Of a stretch of 64,000 nucleotides of DNA, positions 1-64,000 are shown one piece after another. The DNA comes from Candidatus Omnitrophota bacterium. Its GTDB lineage: Bacteria; Omnitrophota; Omnitrophia; Omnitrophales; JACQLI01. The position numbers and the translations under genes were made by a program. The notes under the pieces are model-generated. The model saw only the letters and a program-made list of their open reading frames with translations. It did not search any database and was not told the origin of the DNA. Location of the stretch: assembly GCA_016179745.1 (NCBI GenBank), contig JACPCP010000016.1, forward strand, positions 10,819 to 74,818, in the 5' to 3' direction. Position 1 is the first letter of the stretch. Each line of letters opens with the position of its first letter.

Positions 1-1
1 A

Positions 2-958
2 GCCCTTTTTGCGGAGCGCCGTGTCGCTCTGCCGAAAGAGTTCAGTTCGAGCCCGTTTCTCTTATACCGCTTCACGAAGCTTTTGGGGGAACGGCAGCTA
101 GAGGATTATCCCGATGCCGTGGTCTTGAGGTTTGGCAATGTGCTGGGACCGGGGGATGAGAGTGACCGGACGGTTCCGAAATTCATTCGGGAAATGAGCC
201 GGGCAAAACCGGGGGAACGAAAGACCTTTATTCCAGGGCGTCAGGACTCCTTTATTGATGTCCGGGATTTGGTGCGTGGCCTGGAAGCGGCCGCCCGGGT
301 TTCCGTGGACGATGGAAAGAAAATCATCAATGTAGCTTCCAGCTTTCCGGTTATGCAGAAGAGACTTTTAGAGACGATCAAAGAAATTACCAATTCCCTG
401 GTCCAAGTTGAGGCGATGACCGATGAAAAAATGAAACAACTCGGCCTTCACCCGCCGCCTCCGATTTGGTTTTCCCCCAAATTGATGACAGCAAAGCTCG
501 GTCTCAACCCGGCGCATTTCACGACGTTGAGGAAGAGTTTGGGAGACACAAAGGAATGGCTGCTTGATTTGACGCCGGAACAAAAATGGGCTGTGCCAGA
601 AGAGCGTTCTGAGGTGCGGAGGGAACATCAAAGGGGACAGTCCCCTTTTGGGGGACAGGCAAACCGGTTTCGTGGGGAGATTTCGTTGAGGCGGGCGGCG
701 ATCGAGGTGGCGATTGTGGCGGGAGGAATTCTGGGGCTGGCTGCCTCGCCGTGGGCAAGAGAACGAATTCATCGGATCTTTAACGGGCGCCTCTCAGCGC
801 CGGCCTCGGTGCCTGTCCGTCGTAGGCTTTCGGTCCGGCGGCCTAAAGTTCGCAAGCCCGAGTCCGCTCGAAATCTCCGTGTGGCCCCTGTGGATGATGA
901 CCACCTTGGGGCATTTTTTGCTGGTGCCACGGGAAGGTTTGTCAATTCCTCCGCTTGA
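2..958 (+). CDS. NAD-dependent epimerase/dehydratase (extended SDR), truncated at the 5' window edge, with a ~130-aa Arg-rich C-terminal extension
   Basis: The frame is open from nt 2. The catalytic YxxxK motif (YRFTK) is at nt 65-79, followed by FGNVLGP and FIDVRDLV motifs. The tail contains the hydrophobic helix AAIEVAIVAGGILGLAASPWA. Confidence 0.6.
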   Translation, partial: ALFAERRVALPKEFSSSPFLLYRFTKLLGERQLEDYPDAVVLRFGNVLGPGDESDRTVPKFIREMSRAKPGERKTFIPGRQDSFIDVRDLVRGLEAAARVSVDDGKKIINVASSFPVMQKRLLETIKEITNSLVQVEAMTDEKMKQLGLHPPPPIWFSPKLMTAKLGLNPAHFTTLRKSLGDTKEWLLDLTPEQKWAVPEERSEVRREHQRGQSPFGGQANRFRGEISLRRAAIEVAIVAGGILGLAASPWARERIHRIFNGRLSAPASVPVRRRLSVRRPKVRKPESARNLRVAPVDDDHLGAFFAGATGRFVNSSA

Positions 959-976
959 GGTAGAATAACCCTCATT

Positions 977-1540
977 GTGAGCCGGTACGATGTTTTTCAT
1001 TTAGTCTCGAGAGAATTCTCAAAAGCCAGGATCAACCATGTCCTGATCGGCGGGTTTGCTGTCAACTTTCACCAGTATTCCAGAAATACAGGCGATGTTG
1101 ATTTTTTGATGGCGGAAAAGGATTACGAGAAGGCTTTGCCGCTCCTTGAGAAAGGGGGATACAAAGAGATGGTGAGACAGCCCCTTTTCGCCCGGCTGAA
1201 AAACGAAGACCCGGGTATGATGGATGTCGACATCATGTTCGTCGACGAGCCCACCTTTGAAGGAATCTTCAAGGAAGGAAAGAGGGCAAAGATTGAAGAT
1301 GTCGAATTTGTGGTACCCTCCCTGAATCATCTTTTGGCCCTCAAGCTGCATTCTTTGAAACACAATCCCCGCCGTTTGGCGCCGGACCTGGTCGATCTTG
1401 ACAACCTGGTTAAAATCAACCAGATTGATGTTCGGTCGAAGGAATTCCGAGAGCTTTGTCTCAAGTTCGGGACTTCTGAGATTTATGAAGCCCTGTTGGG
1501 AGGCCAAGGATATGGAAAAATTAAACTTCCCGGTTTTTAA
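977..1540 (+). CDS. Nucleotidyltransferase-fold protein (MNT/AbiEii-like, minimal)
   Basis: GTG start. The pattern LIGGFAVNFHQYSRNTGDVDFL matches the GG..A....G..R.T.D.D nucleotidyltransferase signature. No closer family can be assigned by eye. Confidence 0.45.
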   Translation: MSRYDVFHLVSREFSKARINHVLIGGFAVNFHQYSRNTGDVDFLMAEKDYEKALPLLEKGGYKEMVRQPLFARLKNEDPGMMDVDIMFVDEPTFEGIFKEGKRAKIEDVEFVVPSLNHLLALKLHSLKHNPRRLAPDLVDLDNLVKINQIDVRSKEFRELCLKFGTSEIYEALLGGQGYGKIKLPGF

Positions 1541-1682
1541 GGAGCCGCCGCCGGGCCCCCCCATTCTTTCAATGGATCAATACCTCAGGTTCGTGGAAGA
1601 ATGCCGCTGGCTTTTTAACCAGAAGGCCTATGAAAAACAAAAGCAAGAACATAGCGTCAACGTCCCTTTCAGGCTGAAATAG
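1512..1682 (+). CDS. Hypothetical small protein (56 aa), overlapping the end of the nucleotidyltransferase gene
   Basis: An in-frame ATG lies within track ORF 1398..1682: MEKLNFPVFKEPPPGPPILSMDQYLRFVEE... No motif recognised. Confidence 0.2.
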   Translation: MEKLNFPVFKEPPPGPPILSMDQYLRFVEECRWLFNQKAYEKQKQEHSVNVPFRLK

Positions 1683-1705
1683 GTTCTTCCTTCTACAATC
1701 CTCGA

Positions 1706-2983
1706 GTGAAACAATCCAATCTCTTCAAAGAGGCATTAAAGCACCTTCCCTCGGGTGTCAATTCGCCGGTGCGGGCGTTCGGGGCCGTGGGCGGGACACC
1801 CGTTTTTATGAAACGGGGACGGGGCGCCTTTGTTTACGACGAATCCGGGAAGCGTTACCTTGATTTTTGCCTCTCGTGGGGGCCCCTGATTTTCGGCCAC
1901 GCCCCCGCCGGTCTCGTGAAGGCCCTTCAACGGGAAGTCAAAAACGGGACGAGCTTCGGCGCAGCGACGAAGAAGGAGACGGAGCTTGCCCAGCTCATCA
2001 AAAAGGCCTTTCCTTCGATTGAAAAGGTGAGGCTCGTCTCTTCCGGCACCGAGGCCGTGATGAGCGCGATTCGCCTCGCCCGGGGCGTCACGGGCCGGAA
2101 AAAAATTCTCAAGATCGAAGGCGGCTACCACGGCCACGTCGATTCGCTCCTTGTCCGGGCGGGCTCCGGCGGCGCCACGTTCGGCATTCCCGATTCCCTC
2201 GGCGTCCCCGAGGAACTTGCCAAGCTCACGATCACTGTTCCCTTTAATCATTTCGAAGCGCTCCACGAAATTTTTCGAAGGGAAGGAAGGCGTTTGGCGG
2301 CCTTTATCCTCGAGCCCGTCCCAGCCAACATGGGTGTCGTCCTGCCGAAACCCGGTTATTTGAAAGAAGTCCGGTCGCTCACGAAAAAATACGGCGTTCT
2401 GTTGATTTTCGATGAAGTCATCACCGGATTTCGTCTGGCCCAGGGGGGAGCGCAGGAAAGATTTTCGATTGAACCGGACCTGACCTGCCTCGGGAAAATT
2501 TTGGGCGGCGGGCTCCCCTTGGCGGCCTTCGGTGGAAAGTCGAAATGGATGGACGAGCTGGTGCCCGAGGGGAAGGTTTATCAAGCCGGGACCCTTTCCG
2601 GGAATCCCTTGGCCGCCCGGGCGGCGATCTGGACGCTCCAGAAATTAATCGGGTCCCCTCCCACTCCGGCGCTTGAGAGGAAATCCGAAAATTTTTACGG
2701 GGCATTGAAGGACCGGATTCGCCATTTCCGCTGGCCTGTCCGCTTGAATGCCCTCGGATCGATGTTCACGATTTTCTTCGGCACCCACCCCGTGGACGAT
2801 TTCCGCTCCGCCCAACTTTGCGACACCCGGCTCTTTGCCCAGTTTTTCCACGGGGCCCTCGAGAAGGGGATTTACCTGGCGCCGTCGCAATTTGAGGCAA
2901 ATTTTGTCTCAACGGCCCACACCGAACAAGACCTCCGCCGGGCCGTCACCGTGTTCGAGCGTGTGCTCCGGAAAATTTTTTGA
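1706..2983 (+). CDS. hemL: Glutamate-1-semialdehyde 2,1-aminomutase
   Basis: 425 aa. N-terminus LPSGVNSPVRAF, class-III aminotransferase core, typical HemL length. Confidence 0.95.
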   Translation: MKQSNLFKEALKHLPSGVNSPVRAFGAVGGTPVFMKRGRGAFVYDESGKRYLDFCLSWGPLIFGHAPAGLVKALQREVKNGTSFGAATKKETELAQLIKKAFPSIEKVRLVSSGTEAVMSAIRLARGVTGRKKILKIEGGYHGHVDSLLVRAGSGGATFGIPDSLGVPEELAKLTITVPFNHFEALHEIFRREGRRLAAFILEPVPANMGVVLPKPGYLKEVRSLTKKYGVLLIFDEVITGFRLAQGGAQERFSIEPDLTCLGKILGGGLPLAAFGGKSKWMDELVPEGKVYQAGTLSGNPLAARAAIWTLQKLIGSPPTPALERKSENFYGALKDRIRHFRWPVRLNALGSMFTIFFGTHPVDDFRSAQLCDTRLFAQFFHGALEKGIYLAPSQFEANFVSTAHTEQDLRRAVTVFERVLRKIF

Positions 2984-2997
2984 TAGGATACCCTTCC

Positions 2998-3996
2998 ATG
3001 AAACAAACCCTGTCGCTCGAAGAAATTTACGTTCCGGTCGAGAAACAGCTCGAAAAGGTCCCGGAGGTCATTTTTGATATTCTCGCCACCCCCAACGAGC
3101 TCACGCACGAAGTCATCCGCCACTTTTTCTCACGTCCCGGAAAATTCCTGAGGATTGCGCTCACCTTCTTCGGCGCTTTGATTGAGAAGGGTGAAAAATC
3201 TGAGATTGAGGAGGAGAAACTTTTGAAGCTCGGCGCCGCCTTCGAGATTTTCCATTCGGCGACCCTGATTCACGATGACATCATTGACTCGGCCTTTGTC
3301 CGGCGGAACATCCCGACGGTCCACGTCAAGTGGAACCCGCAGGTGGCGGTCCTCGTGGGCGATTACCTCCACGACCGGGCCCTTGAGGCCATCTTTAGCG
3401 TGGGGAACCCCCGGATTACGGCGGCCTTCCTCAAGACGGCGGCGACCGTCTGCGACGGTGAAATTCACGAACTGGCCGAAAAAAATAACTTTAATTTGAA
3501 GGAGGCCGAATACCTCCGGATCATCGAACAGAAAACCGCTTCTCTCATTGCGTGTGCGGTGGAGTCAGGCGGGATTCTGGCCGGGCTCGAGCCTGAAAAA
3601 TCAGAGGCCCTGAGGCGGTTCGGCCGGGCGTTTGGAATGGCGTTTCAGATCATCGATGACTGCCTGGATTTCACGGGCGAGGAGCACGAATTCGGGAAGA
3701 CGTTGGGGGCGGATTGCGAAGCGGGGGTCCTGACGCTTCCTTTGATCCGTTTGATTGAGCTGGTGGACGAGCCGGCCAAAAGCGAAGTCTATAAAATTTT
3801 CAAATCCGGGTTCGGCTCCGGCCGGTTCGAGACCCTCAAGGGCCTCTTGATGGAATACGGGACGATCGACTATGCCGTGTCGAAGGCCCGGGAATGGACC
3901 GAGAAGGCCCGCCTCGAACTTTCCGTTTTTCCGGCGTCGCCCGCCCGGACGGGCCTCGAGCGCCTTCTCGATTATGTCCTTGAGCGGAACCGGTAA
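2998..3996 (+). CDS. Polyprenyl diphosphate synthase (trans-IPPS, IspB/HepT-like)
   Basis: Two Asp-rich motifs, LIHDDIIDS and QIIDDCLD. The ATG at 2998 is preferred over the TTG at 2980, which overlaps the hemL stop. Confidence 0.85.
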   Translation: MKQTLSLEEIYVPVEKQLEKVPEVIFDILATPNELTHEVIRHFFSRPGKFLRIALTFFGALIEKGEKSEIEEEKLLKLGAAFEIFHSATLIHDDIIDSAFVRRNIPTVHVKWNPQVAVLVGDYLHDRALEAIFSVGNPRITAAFLKTAATVCDGEIHELAEKNNFNLKEAEYLRIIEQKTASLIACAVESGGILAGLEPEKSEALRRFGRAFGMAFQIIDDCLDFTGEEHEFGKTLGADCEAGVLTLPLIRLIELVDEPAKSEVYKIFKSGFGSGRFETLKGLLMEYGTIDYAVSKAREWTEKARLELSVFPASPARTGLERLLDYVLERNR

Positions 3997-4744
3997 GCTT
4001 TATCTCGTCGCGACGCCCATCGGAAATCTGAAGGATATTACGCTCCGGGCGCTTGAGATTCTGAAATCTGCGGACGTGATTGCCTCGGAAGACACCCGCC
4101 GGACCGGAGAACTTTTAAAGCATTACGGAATCGGAAAACGCCCGCTCCTTTCCTTTCACGACCACTCGGGCCCGGGCCGGGTGCGTGAGATTGTTTCCTT
4201 ATTAAAGGAAGGCCGTTCCGTGGCGCTGGTGACGGACGGCGGCACGCCGCTTGTTTCAGACCCCGGCTTTCCCCTGGTGCGGGAGGCGGTGCGGGAGGGG
4301 ATTCGAGTGGAGGCCCTGCCCGGGGCCACGGCCGTAATTCCGGCGCTTGTCGCCAGCGCTCTTCCGGCTGAGCGGTTTTCCTTTATCGGGTTCCTGCCGG
4401 CGAAATCGAACCGGCGAAAAAAGGAACTTCGGGAATTGGAGGGCCGGGAAGAGACCCTCGTTTTTTTTGAATCGCCGCACCGTTTGGCGGCGGCCCTCCG
4501 GGAAATGAATGAAATTTTTGGAGGCCGGGAAGCGGCGGTCTGCCGGGAGCTCACGAAAAAATTTGAAGAGATCGAAAGAGGGAATTTAAGCCGGCTTGCG
4601 GAGGAGTGGGAAACTCGGAAACCCAAGGGTGAGTTTGTGATTGTGATCGCCGGCAAAGGACGAAAGAAAGTTTTTAGGACCCCCTCACCCACGCCCTCTC
4701 CCCCCAAGGGGGAGAGGGGAGGGAGAGGGGGAAAGCACCCATGA
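3974..4744 (+). CDS. rsmI: 16S rRNA (cytidine1402-2'-O)-methyltransferase RsmI, with a Pro/Gly/Arg tail encoded by a palindromic element
   Basis: KLYLVATPIGNLKDITLRALEIL and ETLVFFESPHRL are RsmI hallmarks. The internal ATG at 3974 is preferred over the track start at 3872, which overlaps the previous gene by 125 nt. Confidence 0.9.
   Translation: MSLSGTGKLYLVATPIGNLKDITLRALEILKSADVIASEDTRRTGELLKHYGIGKRPLLSFHDHSGPGRVREIVSLLKEGRSVALVTDGGTPLVSDPGFPLVREAVREGIRVEALPGATAVIPALVASALPAERFSFIGFLPAKSNRRKKELRELEGREETLVFFESPHRLAAALREMNEIFGGREAAVCRELTKKFEEIERGNLSRLAEEWETRKPKGEFVIVIAGKGRKKVFRTPSPTPSPPKGERGGRGGKHP
4694..4718. repeat. Perfect 11-bp GC-rich palindrome (CCCTCTCCCCC-CAA-GGGGGAGAGGG) inside the rsmI 3' tail
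   Basis: Read directly from the sequence. It lies 23 nt upstream of the purN ATG. It resembles REP-type palindromes that translate as PSP..GERG. Confidence 0.5.
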
Positions 4745-5316
4745 AAAAGCTTGCCATTTTTGTCTCGGGGAACGGCACGAATATGGAAAACCTTCTCTGC
4801 CGAATCCGGGAAGGGAAGGTCCGGGCGGAGGCCTCGCTTGTCGTGAGCGACAACCCGGGGGCGTATGCCCTCGAGCGGGCGAAAAAATTCGGCGTCGAGT
4901 CGGTCGTGGTGGACCGGAAGAAATTCGATTCGAAGGAAAATTTTGAGGCCGAAATCCAACGTCGCCTGGCGGCGAAGAAAATTGATTACGTGATCCTGGC
5001 CGGTTTCATGCGGATCTTGAGCCCTTCCTTTGTGAGGGCCTACCGGGACCGCATTTTGAATATTCACCCGGCGCTCCTGCCGGATTTTCCGGGCGCCCAT
5101 GCCATTCAAGAGGCCTGGGAGGCGAAGGTCCGGAAGACGGGGGTCACGGTGCACTTTGTGGACGAGGGCGTGGACACGGGCCCTGTCATTCTCCAGCGAG
5201 AAGTTGCCGTCGAAGCGAATGACACGCTCGAGTCCCTCGAGAAAAAAATCCACGCTGTGGAATATGAAATTTATCCCGAGGCAATCAATCTTGTTTTGAA
5301 GGGCGAAGTAAAGTAA
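4741..5316 (+). CDS. purN: Phosphoribosylglycinamide formyltransferase
   Basis: 191 aa. KLAIFVSGNGTN, LAGFMRIL, NIHPALLP and VTVHFVDEGVDTGP motifs. ATGA overlap with rsmI. Confidence 0.9.
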   Translation: MKKLAIFVSGNGTNMENLLCRIREGKVRAEASLVVSDNPGAYALERAKKFGVESVVVDRKKFDSKENFEAEIQRRLAAKKIDYVILAGFMRILSPSFVRAYRDRILNIHPALLPDFPGAHAIQEAWEAKVRKTGVTVHFVDEGVDTGPVILQREVAVEANDTLESLEKKIHAVEYEIYPEAINLVLKGEVK

Positions 5317-6968
<1,652 letters not shown>

Positions 6969-6973
6969 CCGGT

Positions 6974-7001
6974 TTGCTATTTCAACGGTTTCCTTTATAA
7001 T
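6974..7001 (+). promoter_or_regulatory. Sigma-70-like promoter for tRNA-fMet (TTGCTA, 16 nt, TATAAT)
   Basis: -35 at 6974-6979 and -10 at 6996-7001, about 30 nt upstream of the tRNA 5' end. Confidence 0.4.
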
Positions 7002-7032
7002 AGCCCCGCTCTTTCACATTCGACGTCTACGG

Positions 7033-7360
7033 CGCGGGGTGGAGCAGTCCGGTAGCTCGTTGGGCTCAAGGCTGGGCGTCCCGGCAGCAATGCCGGGGAA
7101 GATCACCTGTCAAATTCGGGGAAGCCTTCCGCGAAGGTAATCCCGAGCCAAGCTTGAGCACTCAGGTGCTCGAGAAGGTGTAGAGACTTGACGGCAGGCA
7201 CCCGACACCGTTAGTTTTAACGGAAGGGTGAAGAGAAAGTCCAGACTACAAATTCGTTCTGCCATCTACGGAAATTTCGTGTTGAAGGCGGAACGGAGCA
7301 GCGAAAGCTGAAGTAGTATGCATAACCCAAAGGTCGTTGGTTCAAATCCAACCCCCGCTA
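7033..7360 (+). tRNA. Initiator tRNA-fMet (CAU), interrupted in the anticodon loop by an intron
   Basis: Exon 1 (7033-7066) and exon 2 (7321-7360) join to a 74-nt cloverleaf. It has a C1/U72 mismatch, GGG/CCC in the anticodon stem, and near-identity in design to E. coli tRNA-fMet. CCA is not encoded. Confidence 0.85.
7067..7320 (+). ncRNA. Group I intron (IC3-like, no ORF), 254 nt
   Basis: It follows an exon U and ends in G. A GNRA-capped hairpin lies at 7080-7097. The core strings GUCAAAUUCGG, GAGCCAAGCUU and GAAGGUGUAGAGACUUGACGGCA resemble the P3-P7 core of the Azoarcus and cyanobacterial tRNA introns as I recall them. Confidence 0.8.
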
Positions 7361-7370
7361 AATACGACAA

Positions 7371-7406
7371 CCGGAGGCAGGGCACAAATCCTGCCTCCGG
7401 TTTTTT
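7371..7406 (+). terminator. Rho-independent terminator after tRNA-fMet
   Basis: 11-bp stem CCGGAGGCAGG/CCTGCCTCCGG, 8-nt loop, then TTTTTT. Confidence 0.7.
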
Positions 7407-7518
7407 AAAGATCAGGGTTGCAGGCGTTCTTCCAAAAAGAGGTTCGTCCCGCAGAAAAATCGGATAACCCCAAGAACCATTTGGGCCGATTGCGGCTGAC
7501 AAGCCGTAGACACGATTC

Positions 7519-7548
7519 GCCCTCCTTAACCCAAGGAGGGCTTTTTTT
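7519..7548 (+). promoter_or_regulatory. Hairpin with U-tract that also sequesters a perfect Shine-Dalgarno (terminator or translational control element)
   Basis: GCCCTCCTT-AACCC-AAGGAGGGC (9 bp) followed by T7. AAGGAGG at 7533-7539 lies 9 nt before the ATG at 7549. Confidence 0.4.
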
Positions 7549-7686
7549 ATGATTGAAACTGACAAAAAAGACACAAAATTGAAATCAGACATTGCGGAAT
7601 GTGCGTCCATAAAAAAATTGCTTCAACAGGGTTTCCGGGTCCTCCAACCGAAACGGGGTGTTCAGCCCCGGATTTCTGATCTATAA
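7549..7686 (+). CDS. Hypothetical small protein (45 aa)
   Basis: The ATG is preceded by the AAGGAGG above: MIETDKKDTKLKSDIAECASIKKLLQQGFRVLQPKRGVQPRISDL. It is below the size cutoff of the ORF track, and no motif is recognised. Confidence 0.2.
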   Translation: MIETDKKDTKLKSDIAECASIKKLLQQGFRVLQPKRGVQPRISDL

Positions 7687-7697
7687 TTCAGTCGAAT

Positions 7698-8729
7698 ATG
7701 CACCCAAACAATTCCTTACTCGCTTTCTTTCTCCTGGCTTTTTCGGTTTCAACTCCCGCCTTTCCGGCCCCGACTACGGTTTCCGAGATTCAAACCTACG
7801 ACGAGCTCTTGCACGCCATTCGTGAAGTCCGAACCGCCAGCCAGAAGCGGATCGACCAGGCGATCAATCAAGAGAAAGTCCGTGAGGCCTGGGAGACGGG
7901 CAAGCTGATCGACGAACACGTGCTTCATCATAAAGAGCGGGCCGATTATGGAGAATACGTGCTCCTCAGGCTCTCAAGCGATCTGGGCAGGAGCCAAACA
8001 GAACTTCGCTTTATGCTCTTATTTGCCCGGGCCTACCCAATTTATCCGGCGCCGAATGAATTGACCTGGGCCCACTATAGGGAATTGCTTTCTATTCATA
8101 ATGAGGCCCAGCGAAAGGAAATCGCCGAACGGGCTGTAAGGGAAAAATGGGGCCATAAGCGGATCCGGGAAGAAGCACGCAGGCTCCAAGCATCAGAGGG
8201 ATTGGCGGAAGAAAAGACGGCGACGCCCGGGAAGCCGGGCGCTTACCGTGTGGTGGTGGCGGTGGACGGTCCTTATAAAAGAGAGCTGGCCCTGGACCTC
8301 GGCTTTTCAAGCTTCTTCCGTCCGGAAAAATTCGGCAGGTTTAAGCCCGGGGAGATTGTCACGCTGGAGAAGGGAAAGGTTAAGAAGAATCACCGGGAGT
8401 TCGCCGGGAAAGACCTTTTCACCTACCGGGCTTACGTGAGGCACATAGTCGACGGCGATACCTTTTATGCATTGATTGATCTCGGGTTTGGATTCACCAC
8501 GACTCAGAAACTCCGTCTGCGGGGCCTCGACGCCCCCGAAATCGAAACCGCCGAAGGCCGGGAGGCCAAAGAGTTTCTCACCACCCTCCTTGCGAGGCCC
8601 TTTCCCATTCTTATCCGCACCGTCAAATCCGACAAATACGACCGCTACTTGGCTGATGTCTGGGTGGACGAGACCTACGTCAACCAGGAACTCATCGCTC
8701 ACTCCCTCGCCGTCCAAGTCAGCGAATGA
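7698..8729 (+). CDS. Fusion protein: signal-peptide-like N-terminus, DUF1016_N (YhcG N-terminal) domain and a staphylococcal-nuclease (SNase/thermonuclease) domain
   Basis: The N-terminus is LLAFFLLAFSVSTPAFPAP. The middle region YGEYVLLRLSSDLGRSQTELRFMLLFARAYP...LTWAHYRELL fits DUF1016_N. The C-terminus IVDGDTFYA...LRLRGLDAPE...KYDRYLADV is the SNase motif set. Confidence 0.7.
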   Translation: MHPNNSLLAFFLLAFSVSTPAFPAPTTVSEIQTYDELLHAIREVRTASQKRIDQAINQEKVREAWETGKLIDEHVLHHKERADYGEYVLLRLSSDLGRSQTELRFMLLFARAYPIYPAPNELTWAHYRELLSIHNEAQRKEIAERAVREKWGHKRIREEARRLQASEGLAEEKTATPGKPGAYRVVVAVDGPYKRELALDLGFSSFFRPEKFGRFKPGEIVTLEKGKVKKNHREFAGKDLFTYRAYVRHIVDGDTFYALIDLGFGFTTTQKLRLRGLDAPEIETAEGREAKEFLTTLLARPFPILIRTVKSDKYDRYLADVWVDETYVNQELIAHSLAVQVSE

Positions 8730-8783
8730 TATACTGTCCGTGCTTTTTAAAAAATAGAGCCAGAGAAGAAGAGGAGAAAAGCC

Positions 8784-9194
8784 ATGAATAAGACACTTAA
8801 ATTTGCGTTGGCGGTTATTTTCTTGGCCGTTGGGATTTTGGCGTTCCGGTCGGAGGCGGCGAGTCAAATGCCCTGGGCCGTCCACACCGGCAAAAACATT
8901 GCGGTGGAAATCGATTATGGAAAGGCCCGTCCCGCCCGGACGGCCGAAGCGGTCTGGTCGAGGGGGGAGAGCGTGCTTGATATTTTGCAATCGGTGGCGA
9001 AGGTTGAGACCGAGCCCGTGGCAGGGCATCTTTTTGTGGTGTCGATTGATGAGGTCGAAGGAAAGCGGGGGGAGATGGCCTGGTATTACACCTTGGACGG
9101 CCAAAAAGCCAAAAAGCTTGCCTCTTTGCAGTCTCCTGCCGGGGTCGAGCGCATCGTCTGGAGCTATCAGCAAGACGTCTGTTCCCCGACCTAA
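8784..9194 (+). CDS. Exported DUF4430-like protein (transcobalamin beta-domain-like fold)
   Basis: Signal peptide MNKTLKFALAVIFLAVGILAFRSEA. The pattern SVLDILQ...FVVSIDEVEG...WYYTLDGQKA...IVWSY matches the DUF4430 pattern as I recall it. Confidence 0.55.
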   Translation: MNKTLKFALAVIFLAVGILAFRSEAASQMPWAVHTGKNIAVEIDYGKARPARTAEAVWSRGESVLDILQSVAKVETEPVAGHLFVVSIDEVEGKRGEMAWYYTLDGQKAKKLASLQSPAGVERIVWSYQQDVCSPT

Positions 9195-10886
9195 ATGGCG
9201 ATCATTGAACACAGGGTGACAGAGGCGGATTCTCCCGTGCACCCGCTGGGCGGAAAGGCCCGGGTCCTCCTTTCCAGTGTCTTCGGCCCCTACGCGCAGG
9301 ACGATGAATTCGGCAGCCGCAAAATCAATCCGATGGAGCTTTATCACAACCAGGTGACGAGGACCCAGGGGCCGTTTTCGCTCCGCATGTTTCACCGCTC
9401 CTGGGGGATTATGTTGATCCAATGCAATATCAGCGCGCCCTCGGCCTTGCTGGATTTTCCCACCCTCGACCGGTTCATTGAAGAAATCAAGACTCACTCC
9501 TACGACGTGGTGGGCCTCAGTGCGATTATGCCGAATCTCGGCAAGGTGCGGGAAATGTGCCGGCTCGTCCGAAAATATTTGCCCCAGGCCACAATCGTGG
9601 TCGGAGGGCATATTTCCAATATGACCAATATCCGCAACCGAATCGACGCAGATCACATTGTGCGAGGGGACGGTGTGCGCTGGTTTCGCAGCTTTTTGGG
9701 GGAAGATGTCTCTCAGCCAATCCTCCACCCGCTGATCTTCTCCGGCATCGAGACCCGGACGATGGGACTTGATGTCAGAAGGAAAAAAGGGGAAGTGGCC
9801 GCGACCTTGATCCCTTCCGTGGGTTGTCCGATGGGGTGTAATTTTTGCGCCACCTCCGCCATGTTTGGAGGAAAGGGCAAGTTCGTCAATTATTACGAGA
9901 CCGGGGACGAGCTTTTCGAAGTCATGTGCGGGCTTGAAAAAGCGATGGAGATCCGCTCCTTTTTTGTGATGGATGAAAATTTCCTCCTTCACCGCAAGCG
10001 CGCCCTCAGGGTCCTGGAATTAATGGAAGAGCACGGCAAGTCCTGGTCGCTTTACGTCTTCAGCTCGGCCCGGGTCCTTTTGTCCTACACCATCGAACAG
10101 CTCGTGGGCCTCGGGATTTCCTGGGCCTGGATGGGCCTGGAGGGGAAGCAAAGCCAATACGCCAAACTTTCGGGCGTGAACACCTTTGATCTGGTGCGTC
10201 ATTTTCATTCCCACGGAATCCGCCTCCTCGGCTCCAGTATCATCGGCCTCGAGGAGCACACGCCGGAGAATATCGATGAAGTGATCGACTATGCCGTCTC
10301 GCACGACACCGATTTCCACCAGTTCATGTTGTACACGCCGATTCCCGGCACCCCTCTCCACGCCGAGCTGGCGGCCAACCAGATCCTGTTGCCTCTGGAA
10401 GATTTTGACGAGGCGGACATTCACGGACAGCTCAAGTTCAATTACAAACACAGTCACATCAAAGAGGGGCAGGAAACGGAGTTTATCGTCCGGGCGTTTC
10501 AGCGGGACTTTGAGGTCAATGGGCCCAGCGTGCTGAGAATCGCCCGCACCACCCTCGAGGGATGGAAAAGGTATAAGAACCATCCGAACAAACGGATCCG
10601 GGACCGCTTTGCCTACGAGGCTCACGAACTCTATTTAAAATATGCCGGCTCGCTCTGGGCCGCCCAAAGGTGGTTCGAGGACAACCCGAAACTGGTCCAA
10701 AGAATCACCGCGGTCCTCGAAGACATCAAAAAGGAATTTGGATTCAAGGCGCGTCTGGCGGCCCCCCTGGCCGGGCGGGTCATTCTGCACAAGATCCGGA
10801 AAGAAGACCGCTTCCTCAAGGCGGGCGGAACGTATGAGCCGCCGACTTTCTATGAATTGAATCAACCGATGATTTCCCTGCGGTAA
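9195..10886 (+). CDS. B12-binding-domain radical SAM enzyme (class B), substrate unknown
   Basis: CPMGCNFC (CX3CX2C) cluster motif, with an upstream Rossmann-like B12 domain (VVGLSAIMP...TIVVGGHISN). The start codon directly follows the DUF4430 stop codon. Confidence 0.85.
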   Translation: MAIIEHRVTEADSPVHPLGGKARVLLSSVFGPYAQDDEFGSRKINPMELYHNQVTRTQGPFSLRMFHRSWGIMLIQCNISAPSALLDFPTLDRFIEEIKTHSYDVVGLSAIMPNLGKVREMCRLVRKYLPQATIVVGGHISNMTNIRNRIDADHIVRGDGVRWFRSFLGEDVSQPILHPLIFSGIETRTMGLDVRRKKGEVAATLIPSVGCPMGCNFCATSAMFGGKGKFVNYYETGDELFEVMCGLEKAMEIRSFFVMDENFLLHRKRALRVLELMEEHGKSWSLYVFSSARVLLSYTIEQLVGLGISWAWMGLEGKQSQYAKLSGVNTFDLVRHFHSHGIRLLGSSIIGLEEHTPENIDEVIDYAVSHDTDFHQFMLYTPIPGTPLHAELAANQILLPLEDFDEADIHGQLKFNYKHSHIKEGQETEFIVRAFQRDFEVNGPSVLRIARTTLEGWKRYKNHPNKRIRDRFAYEAHELYLKYAGSLWAAQRWFEDNPKLVQRITAVLEDIKKEFGFKARLAAPLAGRVILHKIRKEDRFLKAGGTYEPPTFYELNQPMISLR

Positions 10887-10911
10887 AAAAATAAACAGGG
10901 ACAGCGACCGG

Positions 10912-12504
10912 ATGTCCTTACCGTCCCAACCCGCCTACCTGACCCTTCACGGCCATTTCTACCAGCCGCCCCGGGAAAATCCGTGGACGGATGAAATCGA
11001 AATCCAGCCCGACGCCAAACCCTTCCACGACTGGAACGAACGGGTCCTCCACGAGTGTTATCTCCCCAACACCGTCGTTCGGATTCCCGGTTCGGCCGGA
11101 AAAGGGGTCGAGACCGTCAACAATTTCGAACTCCTCAGCTTCAATGTCGGCCCCACGCTCCTCCGCTGGCTTGAAAGAAAGCACCCGGAGGTCTATCAAA
11201 AGATTCTGGAGGCGGACCGGCAAAGCCTCGGGCAACGGGCGGGCCACGGGAATGCGATCGCCCAGGTCTACAATCACATGATTCTGCCGCTGGCCAGTGA
11301 GCGGGACCAGCGGACCCAGATCCGCTGGGGGATCTTTGATTTCAAAAAGCGATTCGGACGGGACCCGGAGGGAATGTGGCTTCCCGAGACGGCAGCCAAT
11401 GAACGCACCCTTGAGATTTTGATGGAAGAGGGAATCCGTTTTACGGTTCTGGCACCGGAACAGGCCGAAAAAATCCGTCCCCTCCCGCCAACGGAAAATT
11501 CAGGCTGGCAGGAGGTCTCCGGCGGTTCGATCGACCCCAGCCGGCCCTACCGGTTTTTCCACTCGAAGGATTCCTCAAAGTGGATCGACCTTTTCTTTTT
11601 CGATGGGCCAATCTCGAGGGATGTGAGCTTCGGCGACCTTCTCTCGGACGGCGAAAAATTTTTGAAACGGATTTTGGACGCCCGCCACCCCGAACGGTCG
11701 CATCCCGAATTGATTCACGCGGCCTGTGACGGGGAGACCTTCGGTCACCACAAAAAGTCCGGGGACGGGACCGTTTCGTTTTTACTCGCCCGCTCGGCCC
11801 GGGAGGCGGGGTTCCGGGTGACAAATTACGGGGAATATCTGGAGAAATTTCCCCCCGAGTTTGAGGTGAAGATCCAACCCGGAGAAGGGACGAGCTGGAG
11901 CTGTCCGCACGGCGTGGGGCGCTGGAAGGAAAATTGCGGCTGTCAGTCCGGAGACGGGGCGGGTTGGAACCAGAAGTGGCGCAAACCGCTTCGCCGGGCG
12001 GTCCGGTTTCTCGGGGAGAAAACAGACCTCCTTTATGAAGAGGAGGGGAGAAACTTTTTTAAGGACCCGTGGGCGGCCCGGGACGATTCCATTCAATTGA
12101 TCTTGGACGATTCGCTGGCGTCTCAAAAGGAATTCTTTGAGAAGCACGCCCCGAAACCGCTATCGAAGGAAGAGAAGATCAAGGCGCTGAAACTCCTTGA
12201 AATGGAGCGCTTTGCAATGCTGGCTGAGACGAGCTGCGGCTGGTTCTTCAACGATCTTTCCGGAATTGAAACGGTGCAAATCCTTCGCTACGCCTGCCGT
12301 TCGCTTGAATTGGCAGCCGAGTGGGGCGCCCTTCGCCTCGCCCGCCAACCTCTCGCCGCTGCGACGGGGCAAACGTGGGATTTGGGCGGGCTCGAAACAG
12401 AATTCGTCCGTCTGTTGGCAAGTGCCAAAAGCAACCGGCCCGAATACGGAGACGGACAAAAAATCTGGGAAAAGCTAGTTAAACCGGCCCGTCTGATCTG
12501 GTAA
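10912..12504 (+). CDS. Glycoside hydrolase family 57 protein (DUF3536-type alpha-glucan enzyme)
   Basis: LHGHFYQPPRENPW N-terminal signature, DGETFGHH catalytic-region motif, 530 aa. Confidence 0.85.
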   Translation: MSLPSQPAYLTLHGHFYQPPRENPWTDEIEIQPDAKPFHDWNERVLHECYLPNTVVRIPGSAGKGVETVNNFELLSFNVGPTLLRWLERKHPEVYQKILEADRQSLGQRAGHGNAIAQVYNHMILPLASERDQRTQIRWGIFDFKKRFGRDPEGMWLPETAANERTLEILMEEGIRFTVLAPEQAEKIRPLPPTENSGWQEVSGGSIDPSRPYRFFHSKDSSKWIDLFFFDGPISRDVSFGDLLSDGEKFLKRILDARHPERSHPELIHAACDGETFGHHKKSGDGTVSFLLARSAREAGFRVTNYGEYLEKFPPEFEVKIQPGEGTSWSCPHGVGRWKENCGCQSGDGAGWNQKWRKPLRRAVRFLGEKTDLLYEEEGRNFFKDPWAARDDSIQLILDDSLASQKEFFEKHAPKPLSKEEKIKALKLLEMERFAMLAETSCGWFFNDLSGIETVQILRYACRSLELAAEWGALRLARQPLAAATGQTWDLGGLETEFVRLLASAKSNRPEYGDGQKIWEKLVKPARLIW

Positions 12505-12525
12505 AATCCTAAATTCAAACTTTAC

Positions 12526-12598
12526 GCCGGCGTAGCTCAGTTGGTAGAGCAGGGGACTCATAAGCCCCGCGTCGGGGGTTCGATTCCCTCCGCCGGCA
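12526..12598 (+). tRNA. tRNA with CAU anticodon (elongator Met most likely; Ile2-lysidine not excluded)
   Basis: 73-nt cloverleaf: GCCGGCG acceptor, CTCATAA anticodon loop, T-arm GGGGG-TTCGATT-CCCTC. CCA is not encoded. An A31/G39 mismatch is noted. Confidence 0.85.
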
Positions 12599-12621
12599 CT
12601 GTATTCTTTTAAGAAATAATT

Positions 12622-12741
12622 GAGAGGAATCGAAGGGAGCCCCGCACAATGCGACGTCAAGGAGCATTGGGTTTGCGGGGCGGGGGGCCGACCTGGAGCG
12701 AGCGTTAGCGAGCGAAAGGCGCCGATTCCCTCCGCCGGCAC
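12622..12741 (+). repeat. tRNA-3'-end-linked structured repeat, copy A (antisense T-arm segment, 97-nt core, and a 19-nt copy of the tRNA-Met 3' end)
   Basis: Core 12626-12722 is 95/97 identical to 34820-34916. CGATTCCCTCCGCCGGCAC occurs at both 12581-12599 and 12723-12741. Confidence 0.75.
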
Positions 12742-12758
12742 GTCTTATTAATCAAATC

Positions 12759-13769
12759 ATGCAAGCCTTACTCTCCCGAGTCGAAGCGGCCTCCGCCAAA
12801 TATCAAATGTTCAAACCGGGCGAGCGGGTCCTCGTGGCCTGTTCCGGCGGAGCAGATTCCGTTGCCCTGTTTCATCTTTTGAAAATCCTCTGCCCCCGCT
12901 TTAAAATTCGGCTCGCCCTTCTTCATTACGACCACGCCCTCCGCCCGGCGAGCTCCAGGGATTTTCAGTTTGTCAAAGTGCTTGCCCGGAAAACAAAGAC
13001 CCCTTTTTACGGTGGCGTGAGAGACCCGGAAAAAGGGATTCTGCGAAAAGGGCTTTCTCCCGAAGAGGCGGCCCGCAGCCTGCGATACGATTTTTTTAAA
13101 TCCGTCTGCCAAAAAACCGGGATCTCAAAAATTGCCCTGGGCCACCACCGGGATGACCAGGCCGAGACCGTGCTGATGCGGATCCTCCAGGGCACCGGCC
13201 CCCGGGGGCTCCAGGGGATCCGCCCTGTAGTCAAACTGAAAGGGATGACCCTGGTCCGGCCGCTCGTGGAAATCAGCCGCCAAGAGATTCGGGAAAGCTT
13301 GAGACGGAACCGTATCCGTTTCCGGGAAGACCGCTCCAACCGGTCCCGGAAATTTTTGAGGAACCGGATCCGTCAAAGGCTTCTTCCTTTGCTGGAAAAG
13401 GAGTTTAATCCCAAAATTCGCCAGTCCCTGTGCCGGCTGGCCGAAACCACAATGAGGGAATCAGCGGGTCTGGACGATTGGACCCGGCAGCACGGAAAAA
13501 GTTTCGTCCGCTTCCGGCGAAACGGGATCCTGACCCTGGCCCGAACCCCCTTCCTTTCCCTTCCGAGCGCCCTTCAGTTCCGGGTTCTCGACCGGCTCGT
13601 GCGTCTCCTTCACCCGGCGAGCGGGCTCAGTTTCGACGCCTGGAGCCGGATTGAACAGGGACTCGGTCGGGGCCGCTTTCGAACCACCCTTCCCCAGAGA
13701 CTGGATTTGATTCTCACCCCGAAAAAACTCACGATTTCCCGAACGTTTGCCGGTCGTGGGCGAAAATGA
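12759..13769 (+). CDS. tilS: tRNA(Ile)-lysidine synthase
   Basis: PP-loop VLVACSGGADSVAL, HHRDDQAETVLMR motif, tilS-ftsH synteny. Confidence 0.9.
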   Translation: MQALLSRVEAASAKYQMFKPGERVLVACSGGADSVALFHLLKILCPRFKIRLALLHYDHALRPASSRDFQFVKVLARKTKTPFYGGVRDPEKGILRKGLSPEEAARSLRYDFFKSVCQKTGISKIALGHHRDDQAETVLMRILQGTGPRGLQGIRPVVKLKGMTLVRPLVEISRQEIRESLRRNRIRFREDRSNRSRKFLRNRIRQRLLPLLEKEFNPKIRQSLCRLAETTMRESAGLDDWTRQHGKSFVRFRRNGILTLARTPFLSLPSALQFRVLDRLVRLLHPASGLSFDAWSRIEQGLGRGRFRTTLPQRLDLILTPKKLTISRTFAGRGRK

Positions 13770-13859
13770 TACAATGCCACCGGCTGAAAGTTCCGAACTG
13801 ACCTAACTCCAGAAAAGATTTAAAGTTAAGTCATTAAGAGAAGGTGAGGTTTTGCGTTC

Positions 13860-15749
13860 ATGAAAGATGCCCAGGTCACACCCCCGCTGGCGGGAAAAAT
13901 GCCGTCCGACCCGGACCGGCGGAAGCTTGTGTTATGGCTTCTGATTCCGCTTCTTTTTTTCATGGTCCTTCAGCTTTTCGTTTTTCCCTCGCTCGAATTA
14001 AAGCACCTCTCCTACAGCGAATTCTACGAAATGGTGGAAAAAAATCCTGCCTCCGGAGAGATCGTCTCGGCCGAGCTGGTGGAGAATACGGTGCGGGGGA
14101 AACTCCGCTCGGGCGCCTACTTCCAGGTCAATATCCCCTTCAGTGATCCGGAGCTGATTCCGCTCCTCCGGCGGAACGTTCCCAACTTTACCGTCAATGT
14201 CCCCAAGACCTTCCTGGCCAACTTGATCTATTCCGTGATGCCGACGCTCCTTTTGATCTGGTTTTTCTGGTATTTCGTCTACCGGGGCGTGCAGCAGGGC
14301 GGAGGCAAGATTTTCGCCTTTGGAAAATCACGGGCCAAACTTCTTGCCCCGGGGAGAAACAAAATCACCTTTAAAGACGTGGCCGGTGTGGACGAGGCCA
14401 AGGAAGAGTTGAGGGAGATCATTGAGTTTTTGCGGGACCCCCAGCGTTATCAAAGGCTCGGGGGGCGGATTCCAAAGGGCGTTCTTCTGATGGGCCCTCC
14501 GGGTTCCGGGAAGACCCTCCTGGCGAAAGCCGTGGCCGGCGAGGCGGACGTTCCTTTTTACACGATCAGTGGTTCGGACTTTGTCGAAATGTTTGTCGGG
14601 GTGGGGGCGGCCCGGGTGCGTGATCTTTTTGAACAGGCGAAGCGATCGGCCAAGGCGGGCGGAAAAGGCGCCATTATTTTTGTGGATGAAATCGACGCCG
14701 TGGGCCGCCAGCGGTTTGCCGGAATCGGAGGCGGCCACGATGAGAGGGAGCAAACCTTGAATGCCCTCCTTTCCGAAATGGACGGATTTGATACGCAGGC
14801 GGGTGTGATTTTAATCGGCGCCACCAACCGTCCGGATGTTTTGGACCCCGCCCTGCTCCGGCCGGGCCGTTTTGACCGGACCATTGTGGTCGACCGCCCC
14901 GACGTCAGGGGCCGGGAGGCGATTCTTGAAATCCATACCCGGAATGTCAAACTTGCCAAAGATTCGGATTTGTCGAAACTGGCCCGTCAGACCCCCGGTT
15001 TTTCCGGCGCAGACCTCGCCAACCTTGTCAACGAGGCGGCGCTCCTTGCGGCCCGGCGGAACAAAGACATGGTTTTTCAGTCGGAGCTGGAGGATTCGAT
15101 CGAACGGGTGATGGCCGGTCCGGAGCGGAGAAGCCGGGTGATCTCGAAGCGGGAGAAGGAAATTGTGGCCGTCCACGAATCCGGTCACGCCCTCTTGACG
15201 CTTCTGGTGACCGGTAAGACCGACGAACTGCATAAAGTTTCCATCATCCCGAGAGGCCACGCCGCCCTCGGTTACACATTGCACCTGCCCGTGGAAGACC
15301 GGTATCTGGTGACGGAGAAGGAACTCCGGGACAAGATCACGGTGCTCCTCGGCGGCCGGGTCGCTGAAGAGCTGGTCTTCAATGAAATCACCACCGGGGC
15401 GCAAAATGATCTGGAGATCGCCACCAACTACGCCCAGCGGATGGTCTGTGAATATGGGATGTCGAAAAAGCTCGGCAACCTGACCTTCGGCAAAAAGGAC
15501 CGGGAGGTTTTTCTCGGCCGGGACCTTCTCCGGGAGAAGGACTATTCCGAAAGCACGGCGATTTTGATCGACGAGGAAGTCCGGAAGATTGTGGATGAAT
15601 GCCACGAAAAGGCAAGCCAGCTTGTCCGGATCCATCTGGAGAAACTCAAAAAACTCTCCGAGCGCCTCCTGGAAAAGGAAGTGCTCGAGGCCGAGGAAGT
15701 CAAGGCGCTGGTCGGCTTGAACGGGCCCGTGCCTCCCCCGAAACCGTGA
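13860..15749 (+). CDS. ftsH: ATP-dependent zinc metalloprotease FtsH
   Basis: Two N-terminal TM helices, Walker [12 protein letters not shown] region, HESGHAL zinc motif. Confidence 0.97.
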
Positions 15750-15772
15750 TCTGGCGATTCCGGAATCGGGAG

Positions 15773-16618
15773 ATGAGCTTCGAAAAAATCCGGGTGGCCG
15801 GGATCTTGAATGTCACGCCGGACTCCTTTTCGGACGGCGGCGAATTTTTCTCCCCGGAAAAAGCCGTCCGGCGGGCCGTGGAAATGGAAAAGGAGGGAGC
15901 GGACTTGATTGACCTTGGTGCCGAATCGACCCGCCCCGGCGCCCGGCCCGTTTCTGGGGCCGAAGAGCTGGAGCGGCTTCTTCCCGTCCTTCGGGGCCTT
16001 CGGGCGAAAGTTACCGTCCCCCTGTCCATCGACACAACCAAACCCGCCGTGGCCCGAGCCGCCCTCAAGGAAGGCGCTGAAATCATCAATGACGTGGACG
16101 GCCTCCACACCCGGGGCGAAATGGCGGAGGTTATCAGGGAATTTCAGGCCGGACTCATTCTGATGCACCGTCGGGGCACTCCCGAATCGATGCAGCAACT
16201 GACTCAATATGAAGATGTGGTTGAAGAAGTGTTTGAAGAGCTCGACCTTAGTTTCCGGGAAGTCACGGCCTCGGGCGTTCACCCTGAGCAAATTGTCCTG
16301 GATCCCGGAATCGGCTTTTCGAAACAAGCGGAGCAAAATCTCGAATTGATCGCCGGGCTGGAACGTTTTCACGCCTGGGGCCGGCCGATTCTAGTCGGGC
16401 CCTCCCGGAAATCTTTTATCGGCGCCTTGATTGGAAAACCGGCCGGGGAACGGGATTGGGGCACGGCCGGGGCCGCCGGTTTGGCCGTGGCCTACGGGGC
16501 GCACCTCGTCCGGGTGCACGCCGTGGCCGAAATGCGGGAGGTGGTCCGGGTGGCAGAGGCGATTCGGGACGCCCGTCACCATTCGCTTTGCCCGGGAGGC
16601 ACGCATGTCAGGTCATAG
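15773..16618 (+). CDS. folP: Dihydropteroate synthase
   Basis: GILNVTPDSFSDGG, DLGAESTRPG and DPGIGF motifs. The ATG at 15773 is preferred over the track start at 15599, which lies inside ftsH. Confidence 0.9.
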   Translation: MSFEKIRVAGILNVTPDSFSDGGEFFSPEKAVRRAVEMEKEGADLIDLGAESTRPGARPVSGAEELERLLPVLRGLRAKVTVPLSIDTTKPAVARAALKEGAEIINDVDGLHTRGEMAEVIREFQAGLILMHRRGTPESMQQLTQYEDVVEEVFEELDLSFREVTASGVHPEQIVLDPGIGFSKQAEQNLELIAGLERFHAWGRPILVGPSRKSFIGALIGKPAGERDWGTAGAAGLAVAYGAHLVRVHAVAEMREVVRVAEAIRDARHHSLCPGGTHVRS

Positions 16619-17351
16619 CAAGTGGGCGAGCATCAAACACAAAAAGGCCCTGGTCGACGCCAAGCGGGGGAAACTTTTCACCAAGCTGATCCGGGAAATC
16701 ATGGTGGCGGCCCGGACCGGAGGCGGCGACCCCGAATCCAATCCCCGTCTTCGAACCGCCATCAATACGGCTAAAAGCGCCAACATGCCATCCGATAATA
16801 TTGACCGGGCCGTCAAAAAGGGGACGGGCGGCCTGGAGGGCGTCAATTATGAAGAGGTCCATTACGAGGGTTACGGTCCCTACGGAATCGCCATTTACGT
16901 GCACTGCCTGACCGACAACAAAAACCGCACCGCTTCGGAAATCCGGAATATTTTTTCCAAACGGCAGGGCGCCCTGGGCGGCGCCGGGTCTGTGGCCTGG
17001 ATTTTCGAAAAGAAGGGACTCGTCGTGGTGCCGGCCGCCGAGGCCACCGAAGACCGTCTGATGGAAGTGGCGCTCCAGGCCGGGGCCGAAGACCTTTCAG
17101 CCGTCAATGATAAATTTGAAATTGTCACCGGGCCGTCATCGCTTGAGCCGGTCAAGGCGGCCCTGGAGGCGGCCCAGATTCATGCGGAATCGGTCGAGTT
17201 GACCCTGATTCCCAAGAACCAGGTCTCCCTGACCCCGGAAAAGGCCCGGGCCGTAATGAGTCTGGTGGAGGCCCTGGAAGATCACGACGACGTTCAGAAT
17301 GTCTACGCCAACTTTGAAATTCCGGATGAGATGATGAAGGAGCTGATGTAA
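16604..17351 (+). CDS. yebC: YebC/PmpR family DNA-binding regulator
   Basis: MSGHSKWASIKHKKA N-terminus. Conserved position upstream of ruvC. Confidence 0.9.
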
Positions 17352-17358
17352 GATCACC

Positions 17359-17847
17359 ATGCTGCGAGTCCTTGGCGTGGACCCCGGGACCCTGCGATTG
17401 GGCATTGGAATCCTGGACGCCGAGGGGAGCCGTTACGAGGCCGTGGCCTATGAGACGGTGAGGATTTCAAAAAAATTGGAACTGCCGAAACGGATCCAAA
17501 GGGTTCACGAGGCCGTCCTTGATTTTATCCGGCGCTACCAGCCGGCTGTCATGGCGCTTGAGAATGTGTTTTTCGGCAAGGACGTCCGGGCCCTTGTGAA
17601 GATGGGCGAGGCCAGGGCCTCTGCGATTCTGGCGGCGGAGGAATCCGGGGTTCCGGTGGTCGAATACCCGCCGGCCCGGGTGAAACAGGCGGTTTCGGGA
17701 AACGGGCGGGCCAGTAAAATTCAAATCCAACAGATGATGAAACACCTGCTTCGGTTGAAGGAGCTGCCGCCGCCCGACTCGGCGGACGCCCTGGCCGTCG
17801 CCCTGTGTCATTTGCAAACAAACCGTGTACGAATTCCTGTCCGGTAA
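17359..17847 (+). CDS. ruvC: Holliday junction resolvase RuvC
   Basis: LGVDPGTLRLGIGIL (catalytic Asp), ENVFFGKD, and DSADALAVALCH at the C-terminus. Confidence 0.9.
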   Translation: MLRVLGVDPGTLRLGIGILDAEGSRYEAVAYETVRISKKLELPKRIQRVHEAVLDFIRRYQPAVMALENVFFGKDVRALVKMGEARASAILAAEESGVPVVEYPPARVKQAVSGNGRASKIQIQQMMKHLLRLKELPPPDSADALAVALCHLQTNRVRIPVR

Positions 17848-18427
17848 AATTGTTCGTAAGGACCCCGCCCGGCTCGTGCTCGAGGTGGGAGGGATCGGAT
17901 TTGAACTTCTGATTCCCTTGTCGACTTTTCACGCCCTCGGGAAGCCGGGCGAGGAAGTAAAAATCTTGACGCACTTTCAGGTCCGGGAAGACCACCACCA
18001 GCTCTTTGGTTTCCGGACCCAGGAGGAGCGCGATCTTTTCCGCCTGCTTCTTTCCGTGACGGGGATCGGCGCCAAGACGGCCTTGACGGTGCTTTCGGGG
18101 ATCGGCATTGCCGAACTTCGACGGGCCATTGTGGAAGGGTCGGTCCCGGTCCTGACGGCGATTTCCGGGATCGGCAGGAAAACAGCGGAGCGTCTGATTG
18201 TGGAATTGAGGGAGAAGGTCCTCTTATTGGAAACGGGGGAGGCAAGGGGCAGCGCAGCCCCGCTTCCGGCCGGAGAACAATTGATTGAGGATTCGGTCCA
18301 GGCCCTGGTTTCCCTGGGATACCGGAGGCCGGACGCCAAACGGGCCCTCCAAAAGGTTCTTGCCGAGAAAGGCGGCAGCGCGGCTTCCGTGGAAGATTTG
18401 ATCCGGGCGTCGCTCAAACACATCTAA
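17825..18427 (+). CDS. ruvA: Holliday junction branch-migration complex subunit RuvA
   Basis: MYEFLSGKI...GIGFELLIP N-terminus and twin HhH motifs (GIGAKTA, GIGRKTAERL). Confidence 0.9.
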   Translation: MYEFLSGKIVRKDPARLVLEVGGIGFELLIPLSTFHALGKPGEEVKILTHFQVREDHHQLFGFRTQEERDLFRLLLSVTGIGAKTALTVLSGIGIAELRRAIVEGSVPVLTAISGIGRKTAERLIVELREKVLLLETGEARGSAAPLPAGEQLIEDSVQALVSLGYRRPDAKRALQKVLAEKGGSAASVEDLIRASLKHI

Positions 18428-18430
18428 ACC

Positions 18431-18847
18431 ATGTTTAAATTATTTCAGAAAAAAAAGAGGGCAAGAAATTCAAGGCAGTCCAAACGGATCCGTCTGGCCT
18501 ATCTGGTGAAATATCAAATCGGGGACGACAAGCATCCCCGCATTGCCAATATCCTGGATATCAGCGGAGGAGGCTTGCGTTTTTGGACCCTGGAACGGAT
18601 TCCGGAGTCCTCACTTCTCAACGTCAGCGTTTACCTGCCGCCGCTCGGCCGTTCGGTGGAGGCCACGGCCCAGGTGCTCCGGGTCCGCCGGACCCAAAAG
18701 AAAATGCTTTACTACGTGGCCGTCCGGTTCCTGGAGCTTTCCGAAAAGGACCGGGATGCCATCCATGAATTTGCGGAGACCCTCGATAAGGACAAGGACG
18801 CCCGTCTTTTGATCGACCACGCCGACATCGTCGTTCGAGCTCAATGA
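18431..18847 (+). CDS. PilZ-domain (c-di-GMP-binding) protein
   Basis: RQSKR (RxxxR) and DISGGG (D/NxSxxG) motifs at canonical spacing. The gene sits between ruvA and ruvB, and its stop overlaps the ruvB start. Confidence 0.7.
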
Positions 18848-19884
18848 AAGAAACCGAGCGCCTCGTCTCCCAGGAGTTGAAATCCGAAGACCAGGAATTT
18901 GACCGGGCGCTCCGTCCCGCCTCGTTTGACGAATTTATCGGCCAGGGCAAGTTGAAGGAAAATCTGGAACTCTTTGTCGAGGCGGCCCGTCAAAGGAAGG
19001 AGCCGCTGGACCATCTCCTTCTTTTCGGCCCGCCCGGTTTGGGGAAGACGACCCTGGCCCATATCATTGCCCGGGAAATGGGCGCCAACCTCCGGGCGAC
19101 TTCAGGCCCGGTTCTGGAGCGGCCCGGGGATTTGGCCGGCATCCTGACGAACCTTGAGGAAGGCGACGTCCTTTTCGTGGATGAAATCCACCGGATTTCC
19201 CACGTCGTGGAGGAATACCTTTATCCGGCGATGGAAGAGTTTGTGATCGACATCATGATCGACAAGGGCCCGAGCGCCCGTTCCGTGAAGATCAACCTTC
19301 CTCGTTTCACATTGATCGGGGCCACGACCCGGAGCGGGCTTTTGACGTCCCCCTTGCGTTCCCGCTTCGGCATTGTGGAGCGGATCAATTATTACACGGA
19401 GGAGGAATTGACGCTCGTGGCCGGGCGCTCGAGCCGGATCCTCAAAGTTGAAGTCGAGGGGCCTGCCGCCAAAGAGCTGGCGCGCAGGGCCCGGGGGACC
19501 CCCCGGGTCGCAAACCGCCTGCTTCGCCGGGTGCGGGATTTTGCCCAGGTCAAGGCGGATGGAAAGATCACCAAAGCCGTGGCCGACCAGGCGCTTCAAA
19601 TGCTGGAGGTCGACCACGCCGGGCTCGATCCCATGGACAAACGGATTTTGGGTTTTGTCCTTCGGGAGTGCGCCGGCGGCCCGGTTGGAATCAGTACGAT
19701 GGCGGTGGGCGTCGGGGAAGAGGCCGAGACTCTGGAAGAGATTTACGAGCCTTACCTGATTCAGCGGGGGTTTCTCAGAAGGACCCCTTCCGGGCGGGTG
19801 GCCACCCCCCGGGCCTACGAACATTTCGGCCTCCCGCTCCCTTCCACCGGAAAACAGGCGGAGCTTTGGCCTTCTTCATCATGA
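18844..19884 (+). CDS. ruvB: Holliday junction branch-migration ATPase RuvB
   Basis: [12 protein letters not shown], Walker [33 protein letters not shown]. Confidence 0.95.
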
Positions 19885-20699
19885 TGGAACCCCTTCTCTT
19901 TCTCTGGCGGCCGGTCCTCGAGATCCTTTTTATCTGGATCCTTCTTTACTCCCTCATCCGGTTCTTTGAGGGGACCCGGGCGGTCCAGGTCCTGATGGGG
20001 CTTTTGGTCCTGGCCGTCATTTTCAACATCGCCAAATTCCTCCAGCTTCACACCATCAACTGGGTGTTGACCAAACTCTTCGCTGTGGGAGTGGTGGCGT
20101 TCCTGATTATCTTTCAGCCGGAACTTCGGCGGGCGCTGGCCCGAATGGGGCAAAATACGATGTTCGGGACGTTTCTCAAAAAAGGGGGGACCGTTGACGA
20201 GGTCGTCCAGGCCGCAGAGCACCTGTCGCGTCAGAAGATCGGCGCCTTGATCGCCATTGAGCGGGACCTGGGGCTCAAAAATTACATTGAAAGCGGGCTG
20301 ACCCTGGATGCCAGGGTGAGCTCTGAACTTTTAATCACCCTCTTTTTTCCCAACAATCCCACCCACGACGGCGGCGTCATCATTCAAGGAGAGCGGATCG
20401 TCTCTTCGGGCTGCCTGTTCCCCTTGAGCCAAAACCCGCAGCTGGCCCGCTCGCTCGGGACCCGTCACCGGGCGGCCGTGGGTTTGACGGAGGAAACCGA
20501 TGCGGTGGCCGTGGTGGTTTCCGAAGAGACCGGGGCCCTTTCGGTTTCGGTTTATGGGAAGCTCACCCGGGACCTGGATGGGGAGGGGCTCCGCCGGGTC
20601 CTCACGAACCTCTTTCGTTCCCCCGAGGCCGAGTCCCGCTGGACCGACTATTGGCGGAAGAGCTGGAAGAATCTGGTCCGGGAGCGGAGCCGTGAATAA
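19881..20699 (+). CDS. cdaA: Diadenylate cyclase CdaA (membrane-anchored DAC domain)
   Basis: Three N-terminal TM helices. THDGGVII and [27 protein letters not shown] are DAC motifs. ATGATG overlap with the ruvB stop. Confidence 0.9.
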
Positions 20700-20713
20700 C
20701 GCGGTTTGGAATC

Positions 20714-21658
20714 ATGATTAAATTCCTGACGGAAAATTGGATCGCCAAACTCGTCTCGTTTGTCCTGGCCGTCGGTCTCTGGTATTACGCCGTCGGCGAA
20801 GAGGGGATCGAAGTGACCCGAACGATCCCGCTTGAGATCAAGCTTGAGCATGAGAAATTGAGTGTCGTCGGCAGTCCCAAACGGTTTATCCTGGCGACGC
20901 TCCAGGCCCCCCGTTCCCTTCTGGCCAACCTGACCTCCGACGAATTGAAGGCCGAGCACCGGATCAAAAAAATCGACGCCCCGGGAGATTACAGTTTCCG
21001 GCCCGAGGCCCGGGACCTCCAGCTTCCCTCCGAACAAATCCGGGTGGTCAACATTCAGCCGGAAGTGATCCAGGTCAAGATTGACGAGGTCATTGTTCAG
21101 AAGCTCGAAATCGAACCGAACTTTCTGGGGGAGCCCGCCATTGGTTATCGTTTGGAGGCCGGTGAGGTCCAGCAGGACCCGACCGCCGTTTTGGTGGAAG
21201 GGCCCAAGAGTCAGGTCGAAAAGCTCGGGAAGATCAAGACGCAGCCGATTGACCTGGTGGGCCGGGTGCGGTCGTTCCGGAAAACCGTCCGGCTCGAGAC
21301 GCTCCCGGGGCTGAATGTCCTCACGGAATCCCTGGTGGATGTCTACGTGCCGATTCGGGAGGCGATTGGAGAAAAGGCCTTTGAGAAGATCCCCGTTAAA
21401 ATTTTGGGTCTGATGGGGACGCTGAACCGGATTTCCGTGGCGCCGGCCGAAGTTTCCCTGGTGCTTCGGGGTTCTCCGAAGGAGCTGGACCCTTTGGAGA
21501 TTAAAAATATCTCCGCCTTCATTGATGTCACTGATTTGGCCGAAGGGACCCACGAAGTGCCGCTCCAGACTTTCCTGCCGTCCGGAGTTTTCCTCAAGGA
21601 AAACCCTCCCGTTGTCAAAGTCACGGTCCAGCGTAAAAGCGTCCTGTCCTTGACCTGA
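20714..21658 (+). CDS. cdaR: CdaA regulatory protein CdaR (YbbR-repeat protein)
   Basis: N-terminal TM helix [18 protein letters not shown], repeated YbbR-like beta modules, position downstream of cdaA. Confidence 0.75.
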
Positions 21659-21662
21659 TCGG

Positions 21663-22239
21663 ATGGTCAAACTGGGTGTGAATATCGATCACGTGGCGAC
21701 GCTTCGCCAGGCCCGGGGGGGCGAACGGCCCGACCCGCTTGAAGCGGCCCGGGAGGCGGTGCGGGGCGGAGCGGATGGAATTACAGTCCACTTGCGGGAA
21801 GACCGCCGGCACATTCAAGATTCTGATTTGCGGCGCCTGAAGCAGGCGGTCCGCCGGCCTCTTAATCTGGAGATGGCCCTTCACCCGGAAATTGTGGAAA
21901 TTGCGCTCCGCCTCCGACCCCGGGCTTCGAGAGGTCAAAGCGGCCAAAAAATTGGGGGCCGACGCGGTGGAGCTTCACACGGGCGCTTACGCCAACGCCG
22001 GGTTCCGAAAGAAACGCTCCGAACTGGCACGGCTTCGAAGGGCCGCCCTGGAAGCTCACCGTCTTGGATTGAAGGTGAATGCCGGCCACGGCCTGGATTA
22101 TGAAAACACCCCTGCTGTGGCGAAGCTTCCTTATATAGAGGAGCTCAATATCGGCCATGCGATCGTGGCCCGGGCTGTTTTTGCGGGGATCCGGAGAGCC
22201 GTTCAGGAGATGAAAAAGCGATGCGTGACTCGAAAATAG
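21663..22239 (+). pseudogene. pdxJ: Pyridoxine 5'-phosphate synthase pdxJ, with an internal deletion of about 47 codons plus a +1 frameshift
   Basis: Track ORF 21663.. carries [16 protein letters not shown]...[13 protein letters not shown]...LNLEMA. Track ORF 21892.. in another frame carries ELHTG...LKVNAGHGL...ELNIGHAIV. The LVPE..TTEGGLD block is missing, and the span is 577 nt (not a multiple of 3). Confidence 0.7.
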
Positions 22240-23096
22240 AAAGCCAGATCCGCAGGCTCTGGCACCCCCGTCCCAAGCGGGCGGACAAAAAGGATTTCGG
22301 CCGTGTTTTTATCCTGGCGGGTTCCCGGGGCTACACGGGCGCCGCCGCCCTCACGAGTTTTGCGGCGCTCCGGGCCGGGGCGGGCCTCGTGACGCTCGGC
22401 TGCCCTGAAAAAATCTATTCGATCCTTGCCCGCCGGCATCCCGAAGTCATGGTGAGGCCGTTCCCTTCGACTCCGGAGGGGAGTTTTTCGGAAAAGGGAT
22501 TTCCTGAAATCATGAAATTTTTAAAAACACAGGACATCCTTGCGTTCGGGCCCGGCCTCGGCCGCAACGCCGCCACAGGGCGCCTCGTGCGCCGTCTCAC
22601 ATCCAAATTTCCGCTGCCGGTGGTGATCGACGCCGACGGGATCAATCTCTTTAAAGGAAAGACAGAGGAATTCAAAAAACGCCGGGGGGAGACGATCCTG
22701 ACACCCCACCCGGGAGAATTTGTGCGGGTCTTCGGCGGAAAGAAACCCAGGACCGGCCGGGAAAGAAAAGAGCGGGCTTGTCAGACGGCCCGGGAGTTTG
22801 GGGTCTTTCTGGTGTTAAAAGGTCACCGGACGGTTGTGGCCTCTCCCTCGGGGAAAACCGCTGTGAATCCGACCGGCAACCCCGGAATGGCGACCGGCGG
22901 CACGGGCGACGTTTTGACCGGGGTGATTGCGGCCCTCTTGGGGCAGGGGATGCGTCCCTTTGAAGCGGCCCGTTTCGGGGTTTACCTGCACGGTTTAGCA
23001 GGGGACCTGGCGGCCCGTGAAAAGGGGGAAGTTTCGCTCGTCGCCGGCGACCTGGTAGAATTTTTACCCCAAGCCCTCCGGCTCGTTTTAAAATAA
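22221..23096 (+). CDS. nnrD: ADP-dependent NAD(P)H-hydrate dehydratase (YjeF C-terminal type)
   Basis: VVIDADGINL, LTPHPGEF and NPGMATGGTGDVLTGVIAALLGQG motifs. Confidence 0.85.
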   Translation: MRDSKIESQIRRLWHPRPKRADKKDFGRVFILAGSRGYTGAAALTSFAALRAGAGLVTLGCPEKIYSILARRHPEVMVRPFPSTPEGSFSEKGFPEIMKFLKTQDILAFGPGLGRNAATGRLVRRLTSKFPLPVVIDADGINLFKGKTEEFKKRRGETILTPHPGEFVRVFGGKKPRTGRERKERACQTAREFGVFLVLKGHRTVVASPSGKTAVNPTGNPGMATGGTGDVLTGVIAALLGQGMRPFEAARFGVYLHGLAGDLAAREKGEVSLVAGDLVEFLPQALRLVLK

Positions 23097-23161
23097 CCAA
23101 TTCTTTAATGGGTCATCGGTAGGAGCCCGCAGAGCAACAAGTTTTGTATGCAATGTTTCGT

Positions 23162-23233
23162 GCTGGCGTAGCTCAATGGTAGAGCAACGGTTTTGTAAAC
23201 CGTGGGTTGGAGGTTCAACTCCTCTCGCCAGCT
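23162..23233 (+). tRNA. tRNA-Thr (UGU)
   Basis: 72-nt cloverleaf: GCTGGCG acceptor, anticodon loop TTTGTAA, T-arm GGAGG-TTCAACT-CCTCT. Confidence 0.9.
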
Positions 23234-23263
23234 AAAATGCAATTAAGAATTAATTGATTTTAC

Positions 23264-23346
23264 GGGGAGTTTCCCAAGTGGACAAAGGGGCCAGACTGTA
23301 AATCTGGTGGCTCACGCCTTCAGAGGTTCGAATCCTCTACTCCCCA
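23264..23346 (+). tRNA. tRNA-Tyr (GUA)
   Basis: 83-nt class II tRNA: GGGGAGT acceptor, anticodon loop CTGTAAA, long variable arm. Confidence 0.9.
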
Positions 23347-23431
23347 TGTTTAATGCCTTTCATTTCCGCTTTTTGCAAAGGCGCATTTACGAGGTAAACT
23401 GTTTATGGAGTCGGCCGATAGAAAACAGCGA

Positions 23432-23460
23432 TTGACGATAGACGCTTCAAAAGCTATATT
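23432..23460 (+). promoter_or_regulatory. Sigma-70-like promoter (TTGACG, 17 nt, TATATT)
   Basis: -35 at 23432-23437 and -10 at 23455-23460, in an AT-richer spacer after tRNA-Tyr. Confidence 0.35.
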
Positions 23461-23466
23461 GGGCCA

Positions 23467-23531
23467 TCATCCCAGCGAGACCTTGTGTCCCGCTGGCCCC
23501 GGGCCCCTGTGGGTCCGGGATTTTTTATTTT
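23467..23531 (+). ncRNA. Candidate small RNA or leader (~60 nt): hairpin CCAGCG..CGCTGG plus an intrinsic terminator
   Basis: The region starts just after the predicted promoter. The terminator stem is CCCGGGCCC-CTGT-GGGTCCGGG (23498-23519), followed by ATTTTTTATTTT. Confidence 0.3.
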
Positions 23532-23706
23532 GGGAGACTTTTTGGTGGCCAGAGCTGTCATTCCTATTGGCAGACGTGCCGAGGCTTTGAAGCATACGGC
23601 TCACGCCTACATGAAGCTCAAAGTGAAACATCTTGAAACCTGCCAATTCCCAGACGAGATTCGGAAGGAAAATCTTGTTCTGGTCCGCCCCACGGCTTGG
23701 AAATAA

Positions 23707-23880
23707 ATGATGGGGAAGATCTACAAGAACAAGAAGAGCGGTGGATGCTCATTCTGCAAGCCTCATAAGCATAAGAAAGCAGATAAGCTGAAGGGGAAGG
23801 TCAGGGATTTTTACAACCGGACAGACTCTGAAATTAAGACCACCGCCTCTCTTTTTCCAGTGAGACACGCTCCTTTATGA
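23707..23880 (+). CDS. Hypothetical small Lys-rich protein (57 aa) with a CxxC motif
   Basis: MMGKIYKNKKSGGCSFCKPHKHKKADKLKGKVRDFYNRTDSEIK... Its stop overlaps the lptF/G ATG (ATGA). It is below the track cutoff. Confidence 0.25.
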   Translation: MMGKIYKNKKSGGCSFCKPHKHKKADKLKGKVRDFYNRTDSEIKTTASLFPVRHAPL

Positions 23881-24986
23881 AAATTCTGCGTAAATACATT
23901 CTGCGGGAGCTGGTGAGGCCGTTTTTAATTTCCCTCCTTTTTTTCACCTTTGTCTTCATGGTGGGAAATCTGGTCAAGCTGGCGGACCTTCTCGTGAACA
24001 AAGGGGTCGGCCTGTGGGATATCCTGAAGATCCTGATTTTTTTGGTCCCGGGGCTCTTGAGTTTTGTGGTCCCCACGAGCGTCCTGGCGTCTGTGCTGCT
24101 GGTCTTTGGCGGCATGGCCCAGAACAATGAAATCAATGCCATCAAGGGGAGCGGGATTCATCTGCTGTCCGTGGTCCTGCCGGTCCTCCTGGTCACCTTT
24201 TTGATGAGCGTCGGACTTTTGTTTTTGAGCGATCAGGTGGAGTCCGAGGCCCAATATGCCTACCGCCGGGCGGCCAAGGACCTTCTCCTCAAACGTCCCA
24301 TGGCCTATCTGGAGGCGGGGAAATTCATCAAAGATTTTCAAGATTACATCATCCTGGCGCAGCGGATTGAAGGGAACAAGCTCTACGAGATCACCATTTA
24401 CCAGCCGCAGGAACAGGGGAAGGCGACCCGGACCATCATGGCCGAGTGGGGCGAGATCATCTCCTCGCTCGATGAAAAGACGCTGACCATCCGGCTTTTT
24501 AACGGGACGAGCGACGAACCCAATCCGGACGACCCAAGCGCTTTTTACAAATTGAACTTTAAACGTTTTGAGCTTCCCGCCATTTACCTCGGAAAGGGGA
24601 ACCCGAGGACCCGGGTTGAAAAGAAAGTCAGAGAAATGCGGCTCGACGAAATCATTTACAGCCTGCGTCACAATCCGGCCGTGAAAAAAGACCCCCAAAC
24701 CCGGAGGGAATACGAAACCGCCCTGCAGAAAAAGATCTCCTTTTCCTTTGCGCCCTTTGTCTTTTCCCTGGTGGGGCTGCCGCTGGCGATCATCAGCCGC
24801 CGGGGCGAGGCCACGGTGAGTTTCGCCCTGGCCATGGGTGTCGTGGCCGTCTATTACGTCCTCTTTGTCTGGGGAAAGGCGATGACCCTCGAGAGCCATT
24901 TCCCCCCCCTTCTGATGATGTGGCTTCCGAATCTTTTTATGGTGGCCTCGGGAGCCCTCCTCATGAAAAAAGTTTTTTCCGAATGA
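23877..24986 (+). CDS. LptF/LptG family LPS export permease (YjgP/YjgQ)
   Basis: N-terminus MKILRKYILRELVRPFLISLLFFTFVF. 3+3 TM layout with a central periplasmic domain. Confidence 0.85.
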   Translation: MKILRKYILRELVRPFLISLLFFTFVFMVGNLVKLADLLVNKGVGLWDILKILIFLVPGLLSFVVPTSVLASVLLVFGGMAQNNEINAIKGSGIHLLSVVLPVLLVTFLMSVGLLFLSDQVESEAQYAYRRAAKDLLLKRPMAYLEAGKFIKDFQDYIILAQRIEGNKLYEITIYQPQEQGKATRTIMAEWGEIISSLDEKTLTIRLFNGTSDEPNPDDPSAFYKLNFKRFELPAIYLGKGNPRTRVEKKVREMRLDEIIYSLRHNPAVKKDPQTRREYETALQKKISFSFAPFVFSLVGLPLAIISRRGEATVSFALAMGVVAVYYVLFVWGKAMTLESHFPPLLMMWLPNLFMVASGALLMKKVFSE

Positions 24987-26311
24987 CCTCTCCCATGGAA
25001 AAGTTTGTTTGCAGCCATTGCGGTCACCACTTTGAAGGAGAAGCGGGCCCGTCCCTTGTTTGTCCGAATTGCTTCTGGTCCACCTCCCTGGAAAAGGAGG
25101 AGGGCCGGCCTTCCCCGGCCAATACCGCCAGGGAGACCCTTCCCGGTCCTTCGAAGGTCCGTTCCGGGTCTGGCGCTTCCCGGAGGGGGTTCTGGCTTTG
25201 GGTGGGAATCGTCCTGGCCGCCCTCGCCTTCCTCAGCATTTTTCTTTTCGCTTCCCGCCATCTTGTGAAACAAAATGAAATTTTAAAAAAAATTGAGTCG
25301 AAGAATGCCGAGGTGATCGCCACCGAGGCCCCCGAGCTCGGGTTGCAAGAAACGGAGCGGGAGATCCTCAACCGCCGGGTTACGCCCGAGTCCCCCGGGG
25401 AAATCACGGAGTCCGAGAACGAAATTTTGACCCGCCGGGTTTCTTTCCGGCCGAAGGGAATGCGGGGCCTTCCCTCCGTGCCCTGGAGCTGGAAGGAGTT
25501 TGAGGAATTTTTGAAGGCGAGAGAGGCCGAATACAAGGTCCCGCTCGGGCGTTCTTACCGGAAAAAACTCGAGAAACTTTTCAAGACACACGCCCTTCCC
25601 GCCCACGAGGCCTTTGAGGCGAAGGATTACTTGAAGGCCCGGGACGAGTGGATCCGTTCCCTTGCCTTTCCCATTTATGGCCAGGACGTGAAAAAACACC
25701 GGGGGGTGGTCCTGACCCTGCTCCGCCCTTACGTGAATGATGTGCTCTCGAAGATTGGGGCGATGAATTCTCTTTTGATGGAAAAGGATTTTTATTCGGC
25801 CGAGGAAAGGGTCGAGAAGGCCTACGACAGTTTTTACACGCTCCTTCAAAGTCATTCCTGGGACGAGGCCCGGGCCGCCCTCCTTGAAGTGACGCAGGCG
25901 CTGGAAGGGATTCAAAAGTCCCCGAGGTCCGTGAGCGCCCCGCCGCTCCCTCCGGAAGCCGGTTCGATTGATGAGGGGATCCGTGACGTTTTGCTGGCGC
26001 AGGCCGCTCCGATGGAGCCCAGCGTCCTGGATGGGGAAATTCTGAGGCAGGACCTGGAGGCCAAGGAAAGGGTGATTCAATCCCGGAGTCCCGAGGCCCT
26101 GGCCCGGGTGCGCCAGAGTTATGACGGGGCCGTGACGTTTCTGGAGAGCCAAAATTGGAAAGAGGCCCGGAGACTCCTCGAAACCGTTGATTTTCCTGAA
26201 AACCTGGCCGAGGACGCAAAAGCCAAAATCCAAATCCTCGAACGATTTGAAAAACGAAAACCCGCCCCGGGCGGCCCCCCTTCCCTTGATTCAGGGGAGA
26301 AATCAGGTTAA
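24983..26311 (+). CDS. Hypothetical membrane protein: N-terminal zinc ribbon, one TM helix, long helical C-terminal domain
   Basis: CSHCGHHF..CPNC zinc ribbon and FWLWVGIVLAALAFLSIFLFA TM helix. ATGA overlap with the lptF/G stop. No family recognised. Confidence 0.55.
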   Translation: MTSPMEKFVCSHCGHHFEGEAGPSLVCPNCFWSTSLEKEEGRPSPANTARETLPGPSKVRSGSGASRRGFWLWVGIVLAALAFLSIFLFASRHLVKQNEILKKIESKNAEVIATEAPELGLQETEREILNRRVTPESPGEITESENEILTRRVSFRPKGMRGLPSVPWSWKEFEEFLKAREAEYKVPLGRSYRKKLEKLFKTHALPAHEAFEAKDYLKARDEWIRSLAFPIYGQDVKKHRGVVLTLLRPYVNDVLSKIGAMNSLLMEKDFYSAEERVEKAYDSFYTLLQSHSWDEARAALLEVTQALEGIQKSPRSVSAPPLPPEAGSIDEGIRDVLLAQAAPMEPSVLDGEILRQDLEAKERVIQSRSPEALARVRQSYDGAVTFLESQNWKEARRLLETVDFPENLAEDAKAKIQILERFEKRKPAPGGPPSLDSGEKSG

Positions 26312-26325
26312 GCTTACCCCGGCCC

Positions 26326-26706
26326 ATGAAACCGGTTTATGTTCTCGTCAAAAATCTTTTTTTCGCCACGAGGATTGTAAAGACCGCTCAAGCCGCCCGC
26401 CTTCCGGTTCGATGCTTTGACGAGGCCGCCAAGCTGGTGGGGGCGTCCAGGATCGAGGAGCCGAATCTCGTGATCCTGGATTGCCACGGACTGGAAAAGG
26501 AGGCCTTCGAGGTCTTGAGCGCATTTCGGAAGGACCCCGGGCTTTCCCGGGTTTCCAGGATCGGCTATCTCACTCACGGAGCACGGGATTTAAAAATGGA
26601 AATGGAACAAGCGGGCTGTGAACACGTCTACACCCAATCGGAGTTCACGAAGGAACTTGATAACCTTCTTGTAAAATACCACCATGGTCTTCCATCTCGG
26701 GTTTGA
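26326..26706 (+). CDS. CheY-like receiver-fold protein with a degenerate acidic pocket
   Basis: (beta-alpha)5-like periodicity, with LVILDCHG at the phospho-Asp position. The N-terminal DD pair is replaced (VLVKNLFF). Confidence 0.45.
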   Translation: MKPVYVLVKNLFFATRIVKTAQAARLPVRCFDEAAKLVGASRIEEPNLVILDCHGLEKEAFEVLSAFRKDPGLSRVSRIGYLTHGARDLKMEMEQAGCEHVYTQSEFTKELDNLLVKYHHGLPSRV

Positions 26707-26977
26707 GCTTCCGTCTCCCGCCCCGGCCCAGCCCCTGGACCCGGACACCGACCGGTTCACCCGGCAGGAAATGGCCATTTTGAAGCATCAAATCCGGAAA
26801 AATACCGGAGTGATCGACACTTACATTCGACGGATCGATCTCTTTGTTAATCAGGAGAAATATCCCCAGCGGGAGGCCTTTATTCAAAAGATTCGCCGGC
26901 GAATGTTCCTATTAATGGAAGAAAACGACACCTTCCGCCAGGTCCTTTGCCGTCATCTTGCCCTTTCCCTGGAATGA
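26684..26977 (+). CDS. Hypothetical small helical protein (97 aa, or 68 aa from the ATG at 26771)
   Basis: The ORF ends in a TGA overlapping the glgC ATG. The internal ATG at 26771 has AGGAA upstream. No motif recognised. Confidence 0.35.
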   Translation: MVFHLGFELPSPAPAQPLDPDTDRFTRQEMAILKHQIRKNTGVIDTYIRRIDLFVNQEKYPQREAFIQKIRRRMFLLMEENDTFRQVLCRHLALSLE

Positions 26978-28239
26978 ACCCCGCTGTCACCGTCATCATC
27001 CTGGGAGGCGGACAGGGCAAAAGGCTTTTCCCCCTGACCTTCCACCGTTCCAAGCCGGCGGTCCCGCTCGGCGGCAAATACCGTCTCGTGGACATCCCGA
27101 TTTCGAACTCCATCAATTCAGAGCTCCGGAGAATTTATGTCCTCACCCAGTTTAATTCCACCTCGCTTCACCGCCATATCCACCGGACCTATCCCTACGA
27201 ACCCTTCAATCAAACTTCGGTCGAGCTTTTGGCGGCGGAGCAGACGCTCGAGAACCGGGACTGGTTTCAGGGCACGGCGGACGCCGTCCGAAAACACCTG
27301 TCGCATTACCGCCTGAGCCCGGGCGACCGGGTCCTGATCCTCTCGGGCGACCACATCTACCGGATGGATTACCGGTCGGTGCTTTCGTTTCACGAGGCGA
27401 AGAAGGCGGACCTGACGATTGCCACGGTCCCGATCGAGAAACGGGAAATCAGCCGGTTTGGGATCCTGAAGATCCAGTCAGACGCCCGGATCGTGGAGTT
27501 TAAGGAAAAGCCCGAGGGCCGGGACAATGTTCAAAGCTTTGTCGTTCCCGAAGGGGTGCGGCGGGAATTCAAGTTGGAGGCGGCCCGGGAAACTTACCTG
27601 GCCTCGATGGGGGTCTACGTCTTTAACGCCGAGGTCCTGATCAAGCTTCTCAAAGGAAGCGAGGCCGATTTCGGCCGGGGGGTTATTCCCAAGGCCATTG
27701 GCGAGGTCCGGGTTTATGGCTACGTCTTCGACGGCTACTGGCGGGACATCGGGACCATCCGGAGCTTTTACGAGGCCAGCCTGGAATTGACCGAGGAAAA
27801 CCCTTCCTTTAGTTTCTTTTCGCCCGAGGGCCGGATTTTTACCCGGGCCCGGTTTCTGCCTCCCTCGAGGATCCTTTCGACGGAGCTCAAGCACGTCCTC
27901 CTTTCAGAAGGCTGTATCCTGAGGGGGGCCACGATTGAGAATTCGGTGGTGGGCCTCCGTTCGGTGGTCGGGGAAGGGACCGTCATTCAAAGGAGCGTTT
28001 TGATGGGCGCCGATTTTTATCAATCCGAAGAGACGGGGCGGTCGGCGCCGAAACTGGGGATCGGAAAAAAATGCACGATTCAGGGGGCCATCCTCGATAA
28101 GAATGTCCGCATCGGAAACGGGGTCGTGATCCAAAACCGGAAGAAGATCCAAGAGGCGGACGGGGAAAATTTTTATATCCGGGAGGGGATTGTCATCCTC
28201 CCGAGAGACGCCCGCATTCCGGACGGGACGGAAATCTAA
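26974..28239 (+). CDS. glgC: Glucose-1-phosphate adenylyltransferase
   Basis: VIILGGGQGKRLFPLT, PAVPLGGKYRLVDIPISN, and WFQGTADAV motifs, with a LbH C-terminal domain. Confidence 0.9.
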   Translation: MNPAVTVIILGGGQGKRLFPLTFHRSKPAVPLGGKYRLVDIPISNSINSELRRIYVLTQFNSTSLHRHIHRTYPYEPFNQTSVELLAAEQTLENRDWFQGTADAVRKHLSHYRLSPGDRVLILSGDHIYRMDYRSVLSFHEAKKADLTIATVPIEKREISRFGILKIQSDARIVEFKEKPEGRDNVQSFVVPEGVRREFKLEAARETYLASMGVYVFNAEVLIKLLKGSEADFGRGVIPKAIGEVRVYGYVFDGYWRDIGTIRSFYEASLELTEENPSFSFFSPEGRIFTRARFLPPSRILSTELKHVLLSEGCILRGATIENSVVGLRSVVGEGTVIQRSVLMGADFYQSEETGRSAPKLGIGKKCTIQGAILDKNVRIGNGVVIQNRKKIQEADGENFYIREGIVILPRDARIPDGTEI

Positions 28240-28240
28240 G

Positions 28241-28462
28241 GTGCGGGACGCCGCCTTCCGGTTTTTCTTCGCCTTTGGCGCTCTCACGGTGCTTCTGGCT
28301 TTGGGCGCCGGGGTATTTGTTCTCTTTGGGGGCGGCGGGTTTAAAGCCAATCTCTTCGGCTTTTTGCTTGTTTTTCTGGGGTCCAGTCTGGGCCTGATGC
28401 TGGGAAGCCTGATTTTTATCCGTCAGAAGGAAAATAGAATTTCAAACCAAAGGAGGGATTGA
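28241..28462 (+). CDS. Hypothetical small membrane protein (2 TM)
   Basis: GTG start after the glgC stop. Two hydrophobic helices. The stop overlaps the next ORF. Confidence 0.4.
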   Translation: MRDAAFRFFFAFGALTVLLALGAGVFVLFGGGGFKANLFGFLLVFLGSSLGLMLGSLIFIRQKENRISNQRRD

Positions 28463-28713
28463 TGAAGCTTGGGTTGCTTTTGATTGCGTTGGGGCTGGGT
28501 TACAAAGTCTATGCGGATGCTTCGAAGGAAAAAGGAAACTTGAAGTCGCTCGGTCAATGGGTGGGGGCGGTGATCATGGCCGTTTCTTTGCTCGTGAGCG
28601 CTTTGATGATTTACGGTTATTCCTCGGCCTGCATGGGCGGCGACTGGACTTTCGGAAAAGGGGGCTGTCCCTTCACAAGACAGATGGTGCAGGACTCGGC
28701 CGAGAAGAGGTAA
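28459..28713 (+). CDS. Hypothetical small membrane protein (2 TM, Cys-containing tail)
   Basis: MMKLGLLLIALGLGY... and VGAVIMAVSLLVSALMIY helices. Confidence 0.4.
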   Translation: MMKLGLLLIALGLGYKVYADASKEKGNLKSLGQWVGAVIMAVSLLVSALMIYGYSSACMGGDWTFGKGGCPFTRQMVQDSAEKR

Positions 28714-28743
28714 ATCGAAGGTTTTTTTACTACCTCTTCCAGA

Positions 28744-29643
28744 GTGATGAATCAGAGCCAGCGAACCGGCCCTTCGTCGGTCCGGGTAGGGCTTCTCCAG
28801 ATGAGTCCGGAGCCGTCTCCGGCGAGGAACCTTCAAAAGGCTCTTCAGGGCATTGACGAAGCGGCCCGAAGGGGCGCCAAGATTATCTGCCTCGAAGAGC
28901 TTTTTCTTACCCGTTATTTTCCACAGACGGAGGCGGCCAGACACTTCAAATTGGCCGAACCCATCCCCGGCCCGACGACCCGGGCCCTGGCGGAGGCCGC
29001 TCGAAAACACAAGGTCGTGATCCTCGGTTCGATTTTTGAAAAGCGGGCCGGCGGGATTTATCACAATAGTGCGGTCCTGATCGGTCCCGAGGGAAAACTC
29101 CTCGGGAAGTACCGAAAGATGCACCTTCCGGACGACCCGGGTTTCTATGAAAAATTCTATTTCACGCCCGGCGACCTCGGCTTCCAAAGTTTTTCCACCC
29201 CGCACGGAAGAATCGGGATGCTGGTCTGCTGGGACCAGTGGTTTCCGGAGGCGGCCCGCTTGACCGCCCTTTCCGGCGCCGAAATCCTCTTCTATCCGAG
29301 CGCCATCGGCTGGGCGGCGGGTGAATCCCCGAAGGTTCGGAAGCGCCAGCAATCGGCCTGGGAACTCATCCAAAGAAGCCACGCCGTGGCCAACGGAGTG
29401 TTTGTCTGTGCTGTGAACCGGGTCGGCCGGGAGGGAAAGATCAAATTTTGGGGAAGCTCTTTTGTGGCAGACCCCTTCGGAGGCCTTGTGGCGAAGGCGG
29501 GTCCGGAGCGCGAAGAAATTTTGATCGCCGACTGTGACCTTTCGAAAATCCGTCAAACCCGGGAGGACTGGCCTTTCCTTCGGGACCGCCGGATTGACGC
29601 TTACGGCGCTTTGACCTCCCGGTTTCTGGACCCTCGGACCTGA
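28744..29643 (+). CDS. aguB: N-carbamoylputrescine amidase (carbon-nitrogen hydrolase family)
   Basis: CLEELF (catalytic Glu), YRKMHLPD (Lys) and MLVCWDQWFPE (Cys) triad context. Adjacent to agmatine deiminase. Confidence 0.85.
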   Translation: MMNQSQRTGPSSVRVGLLQMSPEPSPARNLQKALQGIDEAARRGAKIICLEELFLTRYFPQTEAARHFKLAEPIPGPTTRALAEAARKHKVVILGSIFEKRAGGIYHNSAVLIGPEGKLLGKYRKMHLPDDPGFYEKFYFTPGDLGFQSFSTPHGRIGMLVCWDQWFPEAARLTALSGAEILFYPSAIGWAAGESPKVRKRQQSAWELIQRSHAVANGVFVCAVNRVGREGKIKFWGSSFVADPFGGLVAKAGPEREEILIADCDLSKIRQTREDWPFLRDRRIDAYGALTSRFLDPRT

Positions 29644-29652
29644 CCCCCGGCC

Positions 29653-30735
29653 ATGAAACAGACGATCGAAAAATCTTCCCGGGGAAAAGCCCTCCTGCCG
29701 TTTGATCTGGGATTCCGAATGCAGGCTGAATGGGGGCCCCACCGTGCGACGTGGCTGGCGTGGCCCCACAATGAAGAAACCTGGTCCGGGAGATTGCCCC
29801 CCGTTGAGGAAATTTTCCTCCAAATGATCGAGGCCCTGGCCCCGGAAGAAAAAGTCTGTCTTCTTGTAAACGATGCCCCCCTGCGGGACCGGGTGGACTC
29901 ATTACTCCGCCGGCGGGGAATCGGAACCAAAAATGTGACTTATCACCTGGTTCCGACCCAGGACGCCTGGATCCGGGATTATGGACCGAGCTTCCTTATC
30001 AAATCGTCAGCGTCCCGCAAAGAAGCGGCCCTTGTCCGATGGATTTTTAATGCGTGGGGCGGGAAATATCCATCGCTCGCCCGGGACAATCGGGTTTTTG
30101 ATGACCTGGAGCCGGTGCTTGGGATGCCGGTTTACCGTCCCGGAATCGTTTTGGAGGGCGGCTCCCTGGATACGAATGGAAAGGGGACCGGTCTCGTGAC
30201 CGAGCAATGCCTGCTCCATCCGAACCGCAACCCCCAGCTCTCCCGCACTCAAATCGAAAAGGTTCTCCGTGATTTTTTGGGTCTGACTCACCTCCTCTGG
30301 CTGGGGGAAGGCCTGGAAGGGGATGATACCGACGGCCATATTGATGACATTGCCCGTTTTGTCAATCCCGCCACCGTGGTCACGGCTGTGGAAAAGAACG
30401 CTTCTGATCCCAATCAGGCTGTGCTTGAGAAGAATTTAAAGCGCCTGAAAAAAGCAACGGATCAGGACGGAAAAAAGCTGGAGATCGTGACCGTCCCCCT
30501 GCCCGGCCGGGTCTCGGCAGGCGGAAAGCGGCTGCCGGCAAGTTATCTTAATTTTTATATCGCTAACGGTGTCGTCCTGGTCCCCACGTTCGGCCGCCCG
30601 AACGATGCCCTGGCGCTTGAGATTCTCAAAGAGGTTTTTCCAAAACGACGCGTGATCGGGTTCCGCTCCGAGGATTTGGTCCTGGGCCTCGGGGGGATCC
30701 ACTGCGTCACACACGAGGAGCCGCTTGTCCCATGA
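29653..30735 (+). CDS. aguA: Agmatine deiminase
   Basis: RMQAEWGPHRATWLAWPH, WIRDYGP, and GGIHCVTHEEP at the C-terminus (catalytic Cys). Confidence 0.9.
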   Translation: MKQTIEKSSRGKALLPFDLGFRMQAEWGPHRATWLAWPHNEETWSGRLPPVEEIFLQMIEALAPEEKVCLLVNDAPLRDRVDSLLRRRGIGTKNVTYHLVPTQDAWIRDYGPSFLIKSSASRKEAALVRWIFNAWGGKYPSLARDNRVFDDLEPVLGMPVYRPGIVLEGGSLDTNGKGTGLVTEQCLLHPNRNPQLSRTQIEKVLRDFLGLTHLLWLGEGLEGDDTDGHIDDIARFVNPATVVTAVEKNASDPNQAVLEKNLKRLKKATDQDGKKLEIVTVPLPGRVSAGGKRLPASYLNFYIANGVVLVPTFGRPNDALALEILKEVFPKRRVIGFRSEDLVLGLGGIHCVTHEEPLVP

Positions 30736-31205
30736 TCACTTCCTTTTGGCTGTTGAATCTGGCGCAGGGTTTTCTGCTGGCGCTGATTGCCGCCACCGTT
30801 ACGGCAGAACTCAAATCAAGTTCGCTGGTCCCGAAGTCCCTTTTGCTCTGGCCCCTTTTCGTGATTGTTTTTGGGGCCTTGAATCTTTTCGTGGGAGGCC
30901 TGACCGAATCTTTCTTTCGCGGATTTCTCGGAGCCGTTCTGGTCCTTTGCGGGATCCAGGCCGGCCTGGTCAACCTCCGGCGCCTGGCCCCGTGGCCGAG
31001 CGGGGCGGTGTGGCTGGGGCTCGCCCTGGCCGGGGCCGGCTTCCAATTTTATCCGCTCTTTCTCGAACGGGTGATGGGGTTTGTCTGGATGGCGGTGGGC
31101 CTGGACAAAGTCATTCGGGAAAGGAGCGCCTCGCTTGAATCCGGGACGCCCGTCTGGATTTTTCTCCTTTATCTTCAAGCAGTGATTCTGGCCTCGTCCC
31201 GTTAA
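30732..31205 (+). CDS. Hypothetical integral membrane protein (about 5 TM)
   Basis: Hydrophobic throughout. ATGA overlap with aguA. Confidence 0.5.
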   Translation: MITSFWLLNLAQGFLLALIAATVTAELKSSSLVPKSLLLWPLFVIVFGALNLFVGGLTESFFRGFLGAVLVLCGIQAGLVNLRRLAPWPSGAVWLGLALAGAGFQFYPLFLERVMGFVWMAVGLDKVIRERSASLESGTPVWIFLLYLQAVILASSR

Positions 31206-31212
31206 ACCCACC

Positions 31213-32523
31213 GTGTCACCCGGACCGGCCCGGCTGAAACGAAGTCTCGGTCTCTTTGCCCTCGTGGCCTACGGGGTCGGTGATATTTTGGGCGCCGGGA
31301 TTTATGTCCTCATCGGAAAAATGGCCGGGCTCGTCGGGAATGCCTGCTGGCTCTCCTTTTTGATCGCCCTGGTGGTGGCCTCGCTCACGGGCCTTTCCTA
31401 TGCCGAACTCAGCTCCCGTTTCCCCCGTTCCGCCGGGGAATCCTATTATTCCCTGAAGGCCTTCGGCCGGCCGCTCCTTTCCTACCTGGTGGGATTCCTG
31501 GTCCTCATCTCGGGGGTCGTCTCGATGGCGGTGGTCTCGCAGGGGTTTACCGGTTACGTGACGGCGCTCTGCCCCTTTCTTCCCGGACCGGGGGTTATTC
31601 TCTGTTTCTTTCTGGTTCTGACCGTCATCAATTTTTGGGGGATGAGAGAGTCTTCGGTGACTAATATCTTCTGCACGGCCCTGGAAATTTCCGGGATCCT
31701 GATTGTGATCGCAGCGGGGATCGGGGCTTTCGGCCGTGTGAACTATTTGGAAATCAGTCCGCCGGCCGGGATGAAAGTTTCAACGGCCCTTTCCCAGGGC
31801 GCCGTCTTTGCCTTTTATGCCTTCATCGGATTTGAGGACATGGTGAAGGCGGCGGAGGAGAGCCGTGAACCGGAGAAATTGATCCCGCGTGCGATTGTCT
31901 GGTCGATCGCGATCGTTGCCTGCCTTTACGTTCTGACGGCGCTTGCGGCCGTCTCCGTCGTGCCGGCCGGGGAATTGGCAAAATCCCAGGCCCCGCTTGC
32001 GCTGGTCGTGAAAACAGGATTTCCGGGAATTCCCCCCGCCCTTTTTACCCTGATTGCGCTCTTTGCCGTGACGAACACGGCGCTGGTCAATTTTGTGATG
32101 GGTTCACGCTTACTCTACGGGATGGCCCGGGAGGGGCTGGCGCCGGAGGCCTTCGCCCACATCCACCCGAAGCGGAATACGCCGGACCGCGCCATCATTG
32201 CGTTGCTGGCCGTGGCCCTGCCTCTGGCCCTCGCCGGAAGCCTGGCCACGCTGGCCCAGTCCAACAGTCTTATCCTCCTGACGGTTTTCTTTCTTGTGAA
32301 TGTTTCTTTGACGGTGATCAAGCTTCGTCCGGCCGAAGCGATTCCTCCTTTTCAGATCCCGGTCGTGATCCCCATTCTCGGAGCGCTGACCTGTCTTTTC
32401 CTGATTTTTTACATTCAGGCGGAGGCTTTTGTGATCGCTCTGTCGCTCGTAGCGCTTGCCCTTTGTCTTTACCTCTTTGCCCCGAGCCATCGCAAAAACA
32501 AGGCTCGTCAGAATGGGGCTTGA
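31213..32523 (+). CDS. APC-superfamily amino acid/polyamine permease
   Basis: 12-TM profile. GVGDILGAGIYVLIG N-terminal motif and FIGFE motif. Confidence 0.85.
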   Translation: MSPGPARLKRSLGLFALVAYGVGDILGAGIYVLIGKMAGLVGNACWLSFLIALVVASLTGLSYAELSSRFPRSAGESYYSLKAFGRPLLSYLVGFLVLISGVVSMAVVSQGFTGYVTALCPFLPGPGVILCFFLVLTVINFWGMRESSVTNIFCTALEISGILIVIAAGIGAFGRVNYLEISPPAGMKVSTALSQGAVFAFYAFIGFEDMVKAAEESREPEKLIPRAIVWSIAIVACLYVLTALAAVSVVPAGELAKSQAPLALVVKTGFPGIPPALFTLIALFAVTNTALVNFVMGSRLLYGMAREGLAPEAFAHIHPKRNTPDRAIIALLAVALPLALAGSLATLAQSNSLILLTVFFLVNVSLTVIKLRPAEAIPPFQIPVVIPILGALTCLFLIFYIQAEAFVIALSLVALALCLYLFAPSHRKNKARQNGA

Positions 32524-32556
32524 ATCTTGCCCGGCCTTTGATTAGAGTATCCTTCC

Positions 32557-33261
32557 ATGAAGAAAACCCCGGGCCACAAAAAGAATTCTCCAAAGTCTTT
32601 TACGACGATTCTCCTTGTCATTCTGGTCCTGCTGGCGCTCGCCAAGGGTGCCCCGACCGCCCTCGAATTTTTCGTGGTGAAGAGTTTGGAGGGAACAGTG
32701 GGGGCGGCCGTCAAAATCGACCGGATCCAGATCGATTTCCTTCGGTCTCAGTTTTCGCTGAAAGGGGTCCGGGTTTCGAACCCGGCCGGTTTTCCAAAAG
32801 GGGAGATGGCGATCCTGGACCGGGTGAGCGGGCGCTACACGCTCCCCCCCGTTCCCGGAATGGCTCCGGGCGTCAAGAAGCTTGAAGTGGAATTTTTGGA
32901 ATTTCGCCTGCTTAAAAATGAAAAGGGAATTTTAAATTTGCCGGCCCTCAACCCCTTTGCCCGGCCGGGGGCGGCGATCGAAGAGCTTCTCCTGACGCTT
33001 TCTCCGGTGACCTTTACCGATTTGTCGAAGGAGCCGCCTTCTCAGGAGAATTACGACCTCGGCCTGAAGCAATCGGTGTATCGAAACGTAAAAGGGGTTT
33101 GGGGGATCATCGAAATTCTCAACTGGGAAATTTTAAAGCGGACCGGGATTGAAGAAGCGCCCGTGGCCGAGGCGCCGGCTACGCCGACTGACGAATCACA
33201 AGCTGCGGATCAAACTTTACCTGGACCGGCGCTTCCAGCTCTCCCCGAATCAACCCAGTAA
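32557..33261 (+). CDS. Hypothetical membrane-anchored or exported protein with a low-complexity Pro/Ala/Glu tail
   Basis: Signal anchor TTILLVILVLLALAKG. The last ~83 nt overlap a convergent gene. Confidence 0.45.
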   Translation: MKKTPGHKKNSPKSFTTILLVILVLLALAKGAPTALEFFVVKSLEGTVGAAVKIDRIQIDFLRSQFSLKGVRVSNPAGFPKGEMAILDRVSGRYTLPPVPGMAPGVKKLEVEFLEFRLLKNEKGILNLPALNPFARPGAAIEELLLTLSPVTFTDLSKEPPSQENYDLGLKQSVYRNVKGVWGIIEILNWEILKRTGIEEAPVAEAPATPTDESQAADQTLPGPALPALPESTQ

Positions 33262-34030
33262 CCACCCTCACCATCTCCCGCCCCATCTGTTCGAGGGGCT
33301 GACGGACGGTCGTCATCGCCGGATGGGCGTATTTGCCCCGCTCGATTCCGTCGAAACCGATCACCGCCACTTCCTGCGGCACGGAAATCTTCTCCTCCTG
33401 AAACGCCCGTAAGGCGCCGAGTGCGAGATCATCGTTAAAACAAAGCAGGGCCCGGGGCAGCGTGGCGGCGGTCTGGATCATTTCCAGAGTTTTTAAGTAG
33501 CCGTCCTCCTCAAAAAAGTAATCACACTTTTTGAAATGGGCGGGGTCCAGTTCAATTTTTTCATCCCTCAGGATTTCCCGGAAGGTTTGCTCCCGGGCCC
33601 GGGCGTCCAGCGAGGCCTCGTCCGGCCCCTGGAGCATTCCGATCCGCCGGTATCCCCGGTTTAGAAGGTAATGCATGGCGAGCTGTGCCCCCCGGGACGC
33701 ATCGGAATAAACAATGTTGGCCCTGATCCCGGGAAGGTAGTCATTGATCACTACGATCGGAAGCGTTTTGTAGCCCTGCTGGGCCTCCTCGATATATCGC
33801 GGATGAATCCGCCACGTGAGGAGGAGGAGGCCGTCCACGGCGCGCTTCTGCAGGATATTTTCGGAGGTCTCCACCGATTCCTCATCCCGGACCATGATAA
33901 ATTTCAATTCGTAAGGGGTGGTCCGGAGGGCATCGATCACGCCGGAGATGATCCGCATGAAGTATTCGCTCTTGAAGATTTCGGGGGAGAAGGCCGTCAG
34001 GAGACCGATGGTCCCGGTTTTTTCAGACAT
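33179..34030 (-). CDS. LacI-type periplasmic-binding-fold (sugar-binding) protein lacking the HTH domain
   Basis: It begins directly at the core (TIGLLTAFS...) and ends ...KFDPQLVIRQSA. The upstream neighbour gpmA ends 9 nt away, so there is no room for a DNA-binding domain. Confidence 0.7.
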   Translation of the reverse strand: MSEKTGTIGLLTAFSPEIFKSEYFMRIISGVIDALRTTPYELKFIMVRDEESVETSENILQKRAVDGLLLLTWRIHPRYIEEAQQGYKTLPIVVINDYLPGIRANIVYSDASRGAQLAMHYLLNRGYRRIGMLQGPDEASLDARAREQTFREILRDEKIELDPAHFKKCDYFFEEDGYLKTLEMIQTAATLPRALLCFNDDLALGALRAFQEEKISVPQEVAVIGFDGIERGKYAHPAMTTVRQPLEQMGREMVRVVTGLIRGELEAPVQVKFDPQLVIRQSA

Positions 34031-34039
34031 GGCGTTTTG

Positions 34040-34645
34040 CTAAAGGATTTTCTTTGAAAGGATTTTCAGATTTGAATCAAGCTCGTAGATGATGGGGACG
34101 CCCGTCGGAATTTCAACCTTGAGGATTTCCTCGGGCGTCAATTTTTCAAGTTCCATGACGATGGAGCGAAGGCTGTTACCGTGAGCGGAGATCAGGATAT
34201 TTTTTCCGTCCCGGAGGTCCTTCAGAATCAATTCCTTGAAGTAGGGAAGGGTGCGCTGGGCCGTGTCCTTCAAACTTTCTCCCCCCGGCGGCGCCACGTC
34301 ATAACTTCTCCGCCAGAGATGAACCTTTTCCTTCCCGAATTTTTTTGCCGTCTCTTCCTTATTCAAGCCTTGGAGATCCCCGTAGTGGCGCTCATTTAAA
34401 GCCTGATTTTTTGAAATGGGGATTCCGTTCTTTTCTGCGTGAATGAGGGCCAGTTCCAGGGTGTCGATGGCGCGTTTGAGGACGGAGGTATAAGCGCAGT
34501 CGATTTTGAGTCCTTTAATTTTCCGGCCGGCCGACTCCGCTTCCCGAATGCCGCGTTCGGAAAGAGGGACATCCACCCAGCCCGTGAAGCGGTTTTCCAG
34601 GTTCCACTGCGATTCTCCGTGCCGTAGCAGGATGAGTTGGGCCAT
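34040..34645 (-). CDS. gpmA: 2,3-bisphosphoglycerate-dependent phosphoglycerate mutase (short form)
   Basis: LILLRHGESQWN, LNERHYGDLQGLNK and SAHGNSLRS motifs. Confidence 0.9.
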   Translation of the reverse strand: MAQLILLRHGESQWNLENRFTGWVDVPLSERGIREAESAGRKIKGLKIDCAYTSVLKRAIDTLELALIHAEKNGIPISKNQALNERHYGDLQGLNKEETAKKFGKEKVHLWRRSYDVAPPGGESLKDTAQRTLPYFKELILKDLRDGKNILISAHGNSLRSIVMELEKLTPEEILKVEIPTGVPIIYELDSNLKILSKKIL

Positions 34646-34727
34646 AAAAGGTGCTCATTATAAGGTGTGGCAGAAAAGTTGCCAGATAAAATTTAAATTT
34701 AGTATACTCCCAACGTCTTTCCAGCCT

Positions 34728-34798
34728 GCGGCTGTTGCATAGTGGTAATGCCCGAGCCTTCCAAGCTCGAGTCGAGGGTTCGATTCCCTCCAGCCGCT
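34728..34798 (+). tRNA. tRNA-Gly (UCC)
   Basis: 71-nt cloverleaf: GCGGCTG acceptor, anticodon loop CTTCCAA, T-arm GAGGG-TTCGATT-CCCTC. Confidence 0.9.
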
Positions 34799-34815
34799 AA
34801 TTCCTGATCTGGACT

Positions 34816-34934
34816 GGAGGGAATCGAAGGGAGCCCCGCACAATGCGACGTGAAGGAGCATTGGGTCTGCGGGGCGGGGGGCCGACCTGGAGCGAGCGTT
34901 AGCGAGCGAAAGGCGCCGATTCCCTCCAGCCGCT
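34816..34934 (+). repeat. tRNA-3'-end-linked structured repeat, copy B (13-nt antisense T-arm segment, 97-nt core, and an 18-nt copy of the tRNA-Gly 3' end)
   Basis: GGAGGGAATCGAA (34816-34828) is the exact reverse complement of the tRNA's TTCGATTCCCTCC. CGATTCCCTCCAGCCGCT occurs at both 34781-34798 and 34917-34934. Confidence 0.75.
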
Positions 34935-34970
34935 CATTCTTTTTCAGCCGAGCGGGGACTCAAAAAGGGC

Positions 34971-34998
34971 TTGACATCCAAAAAAGCATCTGTAGAAT
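34971..34998 (+). promoter_or_regulatory. Sigma-70-like promoter for tRNA-Thr and tuf (TTGACA, 16 nt, TAGAAT)
   Basis: -35 at 34971-34976 and -10 at 34993-34998, about 130 nt upstream of tRNA-Thr(GGU). Confidence 0.45.
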
Positions 34999-35017
34999 CA
35001 TTCAACTTTTAACAGGA

Positions 35018-35044
35018 GAAGACTGTCCCAGAGGGACTGTCTTC
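35018..35044 (+). promoter_or_regulatory. 12-bp hairpin or palindrome just downstream of the promoter
   Basis: GAAGACTGTCCC-AGA-GGGACTGTCTTC (one T/T mismatch). No U-tract follows, so it may be an operator or a 5' stabilising stem. Confidence 0.3.
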
Positions 35045-35127
35045 CTATCCCTAGTATTTTAAGAGAGGTTGTCTTATTTCATAAAGAGGCCCGGCATCAA
35101 GCGTAACACGAAGTTGCGCTCTGACGG

Positions 35128-35200
35128 GCTGCTGTAGCTCAGACGGTAGAGCACGTCCTTGGTAAGGACGGGGTCCCCGGTTCAATTCCGGGCAGCAGCT
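35128..35200 (+). tRNA. tRNA-Thr (GGU)
   Basis: 73-nt cloverleaf: GCTGCTG acceptor and anticodon loop TTGGTAA. Classical position upstream of tuf. Confidence 0.9.
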
Positions 35201-35251
35201 GAAGCGGGCCGTGACAAGGCAAGAACCCAGAACCTAGAAAGAGAGGCACCC

Positions 35252-36448
35252 ATGGCAGCCAAAGAAAAATTCGAACGGACCAAACCCCACGTCAATATCG
35301 GCACCATCGGTCACGTGGACCACGGGAAGACCACTTTGACCAGTGCCATCACCTTGGTCCTCTCCAAGCAGGGCCTTGCCGAAGCCCGTCCCTTTGACAC
35401 GATCGACAATGCCCCGGAGGAAAAAGAACGCGGCATTACGATTGCCGTCTCCCACGTAGAGTATCAAACGAAAAACCGCCATTATGCCCACGTCGATTGC
35501 CCGGGCCATGCCGACTACATCAAAAATATGATCACCGGCGCCGCCCAGATGGATGGGGCGATCCTTGTTGTTTCTGCGGCCGATGGTCCTATGCCTCAAA
35601 CAAGAGAACACATACTCCTTGCCCGGCAAGTCGGCGTTCCCCGAATCGTCGTTTTCCTTAATAAAGTCGACGCCGTAGATGATCCGGAACTCCTCGAGCT
35701 GGTCGAACTCGAAGTCAGAGAGCTCCTTAAAAAGTACGAATTCCCCGGTGACGAAACTCCCATCATCAAAGGCTCGGCCCTTCAGGCCATGCAGGCCCCC
35801 ACGGATGAGAAGGCCATTAAACCCATCCTGGATCTGATGGAAGCCGTGGATAAATATATCCCCACCCCGAACCGTGCAGTCGACAAACCCTTCCTCATGC
35901 CTGTGGAAGACGTCTTCACGATCTCAGGAAGAGGCACCGTAGGCACCGGCCGGGTTGAACGGGGCCAAATCAAGGTGGGGGCCGAAGTCGAGATCGTGGG
36001 TTTGAGAGAAAAGTCGGTCAAGACCACCGTGACCGGCATTGAAATGTTCCGTAAACTTCTCGACGACGCCCAGGCCGGAGACAACGTCGGTCTCCTCCTT
36101 CGCGGTATTGAAAAGAAGGACTTGGAGCGCGGCATGGTCATTGCCCAACCGGGCTCGGTCACTCCCCACACCAAGTTTAAGGGCCAGGTCTACGTCTTAA
36201 CAAAGGAAGAAGGCGGACGTCATACCCCCTTCTTTACCGGTTACCGCCCCCAATTTTATTTCAGAACGACCGATGTCACCGGGGTGGTCACCCTCCCGAG
36301 CGGAGTTGAAATGGTGATGCCGGGAGACAATGTGGCCATTGAGGGGGAATTGATTACCTCCATTGCTATGGAGAAGGAACTTCGCTTTGCCATCCGGGAA
36401 GGCGGCAAGACCGTCGGGGCCGGCGTGGTGAGTGAAATATTGAAGTAA
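35252..36448 (+). CDS. tuf: Elongation factor Tu
   Basis: [40 protein letters not shown]. The ATG at 35252 is preferred over the track start, which runs through the tRNA. Confidence 0.97.
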
Positions 36449-36623
36449 TTTTCTAAACAAGTTTTTCCGCGAGAGATTAAGCCACCTCGTTAGGCAAGTC
36501 TCGAGATCTCGCATGGTCGTAGTTGACACCTGTGGCGAACTAACCCAAGTCGTGGGGTGATTACCATCGCCCGTAGAGGCCCCACGAAACGGTCAACAAC
36601 AATCCGGAGTTTTGACGTTTTTG

Positions 36624-36773
36624 ATGCAGGAGATTATTACCCTTGCGTGCTCGGAGTGTAAGCGCCGGGCTTACTCGACACGCAAAAATAAAAAAAAGCA
36701 CACCGAGCGGTTGGAACTAAAACGATTCTGCAAATTCTGCAGAAAACACGTCCCTTTCCGCGAAGTGAAATGA
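36624..36773 (+). CDS. rpmG: 50S ribosomal protein L33 (zinc-ribbon type)
   Basis: 49-aa ORF absent from the track: [49 protein letters not shown]. CxxC...CxxC motifs and canonical tuf-rpmG-secE position. Confidence 0.85.
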
Positions 36774-36804
36774 TGCCTGGATTTCGGGAAAGGGAAATCC
36801 CCCT

Positions 36805-36888
36805 AGGCCAGTAGCTCCAATTTCCGCCACAGGGCGTGGCGGACCCGCCAGGAATTATGGCGGGGGTTAGAGCAAAGCTTGATAACTT
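36805..36888 (+). repeat. Pseudo-5' fragment of tRNA-Trp (nt 1-28) interrupted in the D-loop by a 42-nt twin hairpin
   Basis: AGGCCAGTAGCTCCAATT (36805-36822) and GGTTAGAGCA (36865-36874) duplicate tRNA-Trp nt 1-18 and 19-28. The insert at 36823-36864 forms CCGCCAC/GTGGCGG and CCCGCCA/TGGCGGG hairpins. Confidence 0.65.
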
Positions 36889-36966
36889 AGGCCAGTAGCT
36901 CCAATTGGTTAGAGCACGGGACTCCAAATCCTGGGGTTGGGGGTTCGACTCCCTCCTGGCCTGCCA
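36889..36966 (+). tRNA. tRNA-Trp (CCA), 3' CCA encoded
   Basis: AGGCCAG acceptor, anticodon loop CTCCAAA, T-arm GGGGG-TTCGACT-CCCTC, discriminator G followed by CCA. Confidence 0.9.
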
Positions 36967-36977
36967 GTGGTGAAGAA

Positions 36978-37163
36978 ATGGTTGGAAGCGTAACTCAATT
37001 TATTCGGGAAGTCCGCCAGGAGTTAAAGAAGGTGACCTGGCCGACCCGGGAGGAACTGACGGGGTCGACCACCGTGGTCATTGTCACCACGCTCCTGATG
37101 GCGATTTTTATCGGAACCGTTGATTTTTTTCTATCGCTTTTAATTCGAGTATTGATTCGGTGA
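36978..37163 (+). CDS. secE: Preprotein translocase subunit SecE
   Basis: 61 aa. FIREVRQELKKVTWPTREE motif plus one TM helix. Position upstream of nusG. Confidence 0.85.
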   Translation: MVGSVTQFIREVRQELKKVTWPTREELTGSTTVVIVTTLLMAIFIGTVDFFLSLLIRVLIR

Positions 37164-37708
37164 TGCCGGAAACCATGAGCAGCGCAAAATGGTATGTCAT
37201 TCACACCCAGACGGGGGCCGAGGCCAAGGCCAAGGCAAACCTGATCAGCCGGGCGGAATCGGCCGGCATGACGCCTCTGATCCAGCAGGTCTTTATCCCG
37301 ACCGAGAAGGTGAGCGAGGTCAAGGCCGGGAAAAAGAAAATCAGCGAGAGAAAGTTTTTCCCCGGTTACATCCTGGTCCAGATGGAGCTGACCGACGAGA
37401 GCTGGTATTTGGTGCGGAATACGCCGGGGATTTCCGGGTTCGTCGGCTCCGGCAAGAAGCCGATCCCGCTTGCGGAGAATGAAGTGAATCAGATCCTCCG
37501 CCAGCAGGAGGAAAAAACGGCGAAGCCCAAGCCCAAGGTGGAATTCGTGACGGGCGAGAGCGTTCGGGTCAAGGAGGGGTCGTTCGCCAATTTCAACGGC
37601 ACGATTGAAGAAATTAATCCCAACCGGGGGAAACTGAAAGTGCTGGTAAGCATTTTCGGCCGTTCCACCCCCGTGGAACTCGAATACTGGCAGGTGGAGA
37701 AGATCTAA
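37163..37708 (+). CDS. nusG: Transcription termination/antitermination factor NusG
   Basis: KWYVIHTQTG, FPGYILVQME, and C-terminal KOW domain (GESVRVKEGSFANFNG). GTG 37160 and ATG 37163 are alternative starts. Confidence 0.93.
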   Translation: MPETMSSAKWYVIHTQTGAEAKAKANLISRAESAGMTPLIQQVFIPTEKVSEVKAGKKKISERKFFPGYILVQMELTDESWYLVRNTPGISGFVGSGKKPIPLAENEVNQILRQQEEKTAKPKPKVEFVTGESVRVKEGSFANFNGTIEEINPNRGKLKVLVSIFGRSTPVELEYWQVEKI

Positions 37709-37714
37709 TTTCCC

Positions 37715-38146
37715 ATGGCAAAGAAACTGATCACCCGAGTCAAGCTGCAGGTCCCGGCCGGACAGGCCAACCCGGCGCCGCCCATCGGTCCGGCGCTCGG
37801 CCAGCATGGCGTTAATATCATGGAATTTTGCAAGCAATTCAACGAGCGCACCAAAGACAGGACGGGGACGGTGCTGCCGGTCGTGATCAGCATTTTTGAG
37901 GACAAAACTTTCACTTTCATCCTGAAATCGCCGCCGGTTGCGATCCTTCTGAAAAAGGCGGCCGGCTTGGCCAAGGCCTCTCCCGAACCCGGCCGGACCA
38001 CCATTGGAAAGGTGACCCGGGCCCAGGTGGAGCAGATTGCCCGGGAGAAAATGGCGGATCTCAACACGACCCGCCTCGACCGGGCTGTCCGCCTGGTGGA
38101 AGGGTCGGCCCGAAGCATGGGCCTTGAAGTGGCGGGGGGCGTTTGA
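37715..38146 (+). CDS. rplK: 50S ribosomal protein L11
   Basis: [34 protein letters not shown]. Confidence 0.96.
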
Positions 38147-38148
38147 CC

Positions 38149-38853
38149 ATGGCCGTGGACCTTCTCGAAAATCGGAGCAAGCGCTACAAGAAAAGACGGG
38201 CCGGGATCGAGGAGGGAAAATTTTATACCCTGGCCGAGGCCGTCCGGATCTTGAAACAGATTCCGGACTCCAAATATGACGAGACCGTGTCTTTGGATCT
38301 TCAGCTTGGGATTCGGCCGGAGCAGACCGAGGAAATGGTGCGGGGCACCGTGGCCCTCCCGCACGGAACGGGTCAGAAGATCCGGGTGATTTGTTTTTGC
38401 AAGGGAGAAGGCATGCGGGCCGCCCAGGAGGCCGGGGCGGACGTGGTCGGCGCCGAGGATTTAATCCAGAAGATTCAAGGCGGCTGGTTTGATTTTGATG
38501 CGGTGGTCGCCCACCCGGACATGATGCGGGAAGTGAGCAAGCTCGGAAAGATTTTGGGCCCCAAAGGGCTCATGCCGTCGCCCAAAAGCGGAACGGTGGC
38601 CGCCGACGTAGGAAAGGCCGTCCGGGAATTGAAGGGCGGCCGGGTGGAGTTCAAAACGGACAAGACGGGAGGAATGCACGTGGCGTGCGGAAAGCTTTCC
38701 TTTCCGGAAGCGGCCCTCGTGGAAAATCTTCAAACGCTCCTTCACGCCGTGCGGGACGCCAAACCGGCGGCGGCCAAGGGCAATTATTTCAAGCGGGCCG
38801 CCGTAGCGCCTTCCCAGGGGCCGGGGCTTCCGTTGGCCCTTTCGTCTCTTTGA
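38149..38853 (+). CDS. rplA: 50S ribosomal protein L1
   Basis: YDETVSLDLQLGIRP and LPHGTG motifs. ATG 38149 is given; TTG 38143 is possible. Confidence 0.95.
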   Translation: MAVDLLENRSKRYKKRRAGIEEGKFYTLAEAVRILKQIPDSKYDETVSLDLQLGIRPEQTEEMVRGTVALPHGTGQKIRVICFCKGEGMRAAQEAGADVVGAEDLIQKIQGGWFDFDAVVAHPDMMREVSKLGKILGPKGLMPSPKSGTVAADVGKAVRELKGGRVEFKTDKTGGMHVACGKLSFPEAALVENLQTLLHAVRDAKPAAAKGNYFKRAAVAPSQGPGLPLALSSL

Positions 38854-38870
38854 CCGTGGTGACCCTGGCA

Positions 38871-39446
38871 ATGGAAAAGACACAGCCTCAGAAGAAGCAA
38901 AAAGATTCGGTCTCTTACGAGAAACAGCTGATCTTGCGCGAGACCGAAAAGGAATTTCATTCGAGCCCGAACGCCTTCTTCAGCCGTTTTGAGCGGCTCA
39001 CGGTCCAGGACATGAGCGAGCTCCGGCGCAGCCTCGAGAAGGTTTCAAAACGCACGCTCGTCGTGAAACACGCGATGGCGAGGAAAATTTTCGGCGGCCT
39101 CAAGCTTGAAGAGGCATCGCGTTTTCTGGAGGGCTCGGTCCTCGTCACTTTTGGAGAGGGCGAGCCGCAGCTGGTTTCAAAAACGCTCGTGGATTACGCC
39201 AAGGCCCACGGGAATTTAAAGTTAAACGGAGCGATCCTGGAGGGAAAGCTTTACGACAGCGATTTTCTTAAGGCGCTTGCCAGGCTTCCGTCCCGGATCG
39301 AACTCCTGACCGCCGTCGCCATTCAGTTGAAGTCGCCCGTCACGAGGCTGGCGATGACGCTCGGGGGCCTGCTGCAATCCCTCGTGATTGCCTTGAATGA
39401 AGTGCAGAAAAAAAAGGGCCGGGAACCCCAGGCCGCTAACGGATAA
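38871..39446 (+). CDS. rplJ: 50S ribosomal protein L10
   Basis: The ATG at 38871 follows the rplA stop. LTVQDMSELRRSL and LNGAILEGKLYD motifs. The track start at 38685 overlaps rplA and is rejected. Confidence 0.9.
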   Translation: MEKTQPQKKQKDSVSYEKQLILRETEKEFHSSPNAFFSRFERLTVQDMSELRRSLEKVSKRTLVVKHAMARKIFGGLKLEEASRFLEGSVLVTFGEGEPQLVSKTLVDYAKAHGNLKLNGAILEGKLYDSDFLKALARLPSRIELLTAVAIQLKSPVTRLAMTLGGLLQSLVIALNEVQKKKGREPQAANG

Positions 39447-39472
39447 ATTCAATCTTTTAGAGGAGGAGTGTC

Positions 39473-39919
39473 ATGACAACGGAAACCAAGGTAGAAGAAA
39501 AACAGGAAGCAAAACGGGAAAAGAGCGCAAGCGGAAAAGTCTCCGAACTCCTGGAGGCCGTCAAACACCTTTCGGTCATGGAACTGGCTGATTTGGTGAA
39601 GGCGATGGAACAGGAGTTTGGTGTTTCGGCGCAAGCGGCTGTGGCCGTGGGAGTGGGCGGTGGAGCCGGTGCGGCCGGAGCCAAGGCCGGAGCCCCCGCC
39701 GAGGAGAAGACGACCTTTCAGATCGTCCTGGCCGCAAGCGGAGATAAAAAGATCCAGGTGATCAAAGAAATTCGCACGATCACGAACCTGGGTCTGAAAG
39801 AGGCCAAGGACCTCGTCGAAAGCGCCCCGAAACCCGTCAAAGACGGCGTTTCCAAGGAAGAAGCCGAGAAGATCAAGCAGGTCCTCGAAGCCGCCGGCGC
39901 CAAAGTCGAAATTAAATAA
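39473..39919 (+). CDS. rplL: 50S ribosomal protein L7/L12, with a ~20-aa Lys/Glu-rich N-terminal extension
   Basis: [19 protein letters not shown] and [20 protein letters not shown] motifs. Confidence 0.93.
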
Positions 39920-39952
39920 GATCGCTCCGGTTCCAATCAAGGAGGGAAGCGA

Positions 39953-47841
<7,889 letters not shown>

Positions 47842-48216
47842 ATGTCACCGACCATTAATCAGCTCATCCGCTTCGGGCGGAGAAAATTTAAAAAAAAGAC
47901 AAAGTCTCCCGCCCTCCATGGGGCGCCTTACCGGCGGGGGGTCTGCCTGATCGTCCGGACCCAGACCCCCAAGAAGCCGAACTCGGCGCTTCGAAAGATT
48001 GCCCGGGTCCGGTTGAGCAATGGGGAAGAAGTGACAGCCTATATCCCCGGCGTGGGCCACAATCTTCAGGAGCACTCGATTGTCCTGGTCCGGGGCGGCC
48101 GGGTGAAGGACCTTCCCGGGGTCCGGTATCACATTGTCCGGGGGAAACTGGACACGGCCGGCGTCAACGACCGGAAACGGTCCCGGTCGAAATATGGGTC
48201 CAAGACCCCCAAGTAA
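47842..48216 (+). CDS. rpsL: 30S ribosomal protein S12
   Basis: PTINQLIR...KKPNSALRK...[17 protein letters not shown]. Confidence 0.97.
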
Positions 48217-48225
48217 GGTGAGACG

Positions 48226-48693
48226 ATGAGACGAAGAAGAGCCGCAAAACGCCGGGTCGCCCCCGATGCCAAATACGGAAGCACGCTGGTGCAGAAGATG
48301 ATTAATATCGTGATGGAACGGGGGAAAAAGTCACTGGCCGAAAGGATTGTTTACGGTGCTTTTCAGGCCGCCGCCGAAAAGACGGGCAAGGACGCCTTTG
48401 AGGTTTTCAAGCAGGCCGTTGAAAATGCCCGCCCTCTTTTGGAGACCAAATCCCGGCGGGTGGGCGGCGCCACGTATCAAGTGCCGGTGAGTGTCCGCAT
48501 GGACCGGAGCCAGGGCCTGGCGCTCCGCTGGATGCGGATCTTTGCCCTGAAGCGGAAAGGGGCCCCGATGCAGCAAAAATTGGCGCAGGAAATTATCGAT
48601 GCTTACAACAAGACCGGGGCTTCGATGAAGAAGCGGGAAGACACGCACAAGATGGCAGAGGCGAACCGGGCCTTCGCCCATTATCGATGGTAA
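48226..48693 (+). CDS. rpsG: 30S ribosomal protein S7
   Basis: [28 protein letters not shown] and [14 protein letters not shown] at the C-terminus. Confidence 0.97.
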
Positions 48694-48707
48694 AAGGTTC
48701 AGGAATC

Positions 48708-50798
<2,091 letters not shown>

Positions 50799-50832
50799 TC
50801 AAGGAAAGAAATAAAAGAGAGACTTTAAAACC

Positions 50833-51144
50833 ATGGCCACAAAAGAGAAGATCCGAATCAAATTGCGGGCTTACGATCACCGGATCCTCGATCAGTCCGT
50901 CCAGGAGATTGTGGGAACAGCCAAGCGCACAGGCGCCCGGGTGGTGGGGCCGGTGCCGCTTCCGACCCACATCTGGAAGACCACGGTTCTGAAAGGCCCC
51001 ACGATCGATAAAAAGGCCCGGAACCAGTTTGAGATCCGGACGCACAAACGGCTCCTCGATATCGTGGACCCGACGGCCCGGACCGTGGATGCCCTGATGA
51101 GGCTCGACCTTCCCGCAGGCGTGGATGTCGAAATCAAATTATGA
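50833..51144 (+). CDS. rpsJ: 30S ribosomal protein S10
   Basis: [16 protein letters not shown]...GPVPLPT...[12 protein letters not shown]. Confidence 0.97.
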
Positions 51145-51866
51145 TCGGACTCCTGGGAAAGAAAGTTGGTATGACCGTGATTTACGATGAAGGCGGGACC
51201 CAGATCCCCGTGACCCTTCTTTTGGCCGGTCCCTGCCGGGTGCTCCGGATCCTAAAGAAGGAAAAAAGCGGTTACAGCGCCGTGCAGCTCGGTTTTGGCG
51301 CCAGAAAGCAAAAGAACGTCACCCAACCTGTGCTCGGTCAGTTCAAGAAGCTGGGCCTTCCGGCCCAGGCCTTTGTCCGGGAGATCCGGACCGAGGAGGT
51401 GGACGGTCTTGAAGTTGGGACAGAACTCGGGGTGGACAATTTTGAAGCAGGAGAATTTGTAGACATCGAAGGGGTCTCCATCGGAAAAGGTTTTCAGGGC
51501 GTGGTGAAACGGCATCATTTTACGGGAGGCAACAAAACCCACGGTTCGATGTTTGGCCGGGTGGCAGGCTCCATCGGGGCGTCCTCCTTTCCCTCCCGGG
51601 TGGTGAAGGGGATGCGGATGCCGGGACAGATGGGGAATCACCGGGTGACAGTCCAAAATCTCAAAGTCGTCAAGGTGGATCCGGAAAATCATCTGCTCGC
51701 CGTCAAGGGCGCCGTTCCCGGGAGCGGATCCGGTTTCGTGGTCATTCGGACTTCCTTAAAACGGGGAAAGGCGAAGAAGTGGAAAGTTGAACAAAAACAG
51801 GAATTGTCCCCGGAGCCGGCGAAGGAAGTCGTGAAGGAGACAGTGAAGGAAGGGTCAGCCTCATGA
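51141..51866 (+). CDS. rplC: 50S ribosomal protein L3
   Basis: [24 protein letters not shown] and VKGAVPG motifs. Confidence 0.96.
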
Positions 51867-52558
51867 GTCAGGTCTCTCTTTACACCCAGGCGGGGAAGGA
51901 AAAAAAGAAGGTCACTCTGAACAAGGAAATTTTTTCCGCTCCGATCAATGAAAGGCTCCTGGCGCTTGTGGAAAAGGCCTTTTCCGCCAACCTCCGCCAC
52001 GGCACGGCCTCGACCAAAACCCGGGGCGAAGTCCGGGGCGGCGGAAAGAAACCCTGGCGTCAGAAGGGGACCGGGCGGGCCCGTCACGGGTCCATTCGCT
52101 CCCCCATTTGGCGGGGCGGAGGCATCGCCTTTGGTCCGAGACCCCGGGATTATTTTGTCCAGCTTCCGCAGTCGATGAAGGAAGGCGCCCTGATTTCGGC
52201 CCTCAGCCTGCGGGTCAAGGATAAAAACTTGTTTCTTTTGGAAGAGGCCAAGCTCAAAGAGCCCAAGACCAAAGAATTTGTCGAAATCCTGGAGGCGCTT
52301 CCCCTGAATAAAAAAAGGACTCTTTTTGTCGTGAAGGAGGCCGGTCCGTTTTTGGTTCGGAGCGCCCGGAACCTTTCCGGCCTCGTCGAAATCAAGCAGG
52401 CCCGGGAACTGAATGCCTATCATGTTCTGCACTGGCCTAAAATTTTAATTGAAGAGGAGGCGCTCGGCGTCCTCGAGTCCCGGCTCTTGCCGGCCAGAGA
52501 GGAACCGGAAACCCCGGAAGACGCCCAGACCGTGAAAGGTCCCAAGGACACGAAATGA
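51863..52558 (+). CDS. rplD: 50S ribosomal protein L4
   Basis: GGGKKPWRQKGTGRARHGSIRSPIWRGGG. Confidence 0.95.
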   Translation: MSQVSLYTQAGKEKKKVTLNKEIFSAPINERLLALVEKAFSANLRHGTASTKTRGEVRGGGKKPWRQKGTGRARHGSIRSPIWRGGGIAFGPRPRDYFVQLPQSMKEGALISALSLRVKDKNLFLLEEAKLKEPKTKEFVEILEALPLNKKRTLFVVKEAGPFLVRSARNLSGLVEIKQARELNAYHVLHWPKILIEEEALGVLESRLLPAREEPETPEDAQTVKGPKDTK

Positions 52559-52836
52559 AACTGGACCTTTACGATGTGATTATCAATCCGTTGGTGACCG
52601 AAAAGAGCACTGCCCAGAGGGCCCATCAGAAATACAGCTTCCGGGTCCACAAGTCGGCCAACAAGAAATCGGTCCGGGAGGCGGTGGAAAAAATTTTTAA
52701 TGTGCATGTGACCCAGATCAATACCGGTGTCGTGCCGGGCAAGTGGAAGCGGGTTCGGTTCCATCCCGGCCAAACCTCGGAGTGGAAAAAGGCCACGGTC
52801 ACTTTGAAGGAAGGAGAGAAGATAGAGTTCGTCTGA
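52555..52836 (+). CDS. rplW: 50S ribosomal protein L23
   Basis: YDVIINPLVTEKS...FRVHKSANKKSVREAVEKIF. Confidence 0.95.
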   Translation: MKLDLYDVIINPLVTEKSTAQRAHQKYSFRVHKSANKKSVREAVEKIFNVHVTQINTGVVPGKWKRVRFHPGQTSEWKKATVTLKEGEKIEFV

Positions 52837-52852
52837 GAACTCTCAACTTAAA

Positions 52853-53683
<831 letters not shown>

Positions 53684-53701
53684 CGAAAGGAAGAATTCAG
53701 A

Positions 53702-54001
53702 ATGTCACGATCCTCGAAGAAGGGAGTTTTTGTCGACGAGAAGCTCTTGGAAAAGGTCCGTGAGGCCCGGAAGAAAAACGACCGCAAGCCCATCAAGACC
53801 TGGTCCCGGCGCTCCACCATCACGCCGGAGTTTGTCGGCATCAACTTTGCGGTCCATAACGGCAAGGCCTTCAACAATGTCTTTGCCACGGAAAACATGG
53901 TGGGACACAAGCTGGGCGAGTTCTCACTGACAAGAACTTTCCGAAAACACAGCACGGCCCAGGACAAGGCGAAGGCGCTTGCGACGGCGGCGAAGACCTG
54001 A
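53702..54001 (+). CDS. rpsS: 30S ribosomal protein S19
   Basis: [11 protein letters not shown]...[14 protein letters not shown]...VHNGK...GHKLGEF. Confidence 0.97.
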
Positions 54002-54003
54002 TC

Positions 54004-54489
54004 ATGGTCGAGATGAATCCTGACCTTTCGAAGCAGGCCCGGGCGGTGGTGAAATACCTGAAGATCTCACCCCGAAAAGTCCGGCTTGTCATCAATGCCG
54101 TCCGGAGGAAGCCGGTCCCCGTGGCCTTTTCGGTCCTGACGGGGCTGAAGAAGAAGGCGGCCCGGATGGTGGAGCAGGGTTTGCGAAGCGCTGTGGCCAA
54201 CGCCAAAGTGAAAAAATTGGACGAAGGGCGCCTGGTGGTTTCCGAAATCCGGGCCGACGGCGGCCCGACGATGAAACGCTTTATGTCACGATCGATGGGG
54301 CGTGCCGATCAAATTCTAAAACGTTCGACGCACTTGACCGTGGTCCTCTCGGAAAGCGGGAAGGATCTGGGGGCGTTCCTGCCGCCGCAAAGAACGGGGG
54401 AAGCCAAGGGCAAAAAAGAGAAACCCGGAAAAGCCGGCTCGTTGGCGAGCGGCAAGAAAAAAACCCGGGCGGCCGCCGGAAAGGCTTAA
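54004..54489 (+). CDS. rplV: 50S ribosomal protein L22, with a basic C-terminal extension
   Basis: KYLKISPRKVRLVINAVRRK and RSMGRADQILKRSTHLTVVL motifs. Lys-rich tail of about 45 aa. Confidence 0.93.
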   Translation: MVEMNPDLSKQARAVVKYLKISPRKVRLVINAVRRKPVPVAFSVLTGLKKKAARMVEQGLRSAVANAKVKKLDEGRLVVSEIRADGGPTMKRFMSRSMGRADQILKRSTHLTVVLSESGKDLGAFLPPQRTGEAKGKKEKPGKAGSLASGKKKTRAAAGKA

Positions 54490-54492
54490 TCC

Positions 54493-55248
54493 ATGGGACA
54501 AAAGACACACCCTTACGGAATGCGGCTCGGTTACATCAAGACCTGGAAGGCCAAATGGTTTGCGAGGGGCAAGCAGTACGCCGATTTCCTGCACGAGGAT
54601 TTGCGCCTCCGCCGGCTCATCAAGGAGACACTCGGTTTTGCCGGGATTTCTTCGATTGACATTGAGCGTTCAAGCGGACGGGTCCGGGTGCGGATTCACA
54701 CGGCCCGGCCGGGCATCATTATCGGCCGGCGGGGACAGGAAATCGACCGGATCAAGGAAGAGCTGGCCGACCTCATTCCGGACAAAGAACTTTTTGTGGA
54801 CATCAAGGAAATCAAAGACCCGCAGCTCGATGCCCAGCTTGTGGCCGAGAATGTGACGGCCCAGCTTGAAAAAAGGGTTTCCTTCCGCCGGGCGATGAAA
54901 AAAACAGTCCAAACTGCCATGGGGAAGGGCGGCTTGGGAATTAAAATCCAAGCCAAGGGAAGGCTGGGGGGCGCCGAGATTGCAAGGGCCGAGGGTTACC
55001 ACGAGGGGAAAATCCCCCTCAGCACCTTCCGGGCTGACATCGACTACGGTTTCGCCACGGCATTTACCACCTATGGAACGATCGGGGTGAAGGTTTGGAT
55101 TTACAAAGGGGAAGTTCTGGTGAAAAAGCAGGTAGCGGAGCAGAAAAAGGAAGTGAAGGCCTTCGAGAAAATTGAAGTCAAGAAGGACGAGGCAGCCGCC
55201 CCTTCCGCTGAGGCCGCCCCCAAACCGGACGCTTCCCCCTCCGTTTAA
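54493..55248 (+). CDS. rpsC: 30S ribosomal protein S3
   Basis: [15 protein letters not shown] domain, and [10 protein letters not shown] motifs. Confidence 0.97.
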
Positions 55249-55262
55249 AGAGACACCCACAA

Positions 55263-55679
55263 ATGCCTTTGATGCCGAAGAGAGTCAAATATCGAAAGCA
55301 GCACCGGGGCCGCAGGACCGGAGTGGCCACACGAGGCGAGACGCTTGCCTTCGGTGAATTCGGTCTGAAGGCGCTCGGCTGCGGGTGGCTCACGGCCATT
55401 CAGTTGGAAGCGGCCCGGGTCGCATTGACCCGCCACGTCAAACGGGGCGGCAAGGTCTGGCTGCGGGTTTTTCCGGACAAGGCCTACACAAAGAAACCGG
55501 CCGAGACCCGGATGGGAAAGGGCAAGGGAAACCCAGAATATTACGTGTCGGTGATCAAGCCCGGCGCCATTCTATTTGAAATGGGCGGTATTCCCGAGGA
55601 ACTGGCCCGCTCGGCGATGCGTCTGTGCGCCTACAAAGTCCCCTTCCCGACCCGCTTTGTAAAACGGGAGGCCTTTTAA
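55263..55679 (+). CDS. rplP: 50S ribosomal protein L16
   Basis: [14 protein letters not shown]...[13 protein letters not shown]. Confidence 0.97.
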
Positions 55680-55692
55680 AGGGACGCACACA

Positions 55693-55893
55693 ATGGCAAA
55701 ACTGAAAGTGAAGGACCTTCAAAATTTGACACCGGATGAATTGAAGGAAAAAAAGGACGGGCTCAAGAAAGAACTTTTCTCGCTCCGTCTGCAGGCGAAA
55801 TCCGGAAAGCTCGAAAAGCACTCGACGATCCGTTCCACCAAAAGGGACGTGGCCCGGGTGTTGACCGTTCTGACACAAAAGGAGAGGTCATAA
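55693..55893 (+). CDS. rpmC: 50S ribosomal protein L29
   Basis: LKEKKDGLKKELFSLRLQ and RRDVARVLTV-type motifs. Confidence 0.93.
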   Translation: MAKLKVKDLQNLTPDELKEKKDGLKKELFSLRLQAKSGKLEKHSTIRSTKRDVARVLTVLTQKERS

Positions 55894-55898
55894 AGACG

Positions 55899-56162
55899 AT
55901 GGAAAATTCCCGGCCCAGTCCGAGGCTTCGGGAGGGCGTGGTCTTGAAGGACCGGATGAATAAAACCCGGGTCGTGGCGGTGACCCGGCTTTACCGGGAC
56001 CCCCAGTTTGACAAGGTCATCAAGAGGCGGGTCCAGTATGCAGTCCATGATGAGAAGAACGAATCTCATACGGGCGACCGTGTCCGTATCGTAGAGACCC
56101 GTGCCCTTTCCAAGACGAAACGGTGGCGGATGATCAAGCTCGTGGAGAAGGCGAAACTTTAA
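55899..56162 (+). CDS. rpsQ: 30S ribosomal protein S17
   Basis: REGVVLKDRMNKTRVVAV...YAVHDEKNESHTGDRVRIVETRALSKTKRW. Confidence 0.95.
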   Translation: MENSRPSPRLREGVVLKDRMNKTRVVAVTRLYRDPQFDKVIKRRVQYAVHDEKNESHTGDRVRIVETRALSKTKRWRMIKLVEKAKL

Positions 56163-56165
56163 GTC

Positions 56166-56534
56166 ATGATTCAAATGCGGACCATTTTGGACATTGCGGA
56201 CAACAGCGGGGCCACCCGGGCCTCGATGATCGGCGTCATCGGCCGGCGGGGCAAGCGGAGTGCCGTGATCGGCGACATTATCACGGCGAACGTGAAGGAG
56301 GCCATTCCGGGAGCGACCGTCAAAAAAGGCGAGGTCGTTCGGGCGGTCGTGGTCCGGACCCGGGGTCCGGTCCGGCGGCCTGACGGGACTACGGTCCGGT
56401 TCAATTCCAATGCCATGGTCATTATCGACAACCAAAAAAATCCGAGAGGGACCCGGATCTTTGGGCCGGTCCCGAGAGAGCTCCGGGACAAGGAATTCAC
56501 AAAGATCCTATCTCTTGCGCCCGAGGTTGTATGA
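56166..56534 (+). CDS. rplN: 50S ribosomal protein L14
   Basis: [16 protein letters not shown]...[11 protein letters not shown]...[13 protein letters not shown]. Confidence 0.97.
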
Positions 56535-56839
56535 AACTGAAAAAGAATGATCAGGTGGCGGTGATCACCGGCAAGGACCGGGGAAAGAAGGGCAGGGTCC
56601 TCCAGGTATTTCCGGAGCGGGGGCGGGTGCTGGTGGAGGCCGTCAACTACAAGATCGTCCACAAGCGTCCGACGAAGGACAATCCAAAGGGCGGGATCGC
56701 CCAGGTGGAAGGGCCGCTTGCCCTTTCCAACGTGATGCTGGTTTGTCCCCGGTGCTCAAAGCCCACGAGGGCTGGCTACAGCTTCTTGTCGGACGGGACC
56801 AAACAGAGAATTTGCAAGAAATGCCGGGAAATTTTCTAA
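56531..56839 (+). CDS. rplX: 50S ribosomal protein L24
   Basis: [28 protein letters not shown] motif. Confidence 0.95.
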
Positions 56840-56840
56840 G

Positions 56841-57410
56841 ATGACGACCCAAACAGAGACTTATGTTCCTCGATTACTCAGGAAATACCGGGAGGAAATC
56901 GCTCCGGCCCTGATGCGGGAGTTTGGTTACAAGCATCGTCTCGCCGTGCCCCGCCTGGTGAAAATTTCGATCAATATGGGAGTCAAGGAAGGCGGCACGG
57001 ACATCAAGATTTTGGATGCGGTTGCGGGAGACCTCGCCTTGATCACGGGCCAGAAGCCCCTGGTGACCCGGGCGCACAAGTCGATTTCGGCTTTCAAATT
57101 ACGGGAAGGCTCTCCCATCGGGCTTAAGCTCACGCTCCGGGGCGCCCGGATGTATGAATTTTTTGACCGCCTCGTCAACGTGGCCATGCCCCGCATCCGT
57201 GATTTTCGCGGGCTCCCGGATTCCAGTTTTGACGGACGGGGCAACCTGACCGTCGGCCTCGAGGAGCAGATTATTTTTCCGGAAGTGGAGTACGACAAGG
57301 TAAAGAAGGTCCAGGGAATGGACATCACGTTTGTCACCACGGCCGAAAAAGATCCGGAGGCAAAACGGCTGCTGGAAGGGTTTGGCTTTCCCTTCAGAAA
57401 GAGTTCGTAA
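56841..57410 (+). CDS. rplE: 50S ribosomal protein L5
   Basis: [27 protein letters not shown] and [19 protein letters not shown] motifs. Confidence 0.97.
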
Positions 57411-57418
57411 GGAAAATC

Positions 57419-57604
57419 ATGGCAAAAAAATGTTTGGTGATCAAACAACGGCAGGAACCCAAATTTCCGGTCCGCCGGTATTTTCGATGCAAAGCCTGCG
57501 GGCGTTCCGGAGGTTACATCCGGAAGTTTGCGCTCTGCCGGATCTGTTTTCGGGAACTCGCCTACGAGGGTGTGATTCCCGGCGTGACCAAATCGAGCTG
57601 GTAA
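57419..57604 (+). CDS. rpsZ: 30S ribosomal protein S14, type Z (zinc-binding, 61 aa)
   Basis: [23 protein letters not shown] (CxxC...CxxC). Confidence 0.95.
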
Positions 57605-57620
57605 CTTCAAAAGGAAAAAG

Positions 57621-58019
57621 ATGACAAGCACGGACTTTATCGGTGATTTTCTGACCCGGGTGCGGAATGCCTCCCGGGCGGGCAAGGACCGGCTGACGGC
57701 GCCGGCCTCCCGGTTGACGTCACGCCTGGCCGAGATTCTGAAGGAAGAAGGTTTTATTGAGGGCTTCAAGTGTTTCAGCGAAGGCAACAAACAATTCATC
57801 CGGATTCAGCTCAAGTATCTCCGGGGCCGCCAGCCGGCGATTCAGGGGATCGAGCGGGTCTCCAAACCCGGCTGCCGGATCTACGTGGGGGCGGGTGAGA
57901 TTCCGAGGGTTCTGGGGGGGTTGGGCGTCGGCGTGGTTTCCACCTCCAAGGGGATTGTGGTCGACCGGGAGGCCCGAAAGACCCGGATGGGCGGCGAATT
58001 CCTCTGTAAGGTTTGGTAA
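57621..58019 (+). CDS. rpsH: 30S ribosomal protein S8
   Basis: DFIGDFLTRVRNA...ILKEEGFI...GVGVVSTSKGIV. Confidence 0.96.
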   Translation: MTSTDFIGDFLTRVRNASRAGKDRLTAPASRLTSRLAEILKEEGFIEGFKCFSEGNKQFIRIQLKYLRGRQPAIQGIERVSKPGCRIYVGAGEIPRVLGGLGVGVVSTSKGIVVDREARKTRMGGEFLCKVW

Positions 58020-58028
58020 GGAAGAAAA

Positions 58029-58565
58029 ATGTCACGAGTCGGCAGAAAACCTATTTTGATTCCTGAGAAGGTGAAGGTCCAGATCCAGGGGGACGAAGTC
58101 CGGGTGGAAGGCCCGAAAGGGAAGCTCGCTTGGCGGTTTCATCCCCGGATGAAAGTAGCGCTTACGGCCAATCAGCTGGTGGTGGAACGGCCCACCAATA
58201 TCCGGACCGACCGGTCGCTCCACGGTGTCACCCGGAGCCTTCTGAACAATATGGTCCACGGGGTGACCGAGGGTTATACCAAGGAGCTTGAAATCGAGGG
58301 CATCGGTTACAAGGCCCAGGCAAGCGGGCGGAAACTTGTTTTAAATTTGGGGTTTACCCACGCCATCGAGTTTGCCATCCCCGAGGGGATTGAGATCAAG
58401 ACTCCGAAACCGACGCAGATTGTCGTGACGGGGATCGACCGCCAGAAGGTGGGCCAGGTGGCGGCCGATATCCGGCATTTTCACGAGCCCGAACCTTATA
58501 AAGGAAAAGGGATTCATTACGTGGGAGAAAAGGTTCGCCGGAAACAGGGAAAGACAACGGCCTAA
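58029..58565 (+). CDS. rplF: 50S ribosomal protein L6
   Basis: MSRVGRKPILIP...GIGYKA...EPYKGKGI. Confidence 0.96.
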   Translation: MSRVGRKPILIPEKVKVQIQGDEVRVEGPKGKLAWRFHPRMKVALTANQLVVERPTNIRTDRSLHGVTRSLLNNMVHGVTEGYTKELEIEGIGYKAQASGRKLVLNLGFTHAIEFAIPEGIEIKTPKPTQIVVTGIDRQKVGQVAADIRHFHEPEPYKGKGIHYVGEKVRRKQGKTTA

Positions 58566-58577
58566 AGGAATTCATTG

Positions 58578-58943
58578 ATGATCAAAACTCAGACAGACCA
58601 AAGGAGAAAACGGCACTTGAGAATCCGGCGCCATTTGGTGGGCTCTGCCGAGCGGCCCCGGCTCACGGTCTTCCGTTCCAACAAGCATTTGTATGCGCAG
58701 CTCGTGGATGATCTTCAGGCGAAGACCCTCTTTTCTTTTTCGACGGCGGCGAAGAAATTCAAGCGGGTGGCGCCGAAGGGGGGGCTGACGGTGGCCGTGG
58801 CCCAGAAGCTGGGAGAGGTTTTCGGGCCGGAAATCGCTGCCAAGAAAATCAAAAAAATCGTATTCGACCGGGCCGGCTATCAATACCACGGCCGGGTCAA
58901 GGCGCTGGCCGAATCGCTTCGGCAGGCGGGATTGGAATTTTAG
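58578..58943 (+). CDS. rplR: 50S ribosomal protein L18
   Basis: RLTVFRSNKHLYAQLVDD and FDRAGYQYHGRVKALAESLRQAGLEF. Confidence 0.95.
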   Translation: MIKTQTDQRRKRHLRIRRHLVGSAERPRLTVFRSNKHLYAQLVDDLQAKTLFSFSTAAKKFKRVAPKGGLTVAVAQKLGEVFGPEIAAKKIKKIVFDRAGYQYHGRVKALAESLRQAGLEF

Positions 58944-59528
58944 ATGGGAACCGAGAAAGAAAAGGTCGTTACTCCTCCGGAAGTGAACGTGACAGCGGCG
59001 CCGGGAAAAGAAACCGAGAAAAGCCAAATCCCGGCAAACGCTTTTTTCCAAAGTTCTCCGGCCGCCACCCCCTACGAAAAGGTCATTCAGGTCAATCGCT
59101 GTGCCAAGGTGGTCAAGGGCGGCAGACGGTTCCATTTCAGCGCCCTCGTGGTCACCGGCAACGGCCTGGGCGAAGTCGGTTATGCCCTGGGGAAGGCCAA
59201 TGAGGTGGCGGACGCCATCCGGAAGGGCGTGGCCCAGGCCCAGAAGAGAAAAATCAAAATCCTGATGAAGGGGACGACGATCCCGCACGAAGTCATCGGC
59301 CGTTACGGGGCGGCCAGGGTCCTCCTGAAGCCGGCGGCGCCCGGGACCGGGATCATTGCCGGCGGACCGGTGCGCGCCGTCTGCGAATCCGTAGGCATCA
59401 AAGACATCCTGACCAAAAGTCTCGGGAGCGACAACCCGGTGAATGTGCTCAAGGCAACCCTCGAAGGGCTTTTGACGCTGGCCGACCGGAAGGTCCGTCT
59501 GGATCCAATTTCGGAGGCGGTGTCGTAA
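58944..59528 (+). CDS. rpsE: 30S ribosomal protein S5, with a ~30-aa N-terminal extension
   Basis: [28 protein letters not shown] and [13 protein letters not shown] motifs. Confidence 0.95.
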
Positions 59529-59530
59529 TC

Positions 59531-59956
59531 ATGCGCGCTAAATTTCCCTACCAGAAACGGAAAAAACGTGTCGGCCACGGCCCGGGCTCCGGCCACGGGA
59601 AGACCTCGTGCCGGGGCGGGAAGGGCTACACGGCAAGGACCGGTTCCACCCGCCGGCCGGGTTTTGAAGGAGGACAGACTCCCTTTTACCGGAAGATGCC
59701 CAAGCGGGGGTTCAATCATCCGAAGCAAAACGAATTTGCGATCGTGAATATCGAAAAACTTTCAGGCCTGGGAGAAAAAGAGATTACCCCCGAGACGCTC
59801 TTGCAAGAAGGGGTGATTCATGAGCTCGGTGGCGGGCTCAAGATCCTCGGAGACGGAAAATTGAAAAAGGCGCTGGTCGTGCGCGCCCACCGGTTCTCGA
59901 AACAGGCAAAGGAAAAAATTGAAGCGGCCGGGGGCCAGGCGGTGGTGATTTCATGA
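59531..59956 (+). CDS. rplO: 50S ribosomal protein L15
   Basis: RVGHGPGSGHGKTSCRGGKG...GFEGGQTPFYRKMPKRGF. It starts 3 nt after rpsE, so no L30 gene lies between them. Confidence 0.95.
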   Translation: MRAKFPYQKRKKRVGHGPGSGHGKTSCRGGKGYTARTGSTRRPGFEGGQTPFYRKMPKRGFNHPKQNEFAIVNIEKLSGLGEKEITPETLLQEGVIHELGGGLKILGDGKLKKALVVRAHRFSKQAKEKIEAAGGQAVVIS

Positions 59957-61308
59957 TCCGGGCCTTCGCCAATATTTTCAAAGTCCCCGAGCTCACCCGG
60001 AAGGTGCTGTTTACGCTGGCCATCATTGCGGTCTATCGGGTGGGCACGTATGTCCCGACCCCCGGGATTGACGGGCACGCCCTGGCCCGGTTTTTCCAGT
60101 CGATTTCCCAGACGCCGGGCGGGACGCTCTTTGGCATCATGGGGATGTTTTCCGGGGGCGCCCTCCAGAAGGCGACGGTGTTTGCCCTCGGGATCATGCC
60201 CTACATTTCAGCCTCCATCATTCTTCAGCTTCTGACGGTTGTCTTCCCGGCCCTCGAAAAAATGGCGAAGGAAGGCGAGGAGGGCCGGAAAAAAATTATT
60301 CAATACACCCGCTACGGAACGGTGCTTTTGGCCATCGTCCAAACTTTCTTCATTTCACTCTGGCTTGAGAATCCCAATGCCTTTCAGGGGACGGTGATTG
60401 TCCCGAACCCGGGCTGGGGGTTTCGGCTGATGACGATCCTTACTCTGACGACAGGGACGGCTTTCATCATGTGGCTCGGCGAGCAAATCGACCAATACGG
60501 AATCGGAAACGGAATGTCCGTGATCATTACAGCCGGGATCATCGAGTCGATCCCGACCGCTCTTTGGCAGACCTGGGTCCTGGTGTCGCCCCTGGACCCG
60601 GCGAGGCAGCAGCTTAGTTACTGGAAGCTTGGGCTGTTGCTGGTTCTCTTTGTTTTCACGACGCTTTCCGTGGTGCTGATCATTCAGGGCCAGCGGAAGA
60701 TTCCGGTCCAGTATGCGAAGCAGATCCGGGGCCACCGGGTCTACGGCGGGCAGGCGACTTACCTGCCGCTCAAGGTGAACCAGGCGGGCGTGATTCCGAT
60801 CATCTTTGCCCAGTCCGTGATTCTCTTTCCGGCGACCCTGGCCGGGTTTTTCCCCAAGGCGGGATTTTTGAGCACGACGGCCACCTTTCTCAATCCGGGC
60901 AGCCTGCTTTATTCGGTCCTCTACGGGCTCTTTATCATCTTTTTCACGTTTTTTTACACGGCGATTACTTTTAATCCCGTGGAGGTGAGCGAAAACCTCC
61001 AGAAATTCGGCGGCTTTGTTCCGGGGATCCGGCCGGGGCGGAACACCTCCGAGTATCTGGATTATGTGATGACCCGGATTGCGGCCAGCGGTGCGGTCTT
61101 TCTCGCCATCATTGCGCTCTTTCCTAATATCATTTCGTCGCCCAAGGTGCTGAATATTCCGTTCCTGGTGGCGAGCTTTTTCGGCGGCACCGGGCTCCTT
61201 ATCATTGTGGGCGTGGTCCTCGATACGATGAAGACGATCGAGTCCCAGCTTCTGATGCGTCATTACGAGGGGTTCATTCGAAAGGGCCGGCTTCGGGCCC
61301 GGCGTTGA
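59953..61308 (+). CDS. secY: Preprotein translocase subunit SecY
   Basis: 10-TM profile, with GIMPYISASIILQLL and GFVPGIRPGRNT motifs. Confidence 0.97.
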   Translation: MIRAFANIFKVPELTRKVLFTLAIIAVYRVGTYVPTPGIDGHALARFFQSISQTPGGTLFGIMGMFSGGALQKATVFALGIMPYISASIILQLLTVVFPALEKMAKEGEEGRKKIIQYTRYGTVLLAIVQTFFISLWLENPNAFQGTVIVPNPGWGFRLMTILTLTTGTAFIMWLGEQIDQYGIGNGMSVIITAGIIESIPTALWQTWVLVSPLDPARQQLSYWKLGLLLVLFVFTTLSVVLIIQGQRKIPVQYAKQIRGHRVYGGQATYLPLKVNQAGVIPIIFAQSVILFPATLAGFFPKAGFLSTTATFLNPGSLLYSVLYGLFIIFFTFFYTAITFNPVEVSENLQKFGGFVPGIRPGRNTSEYLDYVMTRIAASGAVFLAIIALFPNIISSPKVLNIPFLVASFFGGTGLLIIVGVVLDTMKTIESQLLMRHYEGFIRKGRLRARR

Positions 61309-61330
61309 CGGGCGGCCGGGCTTCGGTGTT

Positions 61331-61996
61331 ATGCGCTTGATCCTGTTCGGCCCGCCGGGTGCGGGAAAAGGGACCCACGCCCGGGTCCTGGCTGAGACGT
61401 GGCAGGTGCCTCATTGGGCGACGGGCGATATTTTGCGGCGCCACATCCGGGAGGGGACGGAGCTCGGGAAACGGGCCAAGGCGGTTCTGGCGAAAGGCGA
61501 ACTGGTCTCAGATGCGCTTGTGAATGAGCTGATGATCGATCAAATGTCCGAGCCGGACGGGAAGCGGGGTTTCATCCTGGATGGTTACCCCCGCACCGTG
61601 GGCCAGGCCGACGCCCTTGAAAATTTTCTCAAGAGACAAAATGAAAAGCTGGACGTTGCTCTTTATTTTAAGACCTCCGTTGAGGTGATTGTGGACCGGC
61701 TTTCGGGCCGGCGGTCCTGTCCCCAGTGCGGGGCGAATTACCATGTTCGCAACATCCCGCCCCGGGTCGAGGGGGTGTGCGACCGATGCCAGTCAAAATT
61801 GGTCGAACGGGCGGATGACCGGCCGGAGACAGTCCGGCACCGGCTTGAAGTTTACGAGAAGGAGACCTCACCGCTCCTCGACTATTATCGAAGGCGGGGG
61901 CTTTTGAAAGAGGTTCCGGGCGACCTGGATGTGGCCGAGCTTCAAGTGAAACTCAGGAAGATCCTGGCCGGGTTGGCGAAGCAAACCACCGGATGA
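61331..61996 (+). CDS. adk: Adenylate kinase (zinc-lid type)
   Basis: P-loop GPPGAGKGT and lid CPQCGANYH...CDRCQSKL. Confidence 0.95.
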   Translation: MRLILFGPPGAGKGTHARVLAETWQVPHWATGDILRRHIREGTELGKRAKAVLAKGELVSDALVNELMIDQMSEPDGKRGFILDGYPRTVGQADALENFLKRQNEKLDVALYFKTSVEVIVDRLSGRRSCPQCGANYHVRNIPPRVEGVCDRCQSKLVERADDRPETVRHRLEVYEKETSPLLDYYRRRGLLKEVPGDLDVAELQVKLRKILAGLAKQTTG

Positions 61997-62745
61997 TCCG
62001 TCTGAAGTCGAAACGGGAAATTATTATCATGCAGAAGGCGGCAGCGATCCTTCGCCAGGCTTTTGAACGGTTGCAGCCGGCCGTGCGGGAGGGAGTGACC
62101 ACGTTGGAACTGGACAGGATTGCCGAGGAGGCCATTCGGCGCTCGGGCGGCATCCCGGCCTTCAAAGGCTACCGGGGATTTCCGGCGACCCTGTGCGTCT
62201 CAGTCAATGAGGAAGTGGTTCATGGGATCCCGTCCCGGCGGAGGCTCCAGACAGGGGACTTGGCGAGCCTGGACCTGGGCGCAAAATTTGAAGGTTATTA
62301 TGCGGACGCTGCAAGGAGTTATCCGGTGGGAAAGGGTTCGGCGGAGGCCATGAAATTGATCCGGGTGGCCGAAGAAGCCTTTCGGGCCGGGCTTCAGGCG
62401 GTGAGGGGGCCGGCGAGAAGGATTGGCGACATTTCCCACGCCGTCCAGGCGGTTGTTGAAAAAAACGGTTTTTCCGTGGTCCGGGATTATGTCGGGCACG
62501 GAATCGGGCAGGCCATTCACGAGGAGCCCCAGATCCCCAATTACGGAAAAGCCGGACAGGGGCCCCGGATTGAGCCCGGCCTGGCCGTTGCGATTGAGCC
62601 GATGGTCACGGCCGGAGACCCTGCGGTCCAGACCCTGGAAGACGGATGGACGGTGGTGACCCGGGACGGCCGCTGGGCCAGCCACTATGAGGACACTGTG
62701 GTGTTTACCGAAGACGGCCCGGTCAATTTGACCGGGGGAAACTGA
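61993..62745 (+). CDS. map: Type I methionine aminopeptidase
   Basis: GYRGFPATLCVSVNEEVVHGIP, DLGAKFEGYYADAAR, GHGIGQAIHEEP. Confidence 0.95.
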   Translation: MIRLKSKREIIIMQKAAAILRQAFERLQPAVREGVTTLELDRIAEEAIRRSGGIPAFKGYRGFPATLCVSVNEEVVHGIPSRRRLQTGDLASLDLGAKFEGYYADAARSYPVGKGSAEAMKLIRVAEEAFRAGLQAVRGPARRIGDISHAVQAVVEKNGFSVVRDYVGHGIGQAIHEEPQIPNYGKAGQGPRIEPGLAVAIEPMVTAGDPAVQTLEDGWTVVTRDGRWASHYEDTVVFTEDGPVNLTGGN

Positions 62746-62754
62746 CTCTCGAAA

Positions 62755-62973
62755 ATGCCGAAAGAAGATGCCATTGAGGTCGAAGGCAAAGTGGTTGAGC
62801 CCCTGCCCAATGCGATGTTCCGGGTGGAGCTCGACAACGGACACAAGGTGCTGGCGCACGTTTCGGGAAAAATGAGGATGCATTACATCCGGATCCTTCG
62901 GGGTGACCGGGTCAAGCTGGAGCTTTCGCCCTACGACCTGACCCGGGGGCGGATCACCTTCCGGATCAAATAG
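62755..62973 (+). CDS. infA: Translation initiation factor IF-1
   Basis: [34 protein letters not shown]. Confidence 0.96.
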
Positions 62974-62989
62974 GGACCTTCTTGAAATT

Positions 62990-63103
62990 ATGAAAGTTCG
63001 AAGCTCGGTCAAAAAAATTTGTGAGCACTGCAAGATCATTCGGCGCAAGGGGATCGTCTACGTGATTTGCCAAAATCCGAAACACAAGCAGCGACAGGGC
63101 TAG
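62990..63103 (+). CDS. rpmJ: 50S ribosomal protein L36
   Basis: 37-aa ORF not in the track: [37 protein letters not shown]. Confidence 0.9.
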
Positions 63104-63126
63104 GCCCAGGGAGAAGAAAATTTAAC

Positions 63127-63516
63127 ATGCCACGTATCTTGGGAGTTGATATTCCGCCGGAGAAGCGAACCGAGATTGCCTTGACCTACATTTACGGGAT
63201 CGGCCGTTCCCGGGCCAGCCGCATTTTAACGGAGGCCAAGATCGATCCCGCCAAGCGCGCCAAGGAATTGAGCGACAAGGAAGTCTTCGGGATCACGACG
63301 GCCATTCAGAAAAGCGGTTTCAAGATTGAAGGAGACCTCCGGCGGGAAGTCCAGCAGAACATCCGCCGCCTGATTGATATCCGCTGCTACAAGGGGCAGC
63401 GCCACGTGCGGGGCCTTCCCGTCAGAGGACAAAGAAGCCATACCAATGCCCGGACCCGGAAGGGGCCGCGGAAGACGGTGGGGGGGCTCTTGAAGAAACC
63501 ACCCGCTCCCAAATAA
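63127..63516 (+). CDS. rpsM: 30S ribosomal protein S13
   Basis: [10 protein letters not shown]...[13 protein letters not shown]...[22 protein letters not shown] 63127 is preferred over the track start, which overlaps rpmJ. Confidence 0.96.
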
Positions 63517-63536
63517 AAAAGGAGTCTTAGATTCGA

Positions 63537-63908
63537 ATGGCAAAGAAAAGCAAAGTCAAAAATATTGCGCGGGGCGTCGCCCACATTCAGGCAAGCTTCA
63601 ACAACACAACCATCACGATCACCGACCCCCATGGAAACGTGGTCTGCTGGTCCAGTTCCGGTGCGGCCGGTTTCAAGGGGTCCAAGAAGTCCACTCCCTT
63701 TGCGGCCCAGCGCGCCTCGGAAATGGCGGCCAAGAAGGCGATGGAAAATGGAATGAAAGAAGTGGAAGTTTTCATCAAGGGACCCGGGTCCGGCCGTGAA
63801 TCGGCGATCCGGGCGCTTCAAGCCGCCGGCCTTCAAATTACCCTGATCCGGGACGTGACGCCCCTGCCGCACAACGGCTGCCGGCCTCCGAAGAGGAGGA
63901 GGGTCTGA
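63537..63908 (+). CDS. rpsK: 30S ribosomal protein S11
   Basis: [22 protein letters not shown]...[11 protein letters not shown]...[13 protein letters not shown]. Confidence 0.97.
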
Positions 63909-64000
63909 TGGCCAGGCTCATTCAGCCGGTCTGCCGGCTCTGCAGGCGGGAAGGGATTAAATTATTTCTCAAGGGGATCCGCTGCAGCGGGGACAAGTGC
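63908..64000 (+). CDS. rpsD: 30S ribosomal protein S4, truncated at the 3' window edge
   Basis: [31 protein letters not shown] (N-terminal Zn-finger region). ATG overlaps the rpsK TGA. Confidence 0.9.

Follow-up and report, generated by a model that had tools for sequence, protein, structure and literature searches.

An initiator tRNA gene interrupted in its anticodon loop

The stretch of DNA analysed here (64,000 nucleotides, hereafter the window) carries on its + strand an initiator tRNA gene whose two exons are separated by a group I intron. The features of the locus are as follows.

6974..7001, + strand: sigma-70-like promoter candidate, TTGCTA-16 nt-TATAAT; a consensus match with putative function
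7033..7066, + strand: 5' exon of tRNA-fMet, tRNA positions 1-33, from ARAGORN and junction inspection; its 3' end, U33, is the -1 uridine of the 5' splice site
7067..7320, + strand: group I intron, 254 nt, bacterial tRNA IC3 type, class fMet.2Ug, without an ORF; from Rfam RF00028, the structure model and covariation
7321..7360, + strand: 3' exon of tRNA-fMet, positions 34-73, with anticodon CAU, the CCC strand of the anticodon stem, the T arm and discriminator A73
7369..7408, + strand: intrinsic terminator, a 13-bp G+C-rich hairpin followed by TTTTTT, from sequence inspection

Joining the two exons (7033-7066, 34 nt, and 7321-7360, 40 nt) yields the 74-nt tRNA proposed in the initial annotation, and ARAGORN identifies the spliced 74-nt sequence as tRNA-Met(cat); CCA is not encoded. 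The initiator hallmarks listed in that annotation can be read directly from the joined sequence: C1 is unpaired with position 72 (C1·U72 here, compared with C·A in E. coli), and the anticodon stem contains the three G-C pairs G29-C41, G30-C40 and G31-C39. In addition, A11:U24 is present and the T-loop reads UUCAAAU. The combination of C1·U72, G29-31:C39-41 and A11:U24 provides the initiator host that characterizes class fMet.2Ug. The exons also carry the variants U27-U28/A42-A43 and U72, the latter being shared with several related intron-split genes, and the 5' half of the tRNA is nearly identical in about 20 other intron-split initiator tRNA genes among the matches listed (see below). The other CAU tRNA of the window (12526-12599, + strand) is not an initiator, since its G1 and C72 are paired and the three G-C pairs are absent. 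In this second tRNA, which may be an elongator tRNA-Met or the TilS substrate tRNA-Ile2, the lowest pair of the anticodon stem is replaced by an A31xG39 mismatch; the gene lies directly upstream of tilS (12759-13769, + strand), a member of the PP-loop family.

The promoter candidate matches the consensus at 10 of 12 positions (two such sites in the region, with 0.5 expected), its 3' end lies 32 nt upstream of tRNA position 1, and together with the terminator it encloses the split tRNA gene alone. Within the intron itself (7067-7320), no + strand ORF of more than 33 aa begins, in agreement with the earlier statement that a homing-endonuclease ORF is absent; the sole ORF of more than 60 aa overlapping the intron is on the minus strand, a frame of 114 aa extending across the tRNA 3' exon and the terminator. 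The homing-endonuclease ORF expected of a mobile group I intron was not found in 7067-7320. Having no endonuclease gene, the intron at present probably does not move and is passed on together with its host tRNA gene.

The splice junction and a shortened P1

The junction reads ...GGGCU|CAAGG...UAUG|CAUAACCC, the intron being preceded by U7066 and ending in G7320. Only the U33|C34 register combines a -1 U with a terminal ωG, which bears out the U|...G| choice made earlier, and the intron is thereby inserted after position 2 of the anticodon loop (U33), as in class fMet.2Ug. For comparison, we aligned 27 introns located at U33|C34 of CAU tRNAs, namely that of the window and 26 homologues, using MAFFT (alignment A1). 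In all 27 aligned introns the last base is G and is followed by CAUAA, and the splice-site pair is U·G in 25/27.

In the relatives, a guide element, (A/G)UGGGCUG, lies just 5' of P2. Its GGCU pairs with exon GGCU, creating the U33·G wobble, while the preceding UG of the guide pairs either with intron C1-A2 (P1 extension) or with exon C34-A35 (P10). The P1 register of the window intron was set by homology to this conserved guide (UGGGCUG in the relatives), with the following result.

7064-7068 with 7073-7077, + strand: P1, exon G31-C32-U33 and intron C1-A2 on guide U-G-G-G-C; loop AGGC; wobble U7066·G7075
C7321-A7322 (exon) with U7073-G7074, + strand: P10 alternative, register by homology to relatives

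The P1 U-G pair that the initial annotation had suggested looking for is thus present as U7066·G7075. Because the guide nucleotides U7073-G7074 are shared between the P1 extension and P10, CA occurs at both intron boundaries, and this accounts for the junction ambiguity that had been pointed out. The guide of the window reads UGGGCGU, compared with UGGGCUG in the family, and the G30·U pair is lost. P1 is unusually short, with three pairs formed by exon and two by intron nucleotides under a tetraloop, and P10 comprises only two pairs. When each register is evaluated together with P2, the one adopted here gives -20.8 kcal/mol, compared with -17.2 kcal/mol for a 4-bp alternative, GGCU/GGCU (7063-7066 with 7070-7073); both place the splice site after U7066.

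A different junction is returned by ARAGORN in intron mode, which recovers 7033-7360 with a 254-nt intron but moves the junction by 3 nt and calls tRNA-Leu(caa). We consider it wholly improbable that the locus is a tRNA-Leu(CAA) gene with exon 1 extending to 7069 and an intron at 7070-7323, and rejected this junction, since the intron would then be preceded by A, end in U and lack the U·G wobble. Moreover, the C1 mismatch, the three G-C pairs and A11:U24 mark the body of the tRNA as that of an initiator, and the long variable arm of a tRNA-Leu is absent. The program shifts cyanobacterial fMet introns in the same manner, e.g., that of Trichodesmium (L095), and its junction ambiguity for split tRNAs has been described (Williams, bioRxiv 2020).

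Secondary structure of the intron

The structure of the window intron was modelled by hand, with the family alignment as a guide and using only standard pairs. The helices are listed below together with their pairing, and with the pairs changed on both sides, across the aligned introns.

7079-7086 with 7091-7098, + strand: P2 hairpin, 8 bp; GNRA loop GCAA at 7087-7090; present in the MFE structure
7106-7111 with 7193-7198, + strand: P3, enclosing the P4-P6 domain; 99.4% paired, 4 doubly changed pairs
7116-7121 with 7141-7146, + strand: P4; P4/P5 87.5% paired
7124-7129 with 7133-7138, + strand: P5; P4/P5 87.5% paired
7147-7149 with 7177-7179, + strand: P6; invariant in A1
7153-7161 with 7166-7174, + strand: P6a; 9/9 pairs changed on both sides
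7185-7189 with 7237-7241, plus G7183-C7242, with bulged A7184, + strand: P7 pseudoknot helix, enclosing P8 and P8a; 100% paired
7199-7203 with 7226-7230, + strand: P8; 97.7% paired, 5/5 pairs doubly changed
7208-7213 with 7218-7223, + strand: P8a; from the model
7245-7249 with 7313-7317, + strand: P9, closing a three-way junction; 90% paired (ACCAC/GUGGU versus ACUAC/GUAGU)
7253-7263 with 7287-7297, inner stem 7267-7270 with 7278-7281, + strand: P9a; 11/11 P9a pairs doubly changed
7299-7302 with 7307-7310, + strand: P9b, GAAA loop; 100% paired, 4 doubly changed pairs
G7320, + strand: terminal ωG; P9 domain 7245..7320

The folding check proposed in the initial annotation thus yields a complete canonical P1-P9 fold with standard pairs throughout. 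Thermodynamic folding alone gives P2-P6a, P8, P8a and the P9 domain, and the intron region folds at -111.3 kcal/mol, compared with -84.0 ± 4.9 kcal/mol for shuffled sequences (z=-5.6), with none of the 200 shuffles folding as well. The GNRA hairpin noted earlier at 7080-7097 reads CCCGGCA-GCAA-UGCCGGG and lies within P2, and the three core strings quoted alongside it start at 7109, 7145 and 7174. In P7, the pair G7185-C7241 is the putative guanosine-binding site, which we take to correspond to the G130-C177 guanosine site of the Azoarcus intron. One pair of P7 is variable (A1 columns 166/253), occurring as UA in 13, AU in 7, GC in 5 and CG in 2 introns.

Beyond P1, P2 and P3-P9, the model contains only the extensions P6a, P8a and P9a/b, and the loops L2 and L9b are GCAA and GAAA, respectively. 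These are the features of an IC3 intron; the IC3 definition that goes back to Michel and Westhof (1990) reportedly comprises a compact core with P2, no P2.1/P5abc/P7.1/7.2, GNRA loops on L2 and L9, and kinship with IC3 introns. Three local peculiarities set the window intron apart from its family: it lacks the 20-120-nt P1 extension hairpin carried by nearly all relatives examined, its L2 loop is GCAA, and its P9a (an 11-bp stem plus the inner stem) is the longest in the set.

Across the fMet intron family, the type of L2 loop tracks the shape of P8. GAAA loops occur with a receptor-like internal loop, CCUAAC...GAGG, and GUAA or GUGA loops go with an uninterrupted P8 helix, while the window intron (L2 GCAA, 7087-7090) has a P8 internal loop of its own (7199-7230), closest to that of L092. 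An L2-P8 tetraloop-receptor contact is known from the Azoarcus intron, and the L2/P8 covariation would fit such a tertiary contact here, as the Azoarcus contact would predict.

Detection by covariance model and support from covariation

A local search with the Rfam Intron_gpI model (RF00028) aligns 7057-7258 to the full model (1-253) with 48.0 bits and E=3.1e-11, an E-value that is decisive statistically; the alignment ends at 7258, inside the P9 domain. The Rfam gathering cut-off for this model is 50 bits, 2 bits above the window intron. Because 48.0 bits is below this cut-off, a whole-window Rfam scan at the gathering threshold makes no call at the split gene and reports six ordinary tRNAs only. 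Eight homologues of the intron in other genomes reach 49.3-66 bits, and the window intron scores lowest of the nine; the family straddles the cut-off, and the window intron lies at its low end. Default ARAGORN on the whole window likewise does not call the split tRNA gene, and tRNAscan-SE is documented as not designed for such genes. Given these limits of default ARAGORN, the Rfam cut-off and tRNAscan-SE, automatic annotation could report a genome without an initiator tRNA, a known failure mode.

Alignment A1 probes the modelled helices through compensatory change. Standard pairs occupy 83.9% of cells, compared with 72.4 ± 0.6% in shuffled alignments and 32-45% when the partners are slid by 1-3 columns. 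Changes on both sides are seen in 58/83 pairs (42.1 ± 2.6 when shuffled), and the covariation score is 0.291, compared with 0.134 after shuffling; none of 500 shuffles reaches any of the three measures. In this alignment, covariation supports each of the elements that characterize a group I intron: the pseudoknot P3/P7, and domains P4-P6 and P3-P9. The P2 columns are only 37-55% paired in A1 because MAFFT misaligns stems of variable length; in every individual sequence P2 is a clean GNRA hairpin, with GAAA, GUAA or GUGA loops in the relatives. With the Rfam match (E=3.1e-11), the P1-P9 model and covariation on 26 homologues, the initial description of a 254-nt, ORF-less, IC3-like group I intron holds.

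Conservation can also be followed in the opposite direction, from the family to the window. Where the other 26 introns are invariant, the window intron agrees with them in every column (66/66), and it does so too in every column conserved at 90% or more (81/81). Since every invariant column is matched, the ribozyme core looks intact, and nothing in the sequence suggests decay of the catalytic core.

Relatives and phylogenetic spread

The core pattern CAAATTCGG...GAGCCAA...AGGTKYAGAGACT has one match in the window, compared with 0 expected by chance. A scan of a genome collection with this pattern yielded at least 120 loci over many phyla, which ARAGORN in intron mode and junction inspection identify as tRNA genes split in the anticodon loop. 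Among the matches listed are about 40 tRNA-Leu(UAA), about 30 CAU tRNAs, 10 tRNA-Arg and assorted other calls, part of them tRNA-Leu(UAA) genes whose junction ARAGORN had shifted. Among these matches, the pattern retrieved introns of classes Leu.3Ug, Arg.5Ug, Ile2.5Ug and fMet.2Ug, all marked IC3 in the group I intron database. The intron lies exactly at U33|C34 of a CAU tRNA in 27 of the loci listed, about 20 of which are initiator-type.

L024, L046, L052, L069: Nitrospirales/Nitrospirae
L029, L033, L074: Omnitrophota
L093: Planctomycetia MAG
L036, L053, L081, L095 (Trichodesmium erythraeum IMS101), L104: cyanobacteria
L056: Actinomycetota MAG
L012, L034, L061: Patescibacteria and Saccharibacteria
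L108, L118, L122: Bacteroidota and Rhodothermales
L047: proteobacterial MAG

By this one genome scan, class fMet.2Ug is present in at least eight phyla. The initial annotation had described the distribution of such introns as patchy and had taken the present case as bearing on intron spread; this needs tempering, as fMet.2Ug is a classical class and occurs in at least eight phyla. Among the matches listed, none is close to the window intron: the highest identity is 73% when the intron is taken whole and 79% when only well-aligned columns are counted.

The gene order eno-ftsB-tRNAfMet(intron) is common to the window, the Omnitrophota MAG locus L074 and the Planctomycetia MAG locus L093, whose enolases are 64% and 59% identical to that of the window, respectively. 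Despite this shared gene order, the introns of L074 and L093 fall into a different cluster from that of the window in a rough NJ tree, which could reflect fast divergence or intron replacement at a shared locus.

A related intron also occurs at U33|C34 in elongator/Ile2-type CAU tRNAs, which have a paired 1:72 and no GGG/CCC stem (L020, L031, L035, L037, L092 and L094; hosts in Acidobacteriota, Chloroflexota, Saccharibacteria and Accumulibacter). These are distinct from the classical Ile2.5Ug class, inserted after U36 (L010, L059, L066, L075, L080 and L101), and are probably among the newer classes of Williams (bioRxiv 2020).

Assembly context and the neighbouring ORF

Five Logan contigs that carry the upstream ftsB (L001-L005) all end at window position 7060, 6 nt before the intron, and those on the downstream side (L126-L131) start near position 8624, inside the ORF at 7698-8729. 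The organism is represented in runs SRR12113390-SRR12113433. In exact-protein look-ups, no Logan contig of the same organism spans the intron, and two scans of JGI metagenomes, one with the junction and one with the upstream flank plus exon, gave no matches; these look-ups and scans of Logan and JGI therefore yielded neither a second assembly of the intron nor an intron-less allele. The common end point fits an assembly graph that branches inside the conserved 5' half of the tRNA, with a second similar tRNA-fMet, from another species or another gene copy, in the samples. A presence/absence polymorphism of the intron was considered for the break at 7060 and rejected, because an intron-less allele would diverge at 7069, not at 7061.

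That no independent contig crosses the junctions would be expected if the insert were an assembly artefact, i.e., a chimeric join of a foreign group I intron into a tRNA gene. The insert, however, sits exactly at the class-specific U33|C34 site with a -1 U and ωG, carries an internal guide complementary to this very exon, and has homologues at the same initiator tRNA site in at least 20 independent genomes. Such exact agreement of site, guide and homologues is not what a chimera would give, and we regard an artefact as barely conceivable.

The same contig ends bear on the possibility that the gene is a decaying, splicing-dead pseudogene copy, with a second, intron-less initiator tRNA elsewhere in the genome doing the work. 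Such a copy would be in line with P1 and P10 pairings weaker than those of the relatives and with the lowest Rfam score of the nine introns tested; only 64 kb of the genome is visible, and the branching of all Logan contigs at 7060, in the tRNA 5' half, would fit a second similar tRNA-fMet in the sample. Yet this branch is explained equally well by the near-identical tRNA-fMet of another species, and the intron keeps every family position (66/66 invariant and 81/81 near-invariant) and has every helix intact, with compensatory changes. The exons join into a faultless initiator tRNA, whose gene has a promoter-like site and a terminator to itself, and, as to the short P1, a 3-bp exon part suffices in the Azoarcus intron. 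On balance, we judge a dead copy very unlikely and proceed with a functional split gene as the preferred reading.

The ORF at 7698-8729 (+ strand), 340 nt downstream of the split tRNA gene, encodes an unusual fusion of DUF1016_N and SNase (staphylococcal-nuclease) domains, and an exact-protein look-up of its product returned no record. We asked whether it could be a free-standing homing endonuclease and discarded the idea, since tblastn against the other intron loci listed (at least 120) gave no homologue; the ORF thus seems unconnected with the intron. It may instead be the trace of a mobile or defence insertion beside the tRNA gene.

Discussion

Taken together, our data make it very probable that the split gene works as a monocistronic initiator tRNA gene and that the 254-nt IC3 group I intron of class fMet.2Ug lying between its U33 and C34 is self-splicing. 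From the anatomy, family membership, structural conservation and covariation documented above, we infer that the intron would remove itself from the transcript.

As a plausible pathway, the gene would be transcribed from the sigma-70-like promoter, the transcript ending at the intrinsic terminator, and the intron would fold into its P3-P9 core. Exon G31-C32-U33 and intron C1-A2 would pair with the guide at 7073-7077 to form P1, placing U33 in the U·G wobble, and a free guanosine or GTP bound at the P7 G-C pair would attack the bond after U7066. In the second step, ωG7320 would take the same P7 site, while the guide nucleotides U7073-G7074 would switch to exon C34-A35 (P10). The 3'-OH of U33 could then attack after G7320, ligating the exons and recreating the anticodon loop CUCAUAA, and RNase P, 3' trimming and CCA addition would complete the tRNA.

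A more far-reaching reading holds that the split gene is the only initiator gene of a non-cyanobacterial, PVC/Omnitrophota-like lineage and has been vertically kept (the gene order around it recurs in L074 and L093), that all initiation hinges on a guanosine-dependent ribozyme, and that the minimized P1 is adaptive rather than a sign of decay; we consider this unlikely. If the gene were indeed the sole initiator gene, the ribozyme could act as a checkpoint linking the supply of initiator tRNA to the guanosine nucleotide pool. That an initiator gene can depend on self-splicing is in itself already documented, as the tRNAscan-SE 2.0 paper lists 36 genomes that seemingly miss tRNA-fMet or tRNA-Ile2 owing to such introns. 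With its pared-down P1 and enlarged P9, the intron is a naturally occurring variant that could be of interest to ribozyme engineers.

Comparison with known tRNA introns

Four classical classes of bacterial tRNA introns are recognized, Leu.3Ug, Arg.5Ug, fMet.2Ug and Ile2.5Ug, all of type IC3, and 5,292 split tRNA genes have been found in about 80,000 genomes (Williams, bioRxiv 2020). Introns of the tRNA-fMet class were first reported from cyanobacteria, where they were shown to self-splice (Biniszkiewicz, Cesnaviciene & Shub 1994, as cited in later work). Cyanobacterial fMet.2Ug IC3 introns (Biniszkiewicz, Cesnaviciene & Shub 1994; Paquin et al. 1997) include those of Synechocystis PCC 6803, Gloeobacter, Trichodesmium (L095) and Oscillatoria (L036). 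They share with the window intron the initiator tRNA host, the U33|C34 site, the -1 U, ωG and the P1-P9 helices, as well as the conserved strings CAAAUUCGG, GAGCCAAG, AAGGUGUAGAGACU, AGUCCAGAC and GCAGCGAAAGCUG, with a core identity of 70-75%. In contrast to them, the window intron has no P1 extension hairpin, carries the guide UGGGCGU and a GCAA rather than GAAA L2 loop, and differs in the P8 internal loop and in a P9a enlarged to an 11-bp stem plus inner stem. The 655-nt intron of Synechocystis PCC 6803 encodes I-Ssp6803I, whereas that of the window has no ORF and resides in a non-cyanobacterial host.

The intron in the tRNA-Ile(CAU) gene of Azoarcus sp. BH72 (Ile2.5Ug, IC3), a structural model for small bacterial group I introns, resembles that of the window in its compact architecture, in the short, 3-bp exon part of P1 and in the GNRA loops on L2 and L9; its J3/4-P4, P6 and J6/7-P7-P3' segments are presumably almost identical to those of the window. 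It differs in being inserted after U36 rather than U33 of an Ile2/CAU elongator-type tRNA, in its length of about 205 nt and in a simple P9 hairpin. The beta-proteobacterial loci L010, L059 and L075, among others from the same scan, belong to this Ile2.5Ug class. Introns of tRNA-Leu(UAA), the largest group with about 40 among the matches listed, likewise place an IC3 core in a tRNA anticodon loop, but are inserted after U34, within the anticodon, of a different tRNA and form separate clusters.

By every defining feature, as read from its sequence, the window intron is of class fMet.2Ug and a further example of this known class. It adds a non-cyanobacterial member, and how the class is spread across phyla matters for the question of an ancient origin or lateral transfer of tRNA introns.

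Follow-up and report, generated by a model that had tools for sequence, protein, structure and literature searches.

A candidate family of protein-less structured RNA elements appended to the 3' ends of tRNA genes in Candidatus Omnitrophota

Direct repeats that run from the T-loop to the 3' end of a tRNA are the classic signature of islands that integrate into tRNA genes. Casposons duplicate 14–15 bp at tRNA 3' ends, and a unit of ∼125 bp is too small to circularise as duplex DNA. The T-loop-to-3'-end repeat of tRNA-integrating islands is also described in PMC9897764, and a preprint gives the T-loop of tmRNA as a known site of a group I intron (bioRxiv 10.1101/2020.01.27.920355). In the window, a stretch of 64,000 nucleotides from a Candidatus Omnitrophota contig, two tRNA genes are followed by repeats of their own 3' ends. 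Sequence comparisons indicate that these two loci are members of a family of protein-less structured RNAs that form 3' appendages of tRNA genes and are widespread in Candidatus Omnitrophota. We see about an even chance that the family consists of structured RNA elements, encoding no protein, that are co-transcribed with tRNAs and spread among tRNA 3' ends.

At the first locus, a tRNA-Met(CAT) gene without an encoded CCA lies directly 5' of tilS (table 1). An exact direct repeat of 19 nt, CGATTCCCTCCGCCGGCAC, occurs twice (12581–12599 and 12723–12741), first as X1, part of the working tRNA, and then as X2 at the end of the element. Repeat comparison thereby bore out the terminal copy of the tRNA 3' end reported in the first-pass annotation, with all of its coordinates and sequences. 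The spacer between X1 and the element is weakly similar to the native flank between the tRNA gene and tilS and is probably an old, diverged duplicate of it; in locus L080 (an ortholog of the Met locus; family loci are cited by L numbers), the spacer clearly duplicates the native flank. Within the anti-T-arm segment, GGAATCGAA (9 nt, 12626–12634) is the reverse complement of tRNA-Met nt 54–62 and 100% complementary to TTCGATTCC (12579–12587), and the GAGA extension matches the ancestral T-stem (CCTCT), not the present one. The complementarity of this segment had been recognized before, but its assignment to the constant core does not hold because it is host-specific. Together with the first 7 nt of X2 it forms P1, and within the element the acceptor 3' strand stays single-stranded.

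Table 1. Coordinates of features at the two tRNA-linked loci, numbered along the window.
Feature	Position	Strand	Basis
Host tRNA-Met(CAT) gene	12526..12598 (end 12598/9)	+	ARAGORN, Rfam tRNA matches
X1, proximal direct-repeat copy (tRNA nt 56-73 + one base)	12581..12599	+	exact 19-nt repeat
Locus-specific spacer	12600..12621	+	weak similarity to flank after X2
Anti-T-arm segment GAGAGGAATCGAA	12622..12634	+	complementarity, ortholog comparison
Conserved core, Met copy	12635..12722	+	RNAalifold, per-sequence folds, pair counts
J1/2, GGGAG	12635-12639	+	folds of Met core
P2 hairpin	12640-12680	+	folds of Met core
J2/3, CGGGG	12681-12685	+	folds of Met core
P3: GGCCGACC, hairpin, GGCGC	12686-12693, 12694-12717, 12718-12722	+	folds of Met core
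X2, distal copy of tRNA nt 56-73 + one base	12723..12741	+	exact repeat of X1
Promoter-like site TTGCCA-18-TATACT, 5' of tRNA-Gly	34679..34708	+	consensus match only
Host tRNA-Gly(TCC); X1 at 34781-34798	34728..34798	+	tRNA calling, repeat comparison
Anti-T-arm segment CTGGAGGGAATCGAA, 15 nt	34814..34828	+	perfect reverse complement, tRNA-Gly nt 54-68
Conserved core, second copy	34829..34916	+	95/97 identical to Met copy, counted from 34820
X2 of Gly locus (tRNA-Gly nt 56-73, 18 nt)	34917..34934	+	repeat comparison
Degenerate spacer and anti-T-arm copy, a truncated second unit	34935..34964	+	48-nt direct repeat, 73% identity
Strong promoter-like site for tRNA-Thr/tuf, after truncated second unit	34971-34998	+	consensus match

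The same core stands behind tRNA-Gly, as the first-pass annotation had also observed, with differences at 2 of 97 positions and a terminal copy that is the Gly tRNA's own end. Here CTGGAGGGAATCGAA pairs perfectly with either copy of the tRNA-Gly end, and the repeat does not stop at the tRNA end but goes on as a copy (48 nt, 73% identity) that takes in spacer and antisense segment. A 27-mer of the core occurs twice in the window (0 expected from 100 shuffles), and a covariance model of the family recovers two copies only. The remaining four tRNAs of the window differ in their T-loops (TTCAACTCC, TTCGAATCC, TTCAATTCC, TTCGACTCC) and carry no element, in agreement with the earlier reading.

The searches recovered ∼60 copies of the family on ∼50 metagenome contigs, which derive mostly from Candidatus Omnitrophota, with one MAG labelled Planctomycetia. 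A pattern scan of metagenomes returned 72 loci, ∼45 of which are true members and ∼25 chance matches. A 20-mer scan of a genome collection returned three matches; one, from a MAG, is a diverged copy in which P2 carries compensatory changes, and two were dismissed as chance matches inside coding DNA. Each copy with readable upstream sequence is 10–130 nt (265 nt in L004) 3' of a tRNA on the same strand or of a tRNA 3' fragment (fragment only in L017 and L034), and the check for cores at sites lacking a tRNA, proposed at the outset, turned up none. Host tRNAs are Gly, Thr, Met, Lys, Arg, Leu, Phe, Val, Glu, Tyr, and Trp. The unit of ∼95–125 nt begins with a 5' guide, reverse-complementary to host tRNA nt 54 to ∼66 (T-loop and 3' strand of the T-stem), continues with the three-way-junction core, and closes with a repeat of the host tRNA from C56. 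One public contig starts exactly at the core.

Helices of the three-way junction are paired in 93% of cells, and 12 of 21 pairs show double-sided changes; none of 500 shuffles reaches the observed value, and slid controls give 38–48%. P2 folds in every member (mean z −3.6), and P3 shows one G-C/C-G flip at a base that is otherwise invariant, although invariance across the family is partly an ascertainment effect because the search patterns fixed parts of the motif. Covariation of RNA type, G-U pairs, and purine internal loops recur in the core across the phylum. The extended hairpin and enclosing outer stem proposed in the first-pass annotation are both real and both covary. Its tandem AGCGAGCG-TT-AGCGAGCG is correct as sequence but is in fact the two arms of hairpin P3, with Watson–Crick steps split by G/A internal loops. 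In predicted minimum-energy folds of the whole transcript, the guide pairs with the tRNA itself instead. A search of element and leader for a partner of the acceptor 3' strand found none, and the idea that J1/2 bases track the host acceptor was rejected because one host sequence is found with different J1/2. CUGAUGA in the L080 leader was considered as a hammerhead-like motif and likewise rejected, since other members lack it and the core does not suit a hammerhead.

The ends follow the host tRNA while the core stays constant, as had been proposed from the window, and this pattern extends to ∼40 further loci at which both repeats match the local tRNA. Guide (GGAATCGAA, GGATTCGAA, GGGCTCGAA, GGACTTGAA) and terminal repeat switch jointly with the host T-loop (TTCGATTCC, TTCGAATCC, TTCGAGCCC, TTCAAGTCC), and in L007 even the two bases opposite nt 54–55 are altered along with the tRNA. 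The junction between element and repeat falls exactly at C56 in all copies, with repeat lengths from C56 of 7, 9, 10, 18–24, 28–35, 54–63, or 92 nt, or reaching into a further unit. Two DNA-based explanations can be weighed on these grounds. The repeats could be attL/attR cores of a T-loop island deleted to ∼100 bp, or the element could be a tiny one mobilised in trans by an integrase; its repeat has the island signature, the L036/L047 lineage has a tyrosine integrase gene immediately upstream of its host tRNA, and L017 and L034 have partial tRNAs. Conservative recombination, however, cannot account for two repeats that are both host-specific at different tRNAs, native flank is part of the repeat in L080, a single core shows the RNA-type features described above across the phylum, integrases are not recurrent near the 50 loci compared, and units of ∼125 bp are below the size of duplex DNA circles. 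This explanation is largely refuted, and we give it next to no credence. That the element is a MITE derived from an ordinary DNA transposon (terminal inverted repeats GGAATCG...CGATTCC, long target-site duplication, movement by a transposase or Cas1-like integrase encoded elsewhere) is very improbable: the supposed terminal inverted repeat switches with the host T-loop, duplication length varies from 7 to 92 nt or beyond, all copies found sit next to a tRNA, and compensatory evolution of internal hairpins suggests selection on a single-stranded fold, even though the inverted-repeat outer stem with flanking direct repeats, the empty sites in relatives, and the precedent of casposons are what a MITE would offer. 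Comparison across the family supports the earlier opinion that the element is neither a classic IS or MITE nor an integrase att scar.

The first-pass annotation had suggested looking for empty sites in relatives, and three were found. In L077, L078, and L079, which share synteny with the window, the tRNA-Met/tilS site is empty; in L080 (TilS 86% identical) it is occupied, and a 35-nt repeat takes in native flank. These sites and this duplication agree with the explanation, offered first in that annotation, that the element targets the T-arm and duplicates its target. Across the family, the duplication is not a fixed ∼19 bp. Boundaries of the repeat and leader in L012/L062 are unlike those in the window and L080, which points to independent insertions at one tRNA. 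Tandem arrays and truncated last units are common in the family, truncations sit on the 3' side of the last unit, and the set of host tRNAs varies between genomes. The Met copy of the window shares its guide extension with L080 and its core with the Gly copy. Because it keeps this ancestral L080-like extension next to a core that matches the Gly copy, the near-identity of the two window copies, correctly noted before, is more likely to reflect gene conversion than fresh transposition. If so, the 13-mer shared by the two host tRNAs may be partly a consequence, not a cause, of the element.

Evolution in place bears on what the element does. Among five orthologous Gly(TCC) loci, core identity is 80%, against a background level of 45–58% in flanks and spacer. 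Conservation of the core at fixed orthologous loci is the pattern of an ncRNA that serves the host and is unusual for a purely selfish non-autonomous repeat. It is possible, and we hold this tentatively, that the element is a small RNA in the service of the host, not a selfish one, and matures out of the tRNA precursor like a 3' external transcribed spacer. It would use the strong tRNA promoter, be freed by tRNA 3' processing, and bind a protein or ligand or steer tRNA folding and maturation by switching the guide between T-arm and repeat, with its spread among tRNAs a slow by-product of recombination. The slow core with its compensatory changes, highly conserved junction bases of the kind seen in aptamers and ribozymes, co-evolution of the terminal repeat with the tRNA, a guide able to pair with the tRNA in a way that the predicted whole-transcript folds use, and a tRNA-Gly and element that form their own promoter-bounded unit are consistent with this role, but its presence varies (tRNA-Met is empty in the three relatives and occupied elsewhere), the host tRNA set is unlike between genomes, and arrays, truncated units, and terminal repeats mismatched to the tRNA (L010, L046, L053, L061) resemble the dynamics of a repeat, not those of a fixed gene. 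The second explanation of the first-pass annotation, a structured RNA from the tRNA precursor, is in keeping both with how the promoters are arranged and with selection acting on the fold.

For an RNA element that spreads among tRNA 3' ends, the reading we prefer, the following course is suggested. By consensus match, a promoter-like site precedes tRNA-Gly and the next such site is only past the element; the tRNA promoter would drive a transcript that contains both tRNA and module. The guide is predicted to pair with the repeated tRNA end (P1) and close the junction, from which the acceptor 3' strand would protrude as a tail. New copies would be made by copy-and-paste anchored through base pairing with the T-arm, and this anchoring would fix one junction between U55 and C56 and duplicate the target from C56 over a variable distance. 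Target-primed copying of the element RNA is one conceivable route, replicative template switching another. Arrays would grow and shrink via unequal exchange between repeats, and gene conversion would homogenise cores within a genome, giving 95/97 identity alongside locus-specific ends. The fold would be maintained by in-place selection, like that of an intron- or ribozyme-like passenger that needs correct RNA folding. Truncation on the 3' side is the opposite of classical target-primed reverse transcription.

Maintenance of the terminal repeat is a separate matter. In the window, the repeat has followed four substitutions of the tRNA, and it is still identical to the tRNA where the adjoining duplicated flank appears diverged. 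Identity of this kind needs selection or frequent conversion, and the best model leaves its mechanism unexplained. The T-stem of tRNA-Met in the window is now that of tRNA-Gly, the other host. In L012 and L037, CCA follows the distal repeat and is absent after the proximal one; this may mark an RNA-derived copy, or native genes may simply encode CCA. A primer-binding-site idea, in which the minus strand is complementary to the mature tRNA 3' end, was rejected: where the gene does not encode CCA, the repeat has none either.

Readings that give the RNA an activity of its own would also draw on the guide and its junction. A new class of self-guided RNA element, built on a small catalytic or ligand-binding three-way junction, is unlikely but deserves some weight; it would either find its way to tRNA 3' ends while encoding no protein or act by cleavage and ligation between U55 and C56. 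Its 5' guide would read the T-arm in the tRNA gene or transcript and exchange or gate the tRNA 3' end, as a minimal "tRNA-tail-swapping" ribozyme or as a riboswitch on tRNA maturation. We regard as quite improbable an intron-like element, or small ribozyme, in which the 3' exon is present twice and the guide works like the internal guide sequence of group I introns. The guide would pair across the U55–C56 junction (P1-like) or alternatively with the repeated segment from C56 (P10-like), and the core would cleave and ligate two equivalent junctions, splice out or swap the tRNA 3' end, or release a unit-length or circular RNA. Complementarity of the guide to the uninterrupted nt 54–55 and 56–66 (with the L007 bases changed along with the tRNA), the constant junction at C56, invariant junction bases, in-place selection on the fold, and the known T-loop site of a group I intron in tmRNA suit this idea; against these, the proximal copy always yields an intact tRNA, so that splicing is not needed, and the distal copy is sometimes truncated, the proximal copy never where the tRNA gene is complete (unlike L017 and L034, with the 3' fragment only). 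U-G wobble and terminal G are absent, the core of ∼90 nt is far below the size of any group I or II intron, and no ribozyme family matches.

Database searches returned no relatives from the collections used. Rfam 15 yielded no family at gathering or permissive thresholds: the whole window gave tRNA matches only, and permissive searches gave nothing meaningful for the element (to E=10) or for 8 further members (to E=1); a weak permuted-tmRNA match (E=3.7) was judged noise. The phage collection gave no match either, nor did a viral contig scan; a known RNA family and a phage att region had both been raised as checks in the first-pass annotation. The single match in a plasmid collection, 33 nt inside an MFS transporter gene, was set aside as chance. 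Clustering of genes around 50 loci yielded housekeeping families only, and no recurrent reverse transcriptase, transposase, or integrase and no cas1 were seen among the larger families, which were checked by eye. The 11 kb of the window from tRNA-Tyr to tRNA-Gly hold ordinary metabolic genes and no reverse transcriptase, transposase, or Cas1. Full-text literature searches found no description of this architecture. With no match to a catalogued RNA or mobile element, this is therefore probably a new kind of tRNA-linked genetic element.

If this reading is true, the family is an uncatalogued, phylum-wide structured RNA in which a core is framed by antisense and sense copies of the 3' third of a tRNA. 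It would be a testable candidate for a ribozyme or aptamer of a new kind, or for a protein-less mobile RNA whose guide can be re-targeted. The identity of the Met and Gly T-stems suggests that the element may pass sequence between tRNA genes, a possible route of tRNA gene evolution. Its repeats break assemblies, create partial tRNA sequences that annotation may misread, and mimic integrase att sites.

Several described systems share parts of this architecture. Among RNAs released from tRNA transcripts, those of the 3'ETS-leuZ type (E. coli) also lie directly after a tRNA and, probably like the element, in the same transcript; they are short, locus-specific, and unrepeated, whereas the element is multi-copy, phylum-wide, and structured, with tRNA-derived ends and arrays. 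A short host-complementary segment at the insertion junction that changes with the host is common to the element, the group I internal guide sequence (P1/P10), and group II EBS/IBS. Unlike self-splicing introns, the element has a core of ∼90 nt without defining intron helices or splice-site bases and leaves the host tRNA uninterrupted; its junctions, between U55 and C56 and between ...GGCGC and C56, differ from those of group I introns, and Intron_gpI does not match. The omega RNAs of TnpB/IscB, which lie beside the nuclease gene at an end of IS200/IS605-type elements, likewise have a conserved scaffold followed by ∼18–20 nt of 3' end equal to local host DNA. In the element, however, there is no adjacent nuclease gene or IS end, the first 7–13 "guide" nt are paired internally, and the host sequence is duplicated, not merely flanking. 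As in retron ncRNAs, inverted repeats close the RNA with a stem, but where a retron would have its reverse transcriptase gene immediately downstream, the element is followed by tilS, tRNAs, and tuf.

Among DNA elements, MITEs and ISs are expected to have family-constant terminal inverted repeats and short, fixed target-site duplications, which the element lacks, and MITE/REP sequences to scatter regardless of neighboring genes, whereas the element follows a tRNA or its 3' fragment. Casposon or Cas1 activity predicts a fixed 14–15 bp duplication, terminal inverted repeats, and cas1; the element's duplication is variable and longer. An att scar should have a proximal repeat whose tRNA-distal part is element-borne and constant, and the Met, Gly, and ∼40 other loci differ from this. 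Islands and prophages that target tRNAs resemble the element in a repeat from T-loop to tRNA 3' end, an intact tRNA, and a 3'-end target, but the element has no integrase or cargo, only 100–125 nt between repeats, and an interior that is a covarying RNA-type fold, and its two repeats are host-derived at different tRNAs, variable in length, and may include native flank. In contrast to non-LTR elements and SINEs, the element is bacterial, has no A-tail, shows 3'-side and not 5' truncation, and targets base C56 of tRNA genes, and no reverse transcriptase was seen in its neighborhoods. Like them it is non-autonomous and structured with a variable target duplication, and the duplication starts with sequence also present at the 3' end of the element, a microhomology like that of poly-A with T-rich targets.

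The two element copies in the window share an organization in which a conserved core lies between a 5' guide, antisense to the T-arm of the host tRNA, and a terminal copy of that tRNA's end. As the first-pass annotation described, the repeat of the tRNA end and the T-arm antisense segment are exact at the Met locus, and a nearly identical core lies behind tRNA-Gly(TCC) and closes with the 3' tail of that tRNA. There, the antisense stretch spans 15 nt and is a perfect match to tRNA-Gly nt 54-68, and the 18-nt copy is followed by a remnant of spacer and guide at 73% identity. A 27-mer from the core occurs twice in the window (none expected), and the family covariance model finds no third copy. 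The window's four other tRNAs have different T-loops and no element attached, in agreement with the restriction to two tRNAs previously noted.

Features of the two element copies, in window coordinates
Feature	Position	Remark
tRNA(CAT) gene	12526-12598	host at the Met locus
Direct repeat CGATTCCCTCCGCCGGCAC (tRNA(CAT) 3' end including one trailing base, 19 nt)	12581-12599 and 12723-12741	exact
Antisense segment GGAATCGAA	12626-12634	perfect complement of T-loop segment TTCGATTCC
tRNA-Gly(TCC)	34728-34798	host at the Gly locus
Second core copy	34820-34916	two differences from the Met-locus core; closes with tRNA-Gly's own 18-nt tail

The element belongs to a family that extends beyond the window. 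Scanning one genome per species with a 20-mer turned up a single diverged copy, in a MAG labelled Planctomycetia, in which the inner stem of the first hairpin is altered on both sides (CAATGC/GCATTG to GGAGGC/GCCTCC) and junction sequences are retained. In metagenome contigs, a three-block pattern scan identified 72 loci versus ~8 expected by chance (our estimate), with ~45 true members, and the covariance model added more diverged copies for a total of 61 matches at E<=1e-4. Proteins adjoining several loci, and relatives of the window TilS, have source labels of Candidatus Omnitrophota. The element has no match in Rfam 15 at any threshold tried, nor in a phage collection, and its sole match in a plasmid collection is 33 nt and due to chance. 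A full-text search of an incomplete literature library found no published description of this architecture, which is absence of evidence.

Every member with readable upstream sequence is 10-130 nt (265 nt in L004; L-numbers denote contigs or loci compared with the window) 3' of a tRNA gene, or of a tRNA 3' fragment, on the same strand, and none is at the non-tRNA sites that the first-pass annotation considered incompatible with its description. Hosts are Gly-TCC/CCC/GCC, Thr-TGT/GGT, Met, Lys, Arg, Leu, Phe, Val, Glu, Tyr, and Trp. In all members linked to tRNAs, the terminal copy begins at T-loop C56. The guide spans the 55|56 junction, which suggests a ribozyme or intron-like element, a reading that we consider improbable. 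Host T-loops TTCGAATCC, TTCGAGCCC, and TTCAAGTCC are accompanied by antisense segments GGATTCGAA, GGGCTCGAA, and GGACTTGAA, respectively, and the terminal copy changes likewise. In L007, the host tRNA-Tyr has GGTGCGAATCC and the guide bases opposite nt 54-55 are also changed, from AA to CG, and the only possible partner of these two bases is the tRNA, not the distal copy. Locus-specific pairing past the constant 7 bp averages 2.2 extra pairs versus 1.2 with swapped partners. Because antisense segment and terminal copy follow the host, the conserved part is just G.GAG...GGCGC, and both framing segments are host-derived or host-matched.

Some loci deviate in what precedes the element. In L004 (567-800), tRNA-Gly(CCC) and the element are separated by ~230 nt of GC-rich sequence with ...GTCGATTCCCACTGCAGCACGCC at its end, which resembles the 3' end of some other tRNA. 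In L017 (reverse strand) and L034 (3702-3797), the element is behind the 3' part of a tRNA-Gly missing its 5' acceptor strand and D-arm, an arrangement that upstream island integration would produce.

Both RNAalifold and an explicit count of pairs indicate a three-way junction. P1 pairs the 5' antisense segment with the start of the terminal tRNA copy, and P2, variable in sequence, is a long hairpin that folds in every member (mean z -3.6). P3 opens with an invariant GGCCGACC/GGCGCC pairing, although some invariance of bases is ascertainment since the search patterns fixed parts of the motif, and continues as a rod with symmetric G/A internal loops between short Watson-Crick steps. The AGCGAGCG previously described as tandem is present, but it is simply both arms of P3. 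Across 59 distinct sequences, standard pairs account for 93% of cells and 12 of 21 pairs have changes on both sides; observed pairing values were reached by 0 of 500 shuffles, and slid controls gave 38-48%. In one lineage, the pair of an otherwise invariant P3 base is flipped (GAC-C...G-GCGCC to GAG-C...G-CCGCC). Judging by the purine-rich loops and G-U pairs, the folded strand is probably the plus strand, the one predicted to be transcribed together with the tRNA. L036 and L055 have an identical atypical P3 (CGCCATTGTTTCTGTGGCG) despite different P2 hairpins and host tRNAs, which suggests modular exchange among copies.

Among five related species with the element at orthologous tRNA-Gly(TCC) genes, mean pairwise identity is 97% in the tRNA and 80% in the core, compared to 45% upstream, 58% in the spacer, and 49% downstream. 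Together with compensatory changes in P2 and P3 at these loci, this indicates that the fold is maintained in place, which is not expected for a decaying repeat. It speaks for an RNA that has to fold, be it to serve the host or to coexist harmlessly with its tRNA. Such conservation favors the main rival reading, an RNA that serves the host and is processed out of the tRNA precursor, and the patchy, array-prone distribution speaks against it; we consider this reading possible but rather unlikely.

Empty sites, which the first-pass annotation proposed looking for, are present in Omnitrophota relatives L077, L078, and L079, where GH57/tRNA-Met/tilS/ftsH synteny is conserved, the element is absent, and the tilS start codon is 6-8 nt after the tRNA. 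A closer relative, L080 (TilS 86% identical), has the element with a 35-nt repeat, ~17 nt of which is native flanking sequence that takes in the tilS start region; the spacer is therefore at least partly duplicated target. In L012 and L062, this tRNA-Met is also occupied; the repeat there is 18 nt and the element brings a different 5' hairpin, which indicates insertions independent of the window/L080 type. In the window (12526-13769), as in Omnitrophota relatives, the tRNA with anticodon CAT is directly 5' of tilS (tRNA-Ile lysidine synthetase) and may be lysidine-modified tRNA-Ile2, TilS's own substrate, rather than tRNA-Met.

Across loci, the sequence past the last complete core is most commonly 18-24 nt, ending at the discriminator or encoded CCA, within a length continuum (7-10, 28-35, 54-63, 92 nt, or a further unit). 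Further units, where last, are cut within the guide, P2, J2/3, or P3, and several contigs carry tandem arrays of identical ~125-nt units. In a few copies (L010/L076, L046, L053, and L061), the terminal segment mismatches the local tRNA, which is best explained by secondary deletion or recombination among copies. L023 and L038 have a perfect 19-nt palindrome, CTGCCTGCCGGCAGGCAGG, within the distal tRNA copy, directly after CGATTCC and just past the core. In L018 (reverse strand, 4814-4945 and after the distal repeat), an unrelated ~85-nt repeat (gtcatcctatag...gtcagt) follows both tRNA-Met-end copies, with GCCGCCAT duplicated, and may be another small element targeting the tRNA 3' end. L015 (reverse strand, ~560-1400; tRNA 5' fragment gcccgcatagctcagttgatagaa), L041, L007 (13636-14210), and L050 have, between a tRNA 5' fragment and a complete tRNA gene, an ORF of ~190-260 aa that lacks a Pfam match, apparently another kind of tRNA-associated insertion, in this case one duplicating the 5' part of the tRNA.

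The window Met copy and its L080 ortholog share the guide extension TGAGAGGAATCG, which fits the T-stem CCTCT (L077-L080, L012, L018, and L062), not the window's current CCCTC; CCTCT is ancestral and CCCTC is derived. The window Met core, however, is 95/97 identical to the Gly core and unlike that of L080 throughout P2, consistent with an old insertion whose core was homogenized with the Gly copy. Conversion at the Met locus would have been limited to the homologous stretch. All four substitutions separating the window tRNA-Met from its ancestral form are also in the distal copy, and the derived T-stem equals that of tRNA-Gly, so the shared 13-mer may partly have arisen by exchange through the element. 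L001 (SRR12113418_280728), which alone among public contigs encodes exactly the window's TilS, starts at base one of the repeat core, and its first 104 bases have Gly-type variants at both variable positions; the repeat likely broke or chimerized this assembly.

At the Gly locus, the tRNA has a promoter-like site in front of it and the distal copy is followed by a T-run; the next promoter-like site (TTGACA-16-TAGAAT), after the element and in front of tRNA-Thr/tuf, is predicted to serve those genes. The usually contiguous tRNA cluster Thr-Tyr-Gly-Thr-tuf is split in the window into two parts (23162-23346 and 34728-35201), and the 11 kb between them holds ordinary genes (LptF/G, GlgC-like, PAD_porph-family deiminase, amino-acid permease, LacI-type binding protein, and histidine phosphatase). 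When all ORFs around 50 loci were clustered, neighbors were housekeeping genes only; no reverse transcriptase, transposase, or Cas1 recurred. In one lineage only (L036, 2042-3160, and L047), a tyrosine integrase gene (PF00589) ends ~20 nt upstream of a tRNA-Thr(TGT) bearing an element array. An ordinary MITE and an integrase scar, both doubted from the outset, failed their defining tests.

The reading that we rank first, with about even confidence, is a structured RNA module, encoding no protein, that shares its transcript with tRNAs and spreads from one tRNA 3' end to another. Such a module would be copied and pasted with the T-arm as anchor, after which array dynamics and gene conversion would act on the copies. 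Candidate insertion routes are target-primed copying and replicative template switching, either of which fits the fixed C56 junction, the microhomology, and the variable duplication; the 3'-sided truncations of the element do not fit classical target-primed reverse transcription.

Follow-up and report, generated by a model that had tools for sequence, protein, structure and literature searches.

Classically, an integrase that inserts into a tRNA gene leaves a direct repeat extending from the T-loop as far as the very 3′ end of the tRNA. Among the described systems that come closest to the locus reported here, islands and prophages integrated at tRNA genes, as well as CIMEs, are inserted in the 3′ part of the gene, leave the tRNA intact, and are flanked by a T-loop-to-3′-end repeat, with an orphan partial tRNA downstream. 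Casposons, as found in A. boonei (PMC5137440), likewise have a tRNA end as their target, with T-psi-C as a landmark and a target duplication that arises from staggered nicks; they are kilobases long, carry terminal inverted repeats together with Cas1 and PolB, and leave a fixed duplication of 14 to 15 bp that lies mostly 3′ of the tRNA. Bacterial MITEs (Correia, RUP, BOX, REP-derived, and others) are small, noncoding, folded, multicopy, and polymorphic among strains, with terminal inverted repeats of their own and a short fixed duplication, while group II introns contain a segment complementary to the target across the insertion point. In eukaryotes, SINEs and non-LTR retroposition involve short noncoding sequences that depend on an enzyme acting in trans and show a precise, conserved 3′ junction, a variable 5′ junction, a target duplication, and tRNA-linked transcription. 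To our knowledge, a SINE-type mechanism is undocumented in bacteria outside group II introns.

We analyzed a stretch of 64,000 nucleotides from a Candidatus Omnitrophota bacterium (contig JACPCP010000016.1), referred to here as the window, in which a small unit occurs behind tRNA-Gly(UCC) (copy B) and again behind tRNA(CAU), a tRNA-Met (copy A). This unit resembles the systems above in parts, fits none of them, and matches no described family. It differs from islands and CIMEs in that it is only 136 to 142 nt long and gene-less, with host-type repeats at two tRNAs, a variable left junction, a covarying hairpin, and no integrase found nearby. Flanking repeats of the tRNA 3′ part are present (18 to 19 nt in the window and 35 nt, 33/35 identical, in the sister species handled here as L006), but they are not supplied by the element as one tRNA 3′ end per lineage. 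In contrast to casposons, it has no terminal inverted repeats and no genes, and its 18-nt duplication lies wholly within the tRNA. The two ends of the inserted unit are unrelated to each other, unlike those of MITEs; the right arm of its stem is the duplicated target, the duplications (18, 19, and 35 nt) are at least 18 nt long, and a single tRNA position is used. Compared with group II introns, the element is 5 to 20 times smaller, has no intron domains and no Rfam match, creates a duplication, and keeps the gene uninterrupted. The absence of a duplication or a core of at most 7 nt, together with element-borne ends, as in IS200/IS605, IS91/Helitron, integron cassette, and CTX-type systems, was not what we found. 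As in SINEs, a precise 3′ junction (3/3 copies), a variable 5′ side (12 to 27 nt, four leaders), and a target duplication are all present, but the element is bacterial, has no A-tail and no internal promoter, and is strictly specific for tRNA genes. Its anatomy, in which a host-specific duplication of 18 nt bounded by two tRNA landmarks is combined with a segment complementary to the target, an invariant end, and a variable end, lies outside the usual classes known from bacteria (MITE, att-type islet, casposon, HUH element) and is what retroposition would leave.

Anatomy of the unit at tRNA-Gly(UCC) and tRNA(CAU)

The target gene of copy B, tRNA-Gly(UCC), is intact (positions 34728..34798, plus strand, as are all features below; 68.1 bits), and its T-loop and T-stem read TTCGATTCCCTCC. 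An earlier note on this DNA, made from the letters alone, had pointed out that the 3′ end of this tRNA is repeated downstream, and this was borne out: CGATTCCCTCCAGCCGCT is present exactly twice in the window, at 34781-34798 and at 34917-34934, with no third site and a match in none of 100 shuffles. The first repeat (34781..34798) is the part of the functional tRNA from C56 to the discriminator N73, and the second (34917..34934) is an orphan C56-N73 copy of tRNA-Gly, with the native trailer directly 3′ of it. Between the two repeats lie a 15-nt spacer, an inverted copy of the T-arm, and a G+C-rich core. The spacer is the variable leader AATTCCTGATCTGGA (34799..34813), which is different in each insertion. 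It is followed by the anti-T-arm of 15 nt (34814..34828), the left arm of a terminal stem whose right arm is the orphan repeat. In the earlier reading, this segment was the 13-nt GGAGGGAATCGAA (34816-34828), the exact reverse complement of TTCGATTCCCTCC in the tRNA. The complementarity is indeed exact, but the true length is 15 nt rather than 13, with CTGGAGGGAATCGAA (34814-34828) complementary to the 15 nt TTCGATTCCCTCCAG and covering 2 bases of the tRNA-Gly-specific acceptor strand. The anti-T-arm is composed of a 6-nt extension, CTGGAG (34814-34819), matched to tRNA-Gly in particular, and a constant part, GGAATCGAA (34820-34828). That it can pair with the downstream copy also holds, although with 13 perfect base pairs in the predicted fold and not the 11 proposed before.

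Downstream of the anti-T-arm, the invariant purine junction GGGAG (34829..34833) leads into hairpin 1 (34834..34874), which has 13 pairs, an 11-nt loop (GACGTGAAGGA), and a 4-nt bulge. The remainder of the core is a 3′ block of 42 nt, CGGGGGGCCGACCTGGAGCGAGCGTTAGCGAGCGAAAGGCGC (34875..34916), which is the same in copies A and B and in L006 and whose predicted fold is an irregular hairpin containing internal loops of the G/A type; inside this invariant block, AGCGAGCG occurs twice with a spacing of 10 nt. Directly after the orphan repeat, the native tRNA-Gly trailer with its T-run, CATTCTTTTTC (34935..34945), takes the place in which an empty allele (L021) has CGTTCTTTTTC. The similarity between the two repeats had been seen to continue into the trailer by four further nucleotides (ATTC), possibly by chance, and by itself it is not significant (8/17 between the spacer and its own flank, p ~0.07). 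The 30 nt that lie 3′ of each copy-B repeat share 17/30 positions (p ~1.5e-4), which was unexpected.

Copy A occupies positions 12599..12741 behind its target gene tRNA(CAU) (12526..12598), 5′ of tilS. It starts with N74 and the leader (12599-12621), continues with the anti-T-arm GAGAGGAATCGAA (12622-12634), which matches its own tRNA at 11/13 positions, and then with the core up to 12722, and ends with the orphan repeat CGATTCCCTCCGCCGGCAC (12723-12741), identical to the 3′ end of its own tRNA(CAU). Over 108 nt, copies A (12626-12733) and B (34820-34927) are 98% identical, and the two substitutions between them fall in unpaired positions, as had been predicted, one in the hairpin loop (12658/34852) and one in the bulge (12673/34867). 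The constant core measures ~97 nt within an inserted unit of 136 to 142 nt and contains no gene. The same core thus stands behind tRNA-Gly and tRNA-Met, and the repeated unit tied to tRNA 3′ ends that the earlier note proposed is a real entity.

The leader of copy A resembles that of L006 (16/27 positions, p 0.002) as well as the trailer of the other (type-2) tRNA-Met allele, found in L018 (14/23, p 0.004), and shows no resemblance to its own trailer (only 6/23). Moreover, the four bases 5′ of the constant 9 nt in copy A are those of L006. Given that the anti-T-arm of copy A equals that of L006, and that its leader resembles L006 and not its own locus, at least part of the left region travels with the element instead of being made at the junction.

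Occupied sites, empty sites, and the target duplication

Orthologous loci were collected via TilS, encoded 3′ of copy A, and GpmA, encoded 5′ of copy B. The resulting set comprises four insertions (A, B, L006, and L022/L023), three of them complete, in two closely related species of one Omnitrophota clade. Homologs of TilS and GpmA assign the window itself to Candidatus Omnitrophota, and its EF-Tu is identical to NCBI MBI2167416.1. In L021, L022, and L023, gpmA (606 nt), the intergenic region, and tRNA-Gly are 100% identical. The tRNA-Gly site of L021 is empty, with the tRNA followed directly by CGTTCTTTTTCTAGCC, which equals the window sequence after the terminal copy (CATTCTTTTTCAGCC). In L022 and L023, which come from two other samples, the site is filled, and tRNA-Gly is followed by TTTGAAACTCAAG, the core start GGAATCGAAGGGAGCCCCGCACAATG, and the end of the contig. 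The leader there is TTTGAAACTCA in place of the AATTCCTGATCTGGA of copy B; one and the same tRNA-Gly site has received two different insertions, copy B and that of L022. Empty tRNA-Gly sites were also found in more distant relatives, whose GpmA is 80 to 82% identical (L024/L026, L027, and L028). At the tRNA(CAU)-tilS site, a complete unit is present in L006, the sister species and closest relative, whose tilS DNA is 90.4% identical to that of the window, and the site is empty in L010, L018, L019, and L007/L008, where the tRNA is followed by the trailer and then by tilS. The sequence 3′ of the orphan repeat is the native trailer of the empty alleles at tRNA-Gly and at tRNA-Met alike.

A comparison of orthologous tRNA-Gly loci had been suggested before as a check on whether the spacer, the core, and the terminal copy belong together. 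L021, L024/L026, L027, and L028 lack all three at once, and this joint presence or absence at orthologous loci contradicts unrelated origins of the three parts. Precise loss through recombination between the repeats could account for part of the presence/absence pattern. The short-read contigs end inside the element, as expected of a multicopy repeat.

Even though the cores are 98% identical, both flanking repeats are of the Met type at tRNA-Met and of the Gly type at tRNA-Gly, in agreement with the earlier impression that the terminal copy is host-specific, and in L006 both repeats match its own, different tRNA-Met allele (CCTCTC/GCCGCCA). Since neither repeat is constant across sites, the duplication must have been synthesized from the target at insertion; conservative recombination would make one repeat copy element-derived, and this copy would hence be the same wherever the element lineage goes. 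C56, in the T-loop, is always the first duplicated base. In both window copies the last is the discriminator N73, and copy A matches at one further base, so that the repeats measure 18 nt in copy B and 19 nt in copy A. The repeat of 35 nt in L006, which includes 17 nt of the trailer, suggests that the duplication may not be a fixed 18 nt. The right junction, ...GCGAAAGGCGC / CGAT (GGCGC of the core and then C56), is invariant in the three complete copies. The left junction lies directly after the discriminator, and the leader that follows varies, with four different leaders of 12 to 27 nt: between the tRNA end and the constant GGAATCGAAGGGAGCCCC, copy A has C and then TGTATTCTTTTAAGAAATAATTGAGA, copy B has AATTCCTGATCTGGACTGGAG, L006 has AAGTTCTCTTTTGAAAACCTGATGAGA, and L022 has TTTGAAACTCAAG. 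Beyond the constant 9 nt, the complementarity to the local tRNA extends by 6 nt in copy B, 4 nt in L006, 2 nt in L022, and 0 nt in copy A. Possible sources of such a target-matching extension are copying of the target, selection, and quasi-palindrome correction. Occupancy is limited to the two window tRNAs, out of six, that carry TTCGATTCC exactly; the other four differ from it by 1 or 2 bases. All four insertions are cooriented with the tRNA and lie inside its transcription unit.

Several known routes were rejected because both repeats are host-specific, namely, a conservative integrase crossover in the T-loop or at the tRNA end, IS200/IS605-type and IS91-type insertion, integron or CTX-type recombination of a folded single strand, and gene conversion between tRNA genes via the shared T-arm. 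An origin of copy A by homologous import of a filled allele was also discarded, given that the switch between host and foreign sequence falls exactly at both element junctions, where there is no homology.

Structure, transcription context, and searches for relatives

Selection on structure, at which the earlier note had hinted from two copies, became clear with the addition of L006. In the alignment of A, B, and L006, all 13 pairs of hairpin 1 are kept; five of them changed on both sides in L006, and none is broken. The covariation score of this hairpin was unmatched by any shuffle, and sliding the partners by 1 to 3 columns left only ~40% paired. Between the window and L006, the 5′ 18 nt and the 3′ 50 nt, made up of the 42-nt block and neighboring bases of the stem and repeat, are without change, while 10/26 stem positions changed, indicating a strong constraint on the sequence as well as the structure. 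A covarying stem of 13 bp argues for a single-stranded working form. The unpaired positions of the plus strand are mostly purines (AAGGGAG, GACGTGAAGGA, and the GGA/GAA and GA/GA internal loops), which favors plus-strand RNA; G-U pairs, which could settle the strand, are absent. The terminal stem formed by the anti-T-arm and the orphan repeat has 13 perfect pairs in copy B, 10/11 in L006, and ~7 in copy A, where it is not part of the predicted fold.

By consensus match, a promoter-like site, TTGCCA-18-TATACT (34679..34708), lies 5′ of tRNA-Gly, and the T-run of the native trailer lies 3′ of the orphan repeat. The next strong promoter (34971-34998) is predicted to serve tRNA-Thr and tuf. With a promoter on the 5′ side, a T-run on the 3′ side, and the same orientation as the tRNA, the element would be transcribed as a tRNA 3′ trailer. 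RNase Z cleaves CCA-less tRNA precursors directly after the discriminator, and an encoded CCA is absent from five of the six tRNA genes in the window. The position of such a cut is the left junction of every insertion.

Searches of Rfam with copies A, B, and L006, at the gathering threshold and at E ≤ 10, returned only tRNA above the threshold. The best non-tRNA matches scored 8 to 24 bits, far under it, among them a recurrent 11- to 13-bit match to permuted tmRNA that stems from the T-arm. A candidate hammerhead, suggested by CUGAUGA in the L006 leader, was dropped, as the motif is missing in copy A and obtained no score. A scan of the window with covariance model R1, with filters off, detected copies A and B alone; outside the window, the model recovered L006 and the truncated copies in L001, L022, and L023. 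Searches from the edges of the window yielded only short Logan contigs that lack tRNAs. The exact pattern GACCTGGAGCGAGCGTTAGC had one chance match, in a coding region, across 185,579 species-representative genomes, and the exact pattern GTTAGCGAGCGAAAGGCG had seven chance matches in JGI metagenome contigs, none of them a relative. There was no match for three exact patterns in the IMG/VR viral contigs, for blastn against phage and plasmid collections, or for the concatenated frame translations of the element (spurious open reading frames over the copies) against a protein database. By eye, none of the 62 large open reading frames of the window, all of which look core, is a reverse transcriptase, integrase, transposase, or Cas1. 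A search for the origin of the leader elsewhere in the window found none, and there was no significant similarity to a degenerate older copy 3′ of copy B or in the “empty” alleles. Two 2026 preprints on mobile DNA of Omnitrophota describe nothing comparable to the unit.

A probable tRNA-targeting mobile element and its alternatives

Our preferred explanation is that copy B is probably an insertion of a small noncoding, nonautonomous mobile element that targets tRNA genes with TTCGATTCC and passes through a structured single-stranded intermediate. Mobile insertion accompanied by duplication of the target we consider very likely, and a structured single-stranded intermediate is the better guess for its movement; RNA together with reverse transcription, specifically, is possible but rather doubtful. 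Copying of a single strand would be in line with the invariant 3′ end and the 42-nt block as a recognition site, the variable 5′ side, the duplication, the covariation, and the coorientation with the tRNA. The working form would then be a folded single strand, most likely plus-strand RNA made as the 3′ trailer of the tRNA, and a cut by RNase Z after N73 would free this trailer RNA precisely at the left junction. Pairing with the T-arm region of a new tRNA gene may be provided by the constant anti-T-arm (complementary to T54-C62, spanning the right junction), by the tRNA-like 3′ tail, or by both, and either pairing would account for the limitation to TTCGATTCC. Copying could be carried out by a trans-acting enzyme, at our best guess a reverse transcriptase, which would begin at a T-loop nick and with the invariant 3′ block; the 5′ end would be joined variably at the end of the tRNA gene, and fill-in would duplicate C56-N73 and thereby leave the tRNA intact. 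We know of no target-primed reverse transcription of a nonintron RNA in bacteria. In its most specific form, this scheme would make the unit the first bacterial SINE-like retroposon, a tRNA-trailer RNA of ~120 nt that is guided by the T-arm through a complement of 9 to 15 nt, is copied by a reverse transcriptase of the host or of a parasite, and duplicates C56-N73, which we propose only tentatively and regard, taken as a whole, as rather unlikely. A limit of the mechanism is that a pair of AGCGAGCG motifs spaced by 10 nt would be equally suitable for a protein binding to double-stranded DNA. The idea in the earlier note that the repeat might flag the site to a protein would fit a putative mobile element that is recognized in trans.

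Two alternatives also invoke insertion; the host-specific repeats, or the absence of defined ends of the element, weaken each of them. The unit could be a miniature att-type islet akin to a CIME, a 140-bp attL/attR remnant that is moved by a tyrosine integrase acting in trans through a crossover in the T-loop, with the tRNA 3′ end borne by the element; the concept of gene-less att-flanked elements has been described (PMC5704250). The T-loop-to-3′-end anatomy of the direct repeats of copies A and B speaks for this possibility, as do the identity in L006 that reaches 17 nt into the trailer, which blocks of attP identity often do, the two AGCGAGCG motifs 10 nt apart, which could be arm-type binding sites, and the resemblance of the copy A leader to a captured tRNA-Met trailer. 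However, one lineage should then carry one acceptor sequence, whereas we found the Met type at tRNA-Met and the Gly type at tRNA-Gly, and the leaders at the same tRNA-Gly site are unrelated despite 28 identical nucleotides at the start of the core. Compensatory change in the 13-bp hairpin points to a single strand and not to a duplex site recognized by its sequence, a double-stranded circle of 140 bp would be mechanically awkward, and the open reading frames of the window, inspected by eye, include no integrase, so that we consider an att-type origin improbable. Host DNA in both repeats and boundaries at fixed tRNA landmarks would be accommodated by a DNA transposon, in which a Cas1-type casposase or another integrase makes nicks with an 18-bp stagger at the tRNA end, using the T-arm as a landmark, and the gaps are filled in; the A. 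boonei casposon occupies the tRNA-Pro 3′ end and is accompanied by a target duplication of 15 bp (PMC5137440). Yet the inserted unit has neither terminal inverted repeats nor a conserved left terminus, as the four different leaders show, its repeats of 18, 19, and 35 nt do not have a single fixed length, no Cas1 or transposase is found in the window, and such an enzyme would have no need for covariation in a hairpin. We regard this origin, too, as improbable.

The remaining alternatives dispense with an insertion enzyme. The earlier note had read the competing pairings of the anti-T-arm, with the T-arm of the tRNA or with the downstream copy, as a cis-acting switch in the tRNA precursor that controls 3′ maturation, and such a switch would have spread through its usefulness. 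The native and alternative folds of copy B are indeed nearly equal in energy in silico (-97.2 versus -100.0 kcal/mol), the element is cooriented with the tRNA and would be cotranscribed with it, and its structure is conserved. But the closest relatives with an identical tRNA-Gly lack the unit, which shows that the tRNA can do without it; copy A, for which no terminal stem is predicted, has a degraded anti-T-arm (11/13 matches), the stem in L006 contains a mismatch, and a switch leaves the host-specific 18-nt duplication at two genes unexplained. The anatomy is simpler as the footprint of an insertion, with a target duplication and a terminal stem of the element, and a switch as what the unit exists for is not supported and appears very improbable; a side effect of copy B on tRNA processing, suggested by its predicted folds, is possible. 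The least probable of the explanations, to which we give hardly any credence, needs no dedicated machinery and supposes a rare template switch or repair event that copied sequence between tRNA genes via their shared T-arm. The donor/target identity of 11 to 16 nt in the T-arm would set the right junction as it is seen, and the variable left junction resembles joining by microhomology. Nevertheless, at least three independent insertions of a 97-nt core in two species, one of them polymorphic between identical flanks, stand against this, and neither purifying selection on 68 nt nor a compensated hairpin is expected of a passive by-product.

If the unit is indeed a mobile element of the kind we prefer, a gene-less sequence would be able to insert harmlessly into essential single-copy genes by duplicating exactly the part that it displaces, and the tRNA promoter would provide it with free, strong transcription. 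The element also affects genome reconstruction and layout: it breaks short-read assemblies beside tRNA genes and ribosomal-protein operons, and pairs of copies enclose tens of kilobases of core genes between direct repeats of 108 nt.

Direct repeats around a block of core genes

The two copies of the element, copy A behind tRNA(CAU) and copy B behind tRNA-Gly(UCC), form 108-nt direct repeats (12626-12733 and 34820-34927) that are 98% identical and enclose 22.2 kb of core genes, among them tilS, ftsH, folP and ruvCAB. Recombination of copy A with copy B would excise this intervening segment as a loop. For Omnitrophota, two preprints of 2026 report “episomal” copies of chromosomal segments that carry ribosomal-protein operons, and they resolve no mechanism for these (10.64898/2026.05.20.726742, 10.64898/2026.06.07.730766).

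Short-read contigs from several samples (L001-L004, as well as the filled tRNA-Gly loci L022 and L023) end inside the element, at about window position 34849 and thus near 34852, a site of difference between copy A and copy B. Given these breaks, the element is likely underrepresented in public assemblies. Scans with exact patterns may also overlook copies of it.

Sequence features of the element

Within the invariant 3' block, AGCGAGCG occurs two times, arranged as AGCGAGCG-TT-AGCGAGCG (34890-34911) with 10 nt from start to start. Two readings suit this pair: in RNA, a hairpin that includes tandem G-A mismatches; in duplex DNA, two binding sites for protein that share one face. RF04321, a permuted tmRNA model, matches all three copies weakly (10.8 to 12.8 bits versus a gathering score of 47), from the tRNA T-arm onward, at 34773-34818 and 12574-12682 of the window and at 29-151 of L006, the sister-species locus with a complete copy at tRNA-Met. 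Most likely, this match reflects only the T-arm and the acceptor end.

The stretches that follow the two tRNA-Gly repeat copies resemble each other: the leader with the anti-T-arm segment (34799-34828) and the native trailer (34935-34964) agree at 17 of 30 bases (shuffle p ~1.5e-4), GGGAATCGAA versus GGGACTCAAA being part of this likeness. A broader comparison of the copy B flank with the element found no further likeness.

Surroundings of the tRNA loci

Copy B lies between two strong transcription units, neither of which is disturbed by the insertion. A near-consensus promoter for tRNA-Thr(GGU)-tuf (TTGACA-16-TAGAAT, 11/12; 34971-34998) is located 37 nt 3' of the orphan repeat.

In L020, another contig with gpmA and tRNA-Gly, gpmA is 99.3% identical, and the DNA downstream of tRNA-Gly differs. 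After tRNA-Gly, unrelated AT-richer DNA (ATAGCCTGTTTC...; 1-2072, minus strand relative to gpmA) carries a 66-amino-acid zinc-ribbon ORF and a 222-amino-acid membrane protein in place of tRNA-Thr and tuf, with no second repeat copy inside the contig. This DNA is a rearrangement or a different insertion at the same tRNA-Gly end.

Upstream of tilS, two alleles of tRNA(CAU) were observed (window 12526-12598; L006; the empty loci L007, L010, L018 and L019): one, CCCTCC/GCCGGCA, has a short trailer, and the trailer of the other, CCTCTC/GCCGCCA, is long. Their distribution departs from the tilS tree, ((window,L006),(L010,L018)), which suggests between-lineage recombination at the tRNA(CAU)-tilS locus. 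Judging from its position beside tilS, this tRNA(CAU) may be tRNA-Ile2.
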